Of a DNA stretch of 64,000 bases, positions 1 through 64,000 are shown piece by piece. Source of the stretch: Pecten maximus (Eukaryota). How positions within the stretch are numbered: position 1 is the stretch's first letter; each line of letters opens with the position of its first letter. Below the pieces are notes generated by a model, which had not been told where the DNA came from, did no database searches, and was given only the letters and a program-made list of their open reading frames with translations. The position numbers and the translations under genes were made by a program. Where the stretch lies: positions 39,494,001 through 39,558,000 of the forward strand of contig NC_047021.1 of NCBI RefSeq assembly GCF_902652985.1. The letters are read 5' to 3'.

Positions 1-469
1 GTTTATATAGCATGAACTACAGTGTACTTATTTGTTAATCTGAGAAAAAAAAAGGAAGGGACAACTTATTTCATCAAACTTGCAAAAATCCCAAGGAAAA
101 AAAATATATGCATGCAAGGGAATAGTCTGCTGCACATTCAAATTAGTTAATTAAACAAGAGTTACATGGTAGATTCTGATAAAAACTAATATTATCTAAT
201 ATTAAACCTTGCATGTGAACACTAGGAGCAATCTGTGCAACTAAACTAATTAGTAAATGTAATTAAGTTTAAAATATGATGACCTAGCTGAAATGATCCG
301 TTCTATTTTGGTTAATTATCATTTTTAAAGTCATTTTATTCTTTTCAATTTGTTTTTTATTTGATACCCTGTATTGTACTAAACATCATTCTATAACATT
401 CTGTGTTGTGCATCTTTTTTCCTACCATGTTATTCTGACTTTTAACTTTGAAATGGGCACTACAAATGA

Positions 470-2100
470 TTGTCAGGTCATACATGATCTAATACAAACA
501 AGTTTTCTGCAAACAAGAGGCCCATTATAAGTGCCCTCTAAAGTCATCACTTGCTCAATACATACAAGAGGCCCAAAAGGTCCTCTGAGGTCATTACTTA
601 CTTAAATACATACAAGAGACCCAAAAGGTCCTCTGAGGTTATCACTTACTCAAATACATACAAGAGGCCCAAAAGGTCCTCTGAGGTCATTACTTACTTA
701 AATACATACAAGAGACCCATAGGGCCCTTTCAAGTTATCACTTACTCAAATACATACAAGAGGCCCATAGGGCCCTTTCAAGTTATCACTTACTCAAATA
801 TAAACAAGAGGCCCAAAAGGTCCTCTGAGGTTATCACTTACTCAAATACAAACAAGAGGCCCAAAAGGTTCTCTGAGGTCATCACTTACTTAAATACATA
901 CAAGAGACCCATAGGGCCCTTTCAAGTTATCACTTACTCAAATACATACAAGAGGCCCATAGGGCCCTTTCAAGTTATCACTTACTCAAATATAAACAAG
1001 AGGCCCAAATGGTCCTCTGAGGTTATCACTTACTCAAATACAAACAAGAGGCCCAAAAGGTTCTCTGAGGTCATCACTTATTTAAATACATACAAGAGAC
1101 CCATAGGGCCCTTTCAAGTTATCACTTACTCAAATACATACAAGAGGCCAAACAGGTCCTCTGAGGTTATCACTTACTCAAATACAAACAAGAGGCCCAA
1201 AAGGTCCTCTGTGGTTATCACTTACTCAAATACAAACAAGAGGCCCAAAAGGTCCTCTGAGGTTATCACTTACTCAAATACATACAAGAGGCCAAACAGG
1301 TCCTCTGATGTTATCACTTACTCAAATACATACAAGAGGCCCAAAAGGTCCTCTGAGGTTATCACTTACTCAAATACATACAAGAGGCTCAAAAGGTCCT
1401 CTGAGGTTATCACTTACTCAAATACCAACAAGAGGCCCAAAAGGTCCTCTGAGGTCATCACTTACTGAAATACATACAAGAGGCCAAACAGGTCCTCTGA
1501 GGTCATCACTTTGTCAAATACATACAAGAGGCCCAAAAGGTCCTCTGAGGTCATCACTTTGTCAAATACATACAAGAGGCCCATAGGGCCCTTTCAAGTT
1601 ATTACTTAGTTTTAAGTACAGATAAGATGTCTGAAAGGTCCTTTGAGGTCACCATTTAATCAAATACAAACAAGAAGCCCATGGTGCTCCCCCAAGTCAT
1701 TGATTGATCTAATACAAACAAGAGGCCCATTGGGCCCTCTGACATCATCATTTAGCTTAATATAAATAAGATGACCTTAGGGCTCTCTGAATTCATCACA
1801 TAGTCAAATACAAACAAGCCCATGTGGCTTTCCCAAGTCATTACTTGGTCTTATTCAAACAAGAGGCATATGTGGACAATCTCAAAACATCACTAAGCCA
1901 AAGACAAACAGGCCTAAAAGGTCTTCTGAGGTCATCACTAAACAAAATAGGCCCATGGGGCCCTCTAAGTTCACATTTGGTCTAATATAAACCAAAGACC
2001 CAAAGAGTTCTCGCAGGTCTACATTTACAATTAAGAAGCCCATAGGGACTTGTAAGGTCATAACAAAGTCTAATAGAAACAAGATGCCCATAGGGACATG
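470..2100. repeat. 48-bp minisatellite (tcacttactcaaatacatacaagaggcccaaaaggtcctctgaggtta) with two unit variants and degenerate edges
   Basis: 16-aa periodicity of ORF 551-1468; units read directly in the sequence. Confidence 0.95.
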
Positions 2101-2288
2101 AATACATACTACTGGACAATAGAACATCTGGCCAGCACTTACAGGTAGTTTGCTAACTGGATGTCCATGGAGCACTGTGATACCATGCATGTCAGACTTT
2201 TTCCGGTTGGGATATAATATAAAAATCTTTCTGATAAACTTGTCAGATAGCAAAACAAGTTTGTAATTATAATTTGTCTTTTGAACAG

Positions 2289-2368
2289 ATACTGGAGGGA
2301 GAAAACATTGACATTCCAAATACATTTTATGTGAAAAGCCGGCAGAAGATTATACAATTCCTCGATGA
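2289..2368 (+). CDS. FGD/frabin-like RhoGEF, internal exon (C-terminal part of first PH domain): ILEGENIDIPNTFYVKSRQKIIQFLD(E)
   Basis: ttttgaacAG|ATACTG...CTCGATGA|GTaagt; 80 nt, open frame, ends phase 2 and joins the next exon. PNTFYV..RQK.IQF resembles the FGD PH1 beta strands. Confidence 0.85.
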
Positions 2369-3157
2369 GTAAGTATTAACAAGGTTTCTGCAGTAATTAA
2401 CACTTAAAACTGTCCAGATAGAATAATTTGACAGTTGGATTTGAAAAATTAAAGTGTTATGTCAATTGTTTCACATTTTTACCAATGAAATACAAAAAGC
2501 TATCATCACAGTGATGATAGTACTTGTGTTTCTTTTACCAATCAGAATGTCACTTTCTATTCACTGCATTGAAATCAGCCAATTTTTCGGTTCAGATCCA
2601 ACTGAAGCAAAGGTAAAAGAAGAGGTTATTTTACTGCTTCTTTAATATACATTCCAGTTTTTTTTTTTTTTTTTTTTTATGAAACACTCATTTGACAACA
2701 GTTATGCAACCAAAAACTTACCAGGGAAGAACTGAAAACGCTGCATTGAACAGCCTATTCAAAATGGCATTGTCATGTTGTCAATCTTTACTCCATAAGG
2801 ATATGCATACAATATCACAGATTATGATACTGATTCCTAAGCTTTTTCGAGGCATAGATTATTTCTCTTTTTGGTGTTTAAAAATGAAATGAAATAAAAA
2901 TTGAATAGTTTCCCTTTGAATATAACATAATATTTCACTCGTATTTGTATATTCAACAGGAAAACATTCTTATGCTTCTACTCAATATTATATGACTGTA
3001 CAAAAAACAGTGTCGGGTCAATATATATCCAGAGTTAGAAGTGATTATTGTAACTGACAAACACATTATGATCATATAATAACTGAAACCGATTGAACAT
3101 TGTGATATAAAACAATAATTTACATGAAGAAATCCCTACTTGTATTTTGTTTTGCAG

Positions 3158-3191
3158 GAATTCTGCTGGGGAGCCAATGGGCTGGTGTGAG
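3158..3191 (+). CDS. FGD-like exon: (E)NSAGEPMGWCE, containing the conserved Trp of the PH C-terminal helix
   Basis: ttttgttttgcAG|GAATTC...TGTGAG|GTaggt; 34 nt, completes the phase-2 codon and ends phase 0. Confidence 0.8.
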
Positions 3192-3444
3192 GTAGGTATT
3201 CCTTATTTTCAACTTTAAAGTCTCTTTTATTTTCAATTCAGACCAAAATCACCTGTTATGGTGAAATTTACTACGGTTCAAGTCAGACAATTACATTTAT
3301 GTTATGTTAAGGTACACCTGTATCTGCTAAGTGGCCACTCCCTTAGTGATGTTTCTACCTTTGCCCAATGTAAACTGTCTCACTAGTGTAATCAACACCA
3401 TGGTCAAAGGTCAAGTAACAAGGTCATCTGCTGAGAATTCCATC

Positions 3445-3820
3445 ATTTTTAACTTGCTTGGATGAGGTGTAGGGGAGCTATTGCTAAACTCCAGCGTCGG
3501 CAGCATCCGTAGATAATTAGGTTGAAGTTTTATAAAACAGTTTTGTGTCAATGCTAATGAGGATACAGATTAGGTATTTGACATGTTTTTTTTTTTCTTG
3601 TGACAAATCCTTTCTATTGGTAATTCATTTGTGGACCTGCAAACCTTGATTGTGACCTTTGACCTACTTTTGAAAATCTTTAACCTTTGCCACTATGTGT
3701 TAACTGTATGAGATATAGCTTTCATATTTGATGTGTCTTCCTTGTGACAAGACCTTTCCACTGGTGCTACATTTGCGGACCTGCAGACCTTGACCATGAC
3801 CTTTGACCTACTTTTAACAA
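3445..3820 (+). mobile_element. Degenerate Helentron/HINE-like non-autonomous element fragment with an internal ~140-bp duplication
   Basis: T-rich start, gagctattg...gcgtcggc head, and a duplicated ccttgtgacaa...ggacctgc...tgacctttgacctactttt unit. Confidence 0.55.
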
Positions 3821-3975
3821 TTAATTCCGAATTTTTGTAGTCTTCTAATAAATTTTGTTTAAAATTATTTTGCTGCCACCATCAAACATGATTTATAAAC
3901 ATTATTTTCTTTATATATTATCACCATACTAGTTATATAAAAATGTATCACTTAGTTTTATATCATAACCAACAG

Positions 3976-4056
3976 TCTATGAAGGACACACTGAAGGAAT
4001 ACCGCCACAGGAGGCAGTCTCTGAGGGGACATGAGGACCATTTACGGGACAGTGGG
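3976..4056 (+). CDS. FGD-like exon: SMKDTLKEYRHRRQSLRGHEDHLRDSG
   Basis: aacAG|TCTATG...AGTGGG|GTaagt; 81 nt, phase 0-0, open, GC-richer than its flanks. Confidence 0.8.
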
Positions 4057-4585
4057 GTAAGTTGTAACACCTTCATAAATTTATAGGGGATTCAATAAGG
4101 GCTAAGGTAAGGGGATTGAATGGGAAGTAAAGACTTTGGGCCTAAATTAGTGTTAATGTGTTAAGAATAAACGTTTTAGTTTTGTGCAGCCTTTACATTA
4201 TAGTTGGGACAACAATAAGTTCAACTTCAAAGAAAAGCAGGAATGGAGGTGTTTATATACTGTATCTCAGGAGAGATGTCTTAATTTTTAAAGTCGACTC
4301 TCCTTGAAAGATACGTAGTACTTCAGATGGATGTGTATATCAACTGCAGGGACCATCATACCACACAGCCATCAGATTTTGTTTAAGTAAAAATTATAAT
4401 CTCTGTGTTTCTGACCTGGGCCTGCTCCTCAGGTGCGCCACACCACAGTTGAAATAATACATGTGAAGAAATCTTACACGTTAGTCCTCAGAAATTTGCC
4501 ATTCAAAGCAGAAACAGTTTTATAGGTAGTAACAACATTGGTTTACCTGAAGATGAGCTGGTTATCAAATGATTTCTTGTTTTAG

Positions 4586-4804
4586 TGGAGAAGTAGTGAG
4601 TCTGCCTCTCTTTACACGGACATGTCCAGAACGACCAGTTTTAGGTCTGCCTTTTCTGATACCTCCAGACTTTCCAGTATCAAATCTCCTACTGATATCA
4701 GTAGGCACTCTTCTTATCGAGAAATACTGCGAAATGATGGAAGACATTCTTCTGAAATACGGAAAAGTAGAAATAGGAAATCTACTCCTTCTGAGATTGT
4801 CAAG
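4586..4804 (+). CDS. Probable (alternative) FGD-like exon encoding a 73-aa Ser/Arg-rich linker WRSSESASLYTDMSRTTSFRSAFSDTSR...KSTPSEIVK
   Basis: tttcttgttttAG|TGGAGA...GTCAAG|GTacaa; 219 nt, phase 0-0, open in the frame of the flanking exons (ORF 4622 frame). Confidence 0.6.
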
Positions 4805-6038
4805 GTACAATACATGTACCATGTAACATTATTTAACACAATGTATTGTACATTATACAATATGATATACATTGTATTATGCAATATATAAAACTATGTA
4901 TTGTACATTATACAATATGTAATACAGATGTACTTTGTATTACACAATATAAAATATGTAAATTATATCATTAGTATTTCAATATATGATAAATTATACT
5001 TTAAAGTATAAGGAAATATAATGAAAATATACAGCATGTATCATTTACTTTGTATACTTTTATTTGTATGATTTTACCATACAACAAATTGATTGAAATA
5101 TCATAAAAGTCCTCCAAATGTCTGAACAATCTTCAGCAGATCTTTTTCTGATCTCTTTATTGAACACATCCATACCTGCAGCTGTGTATGGGAGATAACT
5201 CTGAGAAGCCTCTAATGTAACTTTGGGATTTGATGTAAAGTTTGAAAATTGAAGCAACTGGCACTGAATTACCTTGACCTACTTTCATGACCACAGATGT
5301 CAAAAGTCTTAAACAACTTCTTCTCAATAGGCATATAAATCAAGTCGTTCGTTTGAATGACCTTGAAGTACGATTAAGGTATGCCAAAGGTTGAAATATT
5401 TATAGACATCGAGAAATTACTTAAAAGAAATACATGTAGTGTGAATTTCAGTTTCATGTCCATAACCTAAATTAACTTTGAAATAACATGAATTAAATTT
5501 TCATCAGCTACAGAACAAGTGAGTGATATATAATGTATTATGTACAGTACTGCTCAGGGTTATACAGGTATCCAAATGACAACAATACAACAATGAATTT
5601 AAGTCAAGCTTTAGTCCAAAGTGCAACAAATGCATATATCGTATAATTATACATAAACTGGTGCATGTATATCATGACATATGTAATATCATTAAAATGT
5701 TATTGACATACAATATTTTAGCCAATAACCCCAAATTGTGCATTTTTGTGATTTTCCATATCAGTGTTTTGGAAATGTTGAGTTTTTGACTGAAAAATCA
5801 TGTGAGTGCAGAGGTAAAATTGAAACCTTAATTAGATCATGCATTAAGCATGATTGAAGACATTTAATATAAAATCAGGTCAATTAGCTGTAGGGGTATG
5901 GATAGACTTAATATCAACTTTTTCTGTAAAATAAGAGACTCTCTTTTAATTACAGGGTTGAAATAAAAAAAAAATGTGTATTCAACTTGGTTACAAATTT
6001 ATTAGTATTAATTAGAAAAATCTTTTCCTTTTTTTAAG

Positions 6039-6086
6039 CTTAACTGTAGAATGTCGGTTCAGTCTGAGTTAATGAAGGTACCAAAG
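6039..6086 (+). CDS. Possible 16-aa micro-exon LNCRMSVQSELMKVPK of the FGD-like gene
   Basis: Strong pyrimidine tract tcttttcctttttttaAG, 48 nt open in phase 0-0, donor AAG|GTaatt. The AAG acceptor is suboptimal and there is no homology support. Confidence 0.3.
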
Positions 6087-6447
6087 GTAATTAAAGTACC
6101 TCACAATACCTGTACCCTCTGTCCTGGTGCATGCTCTACATATATATTGTATCCGTCTCTCAGCCCTGTTAAAATAAATCTAAATGGTTTCTAAATGGCA
6201 TGCGATAGGTCGGTAATCTTCCGCCTCTGTATCTAATGAAAAGTATAGACCTTCTGGGGGTGCGTTCCATTGGAAACTATATTCTCATTAATCTTTTATT
6301 ACACTTGGTTTTTATTTGTTACTAATTAATTTACAATCAAAGATGGTTACCTTGGCCTCTAATTGACAGACATTATTTCTCTTCTCAAGTCCTTAAGCTA
6401 CTATGCCAGTTCTAACCACTTAGCTACTAATATTCTTTATTAACAGT

Positions 6448-6729
6448 TCGTTAGTTTGCTGGGTTTATAAGCCTGTGAACAGCCAGGGTCATTTTGAGGC
6501 AGGATATCCTTGTAGTAGTTGGTGACTACCTCACTGAAACAACATATGTAAGGCCTGTCACATGTCATCCAGTTCAATTAGATTAAATTGTCTGGCCAAG
6601 GATACAACCACAGACTGGGCTGTTTCTCAGCTTCCTGATCAACATAATCTGACTAGCGTAGGGAGCGTCGAACCCCACACCTTGAGATTATGTGGCTGGC
6701 GTTTTAACTGAATGAGCTTTCATGACTCC
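6448..6729 (-). mobile_element. tRNA-derived SINE, CORE-like, degenerate
   Basis: The minus strand has a tRNA-like head (agctcattcagttaaaacg...ggggttcgacgctcc), a CORE-like ccttggccagacaattt, and the tail aaatgaccctggctgttcacagg plus an A-rich end. Confidence 0.65.
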
Positions 6730-7468
6730 AGCCCTATTATGAGATCTCAATTAAAAGAATTTAGGGAAAAAATGAAAATATTTTATGTTCGTTTGATATT
6801 TAGCTTGTGTTGTTAACAACATTCTTGAAGAAGGCTTCATTTCTTTGCAACAATCGGGAATTTTTATATCATAAACTTTTTCACTAAAATGAAAATATCT
6901 TTGCATAAACTGTTACATAATAAGCCACAGTAAAAAATGTTATGCTTGTCTTTGAAAATGAAACCAAAATGGCTTTCCAAAAGCATAACAACTCTCTCTG
7001 TATGTATATTGTATAAAAAAAATTATATCAAAACTGTTTTTTCTTCCTGTATGTAAATACATACTAACCTCTCTCAATAATATTTGATTTCTATTATCTT
7101 TCTCTCTTGGTTATAGTAATAAAAATTTGAATGTGGAATTAACACAAGTTCATGTATCTAAAAGTTTAAAATGCAAGAAATAACGAATACGGATAAACCT
7201 TTACACCATGACAAACTAATTGTAATAACCCTGGGAAATAACTTCGAAATCATTTAAGTGAACTTGTACCAAACGTTAACAAATACTTTGTCTAAAAATA
7301 CATTTTTTCTCAGAATATCATTTATGTATTTTAAATAACAGGGATATCTATTTTTTACTTTCAAGGGAGACAACTACAAAATATAAGTTTTTCCATGATT
7401 TAGTCAGATTCTGTTATCATTCCATTTTTACAGCTACCACAATACACCTAATATTTTTTGTATTTCAG

Positions 7469-7597
7469 CTCCCAGAAATGGAGATAGGGAAATTGGCTCC
7501 AAAGTGGATAAAGGATGATGAGGTAACAATGTGTATGCAGTGTACCAACTCCTTCACAGCATTCCGTCGACGGCATCACTGCCGCGCCTGTGGCATT
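7469..7597 (+). CDS. FGD-like exon, FYVE domain first half: [43 protein letters not shown]
   Basis: tatttcAG|CTCCCA...GGCATT|GTaagt; WxxD and RRHHCRxCG FYVE signatures; closely resembles the FGD4/frabin segment LGKRAPRWIRDNEVTMCM. Confidence 0.97.
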
Positions 7598-7944
7598 GTA
7601 AGTTTCACCTATACAAGACATGTTGTGTGGTATATTTTATTTCAATATCAACTCATTGTAGAATCCTCATACTACAGCAAAACAATACTAATGACAGTTA
7701 TCATACACTGTATATAAAATACTGTTGCACTCTGACAATGCTAGTTTTTTTAGAACATGGCGTATTTCTTCTTAAATTACAAACAAAAAGTCTTCAAAAT
7801 GTGTCTTCAAGGACAGTGATAATAGTTGTGTGACCCCAGGTAGCCCATTGGTCACTGTATGACAATGGGTGCATTGACAGTTGTGTAATATATTGTATAT
7901 GTATGTAGTGTCTGCATTGCTGTAGAAATAGAGGAGAGTGTGAA

Positions 7945-8490
7945 GGCCCTATTGACATTTGACTTTACAGGTGGTTTGAAGTAACCATTGGCTCGTTGAC
8001 CTTTGACCTTACAGGTAGTTTGTAGTTAATTGTTGGTCCTATTTACCTTTGACCTTATAGGCAATTTGTAATATATTTTGGCATAATATTGACCATTAAC
8101 TTTACAGGTGATTTAATTGTAGTAAATACTAGTCCTATTGATCTTTAACCTTACAGGCGGTTTATTACAATTTTTGACCTAATTGACCTTCGACCTTACA
8201 GGTGGTTGATAGTAAAGTGTGGCCTAATTAACCCTTGACCTTACAGGTGGCGTGTAGTGACTATTGGCCCTATCGACCTTTGGCCTTACAGGTGGTTTGT
8301 ATTGTACTTGTTGGCAATATACCCTTAAATCTTTTACCTTATAGATGGTTTGTAGCAAAATTAATATATGCCCTACTGACCTTTGACCTTACTGGTGTGT
8401 TGTAAAAACTGTTGGTCTCAATAACCTTTGACCTTACTGGTGGTTTAACTGTTGACCCTATTGAACTTTAACCCTACAGGTGGTTTGTAG
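7945..8490 (+). repeat. ~45-bp degenerate tandem repeat made of the FYVE-exon 3' splice site and exon start (tgacctttgaccttacAG|GTGGTTTGTAGT), 12 units including the real acceptor
   Basis: Unit junctions end at 7970, 8014, 8060, 8107, 8156, 8201, 8246, 8291, 8344, 8394, 8439 and 8479. Confidence 0.9.
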
Positions 8491-8644
8491 TAAATGTTCC
8501 GGTAAGAAGGTGCCTCTGGCCTACGACAACTTCAGGTATAATCGTGTCTGTGACAAGTGTTATACAGTCTTAAAGAATGGAGTGGAGGAGGATGAAGTGC
8601 CGGAAAAACCAACCACCAGTTCAACTCGACGACGGGTGTTACAG
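8480..8644 (+). CDS. FGD-like exon, FYVE second half plus linker: VVCSKCSGKKVPLAYDNFRYNRVCDKCYTVLK...RRRVLQ
   Basis: ctacAG|GTGGTT...TTACAG|GTaacg; 165 nt, phase 0-0; VVCxxC and RVCxxC FYVE motifs. Confidence 0.96.
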
Positions 8645-8934
8645 GTAACGGCCAATGAATTTCTGGTTTATTTTAATTACAAGTGTACATGTAATTTCAA
8701 ATGTGACATTTTGTTATTCCTTGTGAAACACAAATACAAATCTTCAAAGCATAAAAACACTGTGGGATTAATACTGATTGAACCTGAAATGAAATATAAA
8801 GAATCATGCATTCTTCTGGTTACATGCACATACAAGTCTCCACAAAGTACATTTAATTGTGTTACCAACTTTCATACTTGAACAACTTAATTACGTGCTA
8901 AAAGTTTAACTTGTTTTGAATTTTTCCTAATTAG

Positions 8935-9063
8935 AAAAAAGCAAGTGATCCCTCGGTGCTGTCCAGTTATCTGCAGGTCAGCACTGACCGCGGTAAGAGT
9001 TGGACAAAGCGATGGGTCGTTGTCCAGTCTGACTATGTTCTCTACTGTTTCAAGGCTCACCAG
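8935..9063 (+). CDS. FGD-like exon, second PH domain N-part: KKASDPSVLSSYLQVSTDRGKSWTKRWVVVQSDYVLYCFKAHQ
   Basis: tttttcctaattAG|AAAAAA...CACCAG|GTaacc; 129 nt; PH motifs SYL, WxKRWxV and VLYxF. Confidence 0.93.
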
Positions 9064-9411
9064 GTAACCCAATTATCTATCATCACACTGTAAAAGCCAC
9101 ATCCATACATCATTTTGCATTATAATTTTTTTCATGGAGGTTAAATTCCATGTCTCGACAGCAGAGGTCAAGGTCTCAAGTCCATTTGATTTAAGGGAAA
9201 TAATTATTTTTTAAATCTTGCAGTTTTCAAAATCAGAAACAAGTTAACTTTGAGAGAAACAATTGCAAGGTCATATGGTATGAGTTAAAGTTTTTATATC
9301 CTAGCTTTCTTACACCCGTTATATAGGAGAATACAGTTTTCCACATTTCAAGTAAAAAATCAGAATGAACATGATCTCTTGCTAATTGATATTTAATTTG
9401 CTTTCTTACAG

Positions 9412-9569
9412 GATGTTTGTGCCCTTTTTTCTATCCCACTTCCTGGATACACTGTGGAGGCAACTGACTCTGACACTGGGGACAAGGAGAAGGGATTCAA
9501 ACTCTACCACAAGAACCAGCAAGGACAAACACATTACTTCCTGGCTGGAGAGCAGAATCACCGCGACAA
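9412..9569 (+). CDS. FGD-like exon, PH2 middle: DVCALFSIPLPGYTVEATDSDTGDKEKGFKLYHKNQQGQTHYFLAGEQNHRD(K)
   Basis: ctttcttacAG|GATGTT...GACAA|GTaagt; DVxA..SIPLPGY is typical of the FGD C-terminal PH domain; ends phase 2. Confidence 0.93.
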
Positions 9570-9589
9570 GTAAGTCATTTCTAAATATC

Positions 9590-9838
9590 TAAATATAAAC
9601 TTTATTTATCTTATCACAATTACAAAAAATTCATATCAACATATATTAAGTACGCTCGTTGGCCCGGATGGAAGGACAAAAGGGGTCTTAGTGTAGGATG
9701 AAACCAGAGTACTCAGAGTAAACCAAAGTGGTCGGGCAGGTGACCCCTTAAATTTTCAGGCCCATCCGTGGAATCAAAATCCTGGCCACCTACAATGTAG
9801 GTGTAAGGTACTTGTGTTACCACTGCACCACCCGACCT
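9590..9838 (-). mobile_element. tRNA-derived V-type SINE (family 2)
   Basis: The reverse complement matches the 54826-55064 copy (ggtcgggtggtgcagtggtaacac head, gagtactctggtttc core, aataaagtttata tail). Confidence 0.75.
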
Positions 9839-11005
9839 ATACACAAACACCAGCAATATTCCGAAAAAAACATGTACATGACAGACATTTGAGTGAAAAA
9901 TAAAGAAAAAGCTTTTTAAATATGTCAGGATATTTTTCAGTCAGGAAAATTTTTCACATAACCTGGAACTTGCCTGCAGCCTTCCATATTATTGAGACAG
10001 ATAACCAATTATTACTCTAATTTTACACATAACTTACCACTAAAACTTCATTATAAATTAATTTTATTTCAAATGATAACTTATATTGTTCATAATTTCA
10101 AAAATCTTGACTTCTGTACTCAAGTAGAATTTGTCCTCACCCACAGGAATTATGACAATAAATTGAGTAAATAGGTCTTTATCATGTAAAAAAATCAAGT
10201 TAAAAAAAAAAGTTTAAAAAAAAAAGGGCGGTGGTGGGGTATTACCTTAAAAATATGTGATGCAAGGGAAATAACTGCAAAAGTTGCATTTACACTCGCA
10301 ACCATGATCAAGATGAAACAAATTTAACATCACATAAATAACGAGAAAAAAAGTATGTTCCTGATTTTTGTATTTGTTAAAATGAATTTCAAAAGATATT
10401 TTATGTGAATAAGATAAGGTTAATAAGGTTGTGAATCGTGCAATGAGTTATTGCTATATGAATAATATATAGTAATATATGTGATGCAAGGGAAGTAACT
10501 ACTGGAATACTGTATTCAATTTTTATAAAAATAAATAGATAAAATATATCATTTCACTTACATGTAACATTTTTATCATCAACAAAATCTTTTCAGAATG
10601 TGTATAATAATTATATATTGCAGATTATTTAATAAAATAAATATTATCATGTACTCTTTTGTCAAAATAAAAATTATTTCTACTGATTATGTTAATTTCT
10701 TTCCTGGCTGGCTTAAAATTTCCTTGTTATATTCATAAGCACTTTTTGACCTTTGGATTGTTGCGTAATTTTCGAGCGTCATCTGGATGCTTTTTATATT
10801 TCTCCTGTTGGATAACACAATGTTATCCCCCACATCAAAAAAAATTAGAGACTCCTGTGAACTATGAACTTACATGATAGTTAATGGAAGCCCTGTATCT
10901 TATCACAAGATGGATGCAGTAGAGCTAACTGTATCATAAAGCTACTTCCATCCTTCTAGGACACGTCAGAGAGGCAACTAAAATAGGTGGAAATAAATGT
11001 CAAAC

Positions 11006-11098
11006 CACAGGTGCCTGACTCGTTTTATAAAATATAAGTGTACATATAAATGAGACTCTTATATGTTATTATTTAATAAAATGAGTCGGGCACCTGTG
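11006..11098. mobile_element. 93-bp MITE with 23-bp TIRs (CACAGGTGCCYGACTCRTTTTAT) and a 7-bp TSD gtcaaac; P-superfamily-like termini
   Basis: TIRs match at 21/23 positions; gtcaaac at 10999-11005 and 11099-11105. Confidence 0.85.
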
Positions 11099-11290
11099 GT
11101 CAAACTCTAGATGGGGAGATGAAATGGACCTATAATTCAATAAATTTCATAACATTCTATTAGGTCATTATATTAACATGTACCTGCCAATATATTGAAA
11201 ACATTAATGTAAATTGATATGTCTCTTATTACGATTGACAAATCATGAATGTTTTGTGTGAATCTTTACATACTTATTTGTTCCTTCTAG

Positions 11291-11411
11291 GTGGATGGAT
11301 GTCTTAGAACGAGTTGCCAGGCTTGAACTGCCAGAGTCGGAAGAAAATAAAAGAGCTTCAACTCAGTCCTCCAGTAGCAGTAGTGGAACTGCGGAAATTC
11401 AACAGTTATAG
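11291..11411 (+). CDS. FGD-like terminal coding exon: (K)WMDVLERVARLELPESEENKRASTQSSSSSSGTAEIQQL*
   Basis: ttgttccttctAG|GTGGATG completes the phase-2 codon; WM..L is the PH C-terminal helix; TAG at 11409-11411. Confidence 0.92.
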
Positions 11412-12198
11412 CAGTACTTCCTTGTTACATGGCGATAAGCCATAGACTTTGTAGTCCCCAACCCCGTTCCATTGGGGAAAATCCTACAGACATTTTCACA
11501 AGTTATTTCCTCTTCCATGGGGAAAAAGCCCACAGACTTTGTCAAAATTTGTCCTCTCTTCATGGGAAAAAAACAGTTCATTTAGCAAATTAATCTTGTA
11601 ATCAATGTTTTCCTGTGTGCATTGGATAACATGACTTTTAAAAAGACATGGTCTATTATTTTTTTAATCTCAAATGAAATTATAGGGATGTAATTTTCAG
11701 TGGAAGCACTGAATCTGTAGTAATTCGTATTAAACACCAATACAATATTTAAGGAGAACATTATTATACGCGTTGCCCTCAATGGCCTTCAAATCCAAAT
11801 AAATCCTTATAGCTGACCATTCCGTTAACAGTGTTTTATCAACACGCTCATTTTGTATGCTAGTAACAGGTGTATGTGACTGCATTGAAACTACAGTGTC
11901 TTGAAATTACTGCTTAAGTGTATTGCACTGTTGTCATTATATATAATTTATAAGGTGTATGTTGTGCTGTATAAAATACCGCGACATTGTAAGGTGTATT
12001 CTTTGATAATCAATGACTTGGTGCAGTGTAAGTTCAGTATTGTGATGTATGAATGCGGTGTGTAAGTGGTTTATGTGACAATGAACATGGAAAGCATGTG
12101 CTGCATCTTTAAAGTTTCATTTGGAAAATACATTTAATGTGTCTTTACTTAATATTTGTGTTTAGTTATGTAAACAATCAGATTTCTTCAGGCCTATT

Positions 12199-12251
12199 CG
12201 GGGCCGCAGTGGCCGAGTGGTTAAGTTGTCCCGGCTGTTGCCAGGTACTGG
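12199..12251 (+). mobile_element. Internally deleted fragment of V-SINE family 1
   Basis: gggccgcagtggccgagtggttaag...gttgccaggtactg matches the head and a later segment of the 42816 and 43178 copies. Confidence 0.6.
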
Positions 12252-13414
12252 GTCAGTGGGGAGTAGAATGGGCAATTTTTTTTCATGCTTTATTCATGTG
12301 TGTTTCTGCCTCCATAAACTTGGGATGTACAATATGCATCATAAACATCAGCATAGTATAATTTTTTTTTTTTTTTAAACTGAACAAAAATTGAACAAAT
12401 ACAAAAATGAAGACAGTAAAATGTGTCAAATGCTTTTCCTCTACAACAGTTACTATTTTGCTGGTCCATTATAAAGGTATCAACAGATATATTTTTTCAG
12501 AAATCCATTTCAGTGCCTGGTCAGTAACCCACGGCCTCTGTTCATGAATATTTAGTTGGTTAAAAGAGACCTCAACAAGTAGTCTGAAGAATCACTAGGT
12601 TATCCAGTAAATTTCTACAGCTTATCCAGAAAACAAACAAAAAAAACAAAAAAAAAACAAAAAAAAACAAATTCTGAGTGTGAGTGACCTCCCTTTAACT
12701 AGTATGAAAGCAGGGATGTTTTGGGACAGTGTTTACTTTAAATGTGGCTGTTCATACACTGCATACTGGCTTTTGTAAATGTGTCCCAAACATCATTGCA
12801 TAGATGTTACAAATGTTTTCATATGTTTCATAAACATACTGATTTCTGCTTAAATATTTCAGTCCTAGCTTTCATGCAACTTCTCGATGAGAGTATTTTT
12901 TAGCAATAATTTATTTTGTGTATTTGTGAATACCTATTTTGTATATATATGTATTGTTATTTATGTTTAGCAGGATTTGTACAATTTCAATCAATGTGTG
13001 TACTTAAATATTAAATTATTTTCACTGCAATTATACCATGATAAAACTGATTAAGTTGTCATTGAAATAGTTACTTGAAAGTTTTTGTCAAACTGACCTA
13101 TGATATGTCGCTTCATCTTAGCTGTTTGATATTTAAATCCATTAAACTTTTTCTGCTATACAAAAGCCATTCTGGATTTTACAAAATTTTACAGAATTAT
13201 ATACATAGATACATGGGTACAGGTATGAATTGCTATTTTCTATGTAGATTAAAAATACAAGATGGCCACCGCTGTCTGTCACTGGACAAAACAATTCCAT
13301 GTAGATCATAAATGTATATGAAAACTGTATTTATATATAATATAGAATAAAGTTTAAAGTGTCCATGTGACGGTAGATAATTATAGAATAAAAAGTCAAA
13401 CACAGATCTGCTGT

Positions 13415-13456
13415 CTCCCTAGTACTTTCGCGGCTACATCGTGCCGCTCTTCAGGG
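13415..13456 (-). ncRNA. Minimal type I hammerhead ribozyme motif (intact core, stem I truncated to 2 bp)
   Basis: CC-CUGAAGA-GCGGC[ACGAUGUA]GCCGC-GAAA-GUAC-UA^GGGAG: full core, perfect 5-bp stem II, palindromic GUAC loop III. Confidence 0.8.
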
Positions 13457-13474
13457 TGCCGAATAAAATTCACA

Positions 13475-13519
13475 TTCCCCTGAAGAGCAGCACGATGTAG
13501 CCGCAAAAGTACTTGGGAG
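13475..13519 (+). ncRNA. Mutated minimal hammerhead motif (full stem I, G12A core mutation)
   Basis: UUCCC-CUGAAGA-GCAGC[ACGAUGUA]GCCGC-AAAA-GUAC-UU-GGGAG; stem I is UUCCC/GGGAG. Confidence 0.65.
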
Positions 13520-14404
13520 ACAGCAGATCTGTGTTTGACTTTTTATTCTATCAATATTTACCGTCACATGGACACTTTAAACTTCATTCTATAGCAATAT
13601 GATGTTAAATGGACCAACACATTATGATCAATGGAGCTAGATTGGAAGTTTTAACAAGTCAAATTTCAACCATATGCCAGAATTCAAATGTCTTAAACAA
13701 GTAGTTTGTGAAGTTTGCTTCAAACATTATACAATTATGCTTCCAGGAAACTTCCATGTTTGAACTCATCATTACAGTTTTCAGGATGGTGCTGAAATCC
13801 TCATTAATAGGGCTAACCATTCACAGCCTCGTTTTGATACTGGTATACCATTTCTAGATTTATATGTTTTTACTCGCCAGTAAATCAGTTTTTATAACAA
13901 ATATATGTTTGGTTTACTTTGTAATGTAATTATAAGGTAAATATGGGAAATTATCAGTGATTTTTTTTTTTTGTGATTTAGTTTTCATTATAAAACATGT
14001 TACCCTTTTCTGTGATCATTGTGAAATATAGACCATTTTAAAGGATTTTTAAAGTGAGTTTGTAATGTACGTAGCTTATTACATTTTATATGAACAATCT
14101 CTTTCAAGTTTTTCCATTGTGTATGACATCATGGAATGGGAAGAAATTTGAGGAATTCTTTTATCAAATACATGACTTGATTATTTTAATGGATACATTA
14201 TGTCAAAAGTTAAACCAGAAAATACACACTTAATTTTACTTGTGTTATAAAATATTGATGTCTAAAATTATCCAATTCATAATAGATCACTTTAGGTAAT
14301 GTTTAAGTTAAGAAAAACTCGGTGAAAATTTCATATGGTCAGAAATGATCTATCGCTTTCACCATTGCAGTGATTTTTATTATGATGTTACTCTTGATTT
14401 ATGA

Positions 14405-14627
14405 ACTTTATTTATTTTACAACAATTGTAAGTTTTATCAACTTCTGTTAATCATTCTTGTGGGCCCAGATGGTGGTACACAGACATAGGGGTAATCATT
14501 ATGAGACTAAACCAAAGTACAAGTAGAAAACATGGGAGATGATGACTCATACATTTTCACCTCCCATCAAGGAATCAAACCCCGGCTGTCTTGTTGAAAG
14601 ATGAGAGTGCTATCCACTATGCCACCT
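14405..14627 (-). mobile_element. Old V-SINE family 2 copy
   Basis: The reverse complement shows ggtggcatagtggatagcac...gggtttgattcc head and ...tctgggcccacaagaatgattaacagaagttgataaaactt...aataaa tail. Confidence 0.6.
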
Positions 14628-15072
14628 TTCGATTCGTGTAACATTAATATAGGGTGACTGTGGCGGTGCTATTTAACAATTGTATACAATTATACTAACA
14701 TTTTTTTTAATTATGTTAATTTATTATCATAGATCGTCAGAATTGCTCTACTGCTATATTTTTAAGTTTAATTTGTGTTATTTTTTTTATTTGTTACTCT
14801 GTAGTAGGTAAACTATTGTTTGTGAAAAGTTATTTTCTTAACTTAGTTAGGTACAATTATTTCCCAAACTGGAAATAAGCTGTGGTCTCACAGCCATTTT
14901 TTTAAGTCCACCCATGGGGTACATATGTAGCTGTTTCCTACCCAAAGGTAACCATGGTAACTATTGGTAAGGGTGGGGTGGAGTATTTTGTTGTCTGTTG
15001 AAATATTGAATGAGAATAGCATGGAATGTAATGGAATGCATGTTATTATGATTGTATTGTTTACCATTCATC

Positions 15073-15078
15073 AATAAA
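15073..15078 (+). terminator. Candidate distal polyadenylation signal of the FGD-like gene
   Basis: AATAAA at the end of a long U/GU-rich stretch and followed by GT/T-rich sequence. Several more proximal AATAAA exist, so the UTR end is uncertain. Confidence 0.3.
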
Positions 15079-15324
15079 TTCTAAATGAAATTTATTTTCC
15101 TGTTAACTACGTTACACATTGGTGCATATGAACCGTACTTGTGTTATGATTTTTGTATTTGAGATGATATCATGTTGATGGTATGGTGTGTACTGTCATT
15201 TCATTTCGTAATAAAATCAACAATGTTATAAATTATGTTGATGGTCCGTTGTTTTCTTTTCTTTTTTTTTCTGCCAGAGAACAAACGTGCTGGTGTCAGA
15301 TGAATGATGTTGGGCCAGTAGCCC

Positions 15325-15800
15325 TATGTCCATCGTCCGTAGTCAGTCCTTCCTTCCATCGTCTGTCCATCGTCCATTCGTTAACAGTTCTTTCTTTGTC
15401 CCTAGTTATGCCCATTCAAGTTAAAGTCTTTTCAGGAGAAGAAAATGGCCAACAGGCAGCCATCTTAGGTTTTGAATGCGGAAGATTGTTATTATTTTTA
15501 TTTTACCATGAGCTAGTACTGGAGGGATATTTCTCAAGCTTCACATATAGATTCCCATTAGTCCCTAGTTATGCCCATTACAATTTTGAGTCTAATCTGG
15601 TAAACAAAATGGCCAACAAGCAGCCATCTTGGATTTTGAATGCAGAAGATTGTTATTTTTATTTTACCATGAGCTAGTACTGGAGGGATATTTCTCAAGC
15701 TTCACATATAGATTCCCCTTGGTCCCTAGTTATGCCCATTACACTTTTGAGTCTAATGCGGTAAACAAAATGCCCAACAGGATGCTGACTGGATTTTGAC
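15325..15800 (+). mobile_element. Helentron/HINE (pearl/BIV160-like) element fragment with ~161-bp internal tandem repeats
   Basis: ccgtc/ccatc microsatellite-like head, then ~2.5 units with aaaatggccaacaggcagccatcttgg; gtccctagttatgcccatt at 15398, 15561 and 15722. Confidence 0.75.
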
Positions 15801-16170
15801 AGTAGAGATGTTGAATTGTTCCAGTTAGATAGAGTGGAGACAAAATGAATTAAACTGCACTAAACAGCTGTTTCCTATAGGATGTGTACTTATGTATCAC
15901 TATAGGATGTGTACTTATGTATCACTTGTTATATCGCTATTGTGTGTAATATGTTTCTAGTTAAGTGCTTTTGTATTGGAATTCCTCGTATTCTATTATC
16001 TCTATAAAAAAACAATGAAAATAAGAAAAAAACAAACAAAAATCTGGTTGAACGGGGTACCTGTTTATACTCTCAAGCAATTATGTGCTAATATGAAACC
16101 AGCCAGCATTTCTGATACAAATGAAGGAACACATATCGTTTAAATTGGAAGTTTAATATGAAATTCACTC

Positions 16171-16520
16171 GATGTCTTCGACAGTATGCTTCAGTGAGAT
16201 AGCACTATAAAGTCGGCATCAGTTCAGCGCTATCATAAGGAGACAAACATACCGCAGCCTCCCAAAATACACACAGAATCAGTCTTAGTGTCACCTTTTC
16301 TTAATTATTGATATATCTTATTATTCATAGGCCGAATTCTACATTTCCTGAGGTTGAAATCCAAGGTAAGAGTCCATTTAAGCTTATTGATGATACCTTT
16401 TCGTCATTTCTTAAGTGAGTGATAGTTAAATACATGCGTACATCTCACCATGCACCTCGCACACAGGGGAGGCTGCCTAAATGACAGGACGTTTAACAAT
16501 ACTAAAATAAACCAAACCAC
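16171..16520 (+). mobile_element. 3' half of a Meta/Deu-type SINE interrupted by a ~155-bp insertion
   Basis: gatgtcttcgacagtatgcttcagtgagatagcactataaagtcggc matches 21251-21297; tail ggacgtttaac...aaccaaacca; unrelated sequence at ~16275-16430. Confidence 0.7.
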
Positions 16521-17027
16521 TCCGACATAATCAGGGCCAGTAACACGACTGAAGTTAAAGTTGAGTCACAATCACTTTCCCACAAAATGATGCAACATAT
16601 GATTATTTTTTATTAAAACAAAATAAAAAATGTACATCACCATTTCCTCCGTTAGGCGTTGGTGTCTTCATTCAATAATTTTAGTCTTCCTCTCGTGAAA
16701 AAAGTCCGATTAGAAAAAACAAAAACAAAATCGCAGGAACGTCAATATATGAATAATGAATCGGATTCAGCAGAAATTGATTATCTCTTCACTAAAATCC
16801 GTTCCGACAGAAAATGCCAAGTTTGTAGTCTGCATAAAGAAACAGTCAATTTGAAGCTAAGCCTACTCAGGTTTCAGATAATAATTTTATCAAAAACCAA
16901 TTCCATGACCGCTGTGAAGCAACTTATTGGTGTAGGTGGTAAAGAAGATATTTAGAATTTGTAATTTTTCAATATGCTTAAATGTGAAATAGATTCCGAA
17001 AATCTATAGCGACAACACATATTACCA

Positions 17028-17477
17028 GTGAAGTTCGAGTCACAAGGCAACATCCCTGTTGTTAAATGACATAAGCATTGGGTACGAATTCCAATATGTC
17101 GACAGTGTTTGGGCATTGGCGGGATAAAAGTCTTGTGAAACAACCTCGATTGGAAACATGTTAACCCAACTCACGTTTCGGGTAATTCGGGTAAACACCC
17201 TTCCCATAACCGTTCATTTGATACCAACCCGTGTACCAGTAAAATCAAATTCCATCGCCGTACAGAAAGTTCAAAGAATCACCGATTGCTTTGGTAAAAT
17301 GTCAGACTAAAATATGAAACCGATCCTGAAATCTTTCACCTGTAAGATTACCTAAGTGAAGTTTGGGTCACAAGACAGCATCCCTATTATATCGCCATTG
17401 CTATTGGATACACACTCCAATATCAGTCGACAGTATTTTGGGTATTGGTGGGATAAAAGTCTTGTGAAACAACCTCA
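17028..17477. repeat. Two diverged ~120-bp direct repeats (17028-17147, 17357-17477)
   Basis: Both copies run gtgaagtt...gtcacaag...catccct...gtcgacagt...gggataaaagtcttgtgaaacaacctc. Confidence 0.75.
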
Positions 17478-18624
17478 ATAAGGATTTGAATTTCGAATTG
17501 AGCAATTTGCAATATTTTAGCTCAACTCATTTGAACAGTCTTCTTAGTATGTTTGCGTTTCAACGCATATTACTCACTAAAAACATACATTAACATCTTT
17601 CCTTAGTTAATGTGAAGTAAATTAAAAGTATTTAATTAAAATTATACCACCTCTTTTTCTTCTTTGAGCCCTCTGTGATCGTCTTCTCCTTTCAAACTTT
17701 GTTCAATGCAAACTTTCAAATATGGCTGCCTTTTTTGTGCAGACGACGCTAATTTGCAATGAAATTTTACAATTTCACGCATGCTCAATGGATGGGAAAG
17801 TTGATTGGTTATGACGCAACAGCACACTATTTTAATTGACAGGTAATACCGATTTCGGGGCGTGGTGTTGACAGTGATGAAATTAGCAGTGAAATATTTT
17901 TCATCATACTGCACAACACCGAGTTTACAGTAGAAATCACAACATTAGACTCTCAATATTTCAAATAAAACAATATTTAGAACATAAAACACAGTTTAAA
18001 GCTATCTGGCATTGCATATAAATCACAAAACAAAAATATCACAACGTTTTACACACCATCACCGATTCAAAACGTAATATTTGTTTCTAAAGAAACCCTC
18101 AACGATATCAATTTTCGCTCGACCCGAAACATTTTAGATCACATAATACTTGTGGACTGTGGATTGGAAAATCGTGTCAAGTCCCTGTGTTACAAACTAC
18201 CGACGATGAAACGTTTTATTCATCTTAAAACAATGATATCTCCAAAAATTACAGAGATCTGGTGTATCGTAAACGCTGAAAACATTTCTCTCTTGTACAT
18301 ATAATTGCATTGTGAATTGAAAATTGCAAATCTGATGAAAATCACAGGGGCTCGGTTTCGAGATTCTGAGTAACATATGACATCAGTTAACAATTGCAAC
18401 ACTAAATATTAAGCATTCATATACATTCTGAAACCTTATAAAAAATCGGGATTATCGATGCATAAAAAATGCAATACATTTATATTTGAGCTTACCAAAA
18501 TATCGACGTTGATGTAAAAAAAATATATCAATCACTTCGATTAATATTTTTCAATAAAAATTTTTGTTCTGTTGGTAGCACGAGGCTATACAGTTGAAAT
18601 AACTATCATTTATGTTATGTCAAA

Positions 18625-18845
18625 ACCGCAGGGATTTGACACAAATTCTCATCTCATGTTCCATAAATATGTATTATACAAGCATGGGCTATGGTTGGGA
18701 GTGAACAAATTCCTGTGATTTCAGTTGCCTCTCTTATGATCCATAGGGACTTGACACAAATTCCCAAATGGCTGTCCATACATATATTGACCGTGGGCTG
18801 GGAATATTTGTGTCAAACCCCTGTGATTTCAGCTATATCTCTTAG
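18625..18845. repeat. Tandem pair of ~115-bp foldback-like units
   Basis: aggga(t/c)ttgacacaaatt...cctgtgatttcag occurs twice; the second unit has inverted ttgacacaaat / atttgtgtcaa. Confidence 0.55.
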
Positions 18846-18861
18846 TCCAAACTCTGACTCA

Positions 18862-19545
18862 ATTTCAATTTTTCAATTATTTTTATTCCGTATGCAAATA
18901 GCATATAGGATCACAATATACATACATATGACAACATTTTACATTTGTGCAAGACGGCGGAGAACACAGCCAATGTAACACAAAGTATTATACATTTCAA
19001 TAAAGCATGTGTTAATAGTTTTTGCCATCACAAAAAGTGTATATCATACAATTACAATATTACAATTGCAATTTTAAACTACACGAATTTTTAAGACATA
19101 AAAAGACAATCACATACTTGAAATTATATTCCTAGACATATTTTCTCTAGAAGGTTCTGATAAAGAAAATATTGTTGTGCAATTACTAATTAATTAACTA
19201 TTAATCAAATATATAAATACTTATTAACTAAGTAACAGTGACTTCCTTTTGGCCGTTGCCTGAATTAAATATTTCTAAAATTTCTTAAAGTTTTTACATT
19301 GGTACTACAGAACAATTCAGTCATTTTGAAACCAGATGGACGGCGATAAAAATATGGTTTTAAATACTTCACCCTTAAATCCAAATACTTTGGACATAAC
19401 AAAATAAAATGGACTTCATCCTCAACTATATGATTATCACACAAAGTACAAAGCCTTTGGGGTCTAGGGATACCACTGTATCTACCAGTTTCAATAATCA
19501 ACGAATGAGCATTTAATCTGTATTTGGATATAATTCGTTTTATTT
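18862..19545 (-). mobile_element. 5'-truncated non-LTR retrotransposon (LINE): ORF2 C-terminus plus 3' UTR, candidate 7-bp TSD tgactca
   Basis: Minus frame RLNAHSLIIETGRYSGIPRPQRLCTLC...EDEVHFILLCPKY (C-terminal CCHC knuckle); tail aataaa...(ttgaa)n; tgactca at 18855-18861 and 19546-19552. Confidence 0.85.
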
Positions 19546-21084
19546 TGACTCATTGCCATTGTGTTTGTATCCTGTAAACACATATACATGCATTCAGCAA
19601 GCTATTGGAGTGCGTGTACTAATATTATCATTTCATTAACATTTTAACCAGCTTTGCACACTTCAATGTGACCCATCGTCTATTTTACACTCGGTAATAG
19701 TTTTCGCTAACTTGTTAATGTAGGTTCAATTTATATGACATAGTGCAAAATTAGAAATATTTGTGACAGGAAATCATTACCGATATTAATTGGTCCCAGT
19801 CAGGGAGGATCGCGAAAACCTAGTAGGATCAACAAGGTCACGTGGTGATTCCGGCAGAGTCCCAACCCGCAAATCAAAAATCTATAAAAAAAAACTTTGG
19901 CACAAATCATGGAGCTTATCTACAGAAGCAAAACCTTCATTATAAAGCCGTTTATAACACAAATTACACACTTGTAAAATGATTTGTGAGAAATTAAACG
20001 GACTAAAAAAATCAATCATCTACGTTTGCGAGTTTCATAAAATGTGCCTAAATGAGTTAGTAAATTAACACAACGAACTATTAACAGTAAGTTTGATAAT
20101 AGCATATTTCAACATCTACCTCATAGAAAGATATAGGTTGGAATTGTTGATTGTAACAGTAAAAAATCTTTTAAAATAATATTTGGACTCCGTTTGTTTA
20201 ATTGTTACGAACTTCATTATAGTTGGGTTGAAATCATATTTTTTTTAGATATTAATTTATAACTCTGTAGTTGTATTTAGAAGTGAAGGGTATTATGTTA
20301 TGCGTGTGAATCTTGTCCCCGTCAGAAACAAGTATCACGGATCAATATTGTTTAACACAAGTTTTAAGGAAATATGACAGTTTACTTCCTCCTATTAGTA
20401 TGCCCAAGTGTGATTCCCGGGGGTTCATTACTTACGGAAATAAAAGAACTTTAATATTTTCCTGTTAACGGGGGTTTTATATGCAAAAATTGTACCATTT
20501 GATTGACTTGTTCCCTGAACGCCAACATATTATCCTATAATAGATCTGTTTTAGGACACAATTTCAAGGACAGCGAATTTCGCAAAAAAAAAAAAAAAAA
20601 TCCTGAAGTCTGCCTTGATATCGGGCTGGATACTCGTTCAGCAGTGGTTTTGTTTTTGTTTTGTTTTGTTTTGTTTTTTCTAAGTCCCTGAGTGTATAAC
20701 GGTTATTACAATCCTGAATCCATGTCCTAATCATAGGTATCCAATTCATTGGCCATATTTTCTTTTAAATGTATCGACTTTTGAAATTCATATCAAATTT
20801 TACTGCAAACATTTCACTTATATTTCACAGATATGAATTTGTTGATTAAAAGTGCTTTCGAAATCAACGAAAAAAAAAGAGAAAAAATACGGAACACAAC
20901 GAAAAAACAAACAAGCTTACATCTTTAAACTAAATATCGGCCCCTGACCATTTCACGGTGTCAGCTTGCTACCTTTGGAACCCTAATATCAAACAAACAA
21001 AAAATCGAAAATAATCCACAGTTGTTAGGAGAGAAACATTGGGAATACAAGCATCTTTTTAGTTTAAATGATTTTAAATGATTA

Positions 21085-21441
21085 TACTCGCCCCTGTGAG
21101 GAAGGCTTTGGGTTCTGTCCCCTGGTCGAGACATACCCGAGTCTCTTACAATGGTAGTTGCTACTCCTGCTTAGCGCTCAGCATTTTGGGAGTGGGACGA
21201 CTGGTTTGCCCGTTGTCAGTATATTGTAACTGGATGGGGTGTCCTGCTGGATGTCTTCGGCAGTATGCTTCAGTGAGGTAGCACTATAAAGTCGGCGTCA
21301 CTTCCGTGCTATCACACATACCGCAGTCTCACAAAACACACATACGCCACACGCATGTATTCCGCACACGTGGGAGGCCGTCCCTAAATTATTTTAGCTG
21401 TTGATAGGACGTTAAGCAAGACAAATCAAAACAAACAAAAA
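21085..21441 (+). mobile_element. tRNA-derived SINE with Meta- and Deu-like domains (BivaMD-like), 5' slightly truncated
   Basis: B-box-like gggttctgtccc; aatggtagttgctactcctgcttagcgctcagcat (Meta-like); cagtatgcttcagtgaggtagcactataaa (Deu-like); tail gctgttgataggacgttaag plus an A-rich end. Confidence 0.75.
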
Positions 21442-21763
21442 TACAGGTAGCCTTTTACTGTCATGTGCAAACCACCAGTAGACACGGTTAAACCTCAATA
21501 TTACGTAATTTTAGTTAAAATAGTATTCACAAGACAAGGAAGATATTTTAAAAATACATGCATTTTTTTTAAAGAAATTTTTTACTTTGTGTATTTATAA
21601 CAGGACATCTTTACAGGTCAAGTGTGGACTTGTCATCTTTCCGGTAAGGGGCAAGACTTGGCTTTGTCATGCTACAAACTACCGTTACTAGTAATTGACT
21701 TCCTCTTGTAGGGACTTTCCTGTGGGGGAAATAGATAGGAAATCAGAAGGAGAGGCCCATATA

Positions 21764-22108
21764 TACTGTAAAGCGTAGTTATATCCGCGGGCTTTAGGTT
21801 CGCGATTTCGATATGTAACCCATGTCTACACATGGGATTTATTTCCGCGAGGGTTTAAGTTCGCGATTTCGATATATAAACTCTAGACATGGGATTTATT
21901 TCCGCAGAGGTTTAATTTCGCGATTTCGATATGTAAACTATAAGTGTGAGAGTTATATATGCGCGGGTTTAAGTTCGCGATTTCGATATGTAAAATCTAC
22001 ACATGGAAGTTATTTCCGCGAGGGTTTAAGTTCGCGATTTCGATATGTAAACTATACTCGAAGGAGTTATTTCCGCGAGGGTTTAAGTTCGCGATTTGAT
22101 ATGTAAAC
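21764..22108 (+). repeat. 57-bp tandem repeat (6 units, tatttccgcgagggtttaagttcgcgatttcgatatgtaaa...) starting at a TA-CTGTAAA MITE-like left end
   Basis: ttcgcgattt recurs at ~21800, 21860, 21917, 21974, 22031 and 22088. Confidence 0.85.
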
Positions 22109-22324
22109 TTTTAGCGTAAGGGCTGTTTCCGAAAGCATGTATTGTTTTCTCCTTTTGTTTTACACATATTCGATAAATACCACACACATCACAAAATAAT
22201 ACGCCCGGAGGAAAAATGTCCATGTTTACAAAATAAAGGGCTTGAACGAGCGGAAGCAGGGAAGACAGAATTTTTATCCCGTCCGACACTATTTTAATAG
22301 TCGAGGAGAGGTTTGAAGGCACCT

Positions 22325-23660
22325 GACACTACAAAAGTACACGTGCTGTAATAAACAAGTGTACGTGACATTATACACGTGCTGTAATAATCAAGTGTAC
22401 GTGACACTATACACGTGCTGTAATAATCAAGTGTACGTGACACTATACACGTGCTGTAATAATCAAGTGTACGTGACACTATACACGTGCTGTAATAATC
22501 AAGTGTACGTGACACTATACACGTGCTGTAATAATCAAATATACGTGACACGATACACATGCTGTAATAATAAAGTATACGTGACACTATACACGAGCTG
22601 TTATACAATACGTGACACTATACACGTGCTGTAATAATCAAGTATACGTGACACTATACACGTGCTGTAATAATCAAGTATACGTGACACTATACACGAG
22701 CTGTAATAATCAAGTTTACGTGACAATATACACGTGCTGTAATAATCAAGTATACGTGACACTATACACGTGCTGTAATAATCAAGTGTACGTGACACTG
22801 TACACGTGCTGTAATAATCAAGTGTACGTGACACTATACACGTGCTGTAATAATCAAGTGTACGTGACACTATACAAGTGCTGTAACAATCAAGTATACG
22901 TGACACTATACACGTGCTGTAATAATCAAGTATACGTGACATTATACACGTGCTGTAATAATCAAGTATACGTGACACTATACACGTGCTATAATAATCA
23001 AGTATACGTGACACTATATACGTGCTGTAATAATCAAGTGTACGTGACACTATACACGTGTTGTAATAATCAAGTATACGTGACATTATACACGTGCTGT
23101 AATAATCAAGTGTACGTGACACTATACACGTGCTGTAATAATCAAGTATACGTGACACTATACACGTGCTGTAATAATCAAGTGTACGTGACACTATACA
23201 CGTGCTGTAATAATCAAATATACGTTTCACTATACACGTGCTGTAATAATCAAGTGTACGTGACACTATACGCGTGCTGTAATAATCAAGTGTACGTGAC
23301 ACTATACACGTGCTGTAATAATCAAATATACGTTTCACTGTACACGTGCTGTAATAATCAACTTTACGTGACACTATACACGTGCTGTAATAATCAAGTG
23401 TACGTGACACTATACACGTGCTGTAATAATCAAGTATACGTGACATTATACACGTGCTGTAATAATCAAGTATACGTGACACTATACACGTGCTGTAATA
23501 ATCAAATATACGTGACACGATACACATGCTTTCAAAATCAAGTTTACGTGACACTATACACGTGCTGTAATACAATACGTGACACTATACACGTGCTGTA
23601 ATAATCAAGTTTACGTGACACTATACACGTGCTGTAATAATCAAGTATACGTGACACTAT
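22325..23660. repeat. 36-bp minisatellite, ~36 copies (acgtgacactatacacgtgctgtaataatcaagtgt)
   Basis: 12-aa periodicity in ORFs 22612-23601 and 22601-23575. Confidence 0.97.
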
Positions 23661-24479
23661 GAAAGAAAACGCAACATATTTCAAATTCCATCTGCACTAT
23701 AGCACGCGCGCGTGTGTGGAGATAGATACAGGTAAGTATGCAGGTGGCACATCACAAAAACAGGTAACTAGGAATTCCTAAGTTGTATTGATTGGTATAA
23801 CTAAATATTTTTTTATAAAAATCTCAATAAAGTGACTCTCACCCGGGATATAGCGAGCTCATTTTGAAATTTGTAAATTATGATATAACTTTATTTTCCA
23901 ACCCTGATCATCAACAGGTATCACTTTACCAAGAGTTAATCTAGCTAGTTAGAACATCTAGAAGTGTCATATAATTAGCAGTGAGGGTGTCATTTTACCA
24001 AAAGTTTATCTAGCTCGCTTAACCGTCTAAAAGTTTCATATGATTAGCAGAAAGTTTAAGAAATATAAAAGTGTTTTTGTCATTTCTAACTAAATAGTGC
24101 TATAGTGCTGTAAACAATTTATATGATAGGTCCAAGTACACACACACCACAGATAGGGGCTAACATTTGTTTCCTGGAGATATATACTTACCAACACATT
24201 GTCATTCTTGGACATATTAATTATTTTGATATAAAAATAGATTTAGATTAAATGAGTGTTCTGTACCATCGCCAATTAATTATAACGATAAAACATTTCT
24301 TGAGCAGGAAGGCTGACTATAATATTGGTATAGGAATAAGAGATACAGGGATCGCCCCATACCAATGTTATTTTGTCCCTTAACACCGTATTTTTATTAT
24401 CCAAGATTTTTTAGACAAGCTCCCCTGTATCGAACGACACCGGCTATATTTATAAATAACAGATGAGTAATAGCATTTC

Positions 24480-24560
24480 GGCACATCTACCTGAGGTGAC
24501 CCTATACCTGTGTCGTGACGTCACTACCGTACTTCCGTACTGAAAAGTCAGAAGTATGTT
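24480..24560 (+). promoter_or_regulatory. Putative promoter of gene 2: palindromic CRE (GTGACGTCAC, 24515-24524) next to an ETS site (ACTTCCG, 24531-24537)
   Basis: Motifs read directly; CpG-enriched zone ~24420-25400; lies ~300 bp upstream of the coding exon. Confidence 0.6.
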
Positions 24561-24835
24561 AACTTTCATTTCTTCGGGTTGACAGCTGAATTAGAGTGAA
24601 GGACGAATCCAAAGACTTTAGATACATTTCTTAGAAGGTGTATAAAACTCGACAATGTGTTTATACAGTTAGCCGTGTCTACAGCGCGTACTCACCATAG
24701 CTGCCTTGTGCCTACAATTGATTGTAGCAGTCCGCTTGGTTGAACATGGCTGACGATTTTTGGTAGCTATGATTTAGTTGTAGCGTATAAATTGTGGATT
24801 TTACAACGAGTTTGTGTGTAGGGATGGTGCACAAA

Positions 24836-25041
24836 ATGGGGGATGTTATCGTCGAAAGTGATTCTGATAAAACGGCGTCGGTGGACGAGTTATGGACGCT
24901 TCTTCAGGATAAAGAAAGAACGATTATTCTTCAAGGGGAGAAAATAGAATGTCTCCAAGAAGAACTTTCCTGTCTAAGAGAGGAGAGGGATAGTTTACTT
25001 AAAAAGGTGGCAACATTCACTTTAAAAACACCAGATATCAG
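24836..25041 (+). CDS. First coding exon of an unidentified gene; N-terminal coiled coil MGDVIVESDSDKTASVDELWTLLQDKERTIILQGEKIECLQEELSCLREERDSLLKKVATFTLKTPDI(R)
   Basis: caaaATGG start context (alternative in-frame ATG at 24824); heptad Leu/Ile pattern; donor CAG|GTtggt (alternative TTG|GTaact at 25046). Confidence 0.7.
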
Positions 25042-25782
25042 GTTGGTAACTTAATGTTTAGTTTTCTTATCATTCAACGAATGTCATGTCCCGACGTTTG
25101 TTTTCAACAGTTAGGCAATTACACATGTGTACGCCGCGCGCGAGGGCTATCAACAGCGGTCGCGATCGGTATATAATACAGGTAGAGTTTTGTACACACA
25201 GGGCGCCAGGGAAATACAGAGATATACAGTCAAAATACATGTCGATAAAACCTTTAAACCGTTCAGTAAGCTGTAATTCTCTAGACATTTCCCCACGACA
25301 TGACAAAATAGGTCAACAGTTATTTCACTACTGGGTTGAATGACCACAACATTCGATCTGTACCCTGTACAAAATGTTTACGTGCGCGTGCCTTGCAATA
25401 TTTGGGGAAATTCCCATGATAGGCCTAATGAATATTTAAACACGTTAATGATATTAATGAGTAAATCGGTGTTGTGTTAAATAATAGATAAATATATTGG
25501 GTAACCTCTACTAGTTTAATCCGTTGGGTGGGGGGGTGTTCAATAAACGTAGTATCGAAATTACCATTACCTGTCCCCCTCCCTCCACTGTTTGGCAAGT
25601 TTAGTGCAAGTTATTCGACTTTGGTGACAGTGTTACTTTGGAATTACATCAGAAAGTTCTGTTCCTTTACTGAAGGTCTGTTGATTGTCATCCTATGATA
25701 TATAGTTCAGAGTTGAGTTTATTCTGTGTGTGTTGAGTGATGCACTGTCAACTGACATACTGGGTGCTATATATTTAAACAT

Positions 25783-26835
25783 TGGTGTACACTATTTGTG
25801 GAGTGATCTGTACAGTGTTGTACACTGTTTGTGGAGTGGTGTGTACATTGTTGTACACTATTTGTGGAGTGGTGTGTACATTTTTGTACACTATTTGTGG
25901 AGTGATCTGTACAGTGTTGTACACTATTTGTGGAGTGGTGTGTACATTGTTGTACACTATTTGTGGAGTGGTGTGTACATTGTTGTACACTGTTTGTGGA
26001 GTGGTGAGTACATTGTTGTACACTATTTGTGGAGTGGTGTGTACATTGTTGTACACTGTTTGTGGAGTGGTGAGTACATTGTGGAGTGGTGTGTACATTG
26101 TGGAGTGGTGTGTACATTGGTGTACACTGTTTGTGGAGTGGTGTGTACATTTTTGTACACTGTATGTGGAGTGGTGTGTACATTTTTGTACACTGTTTGT
26201 GGAGTGGTGTGTACATTGTTGTACACTGTTTGTGGAGTGGTGAGTACATTGTTGTACACTATTTGTGGAGTGGTGTGTACATTGTTGTACACTGTTTGTG
26301 GAGTGGTGAGTACATTGTTGTACACTGTTTGTGGAGTGGTGTGTACATTGTTATACACTGTATGTGGAGTGGTGTGTACATTGTTGTACACTGTTTGTGG
26401 AGTGGTGATCATGAGTACATTGTGGAGTGGTGTGTACATTGTGGAGTGGTGTGTACATTGGTGTACACTGTTTGTGGAGTGGTGTGTACATTTTTGTACA
26501 CTGTTTGTGGAGTGGTGTGTACATTTTTGTACACTGTATGTGGAGTGGTGTGTACATTTTTGTTCACTGTTTTTGGAGTGGTGTGTACNNNNNNNNNNNN
26601 NNNNNNNNNNNNNNNNNNNNNNNNNNNNNNNNNNNNNNNNNNNNNNNNNNNNNNNNNNNNNNNNNNNNNNNNNNNNNNNNNNNNNNNNNNNNNNNNNNNN
26701 NNNNNNNNNNNNNNNNNNNNNNNNNNNNNNNNNNNNNNNNNNNNNNNNNNNNNNNNNNNNNNNNNNNNNNNNNNNNNNNNNNNNNNNNNNNNNNNNNNNN
26801 NNNNNGGAGTGGTGTGTACATTTGTTGTACACTGT
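25783..26835. repeat. 33-bp minisatellite (tgtacactgtttgtggagtggtgtgtacattgt) spanning an assembly gap
   Basis: 11-aa periodic ORFs in several frames; shorter 20-bp deletion units are interspersed. Confidence 0.95.
26589..26805. other. Assembly gap (217 N) inside the 33-bp array
   Basis: Run of N. Confidence 1.
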
Positions 26836-29800
26836 TTATAGAGTTTCGACATCCTGACATGCAGTGTTTGATGGTTTTTAATTAACATGGGGCTGGAACA
26901 TAAGTGTAGCCAGAGCTGGAGGTTTGGAATTATGTTTCTTGGTAAAAAATGTCAGGCTAGAAGAAATCACAGTCACAGCAAAATCTACAGTTAGAATCAG
27001 AATCACACAGCTATTCTGAATTTTATTGCACACGATATTGTGTACACAAATATATTGTTGAAAAATATTTTACACTTTCAGTTTTCTTGCAATGACTTTT
27101 GTGTATAGTATTAAGTCTGAGTATTGTGATGTATAGCACATGTACATGGTAATTAAGTCTTGGTCAGTTATGTGTTAATAATGAATGAAATTTTAAGCTA
27201 ATGGTCTTCTTCAACTGCGATCTTAAGGAAGGCTTTATAGTGATCAATACAGTTGTTAATATGCTTAGTTTGTGTGATACATATTATATACATGTATATT
27301 ACAAATCACATCTACATGTAGTCATATCAGTCACTTTCACTTAACTACAAAACGAAATGAATTGTACCACTGATTCACAAAAATAAAATAACATTGTTAT
27401 ATTTGTGGTAGTTTTCCGGCTAGCTGTTTTTGGGCTAGTGAAATTTGCATTTGAACTAGTAAACTTTCAGGCAACTAGCCCAACTGACTAGGTTTTTTTT
27501 CAACTGAGGTCTAGCCTGACATTATGCATGCTGTCCAAAATCAACAGTTTAGAGGAAGGTGTATGAAAAACAATAAATTTTCCAAGACCGAAAACTGTTG
27601 AAACAAAAAATATTTATAACAGCCAAAGAGGTGCTTGTGTTAATGTAATTATTAATCAAATATATATCAGAATTCAAAAGTATGATGTTTTAGATAGGAT
27701 TACTGTAACTGAATTTCAGAGTCATATTGCAAAACGTTTTTTTTTCTGGTGGACTGGCCATGGTGTAGCTCACGATCAATCGGTTAGAGTGAAAGTGCTA
27801 GCATTGGTCTTTAGTTTTGGAGGTTACGGGTTCAAGTCATGGTCTTGTCGTTGTAAATTTCCACTCCAATTACATCATTTATAGAAAAAAAATGCAAGAT
27901 AATGAAAGATTTTACAGCACTTTGAAAAAAAAACGAGCCCAAGAAAAACTTTTTTGTCATAAAGCATCTGTTTGGGAGAGGAACAGTTTTAGTGCAGTAA
28001 CCCAGGGCTTAAGTAGTCAAAAACAGCATTACTCTGTTGTCATGATGATGTCAAAGGATGAAACAGTCCCATGTGACCTTGACCTTTGAGTTAATATGGG
28101 ATTACTCACACTTTCAACATAAAGCCTTGATCAGGACAAGATGTCTGCTTGCATTAAAGCTGTTTTTTATCATTATGACAAGTAAATTGAGGCGATTTTT
28201 CCTTTACATGTCGGTAGTAGGTACAATCTGTATGGCTGTCCTAAACTGTTGATATGTTGGAGTATAACAGCTGTGTTGTGTAGACTACATCGCTTTATTG
28301 TGGCTGCGAATCAGTATAACCAATCCTTCGTCAATGTCAGGGCTGAATCCTTGTTAGGTTGAAATGCAAAATACATAGCGCTTATAGTGCTACCTATGTA
28401 CCAGTCAAATTTTATTTAGATATGATGACGTCTAGTGTTGTTTGATTAATCACTTTAATCGATGATTAGTCATTTTACCTCTGTGACTGATTAATCATGA
28501 TTTTCTGTGATCGATCATGGTTTGACTATTTGTGGAGATTTATGTGAGTTATTGAGATTTATTGAAGATTTTTACTGCAGACTTGAAAAAATGAATGGAA
28601 TAACTAGTAAATTTACATCAAATTACCAAAATGTACTCTAGAACAACATTTTGTAGCATAACTTATGATACAGGCACATCTTAAAACATCACCACTGCAC
28701 TCTCCCCTATTATAATGAATGTTTTTGTAGATACATGTATTTCCCTTTCTGTTCATGACTGATCGTTTAAGGAATTATGAGTACAGATAATGTTTTTTTA
28801 AGTGATTCCCATCTCTAGGAAAAAGTGTTTAATACTGTTCCATTACAACCTCGTAGCTCTTACTCTGTTAAAAAAAAAAAAAAAAAGTAAATGAAAAAAA
28901 CGGGCATATGCATTTTGCTGATACGGCCATATGTTTTTTTTAAAGAAGATGAAATGTTTACTCTATCAATACCACACAGGATCGTTTAGATTTTTATATA
29001 CTTTGAAGCCTTAAAAGATTCTAAATTGCTAGCAAATTATCAATACTTATATATATACGTGTATATGTATTTCAAAATACTGAAATTTCAGTACTATTTT
29101 TATCTCTCAATTTCGAAAACAAATTCTATATCTACCAGGGCAAGATGTATATATATATAGTGAATTTAAAGTCCGTCTGTGCAGTGTTAACTTAGCTTGA
29201 TATTCTTTCTCTGATCCGTTTTTAAGGAAATGATGCAGACATTGAACTTTTCACTAGCGATTAATTTCATCCAGTTCTTGCTTGGTCTTTAGAAGAAAAA
29301 TGGAGTTTGTACTGGAGGCCATCTAGATATATTTATTGCAGAAACATCGTGGGATTCGTTTGATCTCGCACAGAATGCATGTACTCAATGTCGCTTGCAC
29401 ATAGCTATATATATATAGTTATCGATATCGTGGGATCACATGTGCTGGCGACCATACGCATATTACTGCTGTTATTAATGTGATATTGCTTATTTTATTT
29501 TCCTCATTGTGCATTCAGTACCTTTTTATGGTAAAGCACATTAATATTCCCGCAGTGAAAGCCCTGTCTGTCCTCAACAGATAGGCCGATATGTATCTTA
29601 TCACCATGTGTATAGTCACTGTAGCATTTCAAGGTGGTCAAGTTGTTCAGCAATCTGCATGCATTACCAACGAGAAACTTTTTCTGTCAAGCTGAGCCCG
29701 GGGAAGTTTTTGGGTTGAATATATATACCAGTATCAGTTTTTGTACTCAAAGGGTGTGGTAAAATTATGTTCTGCAGGAAGTACTTTTAAATTTCATTCC

Positions 29801-30519
29801 AGGAAAAGATATCTGTATCTTATTGGGAAAAGGAAGGATTCATTGTGATCCCAAAATAGACGTAAAAATATATATCTTTGTCTTAAAATTGTTGAAGAAA
29901 GTGAATTTACACTTAAGATATAATATGCCATCGTAAATATTTTTTGAGATTTATTTCGCAAACTAGGTCAAGTTTAAAGATAGCCTATCTGTTTTCAGCG
30001 CTCACAATGTACATGTACCAGTGATCTTGAATCATATATTCTCAGAATACAACTTTTCCGGTATTAGAAATGATAAGCCTGTTTTCGTCGATCTCCTTGT
30101 AAGACCTTAAGGATGTCAATTTGCCTCTGTGGTGTGTTTTTTTGGAAATACAAGGTGTGTGAAAAAGGAAGTGGGTTATTTTTGTGTTTTCTTTGATAGA
30201 TAGAGCCTATACACATGTACATCCTGTTGTGGTGGATACATTTTAAATCTGATAATGACTTTATTGGAAGTAGTACAATTTGACCTTAAACATGATGTGA
30301 ATTGGTTCACACAAAAATAGAAAGGCAGGGGTTTAATTCAAAGTGAGTTTGGGTGGAACAGAAACAGTATTTGGATGTGGGGTGGAAGGTGGTGAGGTGT
30401 GGGGTTGGGGGTCCGGTCGTCCTTGGCCTTCAGTAGCTATAGGTTGAAAGTATGAGAATAGGGCTTGGGGTTTGGCTGCCCAATCTCAGTCCATTGTGGC
30501 CATGGGTACTGGTATATAT

Positions 30520-32360
30520 AAGAGAATTTCTCATCTGGGTGACAGATTTAAGGGATTATTTTATACTGTCTGCATGTTATGAAAATTATGAGATTTTCTC
30601 ATCTGAGAGTTAAAGCCTGTTTGATTGTCTTCTGGTCGAGGACTTGAGGGTATAACAATTTCTCATCAGAGCTAGAGACGGGTTTAACCATTTGACTATC
30701 CTCTGGTCAAGGATATATTAATTTCTCATCAGAGACAGGTTCAGGGTTCCGTTTGACTGTCAGCTAGTTGAGGGTATAATAATTTTTCATCAGAGAGGGG
30801 AGTTTATATAAGGGGTTTGACTGTCCTCTGGTCAAGGATATATTAATTTCTCATCAGAGAGAGAGGTTTTGGGGTCCGTTTGACTGACCTCTGGTCAAGG
30901 GTATGATAATTTATCATCAGAGAGAGAGGTTTTGGGGTCTGTTTGACTGACCTCTGGTCAAGGGTATGATAATTTATCATCAAAGGGAGAGGTTTTGGGG
31001 TCCGTTTGACTGTCCTGTGGTCAAGGGTATATGATAATTTATCATCAAAGGGAGAGGTTTTGGGGTCTGTTTGACTGTCCTGTGGTCAAGGGTATGATAA
31101 TTTTTCATCAGAGGGAGAGGTTTTGGGGTCCGTTTGACTGTCCTCTGGTCAAGGGTATGATACTTTCTCATCAGAGAGGGCCGGGTTTAGGGGTCGTTTG
31201 ACTCTCTTCTGGTCGACTCGAGGGTATACCATTAATTTCTCATCAGAGAGGGGTTTAGGGGTCGTTTGACTCTCTTCTGGTAGACTCGAGGGTATACCAT
31301 TAATTTCTCATCAGAGAGGGGTTTGGGGGTCGTTTGACTCTCTTCTGGTAGACTCCAGGGTATACCATTAATTTCTCATCAAAGAGGGGTTTAGGGGTCG
31401 TTTGACTCTCTTCTGGTAGACTCGAGGGTATACCATTAATTTCTCATCAGAGAGGGGTTTAAGGGTCGTTTGACTCTCTTCTGGTAGACTCAAGGGTAAA
31501 CCATTAATTTCTCATCAGAGAGGGATTTAGGGGTCGTTTGACTCTCTTCTGGTAGACTCCAGGGTATACCATTAATTTCTCATCAGAGAGGGATTTAGGG
31601 GTCATTCAACTCTCTTCTGGTAGACTCGAGGGTAAACCATTAATTTCTCATCAGAGAGGGGTTTAGGGGTCGTTTGACTCTCTTCTCGTAGACTCAAGGG
31701 TATACCATTAATTTCTCATCAGAGAGGGGTTTAAGGGTCGTTTGACTCTCTTCTGGTAGACTCGAGGGTAAACCATTAATTTCTCATCAGAGAGGGGTTT
31801 AGGGGTCGTTTGACTCTCTTCTGGTAGACTCGAGGGTAAACCATTAATTTCTCATCAGAGAGGGGTTTAGGGGTCGTTTGACTCTCTTCTGGTAGACTCG
31901 AGGGTAAACCATTAATTTCTCATCAGAGAGGGGTTTAGGGGTTGTTTGACTCTCTTCTGGTAGACTCCAGGGTATACTATTAATTTCTCATCAGAGAGGG
32001 GTTTAGGGGTCGTTTGACTCTCTTCTGGTAGACTCGAGGGTATACCATTAATTTCTCATCAGAGAGGGGTTTAGGGGTCGTTTGAATCTCTTCTGGTAGA
32101 CTCGAGGGTAAACCATTCATTTCTCATCAGAGAGGGGTTTAGGGGTCGTTTGACTCTCTTCTGGTAGACTCGAGGGTAAACCATTAATTTCTCATCAGAG
32201 AGGGGTTTAGGGGTCGTTTGACTCCTTTCTCAGTAGACTCGAGGGTATACCATTAATTTCTCATCAGAGAGGGGTTTAAGGGTCGTTTGACTCTCTTCTG
32301 GTAGACTCGAGGGTATACCATTAATTTCTCATCAGAGGGGGCCCCGGGGTTCGTTTGACT
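30520..32360. repeat. Compound G-rich minisatellite: ~63-bp units (to ~31170) then ~17 homogeneous 68-bp units (ccattaatttctcatcagagaggggtttaggggtcgtttgactctcttctggtagactcgagggtata)
   Basis: Periodicity read directly (e.g. 31229 to 31297). Confidence 0.95.
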
Positions 32361-33199
32361 CTCTGTTGGTTATAATGATTTAAGGATTGTGTGACTGTTT
32401 GCTCATGGAGAGTATGAGAATTTCACATCGGAGTATAAGAATTTGTGAAAATATACATTACAAGACAGTGCATTGCATGCATAAAAACATATCAAAAGAT
32501 ATCTGTCTTAGACTGGCAACTAAGTTAGAAACAGTTACAATATCTTAAAATTTAGGTCCAAAATATATAAGCACTATAACATCTTGTACAGAGTTTTGGG
32601 TCTCCTGAAAACTTGTAAACCTGTATGAGGTCTTAGCTAACATAAACAGAACCTTGTAATAAATGTTATAAGCCTCTCAGCATGTTTACTGATTACTCAG
32701 GGGTGATGTTAAATCCGTAAAGCATTGTCAGGTCATTAGAATCCACGTTATTTAAAGTAACGGTAACAAAAATGTGGAGACTACGGACTATACTATATAG
32801 AGCTCACTCCTGGACTTGTCGCAAAAATATAAATAATTAGGAGATGGTTAAAAGGTATTTTATTTTCATTCTAGTACAAAAAGGACTTTAAACTTTAGAT
32901 TTACACTGAGTTGAATTTCATTAAATTAAAGTGCTCAAGGTTATAAATGATTAAGCGGCCTAGATATAGTATTGGAATGTCATGGCTGATTAATCACAAT
33001 TTGTATATGTATGTACCCCACACCTGTACTTACGTACTACAGTATATAGGTAGTATAGAACACCTGTGGAAGTCTATAACAGATTCACTCACACCTGTTT
33101 AACCCACAGGCTGCATATCATGGCTACGCATCACTGACTTACCCATCAGTCTTGAGCCAAAATATATATTGATTATGCATGACCATGTACAAGATATAT

Positions 33200-33960
33200 A
33201 GAACATTCTGTCTGGTCAGGATACTTCCTTAAGGTCCAGATATATAGCTACCTTTAAATCCAGGTAGATTATCTCAGGGCTAGATATGATTAATTAGGGT
33301 CGGATAGCTTCTCTTAGGGCCAGGTACAATTTCTCAGGACCAGGTAATTACTTAATCTTAGGTTCAGGTAGCTTCTTCAATGTCAGATAGTTCTCTCAGG
33401 TCAAGATAGCTTCTCACAGAACTAGATAGCTTCTCTCAGGACCATGCAGGTATATTACGAAGCTTCTGTCAAGGTCACATATAGCATCTCTCAGGTCCAG
33501 ATAAATAATTATAAGCTTTTCATGCAGATAGCTTCTCTCAGGTTCAGATAATTATAACTTCTCTCAGAAATAGATTGCTTCTTTCAGGTCAAGAGAGCTT
33601 CTCACAGAATTAGATAGCTTCTCTCAGGACCTGGCTTATTACGAAGCTTCTGTCTTTAGATAGCTTCTCTCAGGTTGAGATAACCACTTCTCTCAGGTTG
33701 AGATAACTTCTCTCAGATTCAGATAACAGTTCTCTCAGGTTCAGATAACTTCTCTCAGGTTCAGATAAGTTCTCTCAGGTTCAGATAACTTCTCTCAGGT
33801 TCAGATAAGTTCTCTCAGGTTCAGATAACTTCTCTCAGGTTCAGATAACTTCTCTCAGGTTCAGATAACTTCTCTCAGGACCAGGTTGCTTCTCTCAGGA
33901 CAAGAAAGCTTCTCTGTGGACCTGGTAGCTACTTTCATAGTCAGACATAGCTTGTTGCAG
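33200..33960. repeat. 20-bp minisatellite (cagataacttctctcaggtt) with a homogeneous core at ~33660-33880
   Basis: Units read directly. Confidence 0.9.
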
Positions 33961-35068
33961 CACCAGATATCTTCTAGGCCCATCACATGCAGATACTGTC
34001 TTTCAGGACCAAATATGATGGGGAAAATATCTACTGGTATTTATTTATTTTTTTTTAAATTTAATTGTTATATGGTCATCAGCAAATCAAATTACAATTT
34101 TCTGATTAAATTAAACAAAGTGCAAATTGTATATTGTCTATATCCCTAATTAAATTTCATGTATCACTGAGTTTCAGAAAAAAATATTCATGGGAATCAC
34201 TGTCAGATCTTTATCATTGAGATGATGAGACCATGTCTGTTAAAGTTCCCTTATAAGGCTCAATGCAGGCATGAAAGCCGATGTTCTGATGGAAACAAAA
34301 ATGGCTGAATAAAAATGTACTTGGGAGAAAACATAACCAGAGTTTGCTACATAAAGAAAAAGAATATGACACAGTCAGTATATCTTCCTCCCCCCCCCCC
34401 CCCCCCCCCCAAGATATTTCAGGAAGTATAGATAGATTGTGTTAATGTCACATGTACATGTTCAAACTAGAAACGGAGAAATCTGCATCCTTGTTGATAC
34501 TGTATGGTAGTGTGTACATCGTTTTATACTATGCCCTATCCTGTATCACTTTCTTATAATGAACTTAATCTTCTTTTCTCTTTTTTTTTTAGCTCATGAT
34601 CAGTAAGGGTTTAATTATAAGTGAAAATTAATCTTTTTATAAAGTGATAATTTAAGCATTTAATCTTTGATAAAGCTGTTGTTGAAATGAAAATAAAGCT
34701 CATAGTCCGGTTCCCCCGGGAATCTTGCCTGGGACCCGAGTGTACAGTTTTCACCCAAACCAATGTTACATATATAAGTATATAGCCTCGTTTTTGATAT
34801 CATTCGCTTAAATATGTATTCTGACAGGGCCATTTATAGGAAAGTATTTGCCTGGTCAAGCTGGACACTAGAGTGTCCAATAAAGCCAGTGAAATAAGGA
34901 ATGGACATCTAAAGGCAAAGTGTAGTAAAGTTTGGAATTTGATATTTTTCAATATATTTTATTATGTGAGCAATGACCACCCCTATATATATAATATAAG
35001 TATACAATGATTGTGACGTTCCATTTAATTGCTATAGTTCAATATTATTGATTCTCCGACCTACTTAA

Positions 35069-35433
35069 AGGGACATACCTTCGTTTGGACATCAGAAACT
35101 TGCAAAATTTCTATTGATAAAAAAATTAAAGTCTATGCCCGAATGAGGATTATATGAGTTTTTGTACCTACCAATAATGAAAGTAACACAGAAATGTACA
35201 GGAAAACGACGTTTCATACGCAAATACCTTTATGTTTGCGGTAATTAGTGATACTTTGTGTCGAATTGAGAATTCTGAGGATTTAATACTTGAAGCACTT
35301 TGGTTTTCCTTGAGAGTAAAACTGCTGTATTAATGTAAAAATTAAAACTTTTACTACTTGGGAAAACATATTTATTTCTCATTAAGTTTCCATTTTGGCG
35401 ACCTACACTTTATTTAAACGAAGGAATGCCCCT
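35069..35433. mobile_element. Kolobok-like non-autonomous DNA element (AGG...CCT termini, TTAA-type TSD)
   Basis: TIRs agggacataccttcgttt / aaacgaaggaatgcccct (16/18 match); flanks ttaa and ctaa. Confidence 0.75.
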
Positions 35434-36649
35434 CTAAATTCTAATCTACTTTAACTTACATAAGAACCCGAACAAAGTGTATACCAAACAGATGATGTGA
35501 GAATCAGCTACTGGTAAAGAGGCAGGCTAATCTACTTCACCAAGTATACATGTATTTTAGACTCCCTAGAAATGTTGGCCTTTTATACCCCCACTCAGCA
35601 CTTAGCCTTTCTATACAGTTCCAGATTCGAGTAAAATGTTGATTAAGTGGTCTGCACTTAACATATACATATCTACATTATATAATATCACAAACATTAC
35701 ATGAAAGTAAAATTGAAACTGGAATAAGTCGAAAATGATAAATTTTAAATATCTTTTTGTTGAATTTGGATTGAAATATATATCATTCTTATAATATGTT
35801 TCTGACAATGCATTTTATGTGGAGATATGTATATCAGATTGAGGTCACTTAAATTTCTTGAATTTTATTTTATTTTCATCAAATATCACTTGAATCTTCT
35901 AAATTATTCAATATTGCATGATGGAACTTGGTATTTTGATAGGGCAAACAAGTAAAAGCACTTTATAAAAATAGATTGTGGTTTATATTTTTAGTTTCAG
36001 GTATTCTTTGTATTTGGAATGTTTGTGATACTTACCGCTATTATATATATGTATACAGAAGAATATTGCAGTAGAAATTTATTCTTAAATATTCATCTGC
36101 AGTTTTTGTATATCTGTAATTCATTGTAGCAGACATATTTATGGTCGCTTTGCATGTAGAGTTGCATTAAAAATGATTTGGTGATAGTAGGCAGCGTTTC
36201 ACTTTCACCGATCTTTCATGTTGCTCCCCTGCCATGAAGGACCTGCCAGAAAGTCACTATAGAGATATGTATACACTAACATAGCGTTCTGAAACAAAAC
36301 CAATCCAATACACTTGTGTCTTCATCAAGGTTTGTTGGCAATGGTTATAAAAGTACCTGTTGCAGCTTATCTGCTTATAGGAGGTTCCTGTCTGACATGA
36401 CCTGCTTTTGAAGGTAGAGCACTTGGGAGAATTAATTAGGATTTAAATAGCATGGCAGTCTGTGACCCTTAGCTTTGGAATCCTGAGAAATTGAATTCCT
36501 CATGGGGGTCAGAATAAGAAATTCACAATTTTGAAGATTTTATTCAAAACTTTTATAATTTGGCACTTAATTAACTTTGAGTTTGTTTTGTCAGCTTGTA
36601 AATAAACTAATTCAGTACAGGCATATTGGAAACCCTGGTCTGGCCTGGC

Positions 36650-37320
36650 CTTGCCCAGCTTATATTAGCCAGAGTTTCCTCTGACCCTGACACCTGCAGA
36701 CTTGGACACTCTGACTAATAAATATCAATGTCACAGGCACTATCTGTCAGGATGTCTAAATCTGGTGACAGGGCCAGAGGAAACTTGGACTAGGCCTAGT
36801 CTGGCCCAAATTTCCGCTGGCCCTGACATCAGGTTTAGAATCCCTGATTAATAGATATTGATGTCACAGACTGTAGGCTGTATGTCTTAGTCTGGTGTCC
36901 AGGTCAGAGGAAACTCGGACTAGGCCTAGCCTGGCCCAAATTTCCGCTGGCCCTGACATCAGGTTTAGAATCCCTGATTAATAGATATTGATGTCACAGA
37001 CTAGGCTGTATGTCTTAGTCTGGTGTCCAGGTCAGAGGAAACTCAGACTAGTCCTAGCCTGGCCCAAATTTCGGCTGGCCCTGACATCAGGCTTAGAATC
37101 CCTGATTAATAGATATTGATGTCACAGACTGTAGGCTGTGTGTCTTAATAGTCTGGTGTCCAGGCCAGAGGAAACTCGCTAAGGCTTGGCCTGGCCCAAA
37201 TTTCCGCTGGCCCTGACATCAGGCTTAGACATCCTGATGAGTAAATATCGATGTCACAGGCTGTATCTGTCAGAATGTCTGGTGTCAGGGCCAGAGGAAA
37301 CTCTGACAAGGCCTGGTCTT
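36650..37320. repeat. Five ~130-bp tandem units, each an imperfect ~40-bp-arm hairpin, separated by the palindrome gactaggcctagtc or variants
   Basis: ctggcccaaa at 36801, 36931, 37059 and 37191; arms agtttcctctgaccctgacacc... / ...ggtgacagggccagaggaaact. Confidence 0.85.
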
Positions 37321-37888
37321 ATAGATCTGTAATAAGTAAGAGTTTGTATTGACATGATGAGGAAGGCTTTGTAAATGTATGTGTACATTATAATTGTACT
37401 TGTGTGATGACTGTGTAGCAGGAGGTCATGTGACTTATCTCCCAGTCACAAGGAGGTACATTACATCAATAACATCAATAGGATTCTCAAACATCAATTA
37501 GTGAAGTCCCTACATAATGGGCTTGGGAGGGGGGAAGTGGAGGGAGGGGGCACAGCCATCAATAACAAACAGCAGCAAGCACAGACAGCTCAAATCTCCC
37601 AGCTCATAATGGCATATGTCTTCAAAACATATCAACAACTTTCAGGAGGCCAATTTGGCCTCCACTTTAAGAGCAGGCGTGACCTACATGTAGTTGACAA
37701 ATATACCAGGGATTTGAATGCTGTTCTGAGCACTTGTAGTGTTACTGTTCAACAATTAATGTGCTTATATTAACCATTTACTAGTGTACACATGTACCTT
37801 AATATGTAATATGACATGTAAATCATAATCTATATATATATATATATATATATAATTAATTAAAAATATATAATGTCCTTGTGATGGG

Positions 37889-38040
37889 TATACATAGTAA
37901 TAATAATAAAAAACACAAACCAGAAATTCACACTAGCGCTCTCAACATGCTTTGAGAGCAAGCTCTTCAGGTGTAATGAAGAGCTTGCTCTCAAAGCATG
38001 TTGAAAGCGCTAGTGTGAATTATTATTATTACTATATATA
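37889..38040. mobile_element. Foldback element (45-bp arms 37925-37969 / 37977-38021, 7-nt loop, outer AAT-rich arms) carrying degenerate minimal hammerhead motifs; Penelope-like remnant
   Basis: Arms match at 44/45. Minus strand: UUACAC-CUGAAGA-...-GAGA-GCGC-UA-GUGUGA. Plus strand: UGAAGA-...-GAAA-GCGC-UA-GUGUGA. Confidence 0.7.
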
Positions 38041-39084
38041 ATTATATACATGAACATAATGGATACAATTATGGGCTTCTATTGAGGTGAATATGTGATT
38101 ATATGAACCTGAGAAAAGGATATTAACCGAGACCAAAGACAGTGTTTAATCAGATATGGCTATATAGGATGGCAATTAATCGAAATCAGAACTAATTATA
38201 AGGAAATTGTAACGAGTCAAGATCTAGAGCAGTGTTTTGTACAAGTCATTGTAACATGAAGCTACTTAAGAGAATTGATGTAAAGGTATCATTTTGATGT
38301 TTCTAAAACTAGTTATTAATAGCAAATCAACATTGCATATCACCAACCTCCACATGATTGTTATATCCATCCAATGCGGAGATCAAGAAAAAATGTCTGA
38401 AATAATACAATGTACAAACAACTTATATATTTTCATGGAAACTGAATGTCTGATAAAATACAATAATATTTATCAAAAGGAAACTTTATCAACCAGTACA
38501 TAGGTGGTATAAATTTTTATGGGTGGTGATCAAAAGCCAGAAAATACAGTAACTGCCGATATCAAAATGTATCAACACTGATTGCTCTCATATTTATGGC
38601 GTTGACGTCTCTGTACATTAAATTCAAGTTCAAGTGATTTGAAATCTAGTTTGTGGGTTCTTCTCACTGAAATCTGTGCCAGCTGTTAAATTGAAGGAAT
38701 TTCTCCATCAAATTGAGACATATTTAGTTTAAGGAGAGAAGATATCAGAGAAGAACAGACCCAGGGATCGTTGTTACCATATGCTGTGATTGTATTAAAG
38801 ATATATATACAGTAGCTTCTCAGAAGGTTCAGATCCAAAGTGGATATGTTGAATTTAGTCCAAGTTTGAAAGCGTTACATATCAGGGTTAATTTGTGTTG
38901 AGAGTAGATGGTGCCCTGTTTCAACTTCAACAATTATTTTCTTATCTGAACAACAGAATTTTTTTGGTCCATAACGTTAACGGAACTAGATGAAATTACT
39001 TGAATTTATAAAATGGCTGTAGGTGTAAAGCAATGTACATAAAAACAGTCAGTGGAAACTATTGTTTTTTTCTTTCTAAATATG

Positions 39085-41090
39085 AAGATCTATTAAGCAG
39101 TAGAAACTATACAGATCTATTAAACAGTAGAAACTATACAGATCTATTAAACAGTAGAAACTATACGGATATATTAAACGGTAGAAACTCTACAGATCTA
39201 TTAAACAGTAGAAACTATACAGATCTATTAAACAGTAGAAACTATACAGATCTGTTAAACGGTAGAAACTCTACAGGTCTGTTAAACAGTAGAAACTATA
39301 CAGATCTATTAAACAGTAGAAACTCTACAGATCTATTAAACAGTAGAAACTATACAGATCTATTAAACAGTAGAAACTATACAAATCTATTAAACAGTAG
39401 AAACTATATACAGATCTATTAAACAGTAGAAATTCTACAGGTCTGTTAAACAATAGAAACTATACAGATCTATTAAACAGTAGAAACTATACAGGTCTAT
39501 TAAACAGTAGAAACTATACAGATCTATTAAACAGTAGAAACTATACAGATATATTAAACAGTAGAAATTATACAGATCTATTAAACAGTAGAAACTATAC
39601 AGATCTATTTAACAGTAGAAACTATACAGATCTATTAAACAGTAGAAACTATACAGATCTATTAAGCAGTACAAACTATACAGATCTATTAAACAGTAAA
39701 AACTATACAGATCTATTAAGCAGTAGAAACTATACAAATCTATTAAACGGTAGAAACTATACAGATCTATTAAACAGTAGAAACTATACAGATCTATTGA
39801 ACAGTGGAAACTATACAGATCTATTAAACAATAGAAACTATACAGATCTATTAAGCAGTACAAACTGTACAGATTTATTGAACAGTAGAAACTATACAGA
39901 TCTATTAAACAGTAGAAACTATACAGATCTATTAAACAGTAGAAAGTACACAGATCTATTAAACAGTAGAAACTATACAGATCTATTAAACAGTAGAAAG
40001 TACACAGATCTATTAAACAGTAGAAACTATGCAGGTCTATTAAACAGTAGAAACTGTACAGATCTATTAAACAGTAGAAAGTACACAGATCTATTAAACA
40101 GTAGAAACTATGCAGGTCTATTAAACAGTAGAAACTATACAGATCTATTAAACAGTAGAAACTATACAGATCTATTGAACAGTGGAAACTATACAGATCT
40201 ATTAAACAGTAGAAACTATACAGATCTATTAAGCAGTACAAACTGTACAGATTTATTGAACAGTAGAAACTATACAGATCTATTAAACAGTAGAAACTAT
40301 ACAGATCTATTAAACAGTAGCAACTGTACAGATCTATTAAACAGTAGAAACTATACAGATCTATTAAACAGTAGAAAGTACACAGATCTATTAAACAGTA
40401 GAAACTATGCAGGTCTATTAAACAGTAGAAACTGTACAGATCTATTAAACAGACGAAGAAATTACACAGATCTATTAAACAGTAGAAAGTACACAGATCT
40501 ATTAAACAGAAGAAACTATACAGATCTATTAAACAGTAGAAACTATACAGATCTATTAAACAGTAGAAACTATACAGATCTATTAAACAGTAGAAGCTAT
40601 ACAGATCTATTAAACAGTAGAAACTATACAGATATATTGAACAGTAGAAACTATACAGATATATTAAACAGAAACTATTCAGATCTATTAAACAGTAGAA
40701 ACTATACAAATCTTTTAAACAGTAGAAACTATACAGATCTATTAAACAGTAGAAACAATACAGATCTATTAAACAGTAGAAACTATACAGATCTATTAAC
40801 AGTAGAAATTATACAGATCTATTAAACAGACGAAGGAATTATACAGATCTATTAAACAGTAGAAACTATACAGATCTATTAAACAGACGAAGGAATTATA
40901 CAGATCTATTAAACAGTAGAAACTATACAGATCTATTAAACAGTAGAAACTATACAGATCTATTAAACAGTAGAAATTATACAGATCTATTAAATAGAAA
41001 TTATACAGATCTATTAAATAGAAACTATACAGATCTATTAAACAATAGAAACTATACAGATCTATTAAACAGACGAAGAAATTATACAGA
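39085..41090. repeat. 27-bp minisatellite, ~74 copies (agtagaaactatacagatctattaaac)
   Basis: 9-aa periodic ORFs on both strands. Confidence 0.97.
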
Positions 41091-42815
41091 CTCCTAAAAA
41101 GCAATGACTCTACATGATGTATGTATATAACTTGTGTGTTTGAATTGTGGGAGGCCCTGGGAAATGGTATTAGTACAGTAATACACTCCCACACACTGAA
41201 TGTTGTTAGCAGTATTGATCAGATAGGCCTGGGTAATTACTGTCCCTGGGGGTACCGGCTGGGAGGACATCTAAAGACACCATTAGCTTATGTTATAACA
41301 CTGGGTAACAATCACTACAACACTGATTGGGCTGGCAGCTGCTGTCTTGTTGACTGGCTGACCAACTGACCATGTCTCTGACCAACAGTCTTATTAGAGT
41401 CATGGTCAATACATGCACTCTATGTGAATATTTTGACCTTAGGGGGCCACCATAACTATTATGTACAGTACTTTAAATCAAATTCTACAATGGGCATGTT
41501 GAATGGGTCTTATATTTACACTGGCATGGTTTATTGGGAATAATACATGTTAATATATATAGGATATTGATGTACATTGTATATCGTACAATGGTGTCAC
41601 ATATGTACAAGCAACATTTTAGGAAACTAAGCACGTATGTATACATATTTGTCAGTCTGGTTAGATATTGGCTTCTCCCGTACTTCGTACTTCGCAACAG
41701 AGAATTTCCCTTTAGCTTCTGATCAATCTGTAGAAGATTGTTCGTGTAAGCCGGGGTCTTGGCGATCCCCTAGCAGAGCCATTGAAATAAATATAATTTA
41801 TCATGACCTCAATAAATATTAAATATATGTATGACAGGATAGGATTTTTATTTTGACAGTACACTGCCACATTGGTGTGTTTGCTATTTTTAGTACAGCA
41901 GCTTGCATATATTTGAATTGGTCTTGTTTTCTTTTTTGCGGGATAGGCATGTAGGAGTTACTTCCCTTTGTACTTGCTATGATATAGCAGCCCTGTAGGA
42001 ATTTCATTGCTGATCATAATTTGACAGCCACTGTTGATTAAAATATGTACATGTATAGTCAAATGCAGTCTATATTTTATATCAGATATATATGCATAAT
42101 TACTGAACTAGTGAGGGGCAGTGCAACTGACATGTCCTATGAAATATGACAACCATTTCAATCTAGCCAAAATTCTTCCCATCATCCACATAGGGAAAAA
42201 ACCTTATCCCTGAATTCCTCTTCAAAGCTGGATATATTGTAGTTATTTTCTATGAATAATTTCCACAATCAAAGCATTATCTTCCTGTTTTTTAGTATAC
42301 GTATATTCATATATTCTATGTCTTCACAAATATTGTAAAATGTAAACTTATCAAGCGTTATTTTAACTCATCAGTTCATTTAAGAGTTTCAGTTTCCAGG
42401 TATAATTTAATCAAACTGTATTTAAAACAATTATTTATTTAACGCAAAGCTCCTCATATGTACAAAATAATTCACGTAATTTCAAAAAAAAAGAAAAAAG
42501 GAAGTTTAACATCCCCAGTCATACCATCCTAGCAAGGAAGAGAAAATCTGTCAAGGTTTTGAATTTTGAATTTTATTGAAATTAAATTGAAAACAAACTT
42601 TGGGTAAATGTCGTTTGTTGGATGAATCACCATAGGATTAAGACTTGTTGTTCCATGTATCCATATTTCCTTTGAAGTACTTTAAATTATTACTGTACCT
42701 ATAGCTATGTGGTGTACTAAACATGATCAGATATTAATTATTAATAATAAATTAGTGTACTCATATAGGAACTATAGGTATAGCACACTTGTATTGTACC
42801 ATAATGTACTGTATA

Positions 42816-43044
42816 GGGGCCGCGGTGGCTAAGTGGTTAAGATGTCCCGACACTTATCACTAGCCCTCCACTACTGGGTTGCGAGTTCGAAACCTACGTG
42901 GGGCAGTTGCCAGGTACTGACTGTAGGCCGGTGGTTTTTCTCCGGGTACTCCACCTTTCCTCCACCTCCAAAACCTGGCACGTCCTTAAATGACCCTGGC
43001 TGTTAATAGGACGTTTAAAAAAATAAACCAAACAAACCAAACCA
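42816..43044 (+). mobile_element. Full-length tRNA-derived V-type SINE (family 1)
   Basis: A box TGGCTAAGTGG, B box GAGTTCGAAACC, V-like core ggtttttctccgggtactcc...ttcctcc, tail ccttaaatgaccctggctgttaataggacgtt plus (aaacc)n. Confidence 0.9.
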
Positions 43045-43177
43045 CCTTCCACTGTGTAAACCATGAAAATAAAATCACCACTAAAATGTGTCCATTTACA
43101 GTTAATTAAATATTTTAAGATTGTGGTATTTAGATGTACTCCTATAGGAACTATAGGTTTAGCCCAATGCTATTTGT

Positions 43178-43398
43178 GGGGCCGCAGTGGCCAAGTGGTT
43201 AAGGTGTCCCGACACTTTATCACTAGCCCTCCACCTCTGTGTTGCGAGAGTTCGAAACCTACTTGGGGCAGTTGCCAGGTACTGACTGTAGGCCGGTGGT
43301 TTTTCTGCGGGTACTCCACCTTTCCTCCACCTCCAAAACCTGGCATGTCCTTAAATGACCCTGGCTGTTAATAAGACGTTAAACAAAACAAAAAAAAA
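43178..43398 (+). mobile_element. Second full-length V-SINE family 1 copy with an 11-bp TSD caatgctattt
   Basis: Highly similar to the 42816 copy; TSD at 43165-43175 and 43399-43409. Confidence 0.9.
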
Positions 43399-43740
43399 CA
43401 ATGCTATTTTAGAACAATGCTTCCATTGTGAAAACCATGAAAAATTGAATCACCACTAAAATGTGTCCATTTATAGTAAATGAAATATTTTAAGATTGTG
43501 GTATTTTGGTGTACTTGTATAGGAAATAAAGATACACCACAATGCTATTTTAGCACAATGCTATTTTAGCTCAATGATTACACAGTGAAAACCATGAAAA
43601 ATAAAATCACCACTAAAATTTGTCCATTTACAGTAAACTAGATGTTTTAAGATTTCGGTATTTTGAAGCTTGGAGATTTTTAAGTGAATCAATAATTATG
43701 GTATTATTTTACATTGATTACTTAATAGTGTCGATAATCA

Positions 43741-43818
43741 ATATTTTCTATTTTTTTCTTTTCAGGTAAGTGAGATTTCTCAATAGCTGAAGATATCTAA
43801 CAGCCGATCAAAGTAAGT
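43741..43818 (+). other. Candidate recursive splice site (ratchet point) with a 47-nt RS-exon at 43766-43812
   Basis: atattttctatttttttcttttcAG|GTAAGT, and a second donor AA|GTAAGT at 43813. Confidence 0.6.
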
Positions 43819-44529
43819 GACACATGCTTTATATAAAGCGTACTAAGTACATTTATTTCTTTCCTTTTGAATCGGGCCGAGAAAACATTTGTGGCGTAAA
43901 GATAGTGCATTTTTTAGGGTCGTTTAATGACTTTCGTTCGCTCAAAGAAAAGAAGCTATATCAAACGACTTGTATACTATATATCATTTTTCCTCTATAA
44001 AGGATATAACAATAGATTCATTACCGTAAAGAGAAAATGAATACTGCTGAGGATGTCATCAATAGGATATAAAATATCGCTGTACAGGAATTAAATGCTA
44101 CAGTCCGTCAGCTATTAAAAGCGACTTTGAAGTTGTTTTTTAAATTGAATATGTATACACACACTGTAGATAAATATAAAACATTTATGTACAATTAAGA
44201 TTTCTTTATAAGAACATTAAACTCCTTCGTCATAACAGTGAATTCAGATTAAATAAGGGAGATATGTCATGCAAAACTCCTTCCTAGATGTATATACCAA
44301 CCTACTGTATTACCCTATGATAAGCCCTAGGGGGCTATTTACTCACAAGTATAGATGGGCTTATTTAAGAGTAATGAGATGATAGTTGAATATGGGTGGT
44401 CTTATTGCAGGATAATAAAATGGTAATTTTATTGCAATTTTACTGAACTGCAATAGGCAAGCAATTTTACTGAACTGCAATAGGCAAGTTGGGGTTTATT
44501 AACTAGGTAACAGACTCATCTCGCATCAG

Positions 44530-44800
44530 GTCTTCATTGCCTTTGGTGAGATGAGAATGTCCTTTACTTTTAATGACCCTGATAATTGCGTTTGGTGAGA
44601 TGAGAATGTCCTTTACTTTTCCATGACCCTGATAATTGCGTTTGGTGAGATGAGAATGTCTTTACTTTTCCATGGCCCATATCATTGCCTTTGGTGAGAT
44701 GAGAATGTCTTTACTTTTCCATGGCCCTGATAATTGCCTTGGTGAGATGAAAATGTCCTTTACATTTCCATGGCCTTGTTTATTGCCTTTGGTGAGATTT
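44530..44800. repeat. ~49-bp tandem repeat, 5-6 units (attgcctttggtgagatgagaatgtcctttacttttccatgaccctgata)
   Basis: ttggtgagat recurs at ~49-bp spacing. Confidence 0.9.
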
Positions 44801-45559
44801 TTCAGGTAATTTTATTTTTGGGGATACCATAAAATCACAAATAGAAACTACACTGAAAAATAAATCTTCTACGAAAACTAACTACTAAAAAATACACTTG
44901 TTGCAGTATTTCTATAAATATTCTGCTATTGCACATGAGTATTATAAGCAATCAGCCCAACAACTTCAAATAAAATGTTAAATATATGGTTATATATATA
45001 TATAGTCATGATCATATTTTAAGATGTTATATTGGGGGCCTGTACTTGAACATAACACTTGATTGTTCATCTTAACAGAGCTATATGATATGGTATGTGC
45101 CATAAAATGAAAATGAAAACTCCAAATTAAATCCCTGAAGGATTTTATCTCTGAAGTATATAAAAGAACTTTAAGGGAATGTGAAAAATCCTTCAAAGGG
45201 ATGTTGATGTGAAGTCACTGATGATCAGAATCAATTTATTACTATTCTTGCTGGTTCTTGGTTTAATATCTACTTTCTCTGACAAGGAGGTAGCTCAGTC
45301 GGTTTATGTCAGAAGGATGCGGTTTTGATCCCTATTCAAGTTGAGGCTGTACACATCTGATTCAGGAACAGCTTAACATATATATATATATGCCATACTG
45401 AAAAATATAATGGACGGGTCCAGTTAAAGGAGGTGGTCATATTTAGATGTCCCACAATGCAGTATATTTTGTAAAGAAAACAAAAAATATTCTTGAACAT
45501 TGGCTCAAATATTATGCCATCTTCATTTTCGGTAATCCCTCAGAACGAGACTTCTGAAT

Positions 45560-46280
45560 GTAAGTATGTGTATACTTGGACCAGAGAAATTCACTATACA
45601 CAGAGAAAAACAAAAAGACAAAATATTCCATTGTCATGAATGTATGAATAAGTAATTAGCTTAAAGTTTACATATACTTGGACAAAAGAAATTCATTTAA
45701 CAAGGAAAACAACAAAATTAATTTTGTCATTATTAATTATGTGTATAAGCAGTATTTGTGCTAAGCTGTTTATAATTTGGGTCCATTTGAGCTTAAATGG
45801 TCCCCTTATAGCTCGGATGGATTGACTTTCAGAAATGGGGTTCTTTTCATGCTTCAACCGAAACTCTGGTAAGTAATTTTATATTTGTATATACTTGGAC
45901 AAAAGAATTTCACTTTACAAAGAAAAAGGGGAAAAAATTTTGTCGTCATAAATGTATGTACTGTAGTTATATAAATAAGCTGCTTGGACATGAGATATTC
46001 ATTATATGGAGAAGACAAATTTATTTTGTCATCATAAATGTATGTACCGTAATTAGAAAATTTATAGAAGTAAGCTAATTGGACAAAAGAAATTTACTAT
46101 ATGAAGGAGACAAAATATTGATTTTGTCGTCATAAATGTATCGTAATTAGAGAAGTAAGCTACTTGGACAAAAGAAATCTACTTTTTGGAGGAAACAAAA
46201 TTTATCATAAATGAATTACCATTGTAAGCGAGTACCTACATACAATTAGACAATAGATATCTACTTTACAGAGAAAAAAG
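45560..46280. repeat. Degenerate ~90-bp tandem repeat, ~7 units (gtaag...cttggacaaaagaaattcact...ttttgtcgtcataaatgta)
   Basis: Recurrent cttggacaaaagaaat core. Confidence 0.7.
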
Positions 46281-47969
46281 GCAATACTTGAATTAAAAAT
46301 TTGAATTGTTCATTTTACAATGGAGGTGATTATATTTTGACAAAAGCATAAAAGATCTTTGTTGTCTGCCATAAGTAGTCCGTACTGATGCAGATTACAT
46401 CACGCAGACTGTTTTAAATTTCCTTTCAACGATTGTTGGCATTTGACACCAAATCCACCCATATTGTACCGTACCCATCCTGATATCGCTAGACAAATAT
46501 ATCTGGTGTCTTTTCAGCTCTTTTGACAAGTTGTCGGTCAGGATACGGTACGTTAACTAGGTTAGTCCAAGGAGAACTTTTGTTAGTATCTTATATATCA
46601 GAATATAGGTATGATTTGTATCTGTCTGTAGTACAATACAGTTATATACATATAGGTATATATATAATTAAACTTTAAATTGCTAGCGCTTTGTGTATTG
46701 GTTAATATTTGAATCAGCATGGTATAAACATTTGAATTTCGCTAAGGTTTTTATGTATACCGTGTTGACTCCTCTTTTTCAAATATGTATATATAATATA
46801 TATATTGAACTTTAAATAAAAACGTTGTGCATCAGTATATATATATCTACAAACTTTTGGAAACAGTTCTGCTGAATTTGCCTATTCACTGCTCTCTGTG
46901 TACAACATGCCTTGGGCAAATTAATATTACATTTATATTTTGCATAAAATATTCAATTTCTGTAACGGCTGTTCATATGATACACCATGATGACTTGTAC
47001 ACTTTATATACGGTATAAACGGTTAAAGGATGTGGGAAAATAGCATATAAATACACCCTACAGATAGTTCTAAAGAAGATCTTTTTATTTTAATTTGACC
47101 TCCTTTTGAAAAGATTTAAGAATAGTATTCAGGCATTTGGCCAAAAGATATAAACTAAGATAGGTTGTGTATTACGGAGAATATGTAGAAACTAAAGCCG
47201 TATAAACTGGAGAATTCACAGGCAATATTACCAGGTTGTTTGAATATCCCCGGGATAAATCTTAGATTTGGACAACAGATCGGTTTGTAAGAAAACCTGA
47301 GATGTATATTTATCATTAGGGAGAGTGTAGCTCCCAGGACGAAAGAGTTCGCTATCCGCAGGCATAAACTTTCTTACTCATATACCTGTGTGGACAGTCA
47401 AGTGAAACTTAATTACATATATACCTACATTTTACCTATACAGGTTGTGCTGGTAATGTTGTATGATAGTCATCTGGTGTGAAGTAGACTGCTCTTTATG
47501 AGTTGTCCGCAGTTAATTACTAACATTATGAGAAATTCTACCTCTGGGCATGTACAGTTAGAACATGGTGACTGTGTCATGGGTGTTGTTTTCCGAGACA
47601 TTAGCTCAGAACATTTAAATACAGTTGAAAACATGGTCAAGTGTTCCTACTTACTCTGAATAAAAGTGTGGAGGAATGTCGCTTCTACCACTAAGCAGGG
47701 AAATATATGGATGGAGAGACAGTCGCAAATTATCATTAACAAAATGAAGTAGGGGATCGGAGTTGAATACAGAGTGGAATAATGGAGGTACAAATTAAAA
47801 TACAAAGAAGGATGTGATTGTTGGACTCTAATTTACTCAGCATTAGCTTGATTTATTCGGCCAGCCAGGCAAGCCCGAAGGACCAGAATTGATAAAGACC
47901 CCGATCCAGGCAGATAAATTACAACAGCTTCACGATTACTCCCACTCTTCTCCTGGCCAGCCTGGTCAG

Positions 47970-48215
47970 CCTGGAGGTCACATGACTGGACCCACAGCTG
48001 TCACTTGTACTAACATGGTCACATGACATGAGTGTTTTAGTGTGTGTGATTCGGTCATACCTGGGTTATTTGATAGGACAAGGCAGGTGTTATGCATGGT
48101 CCATTTCCCGATGACAATACCTATAATATTTACGTTGATTTTACGTTATCAACGGCATCTGCTGCAGGCTATATAAAAGAACTGCTCATTTGCAAAAATC
48201 AATAACAGCTTCACC
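47970..48215 (+). promoter_or_regulatory. Putative internal TATA promoter: TATATAAAAG at 48170-48179, two GTCACATGAC boxes (47977, 48018), CAGCTG and two TTACGTT sites
   Basis: Motifs read directly; followed by ~2.3 kb of non-repetitive sequence ending in a strong donor. Confidence 0.4.
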
Positions 48216-50470
48216 TATAGATTTTCTTTGGATTTTCTCGATAAAAATTTTTGTCACCCCATCGGTGTGTATTTTACCGACGACAGTTACACATCTGCTA
48301 GACGGATTATGTCTTGTGTATCAGCCGGCGGTGTGATTGGTAGATACCCAGCCATAAAGGGTATACGTACGTTATACAAAGGATTCAGACTCGTCTCTTC
48401 TACCACAACAATTTGAAATACAGCACTGTCATCGCCATATAAGTGTGTCCTCGGTATAGCTGTACATACCGTTTTAGTTTGTGCTGTGTCCTGATGACGT
48501 TCTGGCGATGTTTATTGTGATCAGCTGGTGATACTTTTCGGCTTCAGACGAATAATCGGCGGGACAAATTATATTAGTCGAGGCCTAAGGCTGATGTATC
48601 GGTTGTGGGACGATATTGTTGTCCTCTATTTACCCAGCTGATGTGCGAACTACCCTGGTAACACTGGACATATATACCTACATTCTATAGGTATAGGACA
48701 CTATTGTCAGTATTTATTTGACCGAAAGAGGAAGCTATTTATTTGACCAGCTGTGATGTCTATATAGGCACCCGGCTAACACAGGATATGAAGCATTCTA
48801 TGGCTATTTGACATAACTTAACAAGACCTATGATTTGGTCCCATTGTGTGTAAACAATCGCTTGTGATACCTTTGGAAGAAATCTTCGTAACATTATTGG
48901 ATATATATACATGTATATAATCCAGCTCTAACTACTTAGGATCCCAGGTCAGAGTTTTCCTGTGTATTCGGCGGGATTATTCAATATTGAACTGTTCTGT
49001 GGGTAATATTACATATAGCCAAGGTTTTAACACACAGAACGCCAGTGACTGCCGATAGGTAACGGGATTGATTATTGACCCTGCGAAACAGCACGACATA
49101 ATCAATAAGGGATATGTAATATCGACCAGAATTTTTCACCAAGGTTCGAAAGTGCATAAAATCACACCTATATTTTGTGAAAAAGAGAATTGTGGTCTTG
49201 TCATGATCAGCTGTGATAGTCAAGTCAGGTGTATCTATATTTCTACCTGGTAGGTATGATAAAGTGATAGTCGTTATAAAAGGTACTATCATAGGTGGTG
49301 TTGGAGTAGATTAAAGTGTTAGGTTATCAGGTTCGAACCGATATAGACTTATTAAAATTGTGTAGATTATGATCCTGTTTAGATTCCTGACTGATACGGA
49401 GACTTATTAACTGTGTGGATAGTCACACTGGTCCAACTACAGGGAAAGTTTGGTGGAGATGACCCCAGCTGGGGTGATGCAGGCCTGAAGAATGTTTCAG
49501 TATATTTGATACTCTGCTGGGCCAGAGGTGTCTAATGATTTCCTGCTGTGGGGAGAAGGGGTGAAAGATAAATAACTGACCACACCGGTCATCAGAGATA
49601 CTGGTCATCCTGGTGGTCAGAACGACTTCTGTGGCTGGGAGGTTAGAATGTGACCAGTTGAGAGGGTCTCCAGCTGAGTTTCTGTTAATTTGACCAGTAC
49701 TGCAGATGTTTGGTGAGTTTGAAAGTTACATATAATGGTTCACTTGCACCAAAAACTAGGGGACAAATAGGACTGACCCATCCACCCTCGGAGAACAAGG
49801 CCGAGGATGACTTCTACACAGCTGTCTTGTTTCTTCACAACAGGAGGATTCCCATAATGTCAGACAGCTGCCAAGCAAACTGTGGAGTTTAATTTTGAAT
49901 TTGTCAGGATTTTACACACAAACATATATATATATATATATCAATGGAAGTTTTAAACAGAACCACAGGAATATGTTAAAAACTCCTCAGAACAAATTTG
50001 TGTTTATCTGTTGATTGCTACAGGAATATTTAAAAAATTTTATCAGCTGACATTCAGTTAGGAAAAAAGTATACATCATAGTGTGTTTATTTGAGAAGCT
50101 ATCTACAGTTGAACAAGTTCATCTCACGAAAACATCAACGATGATATCATTATTTGTGATCTAGTTATATCTAGGTTATTTGAATCAAGCATTGGAATCG
50201 GAATCGAGACGTTGATTGTCTTCCGTGATTGTCTTTGTAACTGTTGGCAGATAGCCAGTGTAAATGGGATGTGGATTTTTACCTAATTTTCTTAATTACT
50301 TTGAAGAAATTTTGTAAGCCACAGTTGGAGAAGATAAGATTGAAACAGAATGCAGACAGAAACTGTTGTTGTGTTCAAACTGTGAGTTGGAAGGTTTAAA
50401 ACAGAAGATTCAGCAGACGACACTTAAAGACACCAGAGGAGTACAGAAACTTACTCCATCAACTGTCCCA

Positions 50471-50490
50471 ATGTACATCTGTGTAACGGG
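50471..50490 (+). CDS. Possible coding end of an alternative first exon of gene 2: MYICVT(G)
   Basis: ccaATG...ACGGG|GTAGGT; ends in phase 2 like exon 24836-25041. Confidence 0.3.
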
Positions 50491-51034
50491 GTAGGTACCA
50501 TGGCCATTGAGATTTAACAATTCATATAATTTGTTGATAATGGAATAGTGTTTTAAAAAGATAGTTCTAAAAATAGGACAGATGACACATTGCTATATAA
50601 CAGTAACTTAAATTTTGACTGATTTGAACAGTGACATAATTGTTTATTTGTGTATGAGCATGGTGTCATGTTTTTGCAAAAACTCTGTTTGTTCTGTCAA
50701 CGAGAAATTTTCAGACAAATTCATAAATTCCTGATCAGTTTGGTGTACATACAAGTACATTGTACTGATAAACATGTTTTAACCTATAGCTTACTATCAC
50801 CTCCCCACTACAAGTAGCTGTTTTATTACGAACCACCTCCAAACCCTACCTATGGTGAAGTGGTCATGTTCAACATACCCTTATGAATATATTATCTGAA
50901 TTCTCAGAAACTTTGGCTTCAAAGCTCATCTTGAGAGGACGATTCGAGCAAGATTTGAGGCCAATGAAGAGGCTAAAAGCGACTTTGGCCGAATAAAATT
51001 GAGATGGTAAATTTTCTTGTCTGCTGTGTGGATA

Positions 51035-52151
51035 CCATATTTTCTCCAATTAACACTAATATAACCAGGGTTGAAATTCCAGGCAAATGTATCACTGTGA
51101 ACCAAGTAATTTTGTCGTATTTCATATAAGGTTACAATTAGCGAAAATTAATCACTGCAAAATACTTTCAATGACAGGTACTTCTTTTATGACTGTAAAT
51201 CACGAAATTAATTCGCCACAAAAAAGACGGTTTGTTATATTATGAAAACGCGAAATTAGGTCACTGCAAAAATGAGTTTTACATTATACCAGATCTGTTA
51301 TGACAGGCGTCGTAGTTGACATAGAAGACACTTCCTCTTCCTGAACACCTGGTCCTAATCTCCTTGAACTTGTTCAATAGTTCCTGTATATAATCTTTCT
51401 TTTGTCCATGTTTTGCCATATTGCTCCATTAGTTTTCTGTTAGAGTTTTGGTTTTGTCCGAAATCTATCTTCTTTCTTTTCAATATTTAAGCTTTGTGTT
51501 AGCTCAGCAAGGCATGAAGATCAAACTGCCAATGGCATATATCGTGTATGGTGATGACACAGCTCGAGGTGACCCTCTCAAAAATTTGCCAGACCTATAT
51601 TTTGCGTAGGAATGACATTATCCAGATGTACAAAACTGACGATATGTTAATTATAATGGGAGTAGATTAAACCAGCGTTAAATTCTAGCTTTCTAGTTCT
51701 AGTTTCTACATATTGAACACTGTTGTCTTAAGCCTCATTTTGTGAGGGTATTAAATTCCTTATGTACATCAGGTACAACAGTGACCTTGACCTCATTTCT
51801 CACCTTGGTAATGCACATGGCGGACATATATATACTTGCCAGACATGGCTTCAAAGAAGAAACAATTTGAAAGCAAAATGGCGGAATTCTATAATGAAGG
51901 AACTTCATTTGTCCTGTGGATAAAACAAGACATATAGCTACCAAAGTGAAGTTTGTGTCATGAAATGTTAATCCTCATTTCCCCAAATAAGGCATTTGTT
52001 TTCATATGCTACCACTGTATCATGTCCAACTAGCTTCCTTATTAGATCAAATTTTGTCCTTAAATGATTTCTTGGTTAAACAATACATGTAAGTTATTTT
52101 ACGGAGAAAAGGGGTCACATCTAGGAGGGACATTAATTGGAGAAAATATGG
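51035..52151. mobile_element. 1.1-kb non-autonomous Tc1/mariner-type element: perfect 19-bp TIRs CCATATTTTCTCCAATTAA, TA TSD, nested repeat fragments inside
   Basis: Left TIR 51035-51053, right TIR 52133-52151, TA on both sides; no transposase ORF. Confidence 0.7.
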
Positions 52152-52768
52152 TAACAATATATATATATATAACTGCTTTACCTGGATAATGTATAACATA
52201 TGTCGCTCTAACTCGACTGTCGCTGTGTATATTGTATCTCCTCTGTATATCAGAATATGTAATTCTAATTTTTATTTCTGTATTAATTAGCATAACTGTT
52301 GTATACATATTCAATACCCGCTTCCATCCTTTGTATCCCAGTATTAAAGATTTCAGTCCAATAATTACTTTTCTCAGTTCTGTATAGTTTGCTTCTATAT
52401 ATTGTAGCTAAGGTTTTCCAGCTAGAAGAAAAAGGATTTAAAATACATATATATAATTCCATATCTTATTCTTGTTTGCTTGCATAAATTATGTATTATT
52501 CATTTATTAGTCTTTTCAACAAGAATAAGTTTTTGAGCCTCCATTGAAAAATATCTTTCTCAGTGTAACTAGATATAGAAGGAAAATTTAGCAAAGTAAA
52601 CTGTATATAGCATTTGTAATGAAGTAATTTAGCTTTTGAGCAAGGTTATAATGTCAAAAAAGAATTGCATGGTGTTAGAAAAAGTAAGATTTAGCTGTTG
52701 AACAAGGCATATGTATTGAATTATTGTTGGTTCAGAGAAGTCAATTAGTTCTTGAACATGGCGTATAT

Positions 52769-52975
52769 TGGGTGATTGGGTAAGTGGTATCACACTTTCC
52801 TTTCACCAAGCTTAAGGTGGCCAAGTCTCGATTCCATAATCAGACCTGAAAAAGTATGGGGTCATACCTGCCCAATCACGAGGGGTTTCTCCCACAATAA
52901 GATCCCTCGCACACTTCCATCCGGGCCAACAAGTGATTAATAGAGGTTGAAAAACTTGTTTGACAATTGTTGTAA
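52769..52975 (+). mobile_element. V-SINE family 2 copy, degenerate
   Basis: Matches the 54826-55064 copy (gtggtatcacact..ctttcacc; ccatccgggccaacaagtgattaa). Confidence 0.65.
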
Positions 52976-53149
52976 TGTACATTCAAATAATGCTGGTTAG
53001 GAAAATTAAGATTTAGCTAATGAACAAGGCATATATTTAATCAATGTTTGAACAAGGCATACATTGAACCTCATTTGTATTGATGGCTGTAGTTGTTGAT
53101 CATGGTGTATATTAAATTAATACCGGTTTTAAGTGATTTTATCAGTTAA

Positions 53150-53510
53150 ACAAAGTGTAGATATTCATCTTTGAACAAGACGTAGATATTTATCTGTTGA
53201 ACAAGGTGTAGATATTTATCTATTGAACAATTAAGGCGTAGATATTTATCTGTTGAATAAGGTGTAGATATTTATCTATTGAACAATTAAGGCGTAGATA
53301 TTCATCTTTGAACAAGGCGTAGATATTCATCTTTGAACAAGGCGTAGATATTCATCTTTGAACAAGGCGTAGATATTTATCTATTGAACAAGGCATAGAT
53401 ATTTATCTGTTGAACAAGCATAGATATTTATGTTGAACAAGACATAGATATTTATCAGTTGAACAAATATAACAATATTCAAGGAGTAGATATTTCATCT
53501 GATGAACAAG
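53150..53510. repeat. 26-bp minisatellite (gtagatatttatctgttgaacaaggc)
   Basis: Units read directly; older degenerate units extend upstream to ~52600. Confidence 0.9.
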
Positions 53511-54825
53511 GCTTAACAAACTATTGCTGACTGGGAGAAGAAAGATTTTACTTAATGAACAGGTCTATGGATACCAATATTGCTTGTCCGGGATGAGGGA
53601 ATTTGATCAAATGAACACTGCTGAATTATAGCTCGAATCCATTACTCTTGGTGCCTGCTAATTAAATTGATTCTGGGCAATATTTGATGGCCTGATCTTG
53701 TAGTTATATTTCCACATGGACGTGGTTTACAATAAGCTGAAAGTGTAAAAGTATCCGTATGACATTGGACCATATATTACCTATATCAAGGTGACTTTAG
53801 GAAGATGGTATAGGTCGGAGCAATCCTTGTTGATGTAATCTTGTCCCACATGATCATGAGCTCTAATTTCAGGGCGAATCTTCAAAGGTTATTATCGTAT
53901 AGGACGCATTATCAGCTCCATTTACCCAGGTAGATATATATATATATACTTTTGTAAAGATTGACCCCTGTATATTTTCAAACCTTTTCGTAACATCCAC
54001 TGTCAGTTGAAGAATCCTGACGCTGTTTCATTGTTCGTGAATTCTACCTGTATTGATACAGAACAGTTATATGTACCAATACACAATATCGTCGCCCTAT
54101 TTACGGTATATATAGGTACAATGTACACAGGTAATAGAAGCCTCCCCATATACCACCATTGTTAACATCTTTGTCCCAGACCCACGTATGTTTCAACATA
54201 ATTTTTCAGGTTTAAAATGTTTTGTCGTTATAAGTTTTGCGTAGACAATCCATGACATTTACTCGGAGGTTCGACTACAATATAAATGTAAATTCTGACA
54301 CTTTTCATTTATGAGGAAAGGATACTATACCCGATCTTTCAAGCGATCTCCAAAAAGGAGGTGTAGGTGTAGGTATTGGATTATATTAACTGAATAACAT
54401 GAGCTGCCATGTCCTCAGGCTAAAAATACAAAAAAACACTGGTTTTAGGAGATTTTTTCACAATTTTTTTAAACTTGATACTCTAAGGCTGTTAATCGAG
54501 CTTGTCCTTCACTAACAGCATGACATCCGTGACATCCATCATCATCTGTCCCTAGTTCATTGTTCACTTCACGCACAAAGAGTTATTGTCTTTTAGCCTA
54601 TCCAAAATCCAAGATGGCCACTCTGACTAGTCCTGTCTTTTGGAATTTTACCAGGCCAATTTTACTGAAAATTGAAGATAGATAAATCTATACCTTTTAC
54701 CCATGGTTGCAGTTTCCCTATTTTCATGTGGTGTTTTGTCTAAGAAAGACAGTAGGCTTGGTTGGGGTGTACCAGAAGTAGGTCACTGTGACTCACAACT
54801 AATTGTTGTGGTCGCAGTGATTTCA

Positions 54826-55064
54826 GTTGGGGTGCCACTGTGGTAACACGCTTGCCTTTCACCTAGGTGACAGGGGTTCCATTCCCCGATTGGACATGAA
54901 AAGGTACTTGATCACCTGGCCGACAACATGGGTTTTCCCTGGTACTCCGGTTTCCTCCCACAGTAAGACCCCTCACACGATTTCATCCAGGCCAACACGC
55001 GTGATTAACATAAGTTCATATAACTTATTTCACAGTTGTTGTAAAGTAAATAAAGTTTACATTT
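54826..55064 (+). mobile_element. V-SINE family 2, near full length
   Basis: tRNA-like head (gtggtaacacgcttgcctttcacc...ggggttccattcccc), V core gggttttccctggtactccggtttcctcccaca, tail aataaagtttacattta. Confidence 0.85.
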
Positions 55065-55494
55065 ACGACCATGCCAACTGTTCCATGTTTAACCCTCCAT
55101 GTCCATAAAGCAAAAAATGGTTTCTAGGTTTATTTCCCGTATTATTTTATATAGGATCTTTTGAGATTTGTGTGCTGGTATATATATAGATACATCTCTT
55201 ACTATAGACTGGTCACCAGCCCCAAAGGTTTTTGTAAGAACTGAATTTTAATACTAGATTATCTCCCCCTAGTTTGAACCTAGAATCATGCAGGCATATC
55301 CTCGAGACCAAAATAATAAACCTCAATTTAGTTTACAATTTTGATATTCTAGAGACAGATGGCTAGTCTAGATTAAATGATGCAAGGTCACCTACCAAAA
55401 GTAGGCCATTTGTCACCTGAAGTAGGTCATTGCAACCTATATTTTGACCTTTTGACTATAACCATCTAGAAGTGGTGACCAACCACAGTTATGT

Positions 55495-55660
55495 ATGCTG
55501 ACCATGTTGACCATGCTATGGTATGTAGAAATTCTGTCTGACCATGTTGACCATGCTGTGATATGTACAATTCTGTCCGACAATATTGACCATGCTATGA
55601 TATATAGAAATTCTGTCCGACCATGTTGACCATGCTGTGGTATGTAGAAATTCTGTCCAG
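55495..55660. repeat. 40-bp tandem repeat x4 (ctgaccatgttgaccatgctatggtatgtagaaattctgt)
   Basis: Units read directly. Confidence 0.9.
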
Positions 55661-56011
55661 ACTGACCAGTAGTGACCATCGTTTTGTTGACATAACAAGG
55701 TATTGGTGAGTGTTATTTATTGCTCCTATAGATTACAGACTAGGATCAATACAGGCCCACACTACACAATGGCTGCCATCTGGCTGTCACCGAGATTTTG
55801 TGTGACAGCTTGGTCAGTTAAATGTTTGCCCGTGGGAAGGTCTGAATCCCCACTTACTATACATGTACTTTGTATACATGTGCTACACAACATTATATAA
55901 GTCAGAACAAACATGTAAGCATCGAATCCAAAATGCTTTTCTAGAAATAGATGTTTTATACAATGTATGACATTATTAGATAAGGCAAATTACCTTCTGA
56001 ACACTACAGTA

Positions 56012-56156
56012 TGGGTGGTCGGGTGGCACAGTGGTAACACACTCACCTTTCATCTAGGCGGCGGGGATTTGATTCCCCATTACGACATGAAAAGGTATGA
56101 GGGTCACCTGCCTGATCACATGGGTTCTCTGAAGGTACTTCCACAATAAAGACCCG
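56012..56156 (+). mobile_element. V-SINE family 2, 5' half
   Basis: ggtcgggtggcacagtggtaacacactcacctttcatctagg...gggtcacctgcctgatcacatgggttctct. Confidence 0.75.
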
Positions 56157-57351
56157 AATTCAATTATATTTTGCTCATATTGTACAATATATACTGAATC
56201 TAAATATTGGAACAATAATATATTAATGTAGTGAGAATTCATAAACATTATTATTATTTATTTACATCAGATATAGTGTCAAGATATTTTTACAATTTTG
56301 TTCCTGTATGCGATCTTTTACAAAAAACGTTTTCGATATCGAGATCCATTGTATTGTCATGAGTCAGTGTTTGAAAGCTGGAAGAGTTACCTCCCTTTAA
56401 ATGTCAACACTGTCTTGAACAAAACCCATAAGTCACAGATAAGCTTGATTTATGTCTCTCTGTCTGTGGTTTATGTATTTTGTGTACATAAGTTATGCTA
56501 AGGTTTTTTTTCCTATTTTTGTTTTGTACCAAAAACAACATGATTTATTAAAGAAGATAGAATCAGTTGTAAACCTAGCTATAGGCTCACAGACTGAGAG
56601 AAGTGTTATTGTCGATTCACACCCTGTATATTATATGAAGTGAAAAATCTAAATCTTTTATTTCATGAATGATCTGCGATATATATCAAATGTGTGGTAA
56701 GTCCAAAAAATAAAATATGTTTTCTGTAACATATTTAGAAAAAAAAAATTTAGGCAGGTAGATTTTTTCTAAACTTTAATCATTCACATTGCTTCTATTG
56801 AAACTAGTACCGCATGCATGCAGTAAAAATCTGAATTTGGTAAAACTGCACACAAAAATACGGTCAGTAGGTAATTAGGGGCTACATTGTGTAATATATG
56901 ACACTCTGTGACTGTTATTTGGGCGTGTTAGTACTCTGACCTCTGATTCAGTATGCACACATCGTATATGATGTGTAAATAATTGGTTGTTTATCAGATA
57001 GCCAGCACAATAGACTTTGTGTACAGTTCACACAACCACATCTAGATTACAGAACATAGTTTTATACTGACATCAACAGACATCAGGTATTTGTATGTGA
57101 TGATTTTGAAAATTTTTCAAGTTTTCTGATTGAATATTGATTAATTTTGTTTGTCGTGACATACCCATGTGTATGGTCATTTTGAGCCATGCTATTCCTA
57201 CATGAAGATGCGTACACCTTCAAAGTAATTCTAAATGTTTGTAGTTTGAGAAATGCTGCCAAGTTATAATGAATTGATTTGAGCTTCCGTTGTCGTGGGC
57301 TAGGGTTTATATTGGACAATATATTGTTTAATGTTGACTTGAAATGCCATA

Positions 57352-57672
57352 GTTTTTTATGGAGAAGGGGAAGGGAGGAGGGGGGGGGGGGGGGGAGTTA
57401 TAGGTTTCCTCTTCATTCGGCTCCGGCTCTGGCTCTGACTTGTATGTATACATGTACACACTGGGTAACAACAAAGATTTTCAGTGCTCTAGCAACTTCA
57501 TATTTTGAGGGATTTTGATCAAACTTCGCACAATGATAAAGTACCGTAATATCACAGAGAAGTTTGAGTTTCAGGGTTTTTGGGTCCATGCAGGTAAAGT
57601 CACTGTGCCTTTTTAGTGGAGACCGGTAGGGACATGTATTGCTTTAACAATACCCAGTATTAATTCTTGTTT
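57352..57672 (+). mobile_element. Helentron/DINE-like non-autonomous element
   Basis: T-rich start, ggagttataggttt head with (ggctcc)n, gattttgatcaaactt core, and a 3' end ...attgctttaacaatac...ttcttgtt. Confidence 0.6.
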
Positions 57673-59344
57673 GTAATTACATTTTTTCAGGGTTTGTTTA
57701 TAATCAAAGGACTGACCAGAAATGTCAACTTAATACAGGGATCCTCAGAGGTGGGGTGGGGTGGGGGGATGTGATTGAAAGTGTGTTGGGGAGAGGGAGA
57801 TGTGTGTTAAGGTGTGTGTGTTGGGAGGAGGATGTGTTCCTGTTACACTGGTCCTATTTACACACCCACTTCTGTTTACTGTCCTGTTAGACTAGTTATC
57901 AATGTCTATGATCTATGGCAAGCCTACATACCCCTGATAATGATCAGATCAATGTTAGACTTGCTCAAGTCCATAAACTAGAAATAATCATATAACCAAA
58001 TTACAATCAAGATTGGAAGACTTGCAGCCTCATCAAGATCACGTTAGGAGAAAATGTGCTGTCATCTTTATCATCAAATTACTAATGACTTTTAATCACG
58101 GTTGGCCGAAGTGAGACATTCCTCCAGGCTAATTAATACATTAATTCTCACTTTTGTTGCTTGGGAAGATAAGAAAAGATAAAGTGTTTCACTTGAGGGA
58201 TTTCACCGATGGGACCACACAGGACAATCAAACAAATTCTAGGTAAACTCTACACGGGGAAAGTTAATGTCAAATGTATTTTAATGAATCCTATAGTTTG
58301 ATAAAAAGATCACAGACATTCTAAGCACATGAGCCACAGGAATAGATTGACCTATCCTATATAGAAAAATTATGGGATGGTATTTTAGGAAATAAAGTTT
58401 TGTGGAGGAGGGGGACCCTTCTGTAATTCAGTATAAGGAGGAAATGTCAATGTGGGTATCTGAGGCGGTTGTGGTTGACATGGTTTTATGAACTAATTAG
58501 CTGGGAGTGTTTTTATTGAATGTTATCAAACTCGCCAATAAAGAGGCGTGTTCCTGAATTTAATTGGCCATTCAACAAGTGTCGCAGTGTGTTAGAGCCC
58601 CGGTTATCAGCGATTGTTCATGTTCTCAACAGATCTGCCGATACCGCTGTCACAAACTAATTTTCAGTGGTGTCCACAGGTATTTCACCAGTAAATAGTT
58701 TAGGAAGATGATTGTATCATGGACAACAGACAGTCAACGCTTTGTCTCTGGTGAAATTGGGTAAAAACGTCTGATTTGTATCGGGTAACTTAGATAGATA
58801 TTAAAAGTATTTTGCTGTGCACAATCCATGTCCTTTGTAGCTGAACAAGAGCTATATTACTGTTGATGATGGCCTATACATGTACACACTGATTATTGTA
58901 CTTTGAAGAACTTTTTTTCCTTCCTTGATCAAAGTTTGATTCTAGCCTCCTATATGGCTGAACGTGTGTAATTGATCAAGTCGAGTGATATCTGCATCGG
59001 TGCAAAATGTTTAAGCTCGAATGGCCGTGTAGGCTGATGATCATACATACTCAGATTTTTTCTTTAGAAGAATATTCTAGAATGGCGAAATAGTTTTTGC
59101 TATCAACATCATGTCTGGGTCTTGAAGAGTTTTTGAATTGTATTAAAGGGTGTTTTTCCTACTTGTCGAAAAGACAGGCAATTAGGACAGTATAGGATCC
59201 TGGAGTTTCTTTTGAGAAAGATTACCTCTTGATCAATGGAAGAGATTCTGACCTGATCTGAAATGAGGTGTGTTTTATTAGGTAGAAGTGGGGATCGATA
59301 TAGTTTAGTTCGTCATACCACATCAAACCTATGAAATAATGGTA

Positions 59345-59775
59345 TGTGGCATATCCCTGTAGCTGGTATTCCTGTAACTAACACATCCCTGTAACTGGTA
59401 TCCCTGTATCTGGTATCCCTGTAAATGGCATATCCCTGTACAAAACTTTGTAGCTGGCATATCCCTGTAACTGACATATCCCTGTAACTGGTATATCCCT
59501 GTAGCTGGCATATCCCTGTAACTGGTATCCCTGTAAATGGCATATCCCTGTACAAAACTTTGTAGCTGGCATATCCCTGTAACTGGTATCCCTGTAGCTG
59601 GCATATCCCTGTACAAAACTTTGTAGCTGGCATATCCCTATAGCTGGCATACCCCTGTAGCTGGCATATCCCTATAGCTGGCATATCCCTATAGCTGGCA
59701 TATCCCTGTACATAACTGTGTAGCTGACATCCCAGATATCCCTGTAGCTGCCATATTGGAATATCCTGTAGCTTG
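59345..59775. repeat. 17-bp minisatellite (tagctggcatatccctg) with 15-bp variants and tacaaaactttg spacers
   Basis: Units read directly; periodic ORFs on the minus strand. Confidence 0.9.
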
Positions 59776-61123
59776 CCCAGCCAGATACAGATGTTCAAAT
59801 TTGTGACCTGGACCAGTGGTCAAATGTACATGAAAACTCTGGATAACTTGAATAACATGAATAACTTCTTAAAAACCACAAGCCTTTGAATCTTATTTTG
59901 TCCGCAGTGTACTGGATTGAAAGTTGTTTAAAAACATAGTCTTAACCTTTCCTAAAAAAGGAATTAATTAGTTAGAAGTCAGTAAGTGAGTACATTAAAA
60001 TTGTATGTGTTTGGTGGCCATGCCCATATGTTGGTATAATTGAGCCATGCACCATTGTCTTCAGCTTAATACATTTTTTATGTTCAACTTCAGAAAGGTA
60101 AAGGTAATGCATGCAGGCCCAAAAAGCCTTTTGTAAAATATTGACAGGGCGTCAGAACGATTTCATCATCACCAGCATTAATTGAATGGTTTTATTCGAT
60201 CACAATACAACATTGAATCATACCCTTTGTCAGGCAAGCCGATCAATCTTTTGTGCTGATGGAGCTGACTTTTGAGAAGCATGTGTGTGAAAGCTATGAA
60301 AATGCATGTGATAGGAAGGGTTGATTATTGGAAATACTGGAGTTGTCATTGGTAACACTTACTGCTTGAGACGACAGAATCAGGTGGAGAGTGGGTGTGA
60401 GTCACAACATATTAACAGGTGGGGTGAGATTGGGAGGTGAGGACACATATTTTTACCTGTCGGAGTATCATGCTTATTCTACCTGTGTCATATATATACA
60501 TAGATATACAATGTATTTGATACACGCTGTAGTGTTCGATTGTGGCCTTATTTAGAGATTATTGACGATGCTGTGATTAATTAACACCTGGATTTTCATG
60601 TGGATATATTTGGATTTGATAAAGCTATTTATAGACAAGAGCCTGATGTATCATAGTGTGTCATCAGGGGAACGGTTCCAGTGTCTGTTGGCTCGGTGGA
60701 ACACCATGTAAGTATCGTCCTCCGTAATGTCTATTTCAGATTTAGATACGAAATATTGTGTTATAGGATAATTACATGCTACTGATGATAATTAACTCTT
60801 CAAAGTTTAACTTAATATTGAAGCGACGTACACCACAAAAAAATAATTACATCTTCGAAGTGTACCAACTTAACTTTAAAGCGACACCACACAGAAAATC
60901 AGGTATATTAAATGTTCTTCATTTAACATTTGTTTTTGATTTAAGGACATTATCTGTCTTTTTAGAATGATATATATTACACCATATTTATCCAGCAATA
61001 AACTGATGCTTGGTAACAGCCTCTAGTGTTTATTGGATTTCAGTAAAAATACCAGCAAAGTCTATTTGTTTAGTCCTCTCCTTACTTTAAGTCATTGTTC
61101 GTAATTATATATGTCGCCTGGAC

Positions 61124-61262
61124 TAATTTCAGGATAAATATTAATTTTCGTCTAGAACAAGTGCCTTATAATTTTCAGGATAAATATTATTTTTCATCTA
61201 GAACAAGTGCCTTATAATTTTCAGGATAAATATTAATTTTCATCGAATACAAAGTGTCTTTA
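61124..61262. repeat. ~45-bp tandem repeat x3 (taattttcaggataaatattaattttcatctagaacaagtgcctta)
   Basis: Units read directly. Confidence 0.85.
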
Positions 61263-63329
61263 AGGTTATATAATGGCAATGTATCGCCACACAGATATTC
61301 AAGCTTGCAAATGCATGGAGATGGGTTTAACTATCAAACTCATACAAATTCGTCTTGTAACTACCAAAGCTTGAGTGGTGATATTTACCATATACAACTT
61401 GCTGTAATCGTGGGCTCTTAGATGTTTCAAGTGTGATGAATAAGATTATAAAAACTTCTTCTTTTAAACCATAAATATCTAGAGTTGTGATGTTTGTACT
61501 GTGGTTTGCTGACATGATAGCTTTAAAAAAATTTCAAATGGTCATAGCAAACAGGTTTGTTAGAACTTTCAATAATTTCTTAATTATATATGGGCTATCA
61601 TAAAGCTGTTGAAATAAATGACCTTGCACCTTCTCAAGGTCACAAGAATGAAGGATGCATAAGTACATATATATTGGAAGCTATTCAGCCATGCTAAGAT
61701 AAATTACTTTAAAACCCACATATATATTTTCATTTTGTGATAAATGGTGATAATTTGAATAAAATAATTGGTGTAATAATTTGAATAAAATAATTGGTGT
61801 AATATGCAGTATCTGTATTATAGTTGCACCATTTGAGATTTTTGAAGTTAGTTTGAAACTCTTGGTATATGGATATTTGTCATGACCATAATGTGCTATG
61901 CACATGCACATATGTAAGAACAGTAGACTAGTGAAATGGCTCCTTGTGTACCAGCTGATAGTGTTTATACAATACTCAGCAGTAATATACCTTCTTTACT
62001 TATATAATAAGTAGAATAAGATATACTATATATGATATATAATAAACAAATTTACCCCAAACAATCTCATTGATATCTAGAACATCTTAATTTAACCACT
62101 CCCTGCAGGCTGTAATGGAAAATCCTCCTTCAAAGACAACTTCCCCGTGCTGTGAAGTTTACTTGTCAATTTTATGCAGTCTGAGATGTTTTCCTTGTCA
62201 GTTCAATTTGATACAATTGTTTTACCCAGAGGGACAACCCATTAAAACTGATAACAATACACAGCTGGTTTCCGCTAAATTAGATTAGAGCTGTGGGGTG
62301 CAATTTGGAGTCGGGCCTAACCTAAGCAGGGCCTGTTGACCGGACAAGTGGGTATTCAATGAGCCGTATGATGGGTGGTGGGCCGGGAAGGGGTGAGTAA
62401 CTCCGCCACAGAGCAACTTCCCAATATACCGCCCAATGTGTCTGTTGTTTTTCAATCAGTTTATCACTGAGGACTAGGAAAAGTAGATCTGGCGGTCATT
62501 AATTGCCGAAGTTGTTTTGGTGCAGATAAACTTTGTTTTGGAAAGCTGATGAGGTGAACTGATAAAGTTTATTTTGGAACCAAGAAGTTACTTTAATAGT
62601 GCAATACAATCAGAATGGGATTTCATTGGACAGAGTAGTTATCCTGTTTAAAAGTATGGTTGTAACGTTGTGAAAAGTTACTGGATATTAAGGTAGGTGA
62701 AAATGTACAGACTATTATCTATATACACTAATTATACTGTATCAAACAAATGTAACACCATTAATTTTAGTTCATTTGTTTCAAATGAATAATTATACTT
62801 TGGAGGTATACCTGCATCTACTGTAGTAGCTTTGCAGTGCTCTGTAATAAGGTCAGTTTGACCTTTACCTTTAGGTCAAAGTTCAAATAAGTATAAAGTA
62901 AGTATATGTATATTGGATTCACTAGATTGACCTTGTAACCAGTGCAGCTTTTGCCTCCATGAATTCTTTTTTCTAGCTTAAAAACAACACACTTTTGGCA
63001 TGGGGGAAAGAGCATTTATTTTTGGCTCTGAAACATATGGCAGAAAAACCCCCAAGAAATCCAGTATTAATATTTAGAGGCTATGGCCAAACTAAGGTGA
63101 TGTGGTCTTATTAGACGACCGAAGAGAATTAAGATTTATTTTGGGGGTTGGGATATAAACATCTATGTGTCGCATCTCAAAATCTAGATCATTCGAACAA
63201 TGATTTGGCTGTTTTGCACCTAAATATTCCTACACATGGAATGATGTCACGATTTGGGTGTTAGTTATACTTTCATAGACTTCAGATCTATGTAGTTAGT
63301 CTATATAATGTATCCAAAGGTAAATAAGT

Positions 63330-63667
63330 CTTAAAACCACTCGTGGGATCAGAATAAAAGTGACCTTTATAGACAGGTGGCCTTTATATAAAGGTTCAGC
63401 TACTATGACTGAAACTATGCCTGGAACCAAAAAAGTTTGCTTTATAGACAGATTTGTAATATCCAGGTTACCTTATAGACAGGTTTTTGTTATATAGAGG
63501 TTGTCTTCATAAATAGACAGGTTTTTGTAGAATTGAGGTGGTCTTCTTAGACAGTTTTTTGTGATATCAAGGTGGTCTTTATAGACAGGTTTTTTGTTAT
63601 ATCAAGGTGGTCTTTATAGACAGGTTATGTTATATCGAGGTGGTCTTTGAGGGAGATTAGACTGCAT
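63330..63667. mobile_element. Tc1/mariner-type MITE remnant with internal ggtctttatagacaggt repeats
   Basis: Seven or more copies of ggtggtctttatagacagg, ending in a degenerate ...gactg(c)a terminus. Confidence 0.6.
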
Positions 63668-64000
63668 ATGATTTATTTATTTTTGACAAATGCTTGTGGA
63701 GAATACCAACAAAATCAGTAAAGATATTGATTAATCTGTGCGTAAGGTTTTAAAATAAGTGATCTATTGTTACTTTGATATTTGAACCTGTCAAGAAGAA
63801 GACTCCTGGTATAACTTGGTTATATATGGGTCGATATTGTTACTGCATAGTTTGACAACCTTATTACAGAGCTTCTCAAAATGCCACTGTTGTTTTATAG
63901 AGAAGTATAATGTTGTAATAATTTCTGCACAGATGTTTAAGTCAATTAGGAACCCCACTCTCGGGACGAAATTCCAGCACAATTAGATATTGAAATTTGT

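What the first reader, a model, noticed from the sequence alone, without database searches (positions are those of the whole stretch)
13341..13593. Foldback element carrying a head-to-head pair of minimal hammerhead ribozymes, downstream of the FGD-like stop codon
Seen: two 116-bp inverted arms around a 21-nt spacer. The minus-strand arm reads CC-CUGAAGA-GCGGC[ACGAUGUA]GCCGC-GAAA-GUAC-UA^GGGAG. This is a complete hammerhead core with a perfect stem II and a palindromic 4-nt loop III, but only 2 bp of stem I. The plus-strand arm keeps a 5-bp stem I (UUCCC/GGGAG) but has G12A and a stem II mismatch, so the two arms together reconstruct an intact ancestor. Known: minimal type I hammerheads with palindromic loop III are the signature of Penelope-like element pLTRs, are thought to cleave as dimers, and Penelope insertions often leave inverted pLTRs. 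Inference: this is a PLE-derived non-autonomous unit. If the FGD 3' UTR extends past it, the mRNA carries a ~116-bp dsRNA stem (ADAR or Dicer substrate) in which the sense ribozyme is the inactivated copy.
Basis: partly seen in the sequence, partly recalled or inferred. Interest (0 to 1): 0.85.

Follow-up and report, generated by a model that had tools for sequence, protein, structure and literature searches.

The report
Inverted Penelope retrotransposon tails with hammerheads
The foldback is real, but it is two broken-off tail ends of a Penelope-like retrotransposon inserted head-to-head, each carrying that family's small hammerhead ribozyme; this is ordinary, already described transposon biology, and neither ribozyme copy looks able to cut here.

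Summary
Arms 13341-13456 and 13478-13593 are 94% complementary. The minus arm carries a full minimal type I hammerhead core, predicted cut 13420|13419, but only 2 bp of stem I. The plus arm has G12A and a stem II mismatch.

It is a dead insertion product of a canonical Penelope-like element (PLE). Elsewhere in this 918-Mb genome the same 116-137 nt end a roughly 0.7-kb pseudo-LTR. [quoted passage not shown] The 21-nt "spacer" is upstream pLTR sequence kept by the right-hand copy.

Foldbacks are this family's commonest insertion form, about 13 of 28 sampled loci. Each has its own junction, so they arise anew and are not a mobile unit. Both outer ends abut (TA)n. Seventeen of 18 other foldbacks have the PLE "tail" on one arm only; this one has two.

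The site lies 1.9 kb downstream of the stop codon of a FYVE-PH (FGD-like) gene. RNA contigs cover both sides of the foldback, but none crosses it. In a transcript holding both arms, a hairpin of -187 kcal/mol would outcompete either ribozyme fold.

All of this matches published PLE features. The scan already found a solo copy of the same kind in this genome (s1-785269). Interest is low.

The parts
13341..13456 (-). Left copy: the last 116 nt of the PLE unit (hammerhead plus post-cleavage segment plus 'tail'), inverted, with its element 3' end at 13341 next to TA-rich flank
   Evidence: (93-97% identity to single genomic copies)
13415..13456 (-). Minimal type I hammerhead motif with an intact core (CUGAAGA, 5-bp stem II, GAAA, palindrome AGUACU, A17). 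Stem I is cut down to 2 bp by the 5' truncation. Predicted cut 13420|13419
   Evidence: sequence; only descriptor hit in the window, 0.02 expected; monomer fold -14.5 kcal/mol, not better than shuffles
13457..13593 (+). Right copy: the last 137 nt of the PLE unit in sense orientation on the + strand, with its element 3' end at 13593.
   Evidence: query 116-253 matches single copies at 88-93%
13475..13519 (+). Degenerate hammerhead copy: 5-bp stem I kept, G12 changed to A (13505), A-C mismatch in stem II (13489/13502), position 17 is U
   Evidence: fails the descriptor; fold -6.9 kcal/mol, worse than the shuffle mean
13341..13380 (-). 'Tail' extension of the left copy, about 35-40 nt beyond the short-form end. 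The usual family pattern has a tail on one arm only
   Evidence: tail concept from PMC8557442 and PMC11167929
13554..13593 (+). 'Tail' extension of the right copy. Having both tails makes this locus the exception among 19 foldbacks
11291..13355 (+). Host context: terminal exon of a FYVE-PH (FGD-like) gene. Splice acceptor at 11291, stop codon 11409-11411, RNA contigs continuous to at least 13355
   Evidence: GT..AG joints 9060>9409 and 9569>11291 in 4 studies; contig pieces; frames; PH and FYVE exons

Best explanation
The element is a dead-on-arrival insertion of a canonical, endonuclease-bearing Penelope-like retrotransposon (PLE). It consists of two 5'-truncated copies of the element's 3' end, joined head-to-head at a TA-rich site with both element 3' ends facing outward. 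Each copy holds the hammerhead, about 40 nt after the cut site, and a tail of about 35 nt.

Shown here:
- The arms are the terminal part of a roughly 0.7-kb pseudo-LTR of a 3.86-kb unit that encodes RT plus a C-terminal GIY-YIG nuclease.
- The hammerhead is in sense to that ORF.
- The family has hundreds of copies.
- Foldbacks form independently at many loci.
- Their two arms always carry the same subfamily variant.

Inferred mechanism. PLE target-primed reverse transcription starts at an internal site just downstream of the hammerhead (published for an Anolis PLE) and copies back towards the RNA 5' region. The inverted second arm then arises in one of two ways: priming from the second cleaved target strand, or the cDNA folding back on itself.

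At this locus the ribozymes do nothing. The sense copy is mutated, the antisense copy lacks stem I, there is no same-strand partner for the dimer these minimal motifs need, and in any RNA holding both arms they pair with each other. If the host 3' UTR runs through it, the only likely effect is a long dsRNA stem.
For: Identity as a PLE:
- The arm is multi-copy: at least 84 scored matches. The 23-nt segment after the cut site has 373 matches at up to 2 mismatches, against 1 for the reversed control.
- In L027, direct repeats with 3858-nt spacing end exactly with the arm sequence.
[quoted passage not shown] Its 741-aa, 98%-identical relative and 729 homologues, the named ones mostly from bivalves, carry precomputed RVT_1/GIY-YIG Pfam domains in most rows.

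Hammerhead in the family:
- Among 28 unbiased copies that span the motif, core positions are 85-100% (mostly 96-100%) in the majority state and 13 copies are fully intact.
- A second, diverged PLE family in the same window keeps CUGAAGA, GAAA and U-A. It changes stem I (UCCC/GGGA to UUACAC/GUGUGA), stem II, and the helix III palindrome (AGUACU to AGCGCU).

Insertion signatures:
- Every foldback has a different junction.
- Arms share the loop II variant in 16 of 18 loci and differ by 1 nt in the other two. Exactly one arm has a tail in 17 of 18.
- Outer ends abut (TA)n.

Literature:
- Minimal hammerheads in PLE pLTRs, with pairs on opposite strands 100-700 bp apart (PMC4209133).
- An inverted 5'-truncated copy and a one-sided 30-40-bp tail are typical of PLEs (PMC8557442).
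- A PLE protein cleaves and extends both target strands and initiates reverse transcription internally at two sites that define the tail (PMC11167929).
Against: - Pfam scores for RVT_1 and GIY-YIG fall just below the curated cut-offs (25.8 against 29.6 bits; 20.7 against 22.6 bits).
- I did not place the RT in a PLE phylogeny. The clade call (Neptune/Nematis-like, from a CX4CxxC linker and CCHH read by eye) is weak.
- No Rfam hammerhead model matches, even on intact copies.
- No cleavage data exist for this family.
- This locus has two tails, unlike the other 18 foldbacks. The integration models do not explain that.
- No read or contig spans the centre of the foldback.
Confidence: 0.85

Rival explanations
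1. The foldback is itself a non-autonomous mobile unit (MITE-like or retrozyme-like) that is copied as a whole by the PLE machinery.
For: About half of the sampled loci of this family are foldbacks. For the second family in the window, four other loci match the arm end, junction and adjoining arm (query 1-62) at 98-100%.
Against: In family 1, all 18 other foldbacks have different inner junctions, inner sequence of 0 to about 60 nt, and different arm lengths. That is the signature of independent events. A hairpin RNA of -187 kcal/mol would be a poor template. No foldback elsewhere shares this locus's junction.
Confidence: 0.04
2. The insertion has been co-opted by the host. As part of the FGD-like 3' UTR, its 116-bp dsRNA stem is edited by ADAR or diced, or its AAUAAA hexamers set an alternative poly(A) site, and this regulates the gene.
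For: - RNA contigs from four studies cover the terminal exon up to 13355 and resume at 13518.
- The hairpin is very stable.
- The + strand carries AATAAA at about 13347, 13389 and 13463.
- One low-depth flank-anchored contig shows two adjacent A>G at 13553-13554.
Against: - No contig crosses the repeat.
- Strand and poly(A) site are unknown.
- In run X7, depth is 0 over 12249-13233 but 52 beyond 13533. The downstream cover may therefore be another transcript.
- The A>G calls lie in a multi-copy repeat, come from one contig at depth 5, and lack matched DNA.
- There is no conservation test, because no relatives are available.
- The arms are decaying at random (7 mismatches).
Confidence: 0.08
3. 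The inverted duplication is an assembly artefact of a single PLE tail.
For: PMC8557442 notes that PLE tandem and inverted structures cause assembly problems. No RNA contig spans the centre.
Against: Contigs from independent studies anchor both arm-flank junctions: 12233-13355 on the left, 13518-13645 and 13533-14429 on the right. The arms differ at 7 positions and by 21 nt in length. The same architecture recurs at 18 or more other loci.
Confidence: 0.03

Closest known systems
Minimal hammerhead ribozymes in the pseudo-LTRs of Penelope-like elements (Cervera and de la Pena 2014, PMC4209133)
   Same: Type I topology, with a CUGANGA / GAAA / U-H core and a G10.1-C11.1 pair. Stem I is short (4-5 bp), and helix III is tiny and palindromic, implying action as a dimer. 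The motif sits in the pLTR in sense to the RT-EN ORF. Most genomic motifs are solo remnants of truncated PLEs, and some lie as pairs on opposite strands 100-700 bp apart.
   Different: [quoted passage not shown] Here the opposite-strand pair is much tighter (hammerhead starts 26 nt apart). In this family the tight foldback is the commonest insertion form.
PLE insertion architecture: inverted 5'-truncated copy, one-sided 30-40-bp tail, microsatellite targets (Craig et al. 2021, PMC8557442); two-strand cleavage and extension with internal RT initiation (Frangieh et al. 2024, PMC11167929)
   Same: Head-to-head truncated copies and a (TA)n target. There are two alternative element ends about 35-50 nt apart (short form and tailed form), located about 40 and 75 nt downstream of the hammerhead cut site.
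   Different: The published figure shows the inverted copy next to a full element. Here both copies are cut down to the hammerhead-plus-tail segment. This locus carries a tail on both arms.
Metazoan non-LTR retrozymes (Cervera and de la Pena 2020, PMC7229834; Li et al. 2026 preprint, 10.64898/2026.07.22.740005)
   Same: Short non-coding hammerhead-bearing repeats related to PLE pLTRs. When such repeats overlap exons, they tend to lie in 3' UTRs.
   Different: Retrozymes are direct tandem repeats of 170-400 nt that yield circular RNAs. This locus is an inverted pair with no tandem partner, so unit-length excision and circularisation are not possible.
Inverted-repeat TE pairs in 3' UTRs as dsRNA/ADAR substrates (for example inverted Alu pairs in human; from general knowledge)
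   Same: Two copies of a retroelement in opposite orientation, probably inside a 3' UTR, predicted to form a long intramolecular duplex.
   Different: No editing, dicing or regulatory effect is shown here. The two arms come from one insertion event rather than two.

Membership tests
Penelope-like element (canonical, EN+) | Single ORF with reverse transcriptase followed by a C-terminal GIY-YIG endonuclease | tested here: met
   L033 4772-6607(-): RVT_1 at residues 150-283 and GIY-YIG at 517-569. The same holds in the 741-aa relative P0001. 729 homologues were found, and most of the 120 listed carry precomputed RVT_1 and/or GIY-YIG domains. Scores are just under Pfam's curated cut-offs.
Penelope-like element (canonical, EN+) | Pseudo-LTRs: direct terminal repeats arising from partial tandem copies | tested here: met
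   L027 direct repeats 1737-2354 and 5595-6211, spacing 3858 nt. The same repeat is shared with L030, L033 and L034.
Penelope-like element (canonical, EN+) | Frequent 5' truncation, an adjacent inverted truncated copy, and an optional 30-40-bp tail at one end | tested here: met
   In an unbiased sample of 35 copies, 27 have 5' ends within about 45 nt upstream of the cut site (25 of them at or just inside the hammerhead's 5' edge). About 13 of 28 loci have an inverted partner. A tail on exactly one arm occurs in 17 of 18 other foldbacks. The window copy itself has two tails.
Penelope-like element (canonical, EN+) | RT groups with PLE/TERT reverse transcriptases in a phylogeny | not tested
   No reference PLE or TERT sequences were at hand. 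PDB phmmer gave nothing significant.
Minimal type I hammerhead (PLE type) | Catalytic core C3-U-G-A-N-G-A9, G12-A-A14, A15.1/U16.1, H17 | tested here: met
   Met in the minus arm and in the family majority. Not met in the plus arm, where G12 is A at 13505.
Minimal type I hammerhead (PLE type) | Stem II closed by G10.1-C11.1, and a palindromic helix III/loop 3 allowing a dimer | tested here: met
   GCGGC/GCCGC and AGUACU. In the second family the palindrome changes to AGCGCU while staying a palindrome.
Minimal type I hammerhead (PLE type) | Stem I of about 4-6 bp flanking the core and the cut site | tested here: not met
   The minus arm has only 2 bp, because the copy is truncated at that point. 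The plus arm has 5 bp but a dead core. Untruncated family copies have 4 bp. No complete motif exists at this locus.
Minimal type I hammerhead (PLE type) | Self-cleavage | not testable with these tools
   Published PLE minimal hammerheads cleave poorly in vitro, need dimers, or are protein-assisted (PMC4209133, PMC11167929).
Rfam hammerhead families (type I, II, III, HH9, HH10) | Match to the covariance model | tested here: not met
   No hammerhead hit at E up to 10 on the window arms, nor on an intact copy in L027. These models expect a helix III hairpin, so the miss says little about minimal motifs.
Non-LTR retrozyme | Direct tandem repeats, each with a hammerhead, giving unit-length circular RNA | tested here: not met
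   There are no direct repeats in 12800-14200, and the two motifs lie on opposite strands.
microRNA precursors (mir-4796, mir-345 and others) | Score at or above Rfam's gathering threshold | tested here: not met
   Best score 47.7 bits against a threshold of 90. These are generic long-hairpin matches.

The most novel reading that the evidence does not exclude
The hammerhead-plus-tail segment may be the 5' leader of the PLE transcript.

- In an unbiased sample, 5' ends of short copies cluster 0-8 nt upstream of C3.
- That cluster lies 26 nt downstream of a TAAAAT box and two TGACGTCA sites.
- On this reading, the thousands of solo 'minimal hammerheads' scattered through animal genomes would be full-length cDNAs of that leader. 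They would be made when the PLE enzyme starts reverse transcription at the promoter-proximal internal site.
- The tight foldbacks have same-template arms and exactly one tail. They would then record how the second arm is made, either by cDNA snap-back or by priming from the second target strand.

If true, this would turn genomic foldbacks into a readout of the unknown late steps of PLE integration.
Probability: 0.2. Interest if true: 0.5.

Novelty: new member of a known kind. Interest (0 to 1): 0.2.

Why it matters
It matters little as a discovery. Minimal hammerheads in PLE pseudo-LTRs, inverted truncated PLE copies, one-sided tails and TA-microsatellite targeting are all published.

The result is useful in three ways:
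- Annotation. This hairpin, and the many like it in this genome, should be masked as PLE debris. They should not be called ribozyme genes or miRNA precursors. Rfam hammerhead models miss them, while miRNA models give weak false hits.
- Mechanism. The family-level regularities could help people working on PLE integration: 5' ends at the hammerhead edge, same-template arms, and exactly one tail per foldback.
- Host gene. If the FGD-like 3' UTR does read through, the locus is a ready example of a TE-made dsRNA stem in a mollusc mRNA.

Tried and rejected
- Rfam cmscan with permissive thresholds on 2 kb, on 136 nt, and on an intact family copy gave no hammerhead hit. It returned only sub-threshold miRNA hairpin matches, which I reject as generic hairpin scores.
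- PDB sequence search with the PLE ORF gave nothing.
They show splicing and cover on both sides of the foldback. They cannot show strand, poly(A) site, read-through of the repeat, ribozyme ends or reliable editing. The A>G differences at 13553-13554 and T>C at 13423 lie in multi-copy sequence, so I do not count them as editing.
- I looked for covariation inside family 1 and found none. Stem II changes in dead copies are uncompensated, as expected for neutral decay. Covariation appears only between families.
I used copies already held.
- Cofolding two intact motifs did not recover the textbook dimer. The 6-bp helix III duplex is worth only -4.8 kcal/mol, so this gave no support either way.
- Organism: the genome size and contig count and the bivalve homologues suggest a scallop. 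That is my recollection plus inference, not a tool result.
- The joined spliced coding sequence of the host gene was not built or searched. Exons were translated and scanned one by one.
Full report
**1. The observation**

The repeat finder reports arms 13341-13456 and 13478-13593, 116 nt each, 94% complementary, 21 nt apart. As RNA the 253 nt fold into a single hairpin of -186.9 kcal/mol, z = -30 against shuffles.

Read directly, the minus strand runs as follows:
- CC, then CUGAAGA (13454-13448)
- a perfect 5-bp stem II with an 8-nt loop
- GAAA, then GUAC, then U-A

The plus-strand arm keeps a 5-bp stem I (13475-13479 with 13515-13519). It has A for G12 at 13505 and an A-C mismatch in stem II.

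I wrote a minimal-hammerhead descriptor requiring the core, a stem II of at least 4 bp, a palindromic helix III and U-H. It finds exactly one site in the whole window on both strands, the minus arm, against 0.02 expected per shuffled window. Neither arm is a complete ribozyme: one lacks stem I and the other lacks G12.

No Rfam hammerhead model matches at E up to 10, either here or on an intact family copy. Those models expect a helix III hairpin, so the miss is uninformative. The weak miRNA matches (at most 47.7 bits against thresholds of 63-114) are generic hairpin scores.

**2. What it is**

The window sits at C7:39494001-39558000 of a 918-Mb, 3983-contig genome. The arm is a repeat:
- at least 84 scored matches to the foldback
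- 373 matches at up to 2 mismatches to the 23 nt that follow the cut site, against 1 for the reversed control

Single copies show where the arm belongs. In L027, two direct repeats 3858 nt apart each end with the arm sequence. The stretch between them is 96.7% identical to L033. [quoted passage not shown]

A 741-aa protein 98% identical to that ORF, and 729 homologues, were found. The named ones come mostly from bivalves (mussels, oysters, pearl oyster). Most listed rows carry precomputed RVT_1 and/or GIY-YIG domains.

RT plus a C-terminal GIY-YIG nuclease, flanked by pseudo-LTRs, is the definition of a canonical EN+ Penelope-like element. The hammerhead lies in sense to the ORF, about 420 nt past its stop, near the very end of the unit. 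By eye the linker has CX4CxxC and the nuclease has the CCHH motif. That pattern points to Neptune/Nematis-like rather than Hydra as described in PMC8557442, but I did not run a phylogeny.

The locus is therefore a 137-nt sense copy (13457-13593) abutting a 116-nt inverted copy (13341-13456). Both are 5'-truncated, and both have their element 3' ends facing outward into TA-rich flank.

**3. The hammerhead in the family**

I seeded on the segment after the cut site, so the sample is not conditioned on the ribozyme. This gave 35 copies from 30 loci.
- Twenty-eight copies span the motif without indels.
- Core positions are 85-100% (mostly 96-100%) in the majority state, and 13 copies are fully intact.
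- Changes in individual copies are not compensated, as expected for dead copies.

Covariation appears between families. The second foldback in this window (37889-38040) belongs to a related but diverged PLE lineage. Its copies keep CUGAAGA, GAAA and U-A. They change three helices:
- stem I, from UCCC/GGGA to UUACAC/GUGUGA
- all of stem II
- the helix III palindrome, from AGUACU to AGCGCU

Its tail still shares a recognisable block with family 1. This is the pattern Cervera and de la Pena reported for PLE minimal hammerheads (PMC4209133).

**4. How the foldback arose**

Fifteen other foldback loci found with the whole element, plus three more from the unbiased sample or the single-copy loci, all have different inner junctions and inner sequences. 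Foldbacks are therefore produced anew at insertion and are not copied as units.

By eye in the unbiased sample, the 28 distinct loci break down roughly as:
- about 13 with an inverted partner of some length
- 7 short solo copies, 6 of them flanked by TA-rich sequence on both sides
- 8 longer or full copies

Three regularities stand out:
- The 5' ends of 25 of 35 copies fall at unit positions 3732-3747, which is 0-8 nt upstream of C3 or just inside the core.
- The two arms carry the same loop II subfamily variant in 16 of 18 loci and differ by one base in the other two. Both arms therefore come from one template or one source.
- Exactly one arm carries the roughly 35-nt tail in 17 of 18 loci (L018's tail has an indel and was scored by eye). 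The window copy is the only one with two tails.

All outer ends abut (TA)n.

These features match published PLE biology:
- an adjacent inverted 5'-truncated copy, a 30-40-bp tail often at one end only, and microsatellite targets (PMC8557442)
- a purified PLE protein that cleaves and extends both target strands and initiates reverse transcription at two internal sites whose spacing is the tail, just downstream of the hammerhead (PMC11167929)
- hammerhead pairs on opposite strands (PMC4209133)

My inference is that the second arm is made in one of two ways: priming from the second target strand, or snap-back of the cDNA. The data here do not separate the two.

The sharp 5' boundary has two candidate causes. 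One is an RNA 5' end there: two TGACGTCA sites and a TAAAAT box lie 26-50 nt upstream. The other is microhomology joining between the TA-like patch just upstream of stem I and the (TA)n target. Some copies, including the right arm here, extend 15-25 nt further upstream, which argues against a strict transcription start.

**5. What it does at this locus**

Spliced RNA contigs from four studies give GT..AG joints 9060>9409 and 9569>11291. Exon-by-exon translation gives PH-domain exons. In the terminal exon the reading frame stops at 11409-11411. FYVE-like exons lie at about 7478-7600 and 8480-8580. 'FGD-like' is therefore reasonable for the C-terminal FYVE-PH part. I did not check a DH domain, and I did not build the joined model.

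The foldback starts 1930 nt past the stop. Contigs run on to 13282-13355 and resume at 13518-13564, continuing beyond 14800 with rising depth. Both arm-flank junctions are thus present in RNA-derived contigs of several studies, and no empty-site joint was seen.

No contig crosses the repeat, contigs carry no strand, and run X7 has no cover over 12249-13233. Read-through by the FGD-like mRNA is likely but unproven.

If both arms are in one RNA, the hairpin (-187 kcal/mol) dwarfs either hammerhead fold (-14.5 and -6.9 kcal/mol, neither better than shuffles). The sense copy is also catalytically dead. Minimal PLE hammerheads need a same-strand partner to build helix III, and none exists here. I conclude the ribozymes are inert at this site. 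The only plausible host effect is a long dsRNA stem, or use of the AAUAAA hexamers the left arm brings to the + strand.

**6. Comparison, novelty and verdict**

The locus works like, and is a member of, the known class 'truncated PLE insertion with a minimal hammerhead'. It fails the retrozyme definition because it has no direct tandem repeat. It also fails Rfam's hammerhead and miRNA thresholds.

An earlier follow-up in this scan reached the same reading for a solo 132-bp copy elsewhere in this genome (s1-785269). I reached mine from my own searches.

The specific family is probably undescribed, so I class it as a new member of a known kind. The family-level regularities are modestly interesting for PLE mechanism but largely anticipated in the literature. 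Interest 0.2.

Noticed in passing
window 37889-38040: The second hammerhead foldback is not unrelated. It belongs to a diverged PLE lineage with the same layout: hammerhead, short end, tail, (TA)n. In its copies the stems and the palindrome covary with family 1. At this locus the minus copy has GAGA for GAAA and the plus copy lacks C3. Three of three foldbacks examined have one tail.
   Followed up: partly
G000:C1451:27175-27877 and G000:C5:43497894-43498598 (not fetched): The family 2 hammerhead core (45 nt, 100% identical in more than 35 places) also occurs in direct tandem arrays with a 165-nt period. This is a retrozyme-like arrangement that could give small circular RNAs.
   Followed up: no
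G000:C9:43372641, C11:3827774, C7:43520950, C9:25337058: Four other loci match the family 2 arm end, 7-nt junction and adjoining arm (query 1-62) at 98-100%. Unlike family 1, that particular foldback may have been copied as part of a larger repeat.
   Followed up: no
L023 / L048 (G000:C1:51254210-51254570): A family 2 foldback sits directly next to a family 1 foldback in the same (TA)n tract. TA microsatellites look like shared hot spots for both PLE lineages.
   Followed up: partly
L027 unit positions 3686-3715 (L027:6086-6115): Two perfect TGACGTCA (CRE-like) palindromes and a TAAAAT box lie 26-50 nt upstream of the point where most short copies begin. This may be the pLTR core promoter.
   Followed up: partly
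L028:231-2336 and L036:1762-2095: A tandem repeat with a period of about 145 nt, shared at 72-75% identity between two chromosomes. It was not identified.
   Followed up: no
window 551-1586 (+): A long open frame made of tandem units of about 13 aa (YKRPKRSSEVITY-like). It may be a coding-looking minisatellite or a repeat protein exon.
   Followed up: no
window 12052-12248 and 10870-11066: Very high summed contig depth in all RNA runs (up to 2069 in X1), with contig breaks at 12197-12233 and 11002. These are other high-copy repeats, the first inside the presumed 3' UTR and the second in the last intron.
   Followed up: no
window 13594-13595, 13563, 13287-13307: Polymorphisms between the reference and the RNA-run individuals right at the insertion. 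The two bases after the right arm are absent in contigs of all four runs (the only allele seen in X1 and X7). G>A at 13563 appears in three runs. A cluster of differences lies at 13287-13307.
   Followed up: no

Follow-up and report, generated by a model that had tools for sequence, protein, structure and literature searches.

A hammerhead-bearing foldback of Pecten maximus: two Penelope-like element ends joined head-to-head, and the 5' stop of their copies

A short palindromic insertion with a hammerhead ribozyme motif may be a small retroelement of its own or a piece of a larger one. This question is raised by a foldback in the window, the whole stretch of 64,000 nucleotides of Pecten maximus DNA which we have analyzed. 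Its arms (37925-37969 and 37977-38021), identical at 44 of 45 positions, enclose a 7-nt loop, GGTGTAA, as an earlier note on this sequence had described. The motif was also read correctly: The minus strand is TTACAC-CTGAAGA-GCTTGCTCTCAAAGCATGTT-GAGA-GCGC-TA-GTGTGA, with a 6-bp stem I and a palindromic GCGC, and the plus arm starts at U4, without C3, and retains GAAA. The interval proposed for the foldback, 37889..38040, is correct for the arms but too narrow for the element, which includes a tail (37857-37893) in a (TA)n run. The whole insertion, about 180 bp (37857-38035), is inside this run, and its parts are given in Table 1. Only one arm bears the tail, of about 37 nt; the other one has a private deletion of 17 nt between 38021 and 38022, a bulge when folded.

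Table 1. Features of the foldback and of a comparison element in the window. Positions are those of the window; +1 is the predicted hammerhead cut site.
Feature	Position	Strand	Remarks
(TA)n target run, left flank	37831..37854	.	From the window sequence; nearly all family A copies end in (TA)n
PLE tail, about 37 nt	37857..37893	-	+41 to +77 from the cut site; last bases ambiguous with target
pLTR segment, predicted cut site (+1) to inner 3' end point (+40)	37894..37933	-	Contains stem I 3' strand (37928-37933) and a U-rich tract; end point placed where tail and target sequence part ways, at +41
Minimal type I hammerhead motif	37934..37976	-	Predicted inactive in the window copy
Stem I 5' strand	37971-37976	-	Window hammerhead
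CUGAAGA	37964-37970	-	Window hammerhead
Weak stem II	37944-37963	-	Window hammerhead
GAGA	37940-37943	-	Window hammerhead; private A>G at 37941
Palindromic GCGC	37936-37939	-	Window hammerhead
UA	37934-37935	-	Window hammerhead
Head-to-head junction	37977..37980	.	4-nt TTCA/TGAA microhomology; common to L002-L005; 37977 is the A of TTCA (C3-7), the modal 5' end of family A
Second, tail-less arm	37977..38035	+	From U4 of the core to +40; canonical GAAA
TA target residue, right flank	38036..38040	.	
Family B comparison element	13341..13593	.	Head-to-head pair of ends of another PLE family; arms stop at C3-21 and C3-2 (L126)

The window foldback consists of two ends of a Penelope-like element (PLE) with a Neptune-type linker, both truncated at the 5' side and joined head-to-head. 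By itself it is an ordinary, decayed by-product of this retrotransposon; the 64-kb window contains no PLE coding sequence. An Rfam scan of the window gives no hammerhead match at E 5. Two other identities have been set aside. Rfam matches to microRNA hairpins are only sub-threshold, far below the gathering score; as for a MITE, the foldbacks have variable centres and asymmetric ends, unlike a fixed-length element with the TIRs of a DNA transposon. The foldback is flanked by a 128-bp tandem repeat with internal inverted parts (36752-37314, 4.4 copies) and, on the other side, by a 27-bp satellite (39086-41072, 74 copies).

The element family and its hammerhead

We have searched the 918-Mb genome of Pecten maximus. 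With a 20-nt motif taken from one arm we find 175 exact matches, and none with the reversed control; head-to-head CTGAAGAGC foldbacks are found 28 times, also against none in the control. With such counts, this foldback family (family A) is not due to chance. The hairpin query gives 106 matches, from 40 scored candidates out of 261. Our family A loci are all 69 which hold the first 100 of the 175 motif matches (contigs 1-12).

Copies in this family form a continuous range, from tens of bases up to 3.3 kb upstream of one identical end. In the long ones a reverse transcriptase (RT), a C-X4-C-X2-C linker and a GIY-YIG endonuclease (EN) are found directly upstream of the identical hammerhead end; such ORFs are present in L031, L032, L036, and L189, and the order, RT followed by a C-terminal GIY-YIG, is that of EN+ PLEs. 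Pfam detects the GIY-YIG domain (E 4.4e-7) and no RT domain at E 0.01; we have recognised by eye the motifs DKG and FLDD, which we take to be those of an RT. The linker is C-GRPR-C-GT-C and the endonuclease contains IY..CKHC..YIG..H..H (CCHH). A CX2-5CxxC linker and a CCHH endonuclease motif define the Neptune clade in the available text of PMC8557442. The clade label Neptune is provisional: It rests on the linker motif, which Nematis has too. The full-length copy L183/L189 is a partial tandem with the hammerhead in its pLTR, where endonuclease, 3' UTR, hammerhead, tail, about 45 nt and an ATG follow each other. Hammerhead, tail and ATG are within about 165 nt, with some 120 nt between the cut site and the ATG, and the sequence of the window tail continues there into the 5' UTR and the ATG.

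The copy L189 (G000:C15:30184500-30191500, minus strand) contains an ORF1 of 355 aa and, in the -1 frame, the RT/EN as a second ORF. The same layout is found in L032, L036, L073, L074, and L190-L192. A T-TTT-TTA heptamer, presumably a slippery site of the HIV type, is in phase within the ORF overlap in seven of eight distinct family A copies. The -1 frame is open for 776 aa in three copies, and only a weak hairpin is found downstream of the heptamer. We do not present this layout as new, since the legend to Fig. 1 of PMC8557442 mentions a frameshifted ORF1 in PLEs.

Family A has the features of a minimal type I hammerhead: CUGANGA, GAAA, UH, stem I and a palindromic loop III. Its two commonest intact core variants account for 80 of the 111 arms tallied (54 and 26, tandem copies included). 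The extra nucleotide seen in stem II of the window copy is real, a U, but it is a subfamily trait which separates these two variants (54 vs 26 arms). On the other hand, GAGA is found in one arm of 111, that of the window copy, and the family retains GAAA, as the proposal of a ribozyme family demanded. We assume that this change, at A14, abolishes hammerhead activity. Since GAGA is private and the other arm has no C3, neither arm of the window locus is predicted to be a working ribozyme. The stem II region of family A folds at -3.6 kcal/mol, with competing registers, and that of family B at -8.5.

Minimal hammerheads paired on opposite strands were described as early as 2014 (PMC4209133). Like them, family A has a type I core, a long stem II and palindromic positions 15.2-16.2. 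The published cases are mostly single motifs, ascribed to truncated PLEs, and include "dual min-HHRs 100-700 bp apart on opposite strands". Family A differs from them in the conserved G10.1-C11.1 pair, which is missing (a G-U, or an extra U, is found in its place).

The other foldback, near 13.4 kb, was described in the earlier note as unrelated in sequence. It does belong to a different family, B, but this is a related PLE: Its RT/EN is 49-62% identical to that of family A over long blocks (L304). The coding partner of family B is located in L304-L306; ORF scans of the family B loci L104 and L112 found none. Thus partners of the autonomous type, which had been expected, have been found for both families.

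Several loci show other arrangements. In L306 (G000:C1:17399000-17408000) three direct family B hammerhead ends, 3.1-4.5 kb apart, are each followed by the same non-family sequence, a pattern of tandem duplication or of carried flank. In L244 (G000:C4, near 40744361) family A sequence upstream is joined to a family C hammerhead at a shared CTGAAGAG box, which suggests a template switch between families. A single (TA)n run holds a stack of different PLE families, up to three deep, in L004, L073, L208/L240, L070/L250, L095/L164, and L122. Finally, the otherwise dissimilar pLTRs of the four families, A-D, share three features: TGACGTCA repeats, then an AATAAA at a distance of 7-20 nt upstream of C3, and a U-rich tract after the hammerhead. 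This context could serve 3'-end formation or as a promoter.

Where the copies end

We have mapped the 5' ends of the arms by anchored alignment to natural long copies. Among the 96 family A arms with the exact motif (69 loci among the matches listed, the tandem array counted once), 41 end in the interval from C3-11 to C3-2, vs 6 and 7 in the bins on either side (p 2e-10). The corresponding figures for family B are 27 of 79 arms, vs 4 and 9 (p 1e-5; 67 loci, from the first 80 of 97 matches). The breakpoints are therefore not random relative to the hammerhead in either family, as had been anticipated. The ending chance per 10-nt bin is 0.54 in this interval and 0.08 and 0.17 beside it in family A, 0.61 and 0.17 and 0.24 in family B. 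The same breakpoint was also claimed for the 13.4-kb element. This is true of only one of its arms, because they end at C3-21 and C3-2.

The mode is a single base, the A of TTCA: 16 arms end there in each family, and at position -1 we find none in family A and three in family B (non-exact arms are included in this tally; two duplicate loci, surplus array units and arms reaching the reference limit are excluded). The stop follows the motif rather than C3, its offset is -7 in family A, -9 in a variant of it (two arms) and -8 in family B. The sequence TTCA(T/C)(T/A) fits the initiator consensus BBCA+1BW, as worded in the available text of PMC5287114, and TGACGTCA repeats are found upstream of the stop in the four families. 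The available parts of PMC2377424 and PMC8557442 place a promoter within pLTRs.

The earlier note placed the breakpoint at a ribozyme-defined end of the RNA. This is contradicted by the position of the pile-up, some 40 nt upstream of the cut site. The cut site itself is not a stop: 170 of the 179 family A arms with +1 to +20 keep four bases 5' of the cut, so that at most 9 can end there, and in family B the figure is 3 of 79 exact arms. Nor is the stop peculiar to foldbacks, as a mechanism specific to them would require, since solo copies stop in the same interval (19 of 34 in family A, 15 of 42 in family B). A stop which is neither foldback-specific nor cut-defined leads us to conclude that the ribozyme marks the place of the stop, but its cut does not set it. 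In PMC4209133 processing at the cut site was proposed for minimal hammerheads, the genomic ends found here do not reflect the cut.

Rather than a transcription start, the pile-up might mark the end of a processed RNA, trimmed by an exonuclease as far as stem I, or a place where the folded hammerhead stops RT, which would be released once past the last helix; it might also come from AT/TA bases that anneal easily to the (TA)n target. In families A and B no more than 1-4 nt separate the site from the base of stem I, an AATAAA is just upstream in the four families, and minor AT-rich peaks are present at C3-20 (three arms, family A) and C3-17 (two arms, family B), all of which speak for such explanations. 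Nevertheless, the mode tracks TCA rather than stem I, and stem II is weak in family A. The excess also persists when arms abutting AT runs are removed together with the five loci of the window type: The counts are then 22 vs 8 in family A (n 65, p 9e-6) and 17 vs 11 in family B (n 62, p 3e-3). Poly(A) cleavage takes place 10-30 nt from AATAAA; the A is only 1-7 nt from it, so we have set aside this origin of the RNA end. Overall, we regard this group of explanations as quite unlikely, although an RNA end or RT stop set by structure is still a rival to be reckoned with. A splice acceptor, like the one in helix I of the D. virilis Penelope (PMC4209133), has also been considered and rejected, no AG is found at the site in families A-D.

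Families C and D gave a mixed result as a test of the predicted stop (first 30 of 87 and first 30 of 52 matches). In family C, the ends cluster from C3-4 to +1 (14 of 30, with three on the A at -3), a broad peak that reaches into the core, as a stop set by structure might. In family D, two of 30 arms end at the A of that family (-6), and 14 of the 30 extend further, by at least 71 nt. There is a possible minor cluster of 5' ends from about C3-39 to C3-49 (five arms, L032, L081, L190, L078, and L086), perhaps a second start.

Paired arms, tails and junctions

The architecture of these insertions is already published. In the available parts of PMC8557442 and PMC3846280, EN+ PLEs have a pLTR, an inverted 5'-truncated copy, a 30-40 bp tail at one end and a (TA)n target. 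Our copies agree in their head-to-head truncated copies, one-end tail, (TA)n target and partial tandems, and also in a TSS inside the pLTR, putative in our families, an RT with a C-terminal GIY-YIG and a CX2-5CxxC linker. They differ in two ways. A fixed 5' stop by the hammerhead is not part of those accounts, as far as the available text goes, and the arms in the window are so short that they form a hairpin of about 180 bp. A literature search, with limited coverage of subscription papers, has found no published fixed 5' stop beside a PLE hammerhead; it may nonetheless be in print. The clue provided by the 5' stop is well-supported but unproven.

Exactly one arm is tailed in 33 of 34 two-arm loci of family A, where the inverted arm is 5'-truncated and the tail has about 37 nt, and in 23 of 25 of family B, among the matches listed. 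There are two fixed 3' ends in family A, at +40 and at about +77. Arms overlap by microhomology at 13 of 26 measurable junctions in family A and 10 of 24 in family B; filler of 4-83 nt is found at 9 of 26 and 10 of 24, and blunt joins also occur. The junction of the window recurs at five loci. These repeats would be expected, since its 4-nt TTCA/TGAA microhomology adjoins the hot spot.

It has been suggested that such foldbacks are separate non-autonomous palindromic retroelements with a ribozyme, which propagate as hairpins and break at a ribozyme-defined RNA end. Most two-arm loci are indeed short hairpins (22 of 34 in family A, 23 of 25 in family B), L001 and L002 share junction, haplotype and tail side, as do L003 and L004, and one run, presumably of RNA, contains a foldback junction with a loose end. 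But the 34 two-arm loci of family A among the matches listed have 29 different end pairs. Moreover, arm lengths are continuous up to the copies with ORFs, the single informative recurrent junction is shared by three subfamily haplotypes, with the tail in either polarity, hardly any arms end at the cut site, and the window copy has no intact core on either arm. This reading is already largely refuted and we consider it very improbable.

A further possibility is snap-back: The 3' end of the first cDNA would fold on itself (TGAA onto TTCA) and prime its own copying, and the endonuclease or repair would trim one side to +40. The microhomology at the window junction, repeated at five loci, and the overlaps at about half of the junctions are what snap-back would leave, and self-priming has been proposed from palindromic junctions in rotifer PLEs in the available text of PMC3846280. 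In six of seven long pairs both arms have the same haplotype, which also speaks for snap-back, as it accounts for this just as well as the copying route proposed below. The filler at other junctions does not fit, nor does the position of the tail, which in junctions of the window type is on the long arm in two loci and on the short arm in three. In the remaining long pair, L036, the two arms come from different source haplotypes, each of them matching other loci, which suggests two templates. Snap-back also leaves the same stop in solo copies unexplained, and appears unlikely to us, if still worth keeping in mind.

Tandem copies are also present. The locus L038 (G000:C5:43497816-43498857) contains six head-to-tail 165-nt units and an inverted arm. 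Each unit runs from the A of the hot spot to the start codon of the element, a layout repeated in L010, on C1451. This is apparently a retrozyme-like array born from the pLTR, and among our loci the only one with two or more tandem units and complete hammerheads. It resembles animal non-LTR retrozymes, non-coding derivatives of PLE pLTRs which carry hammerheads, as presented in the available text of bioRxiv 10.64898/2026.07.22.740005. The window element differs from those described there: It is an inverted pair without two intact tandem cores and so falls outside the definition of a retrozyme.

A possible copying route and its meaning

The available part of PMC8557442 states that the origin of inverted and tandem PLE ends is unresolved. 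We consider it reasonably probable that the window foldback, a head-to-head pair of 5'-truncated ends of an EN+ PLE in a (TA)n run, was made when both cut strands of the target primed reverse transcription at two internal sites of the RNA and the copies ran off its 5' end, probably a transcription start one base before stem I. One strand would be primed at about +77 and the other at +40. If the RNA begins at the A of TTCA, priming in the first pLTR would give a cDNA of only 85-120 nt before the copy runs off, and priming in the downstream pLTR would give long copies. The two cDNA ends would then be joined head-to-head, through microhomology or filler, or one of them would be joined to the target to form a solo copy. 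We infer both-strand priming, for which another PLE provides a precedent in vitro, and likewise the start of the RNA and the joining of the ends.

This precedent is the anole Poseidon PAc element, in which both strands are cut and extended and RT starts at two internal sites bounding the tail, according to the available text of Frangieh et al. 2024 (PMC11167929). The tail on one arm only is what such both-strand extension would leave. In the same source the target is AT-rich and hammerhead cleavage is not required, which is also our reading here. On the other hand, PAc belongs to another clade and its ORF starts inside the hammerhead, unlike the family A ATG, and its account, as far as available, covers neither 5' run-off nor head-to-head joining.

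A transcription start is the simplest reading of the 5' end of the RNA, and probably the right one. The run-off proposal is supported by the units of L038, which also begin at the A of TTCA. In RNA runs (contigs only), a 10-20-fold step in depth is seen at the hot spot (L036:8431), but host transcripts contain short copies, so the step cannot show a start. Copying of an RNA 5' end may leave a G derived from the cap, a signature for which a literature search found no supporting paper. Overall, we see no excess of such a G in front of the A (9 of 32 vs 38 of 143, p 0.51); in paired arms, a subset chosen afterwards, it is found in 8 of 14 vs 29 of 97 (p 0.046). The first A of many solo copies could come from the (TA)n target, and the two copies with a 5' pLTR before the ORF do not start at the hot spot: L189 starts far upstream and L190 about 30 nt upstream.

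We also put forward, tentatively, a more general proposal: Short PLE insertions may be run-off cDNAs of the strong-stop kind, from an initiator one to a few bases before stem I, two target-primed products, each on its own RNA, being joined head-to-head. If this is true, genomic copies alone would map PLE transcription starts and show twin priming on two templates, and arrays of retrozymes, L038 among them, would take their origin from this run-off end.

In summary, the pattern of 5' ends across the family matters more than the window element. The same sharp stop in solo, paired and arrayed copies, away from the cut, yields a prediction that can be tested, a transcription start at one named base, and indicates that the copied RNA is not defined by hammerhead cleavage. 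It would also explain the large number of minimal hammerheads that look intact in such genomes, because the shortest of the common products is just long enough to contain the motif in full. Such PLE copies end unusually often right before the ribozyme, likely because the copied RNA begins there, and these ends would be a record of how PLEs are copied.
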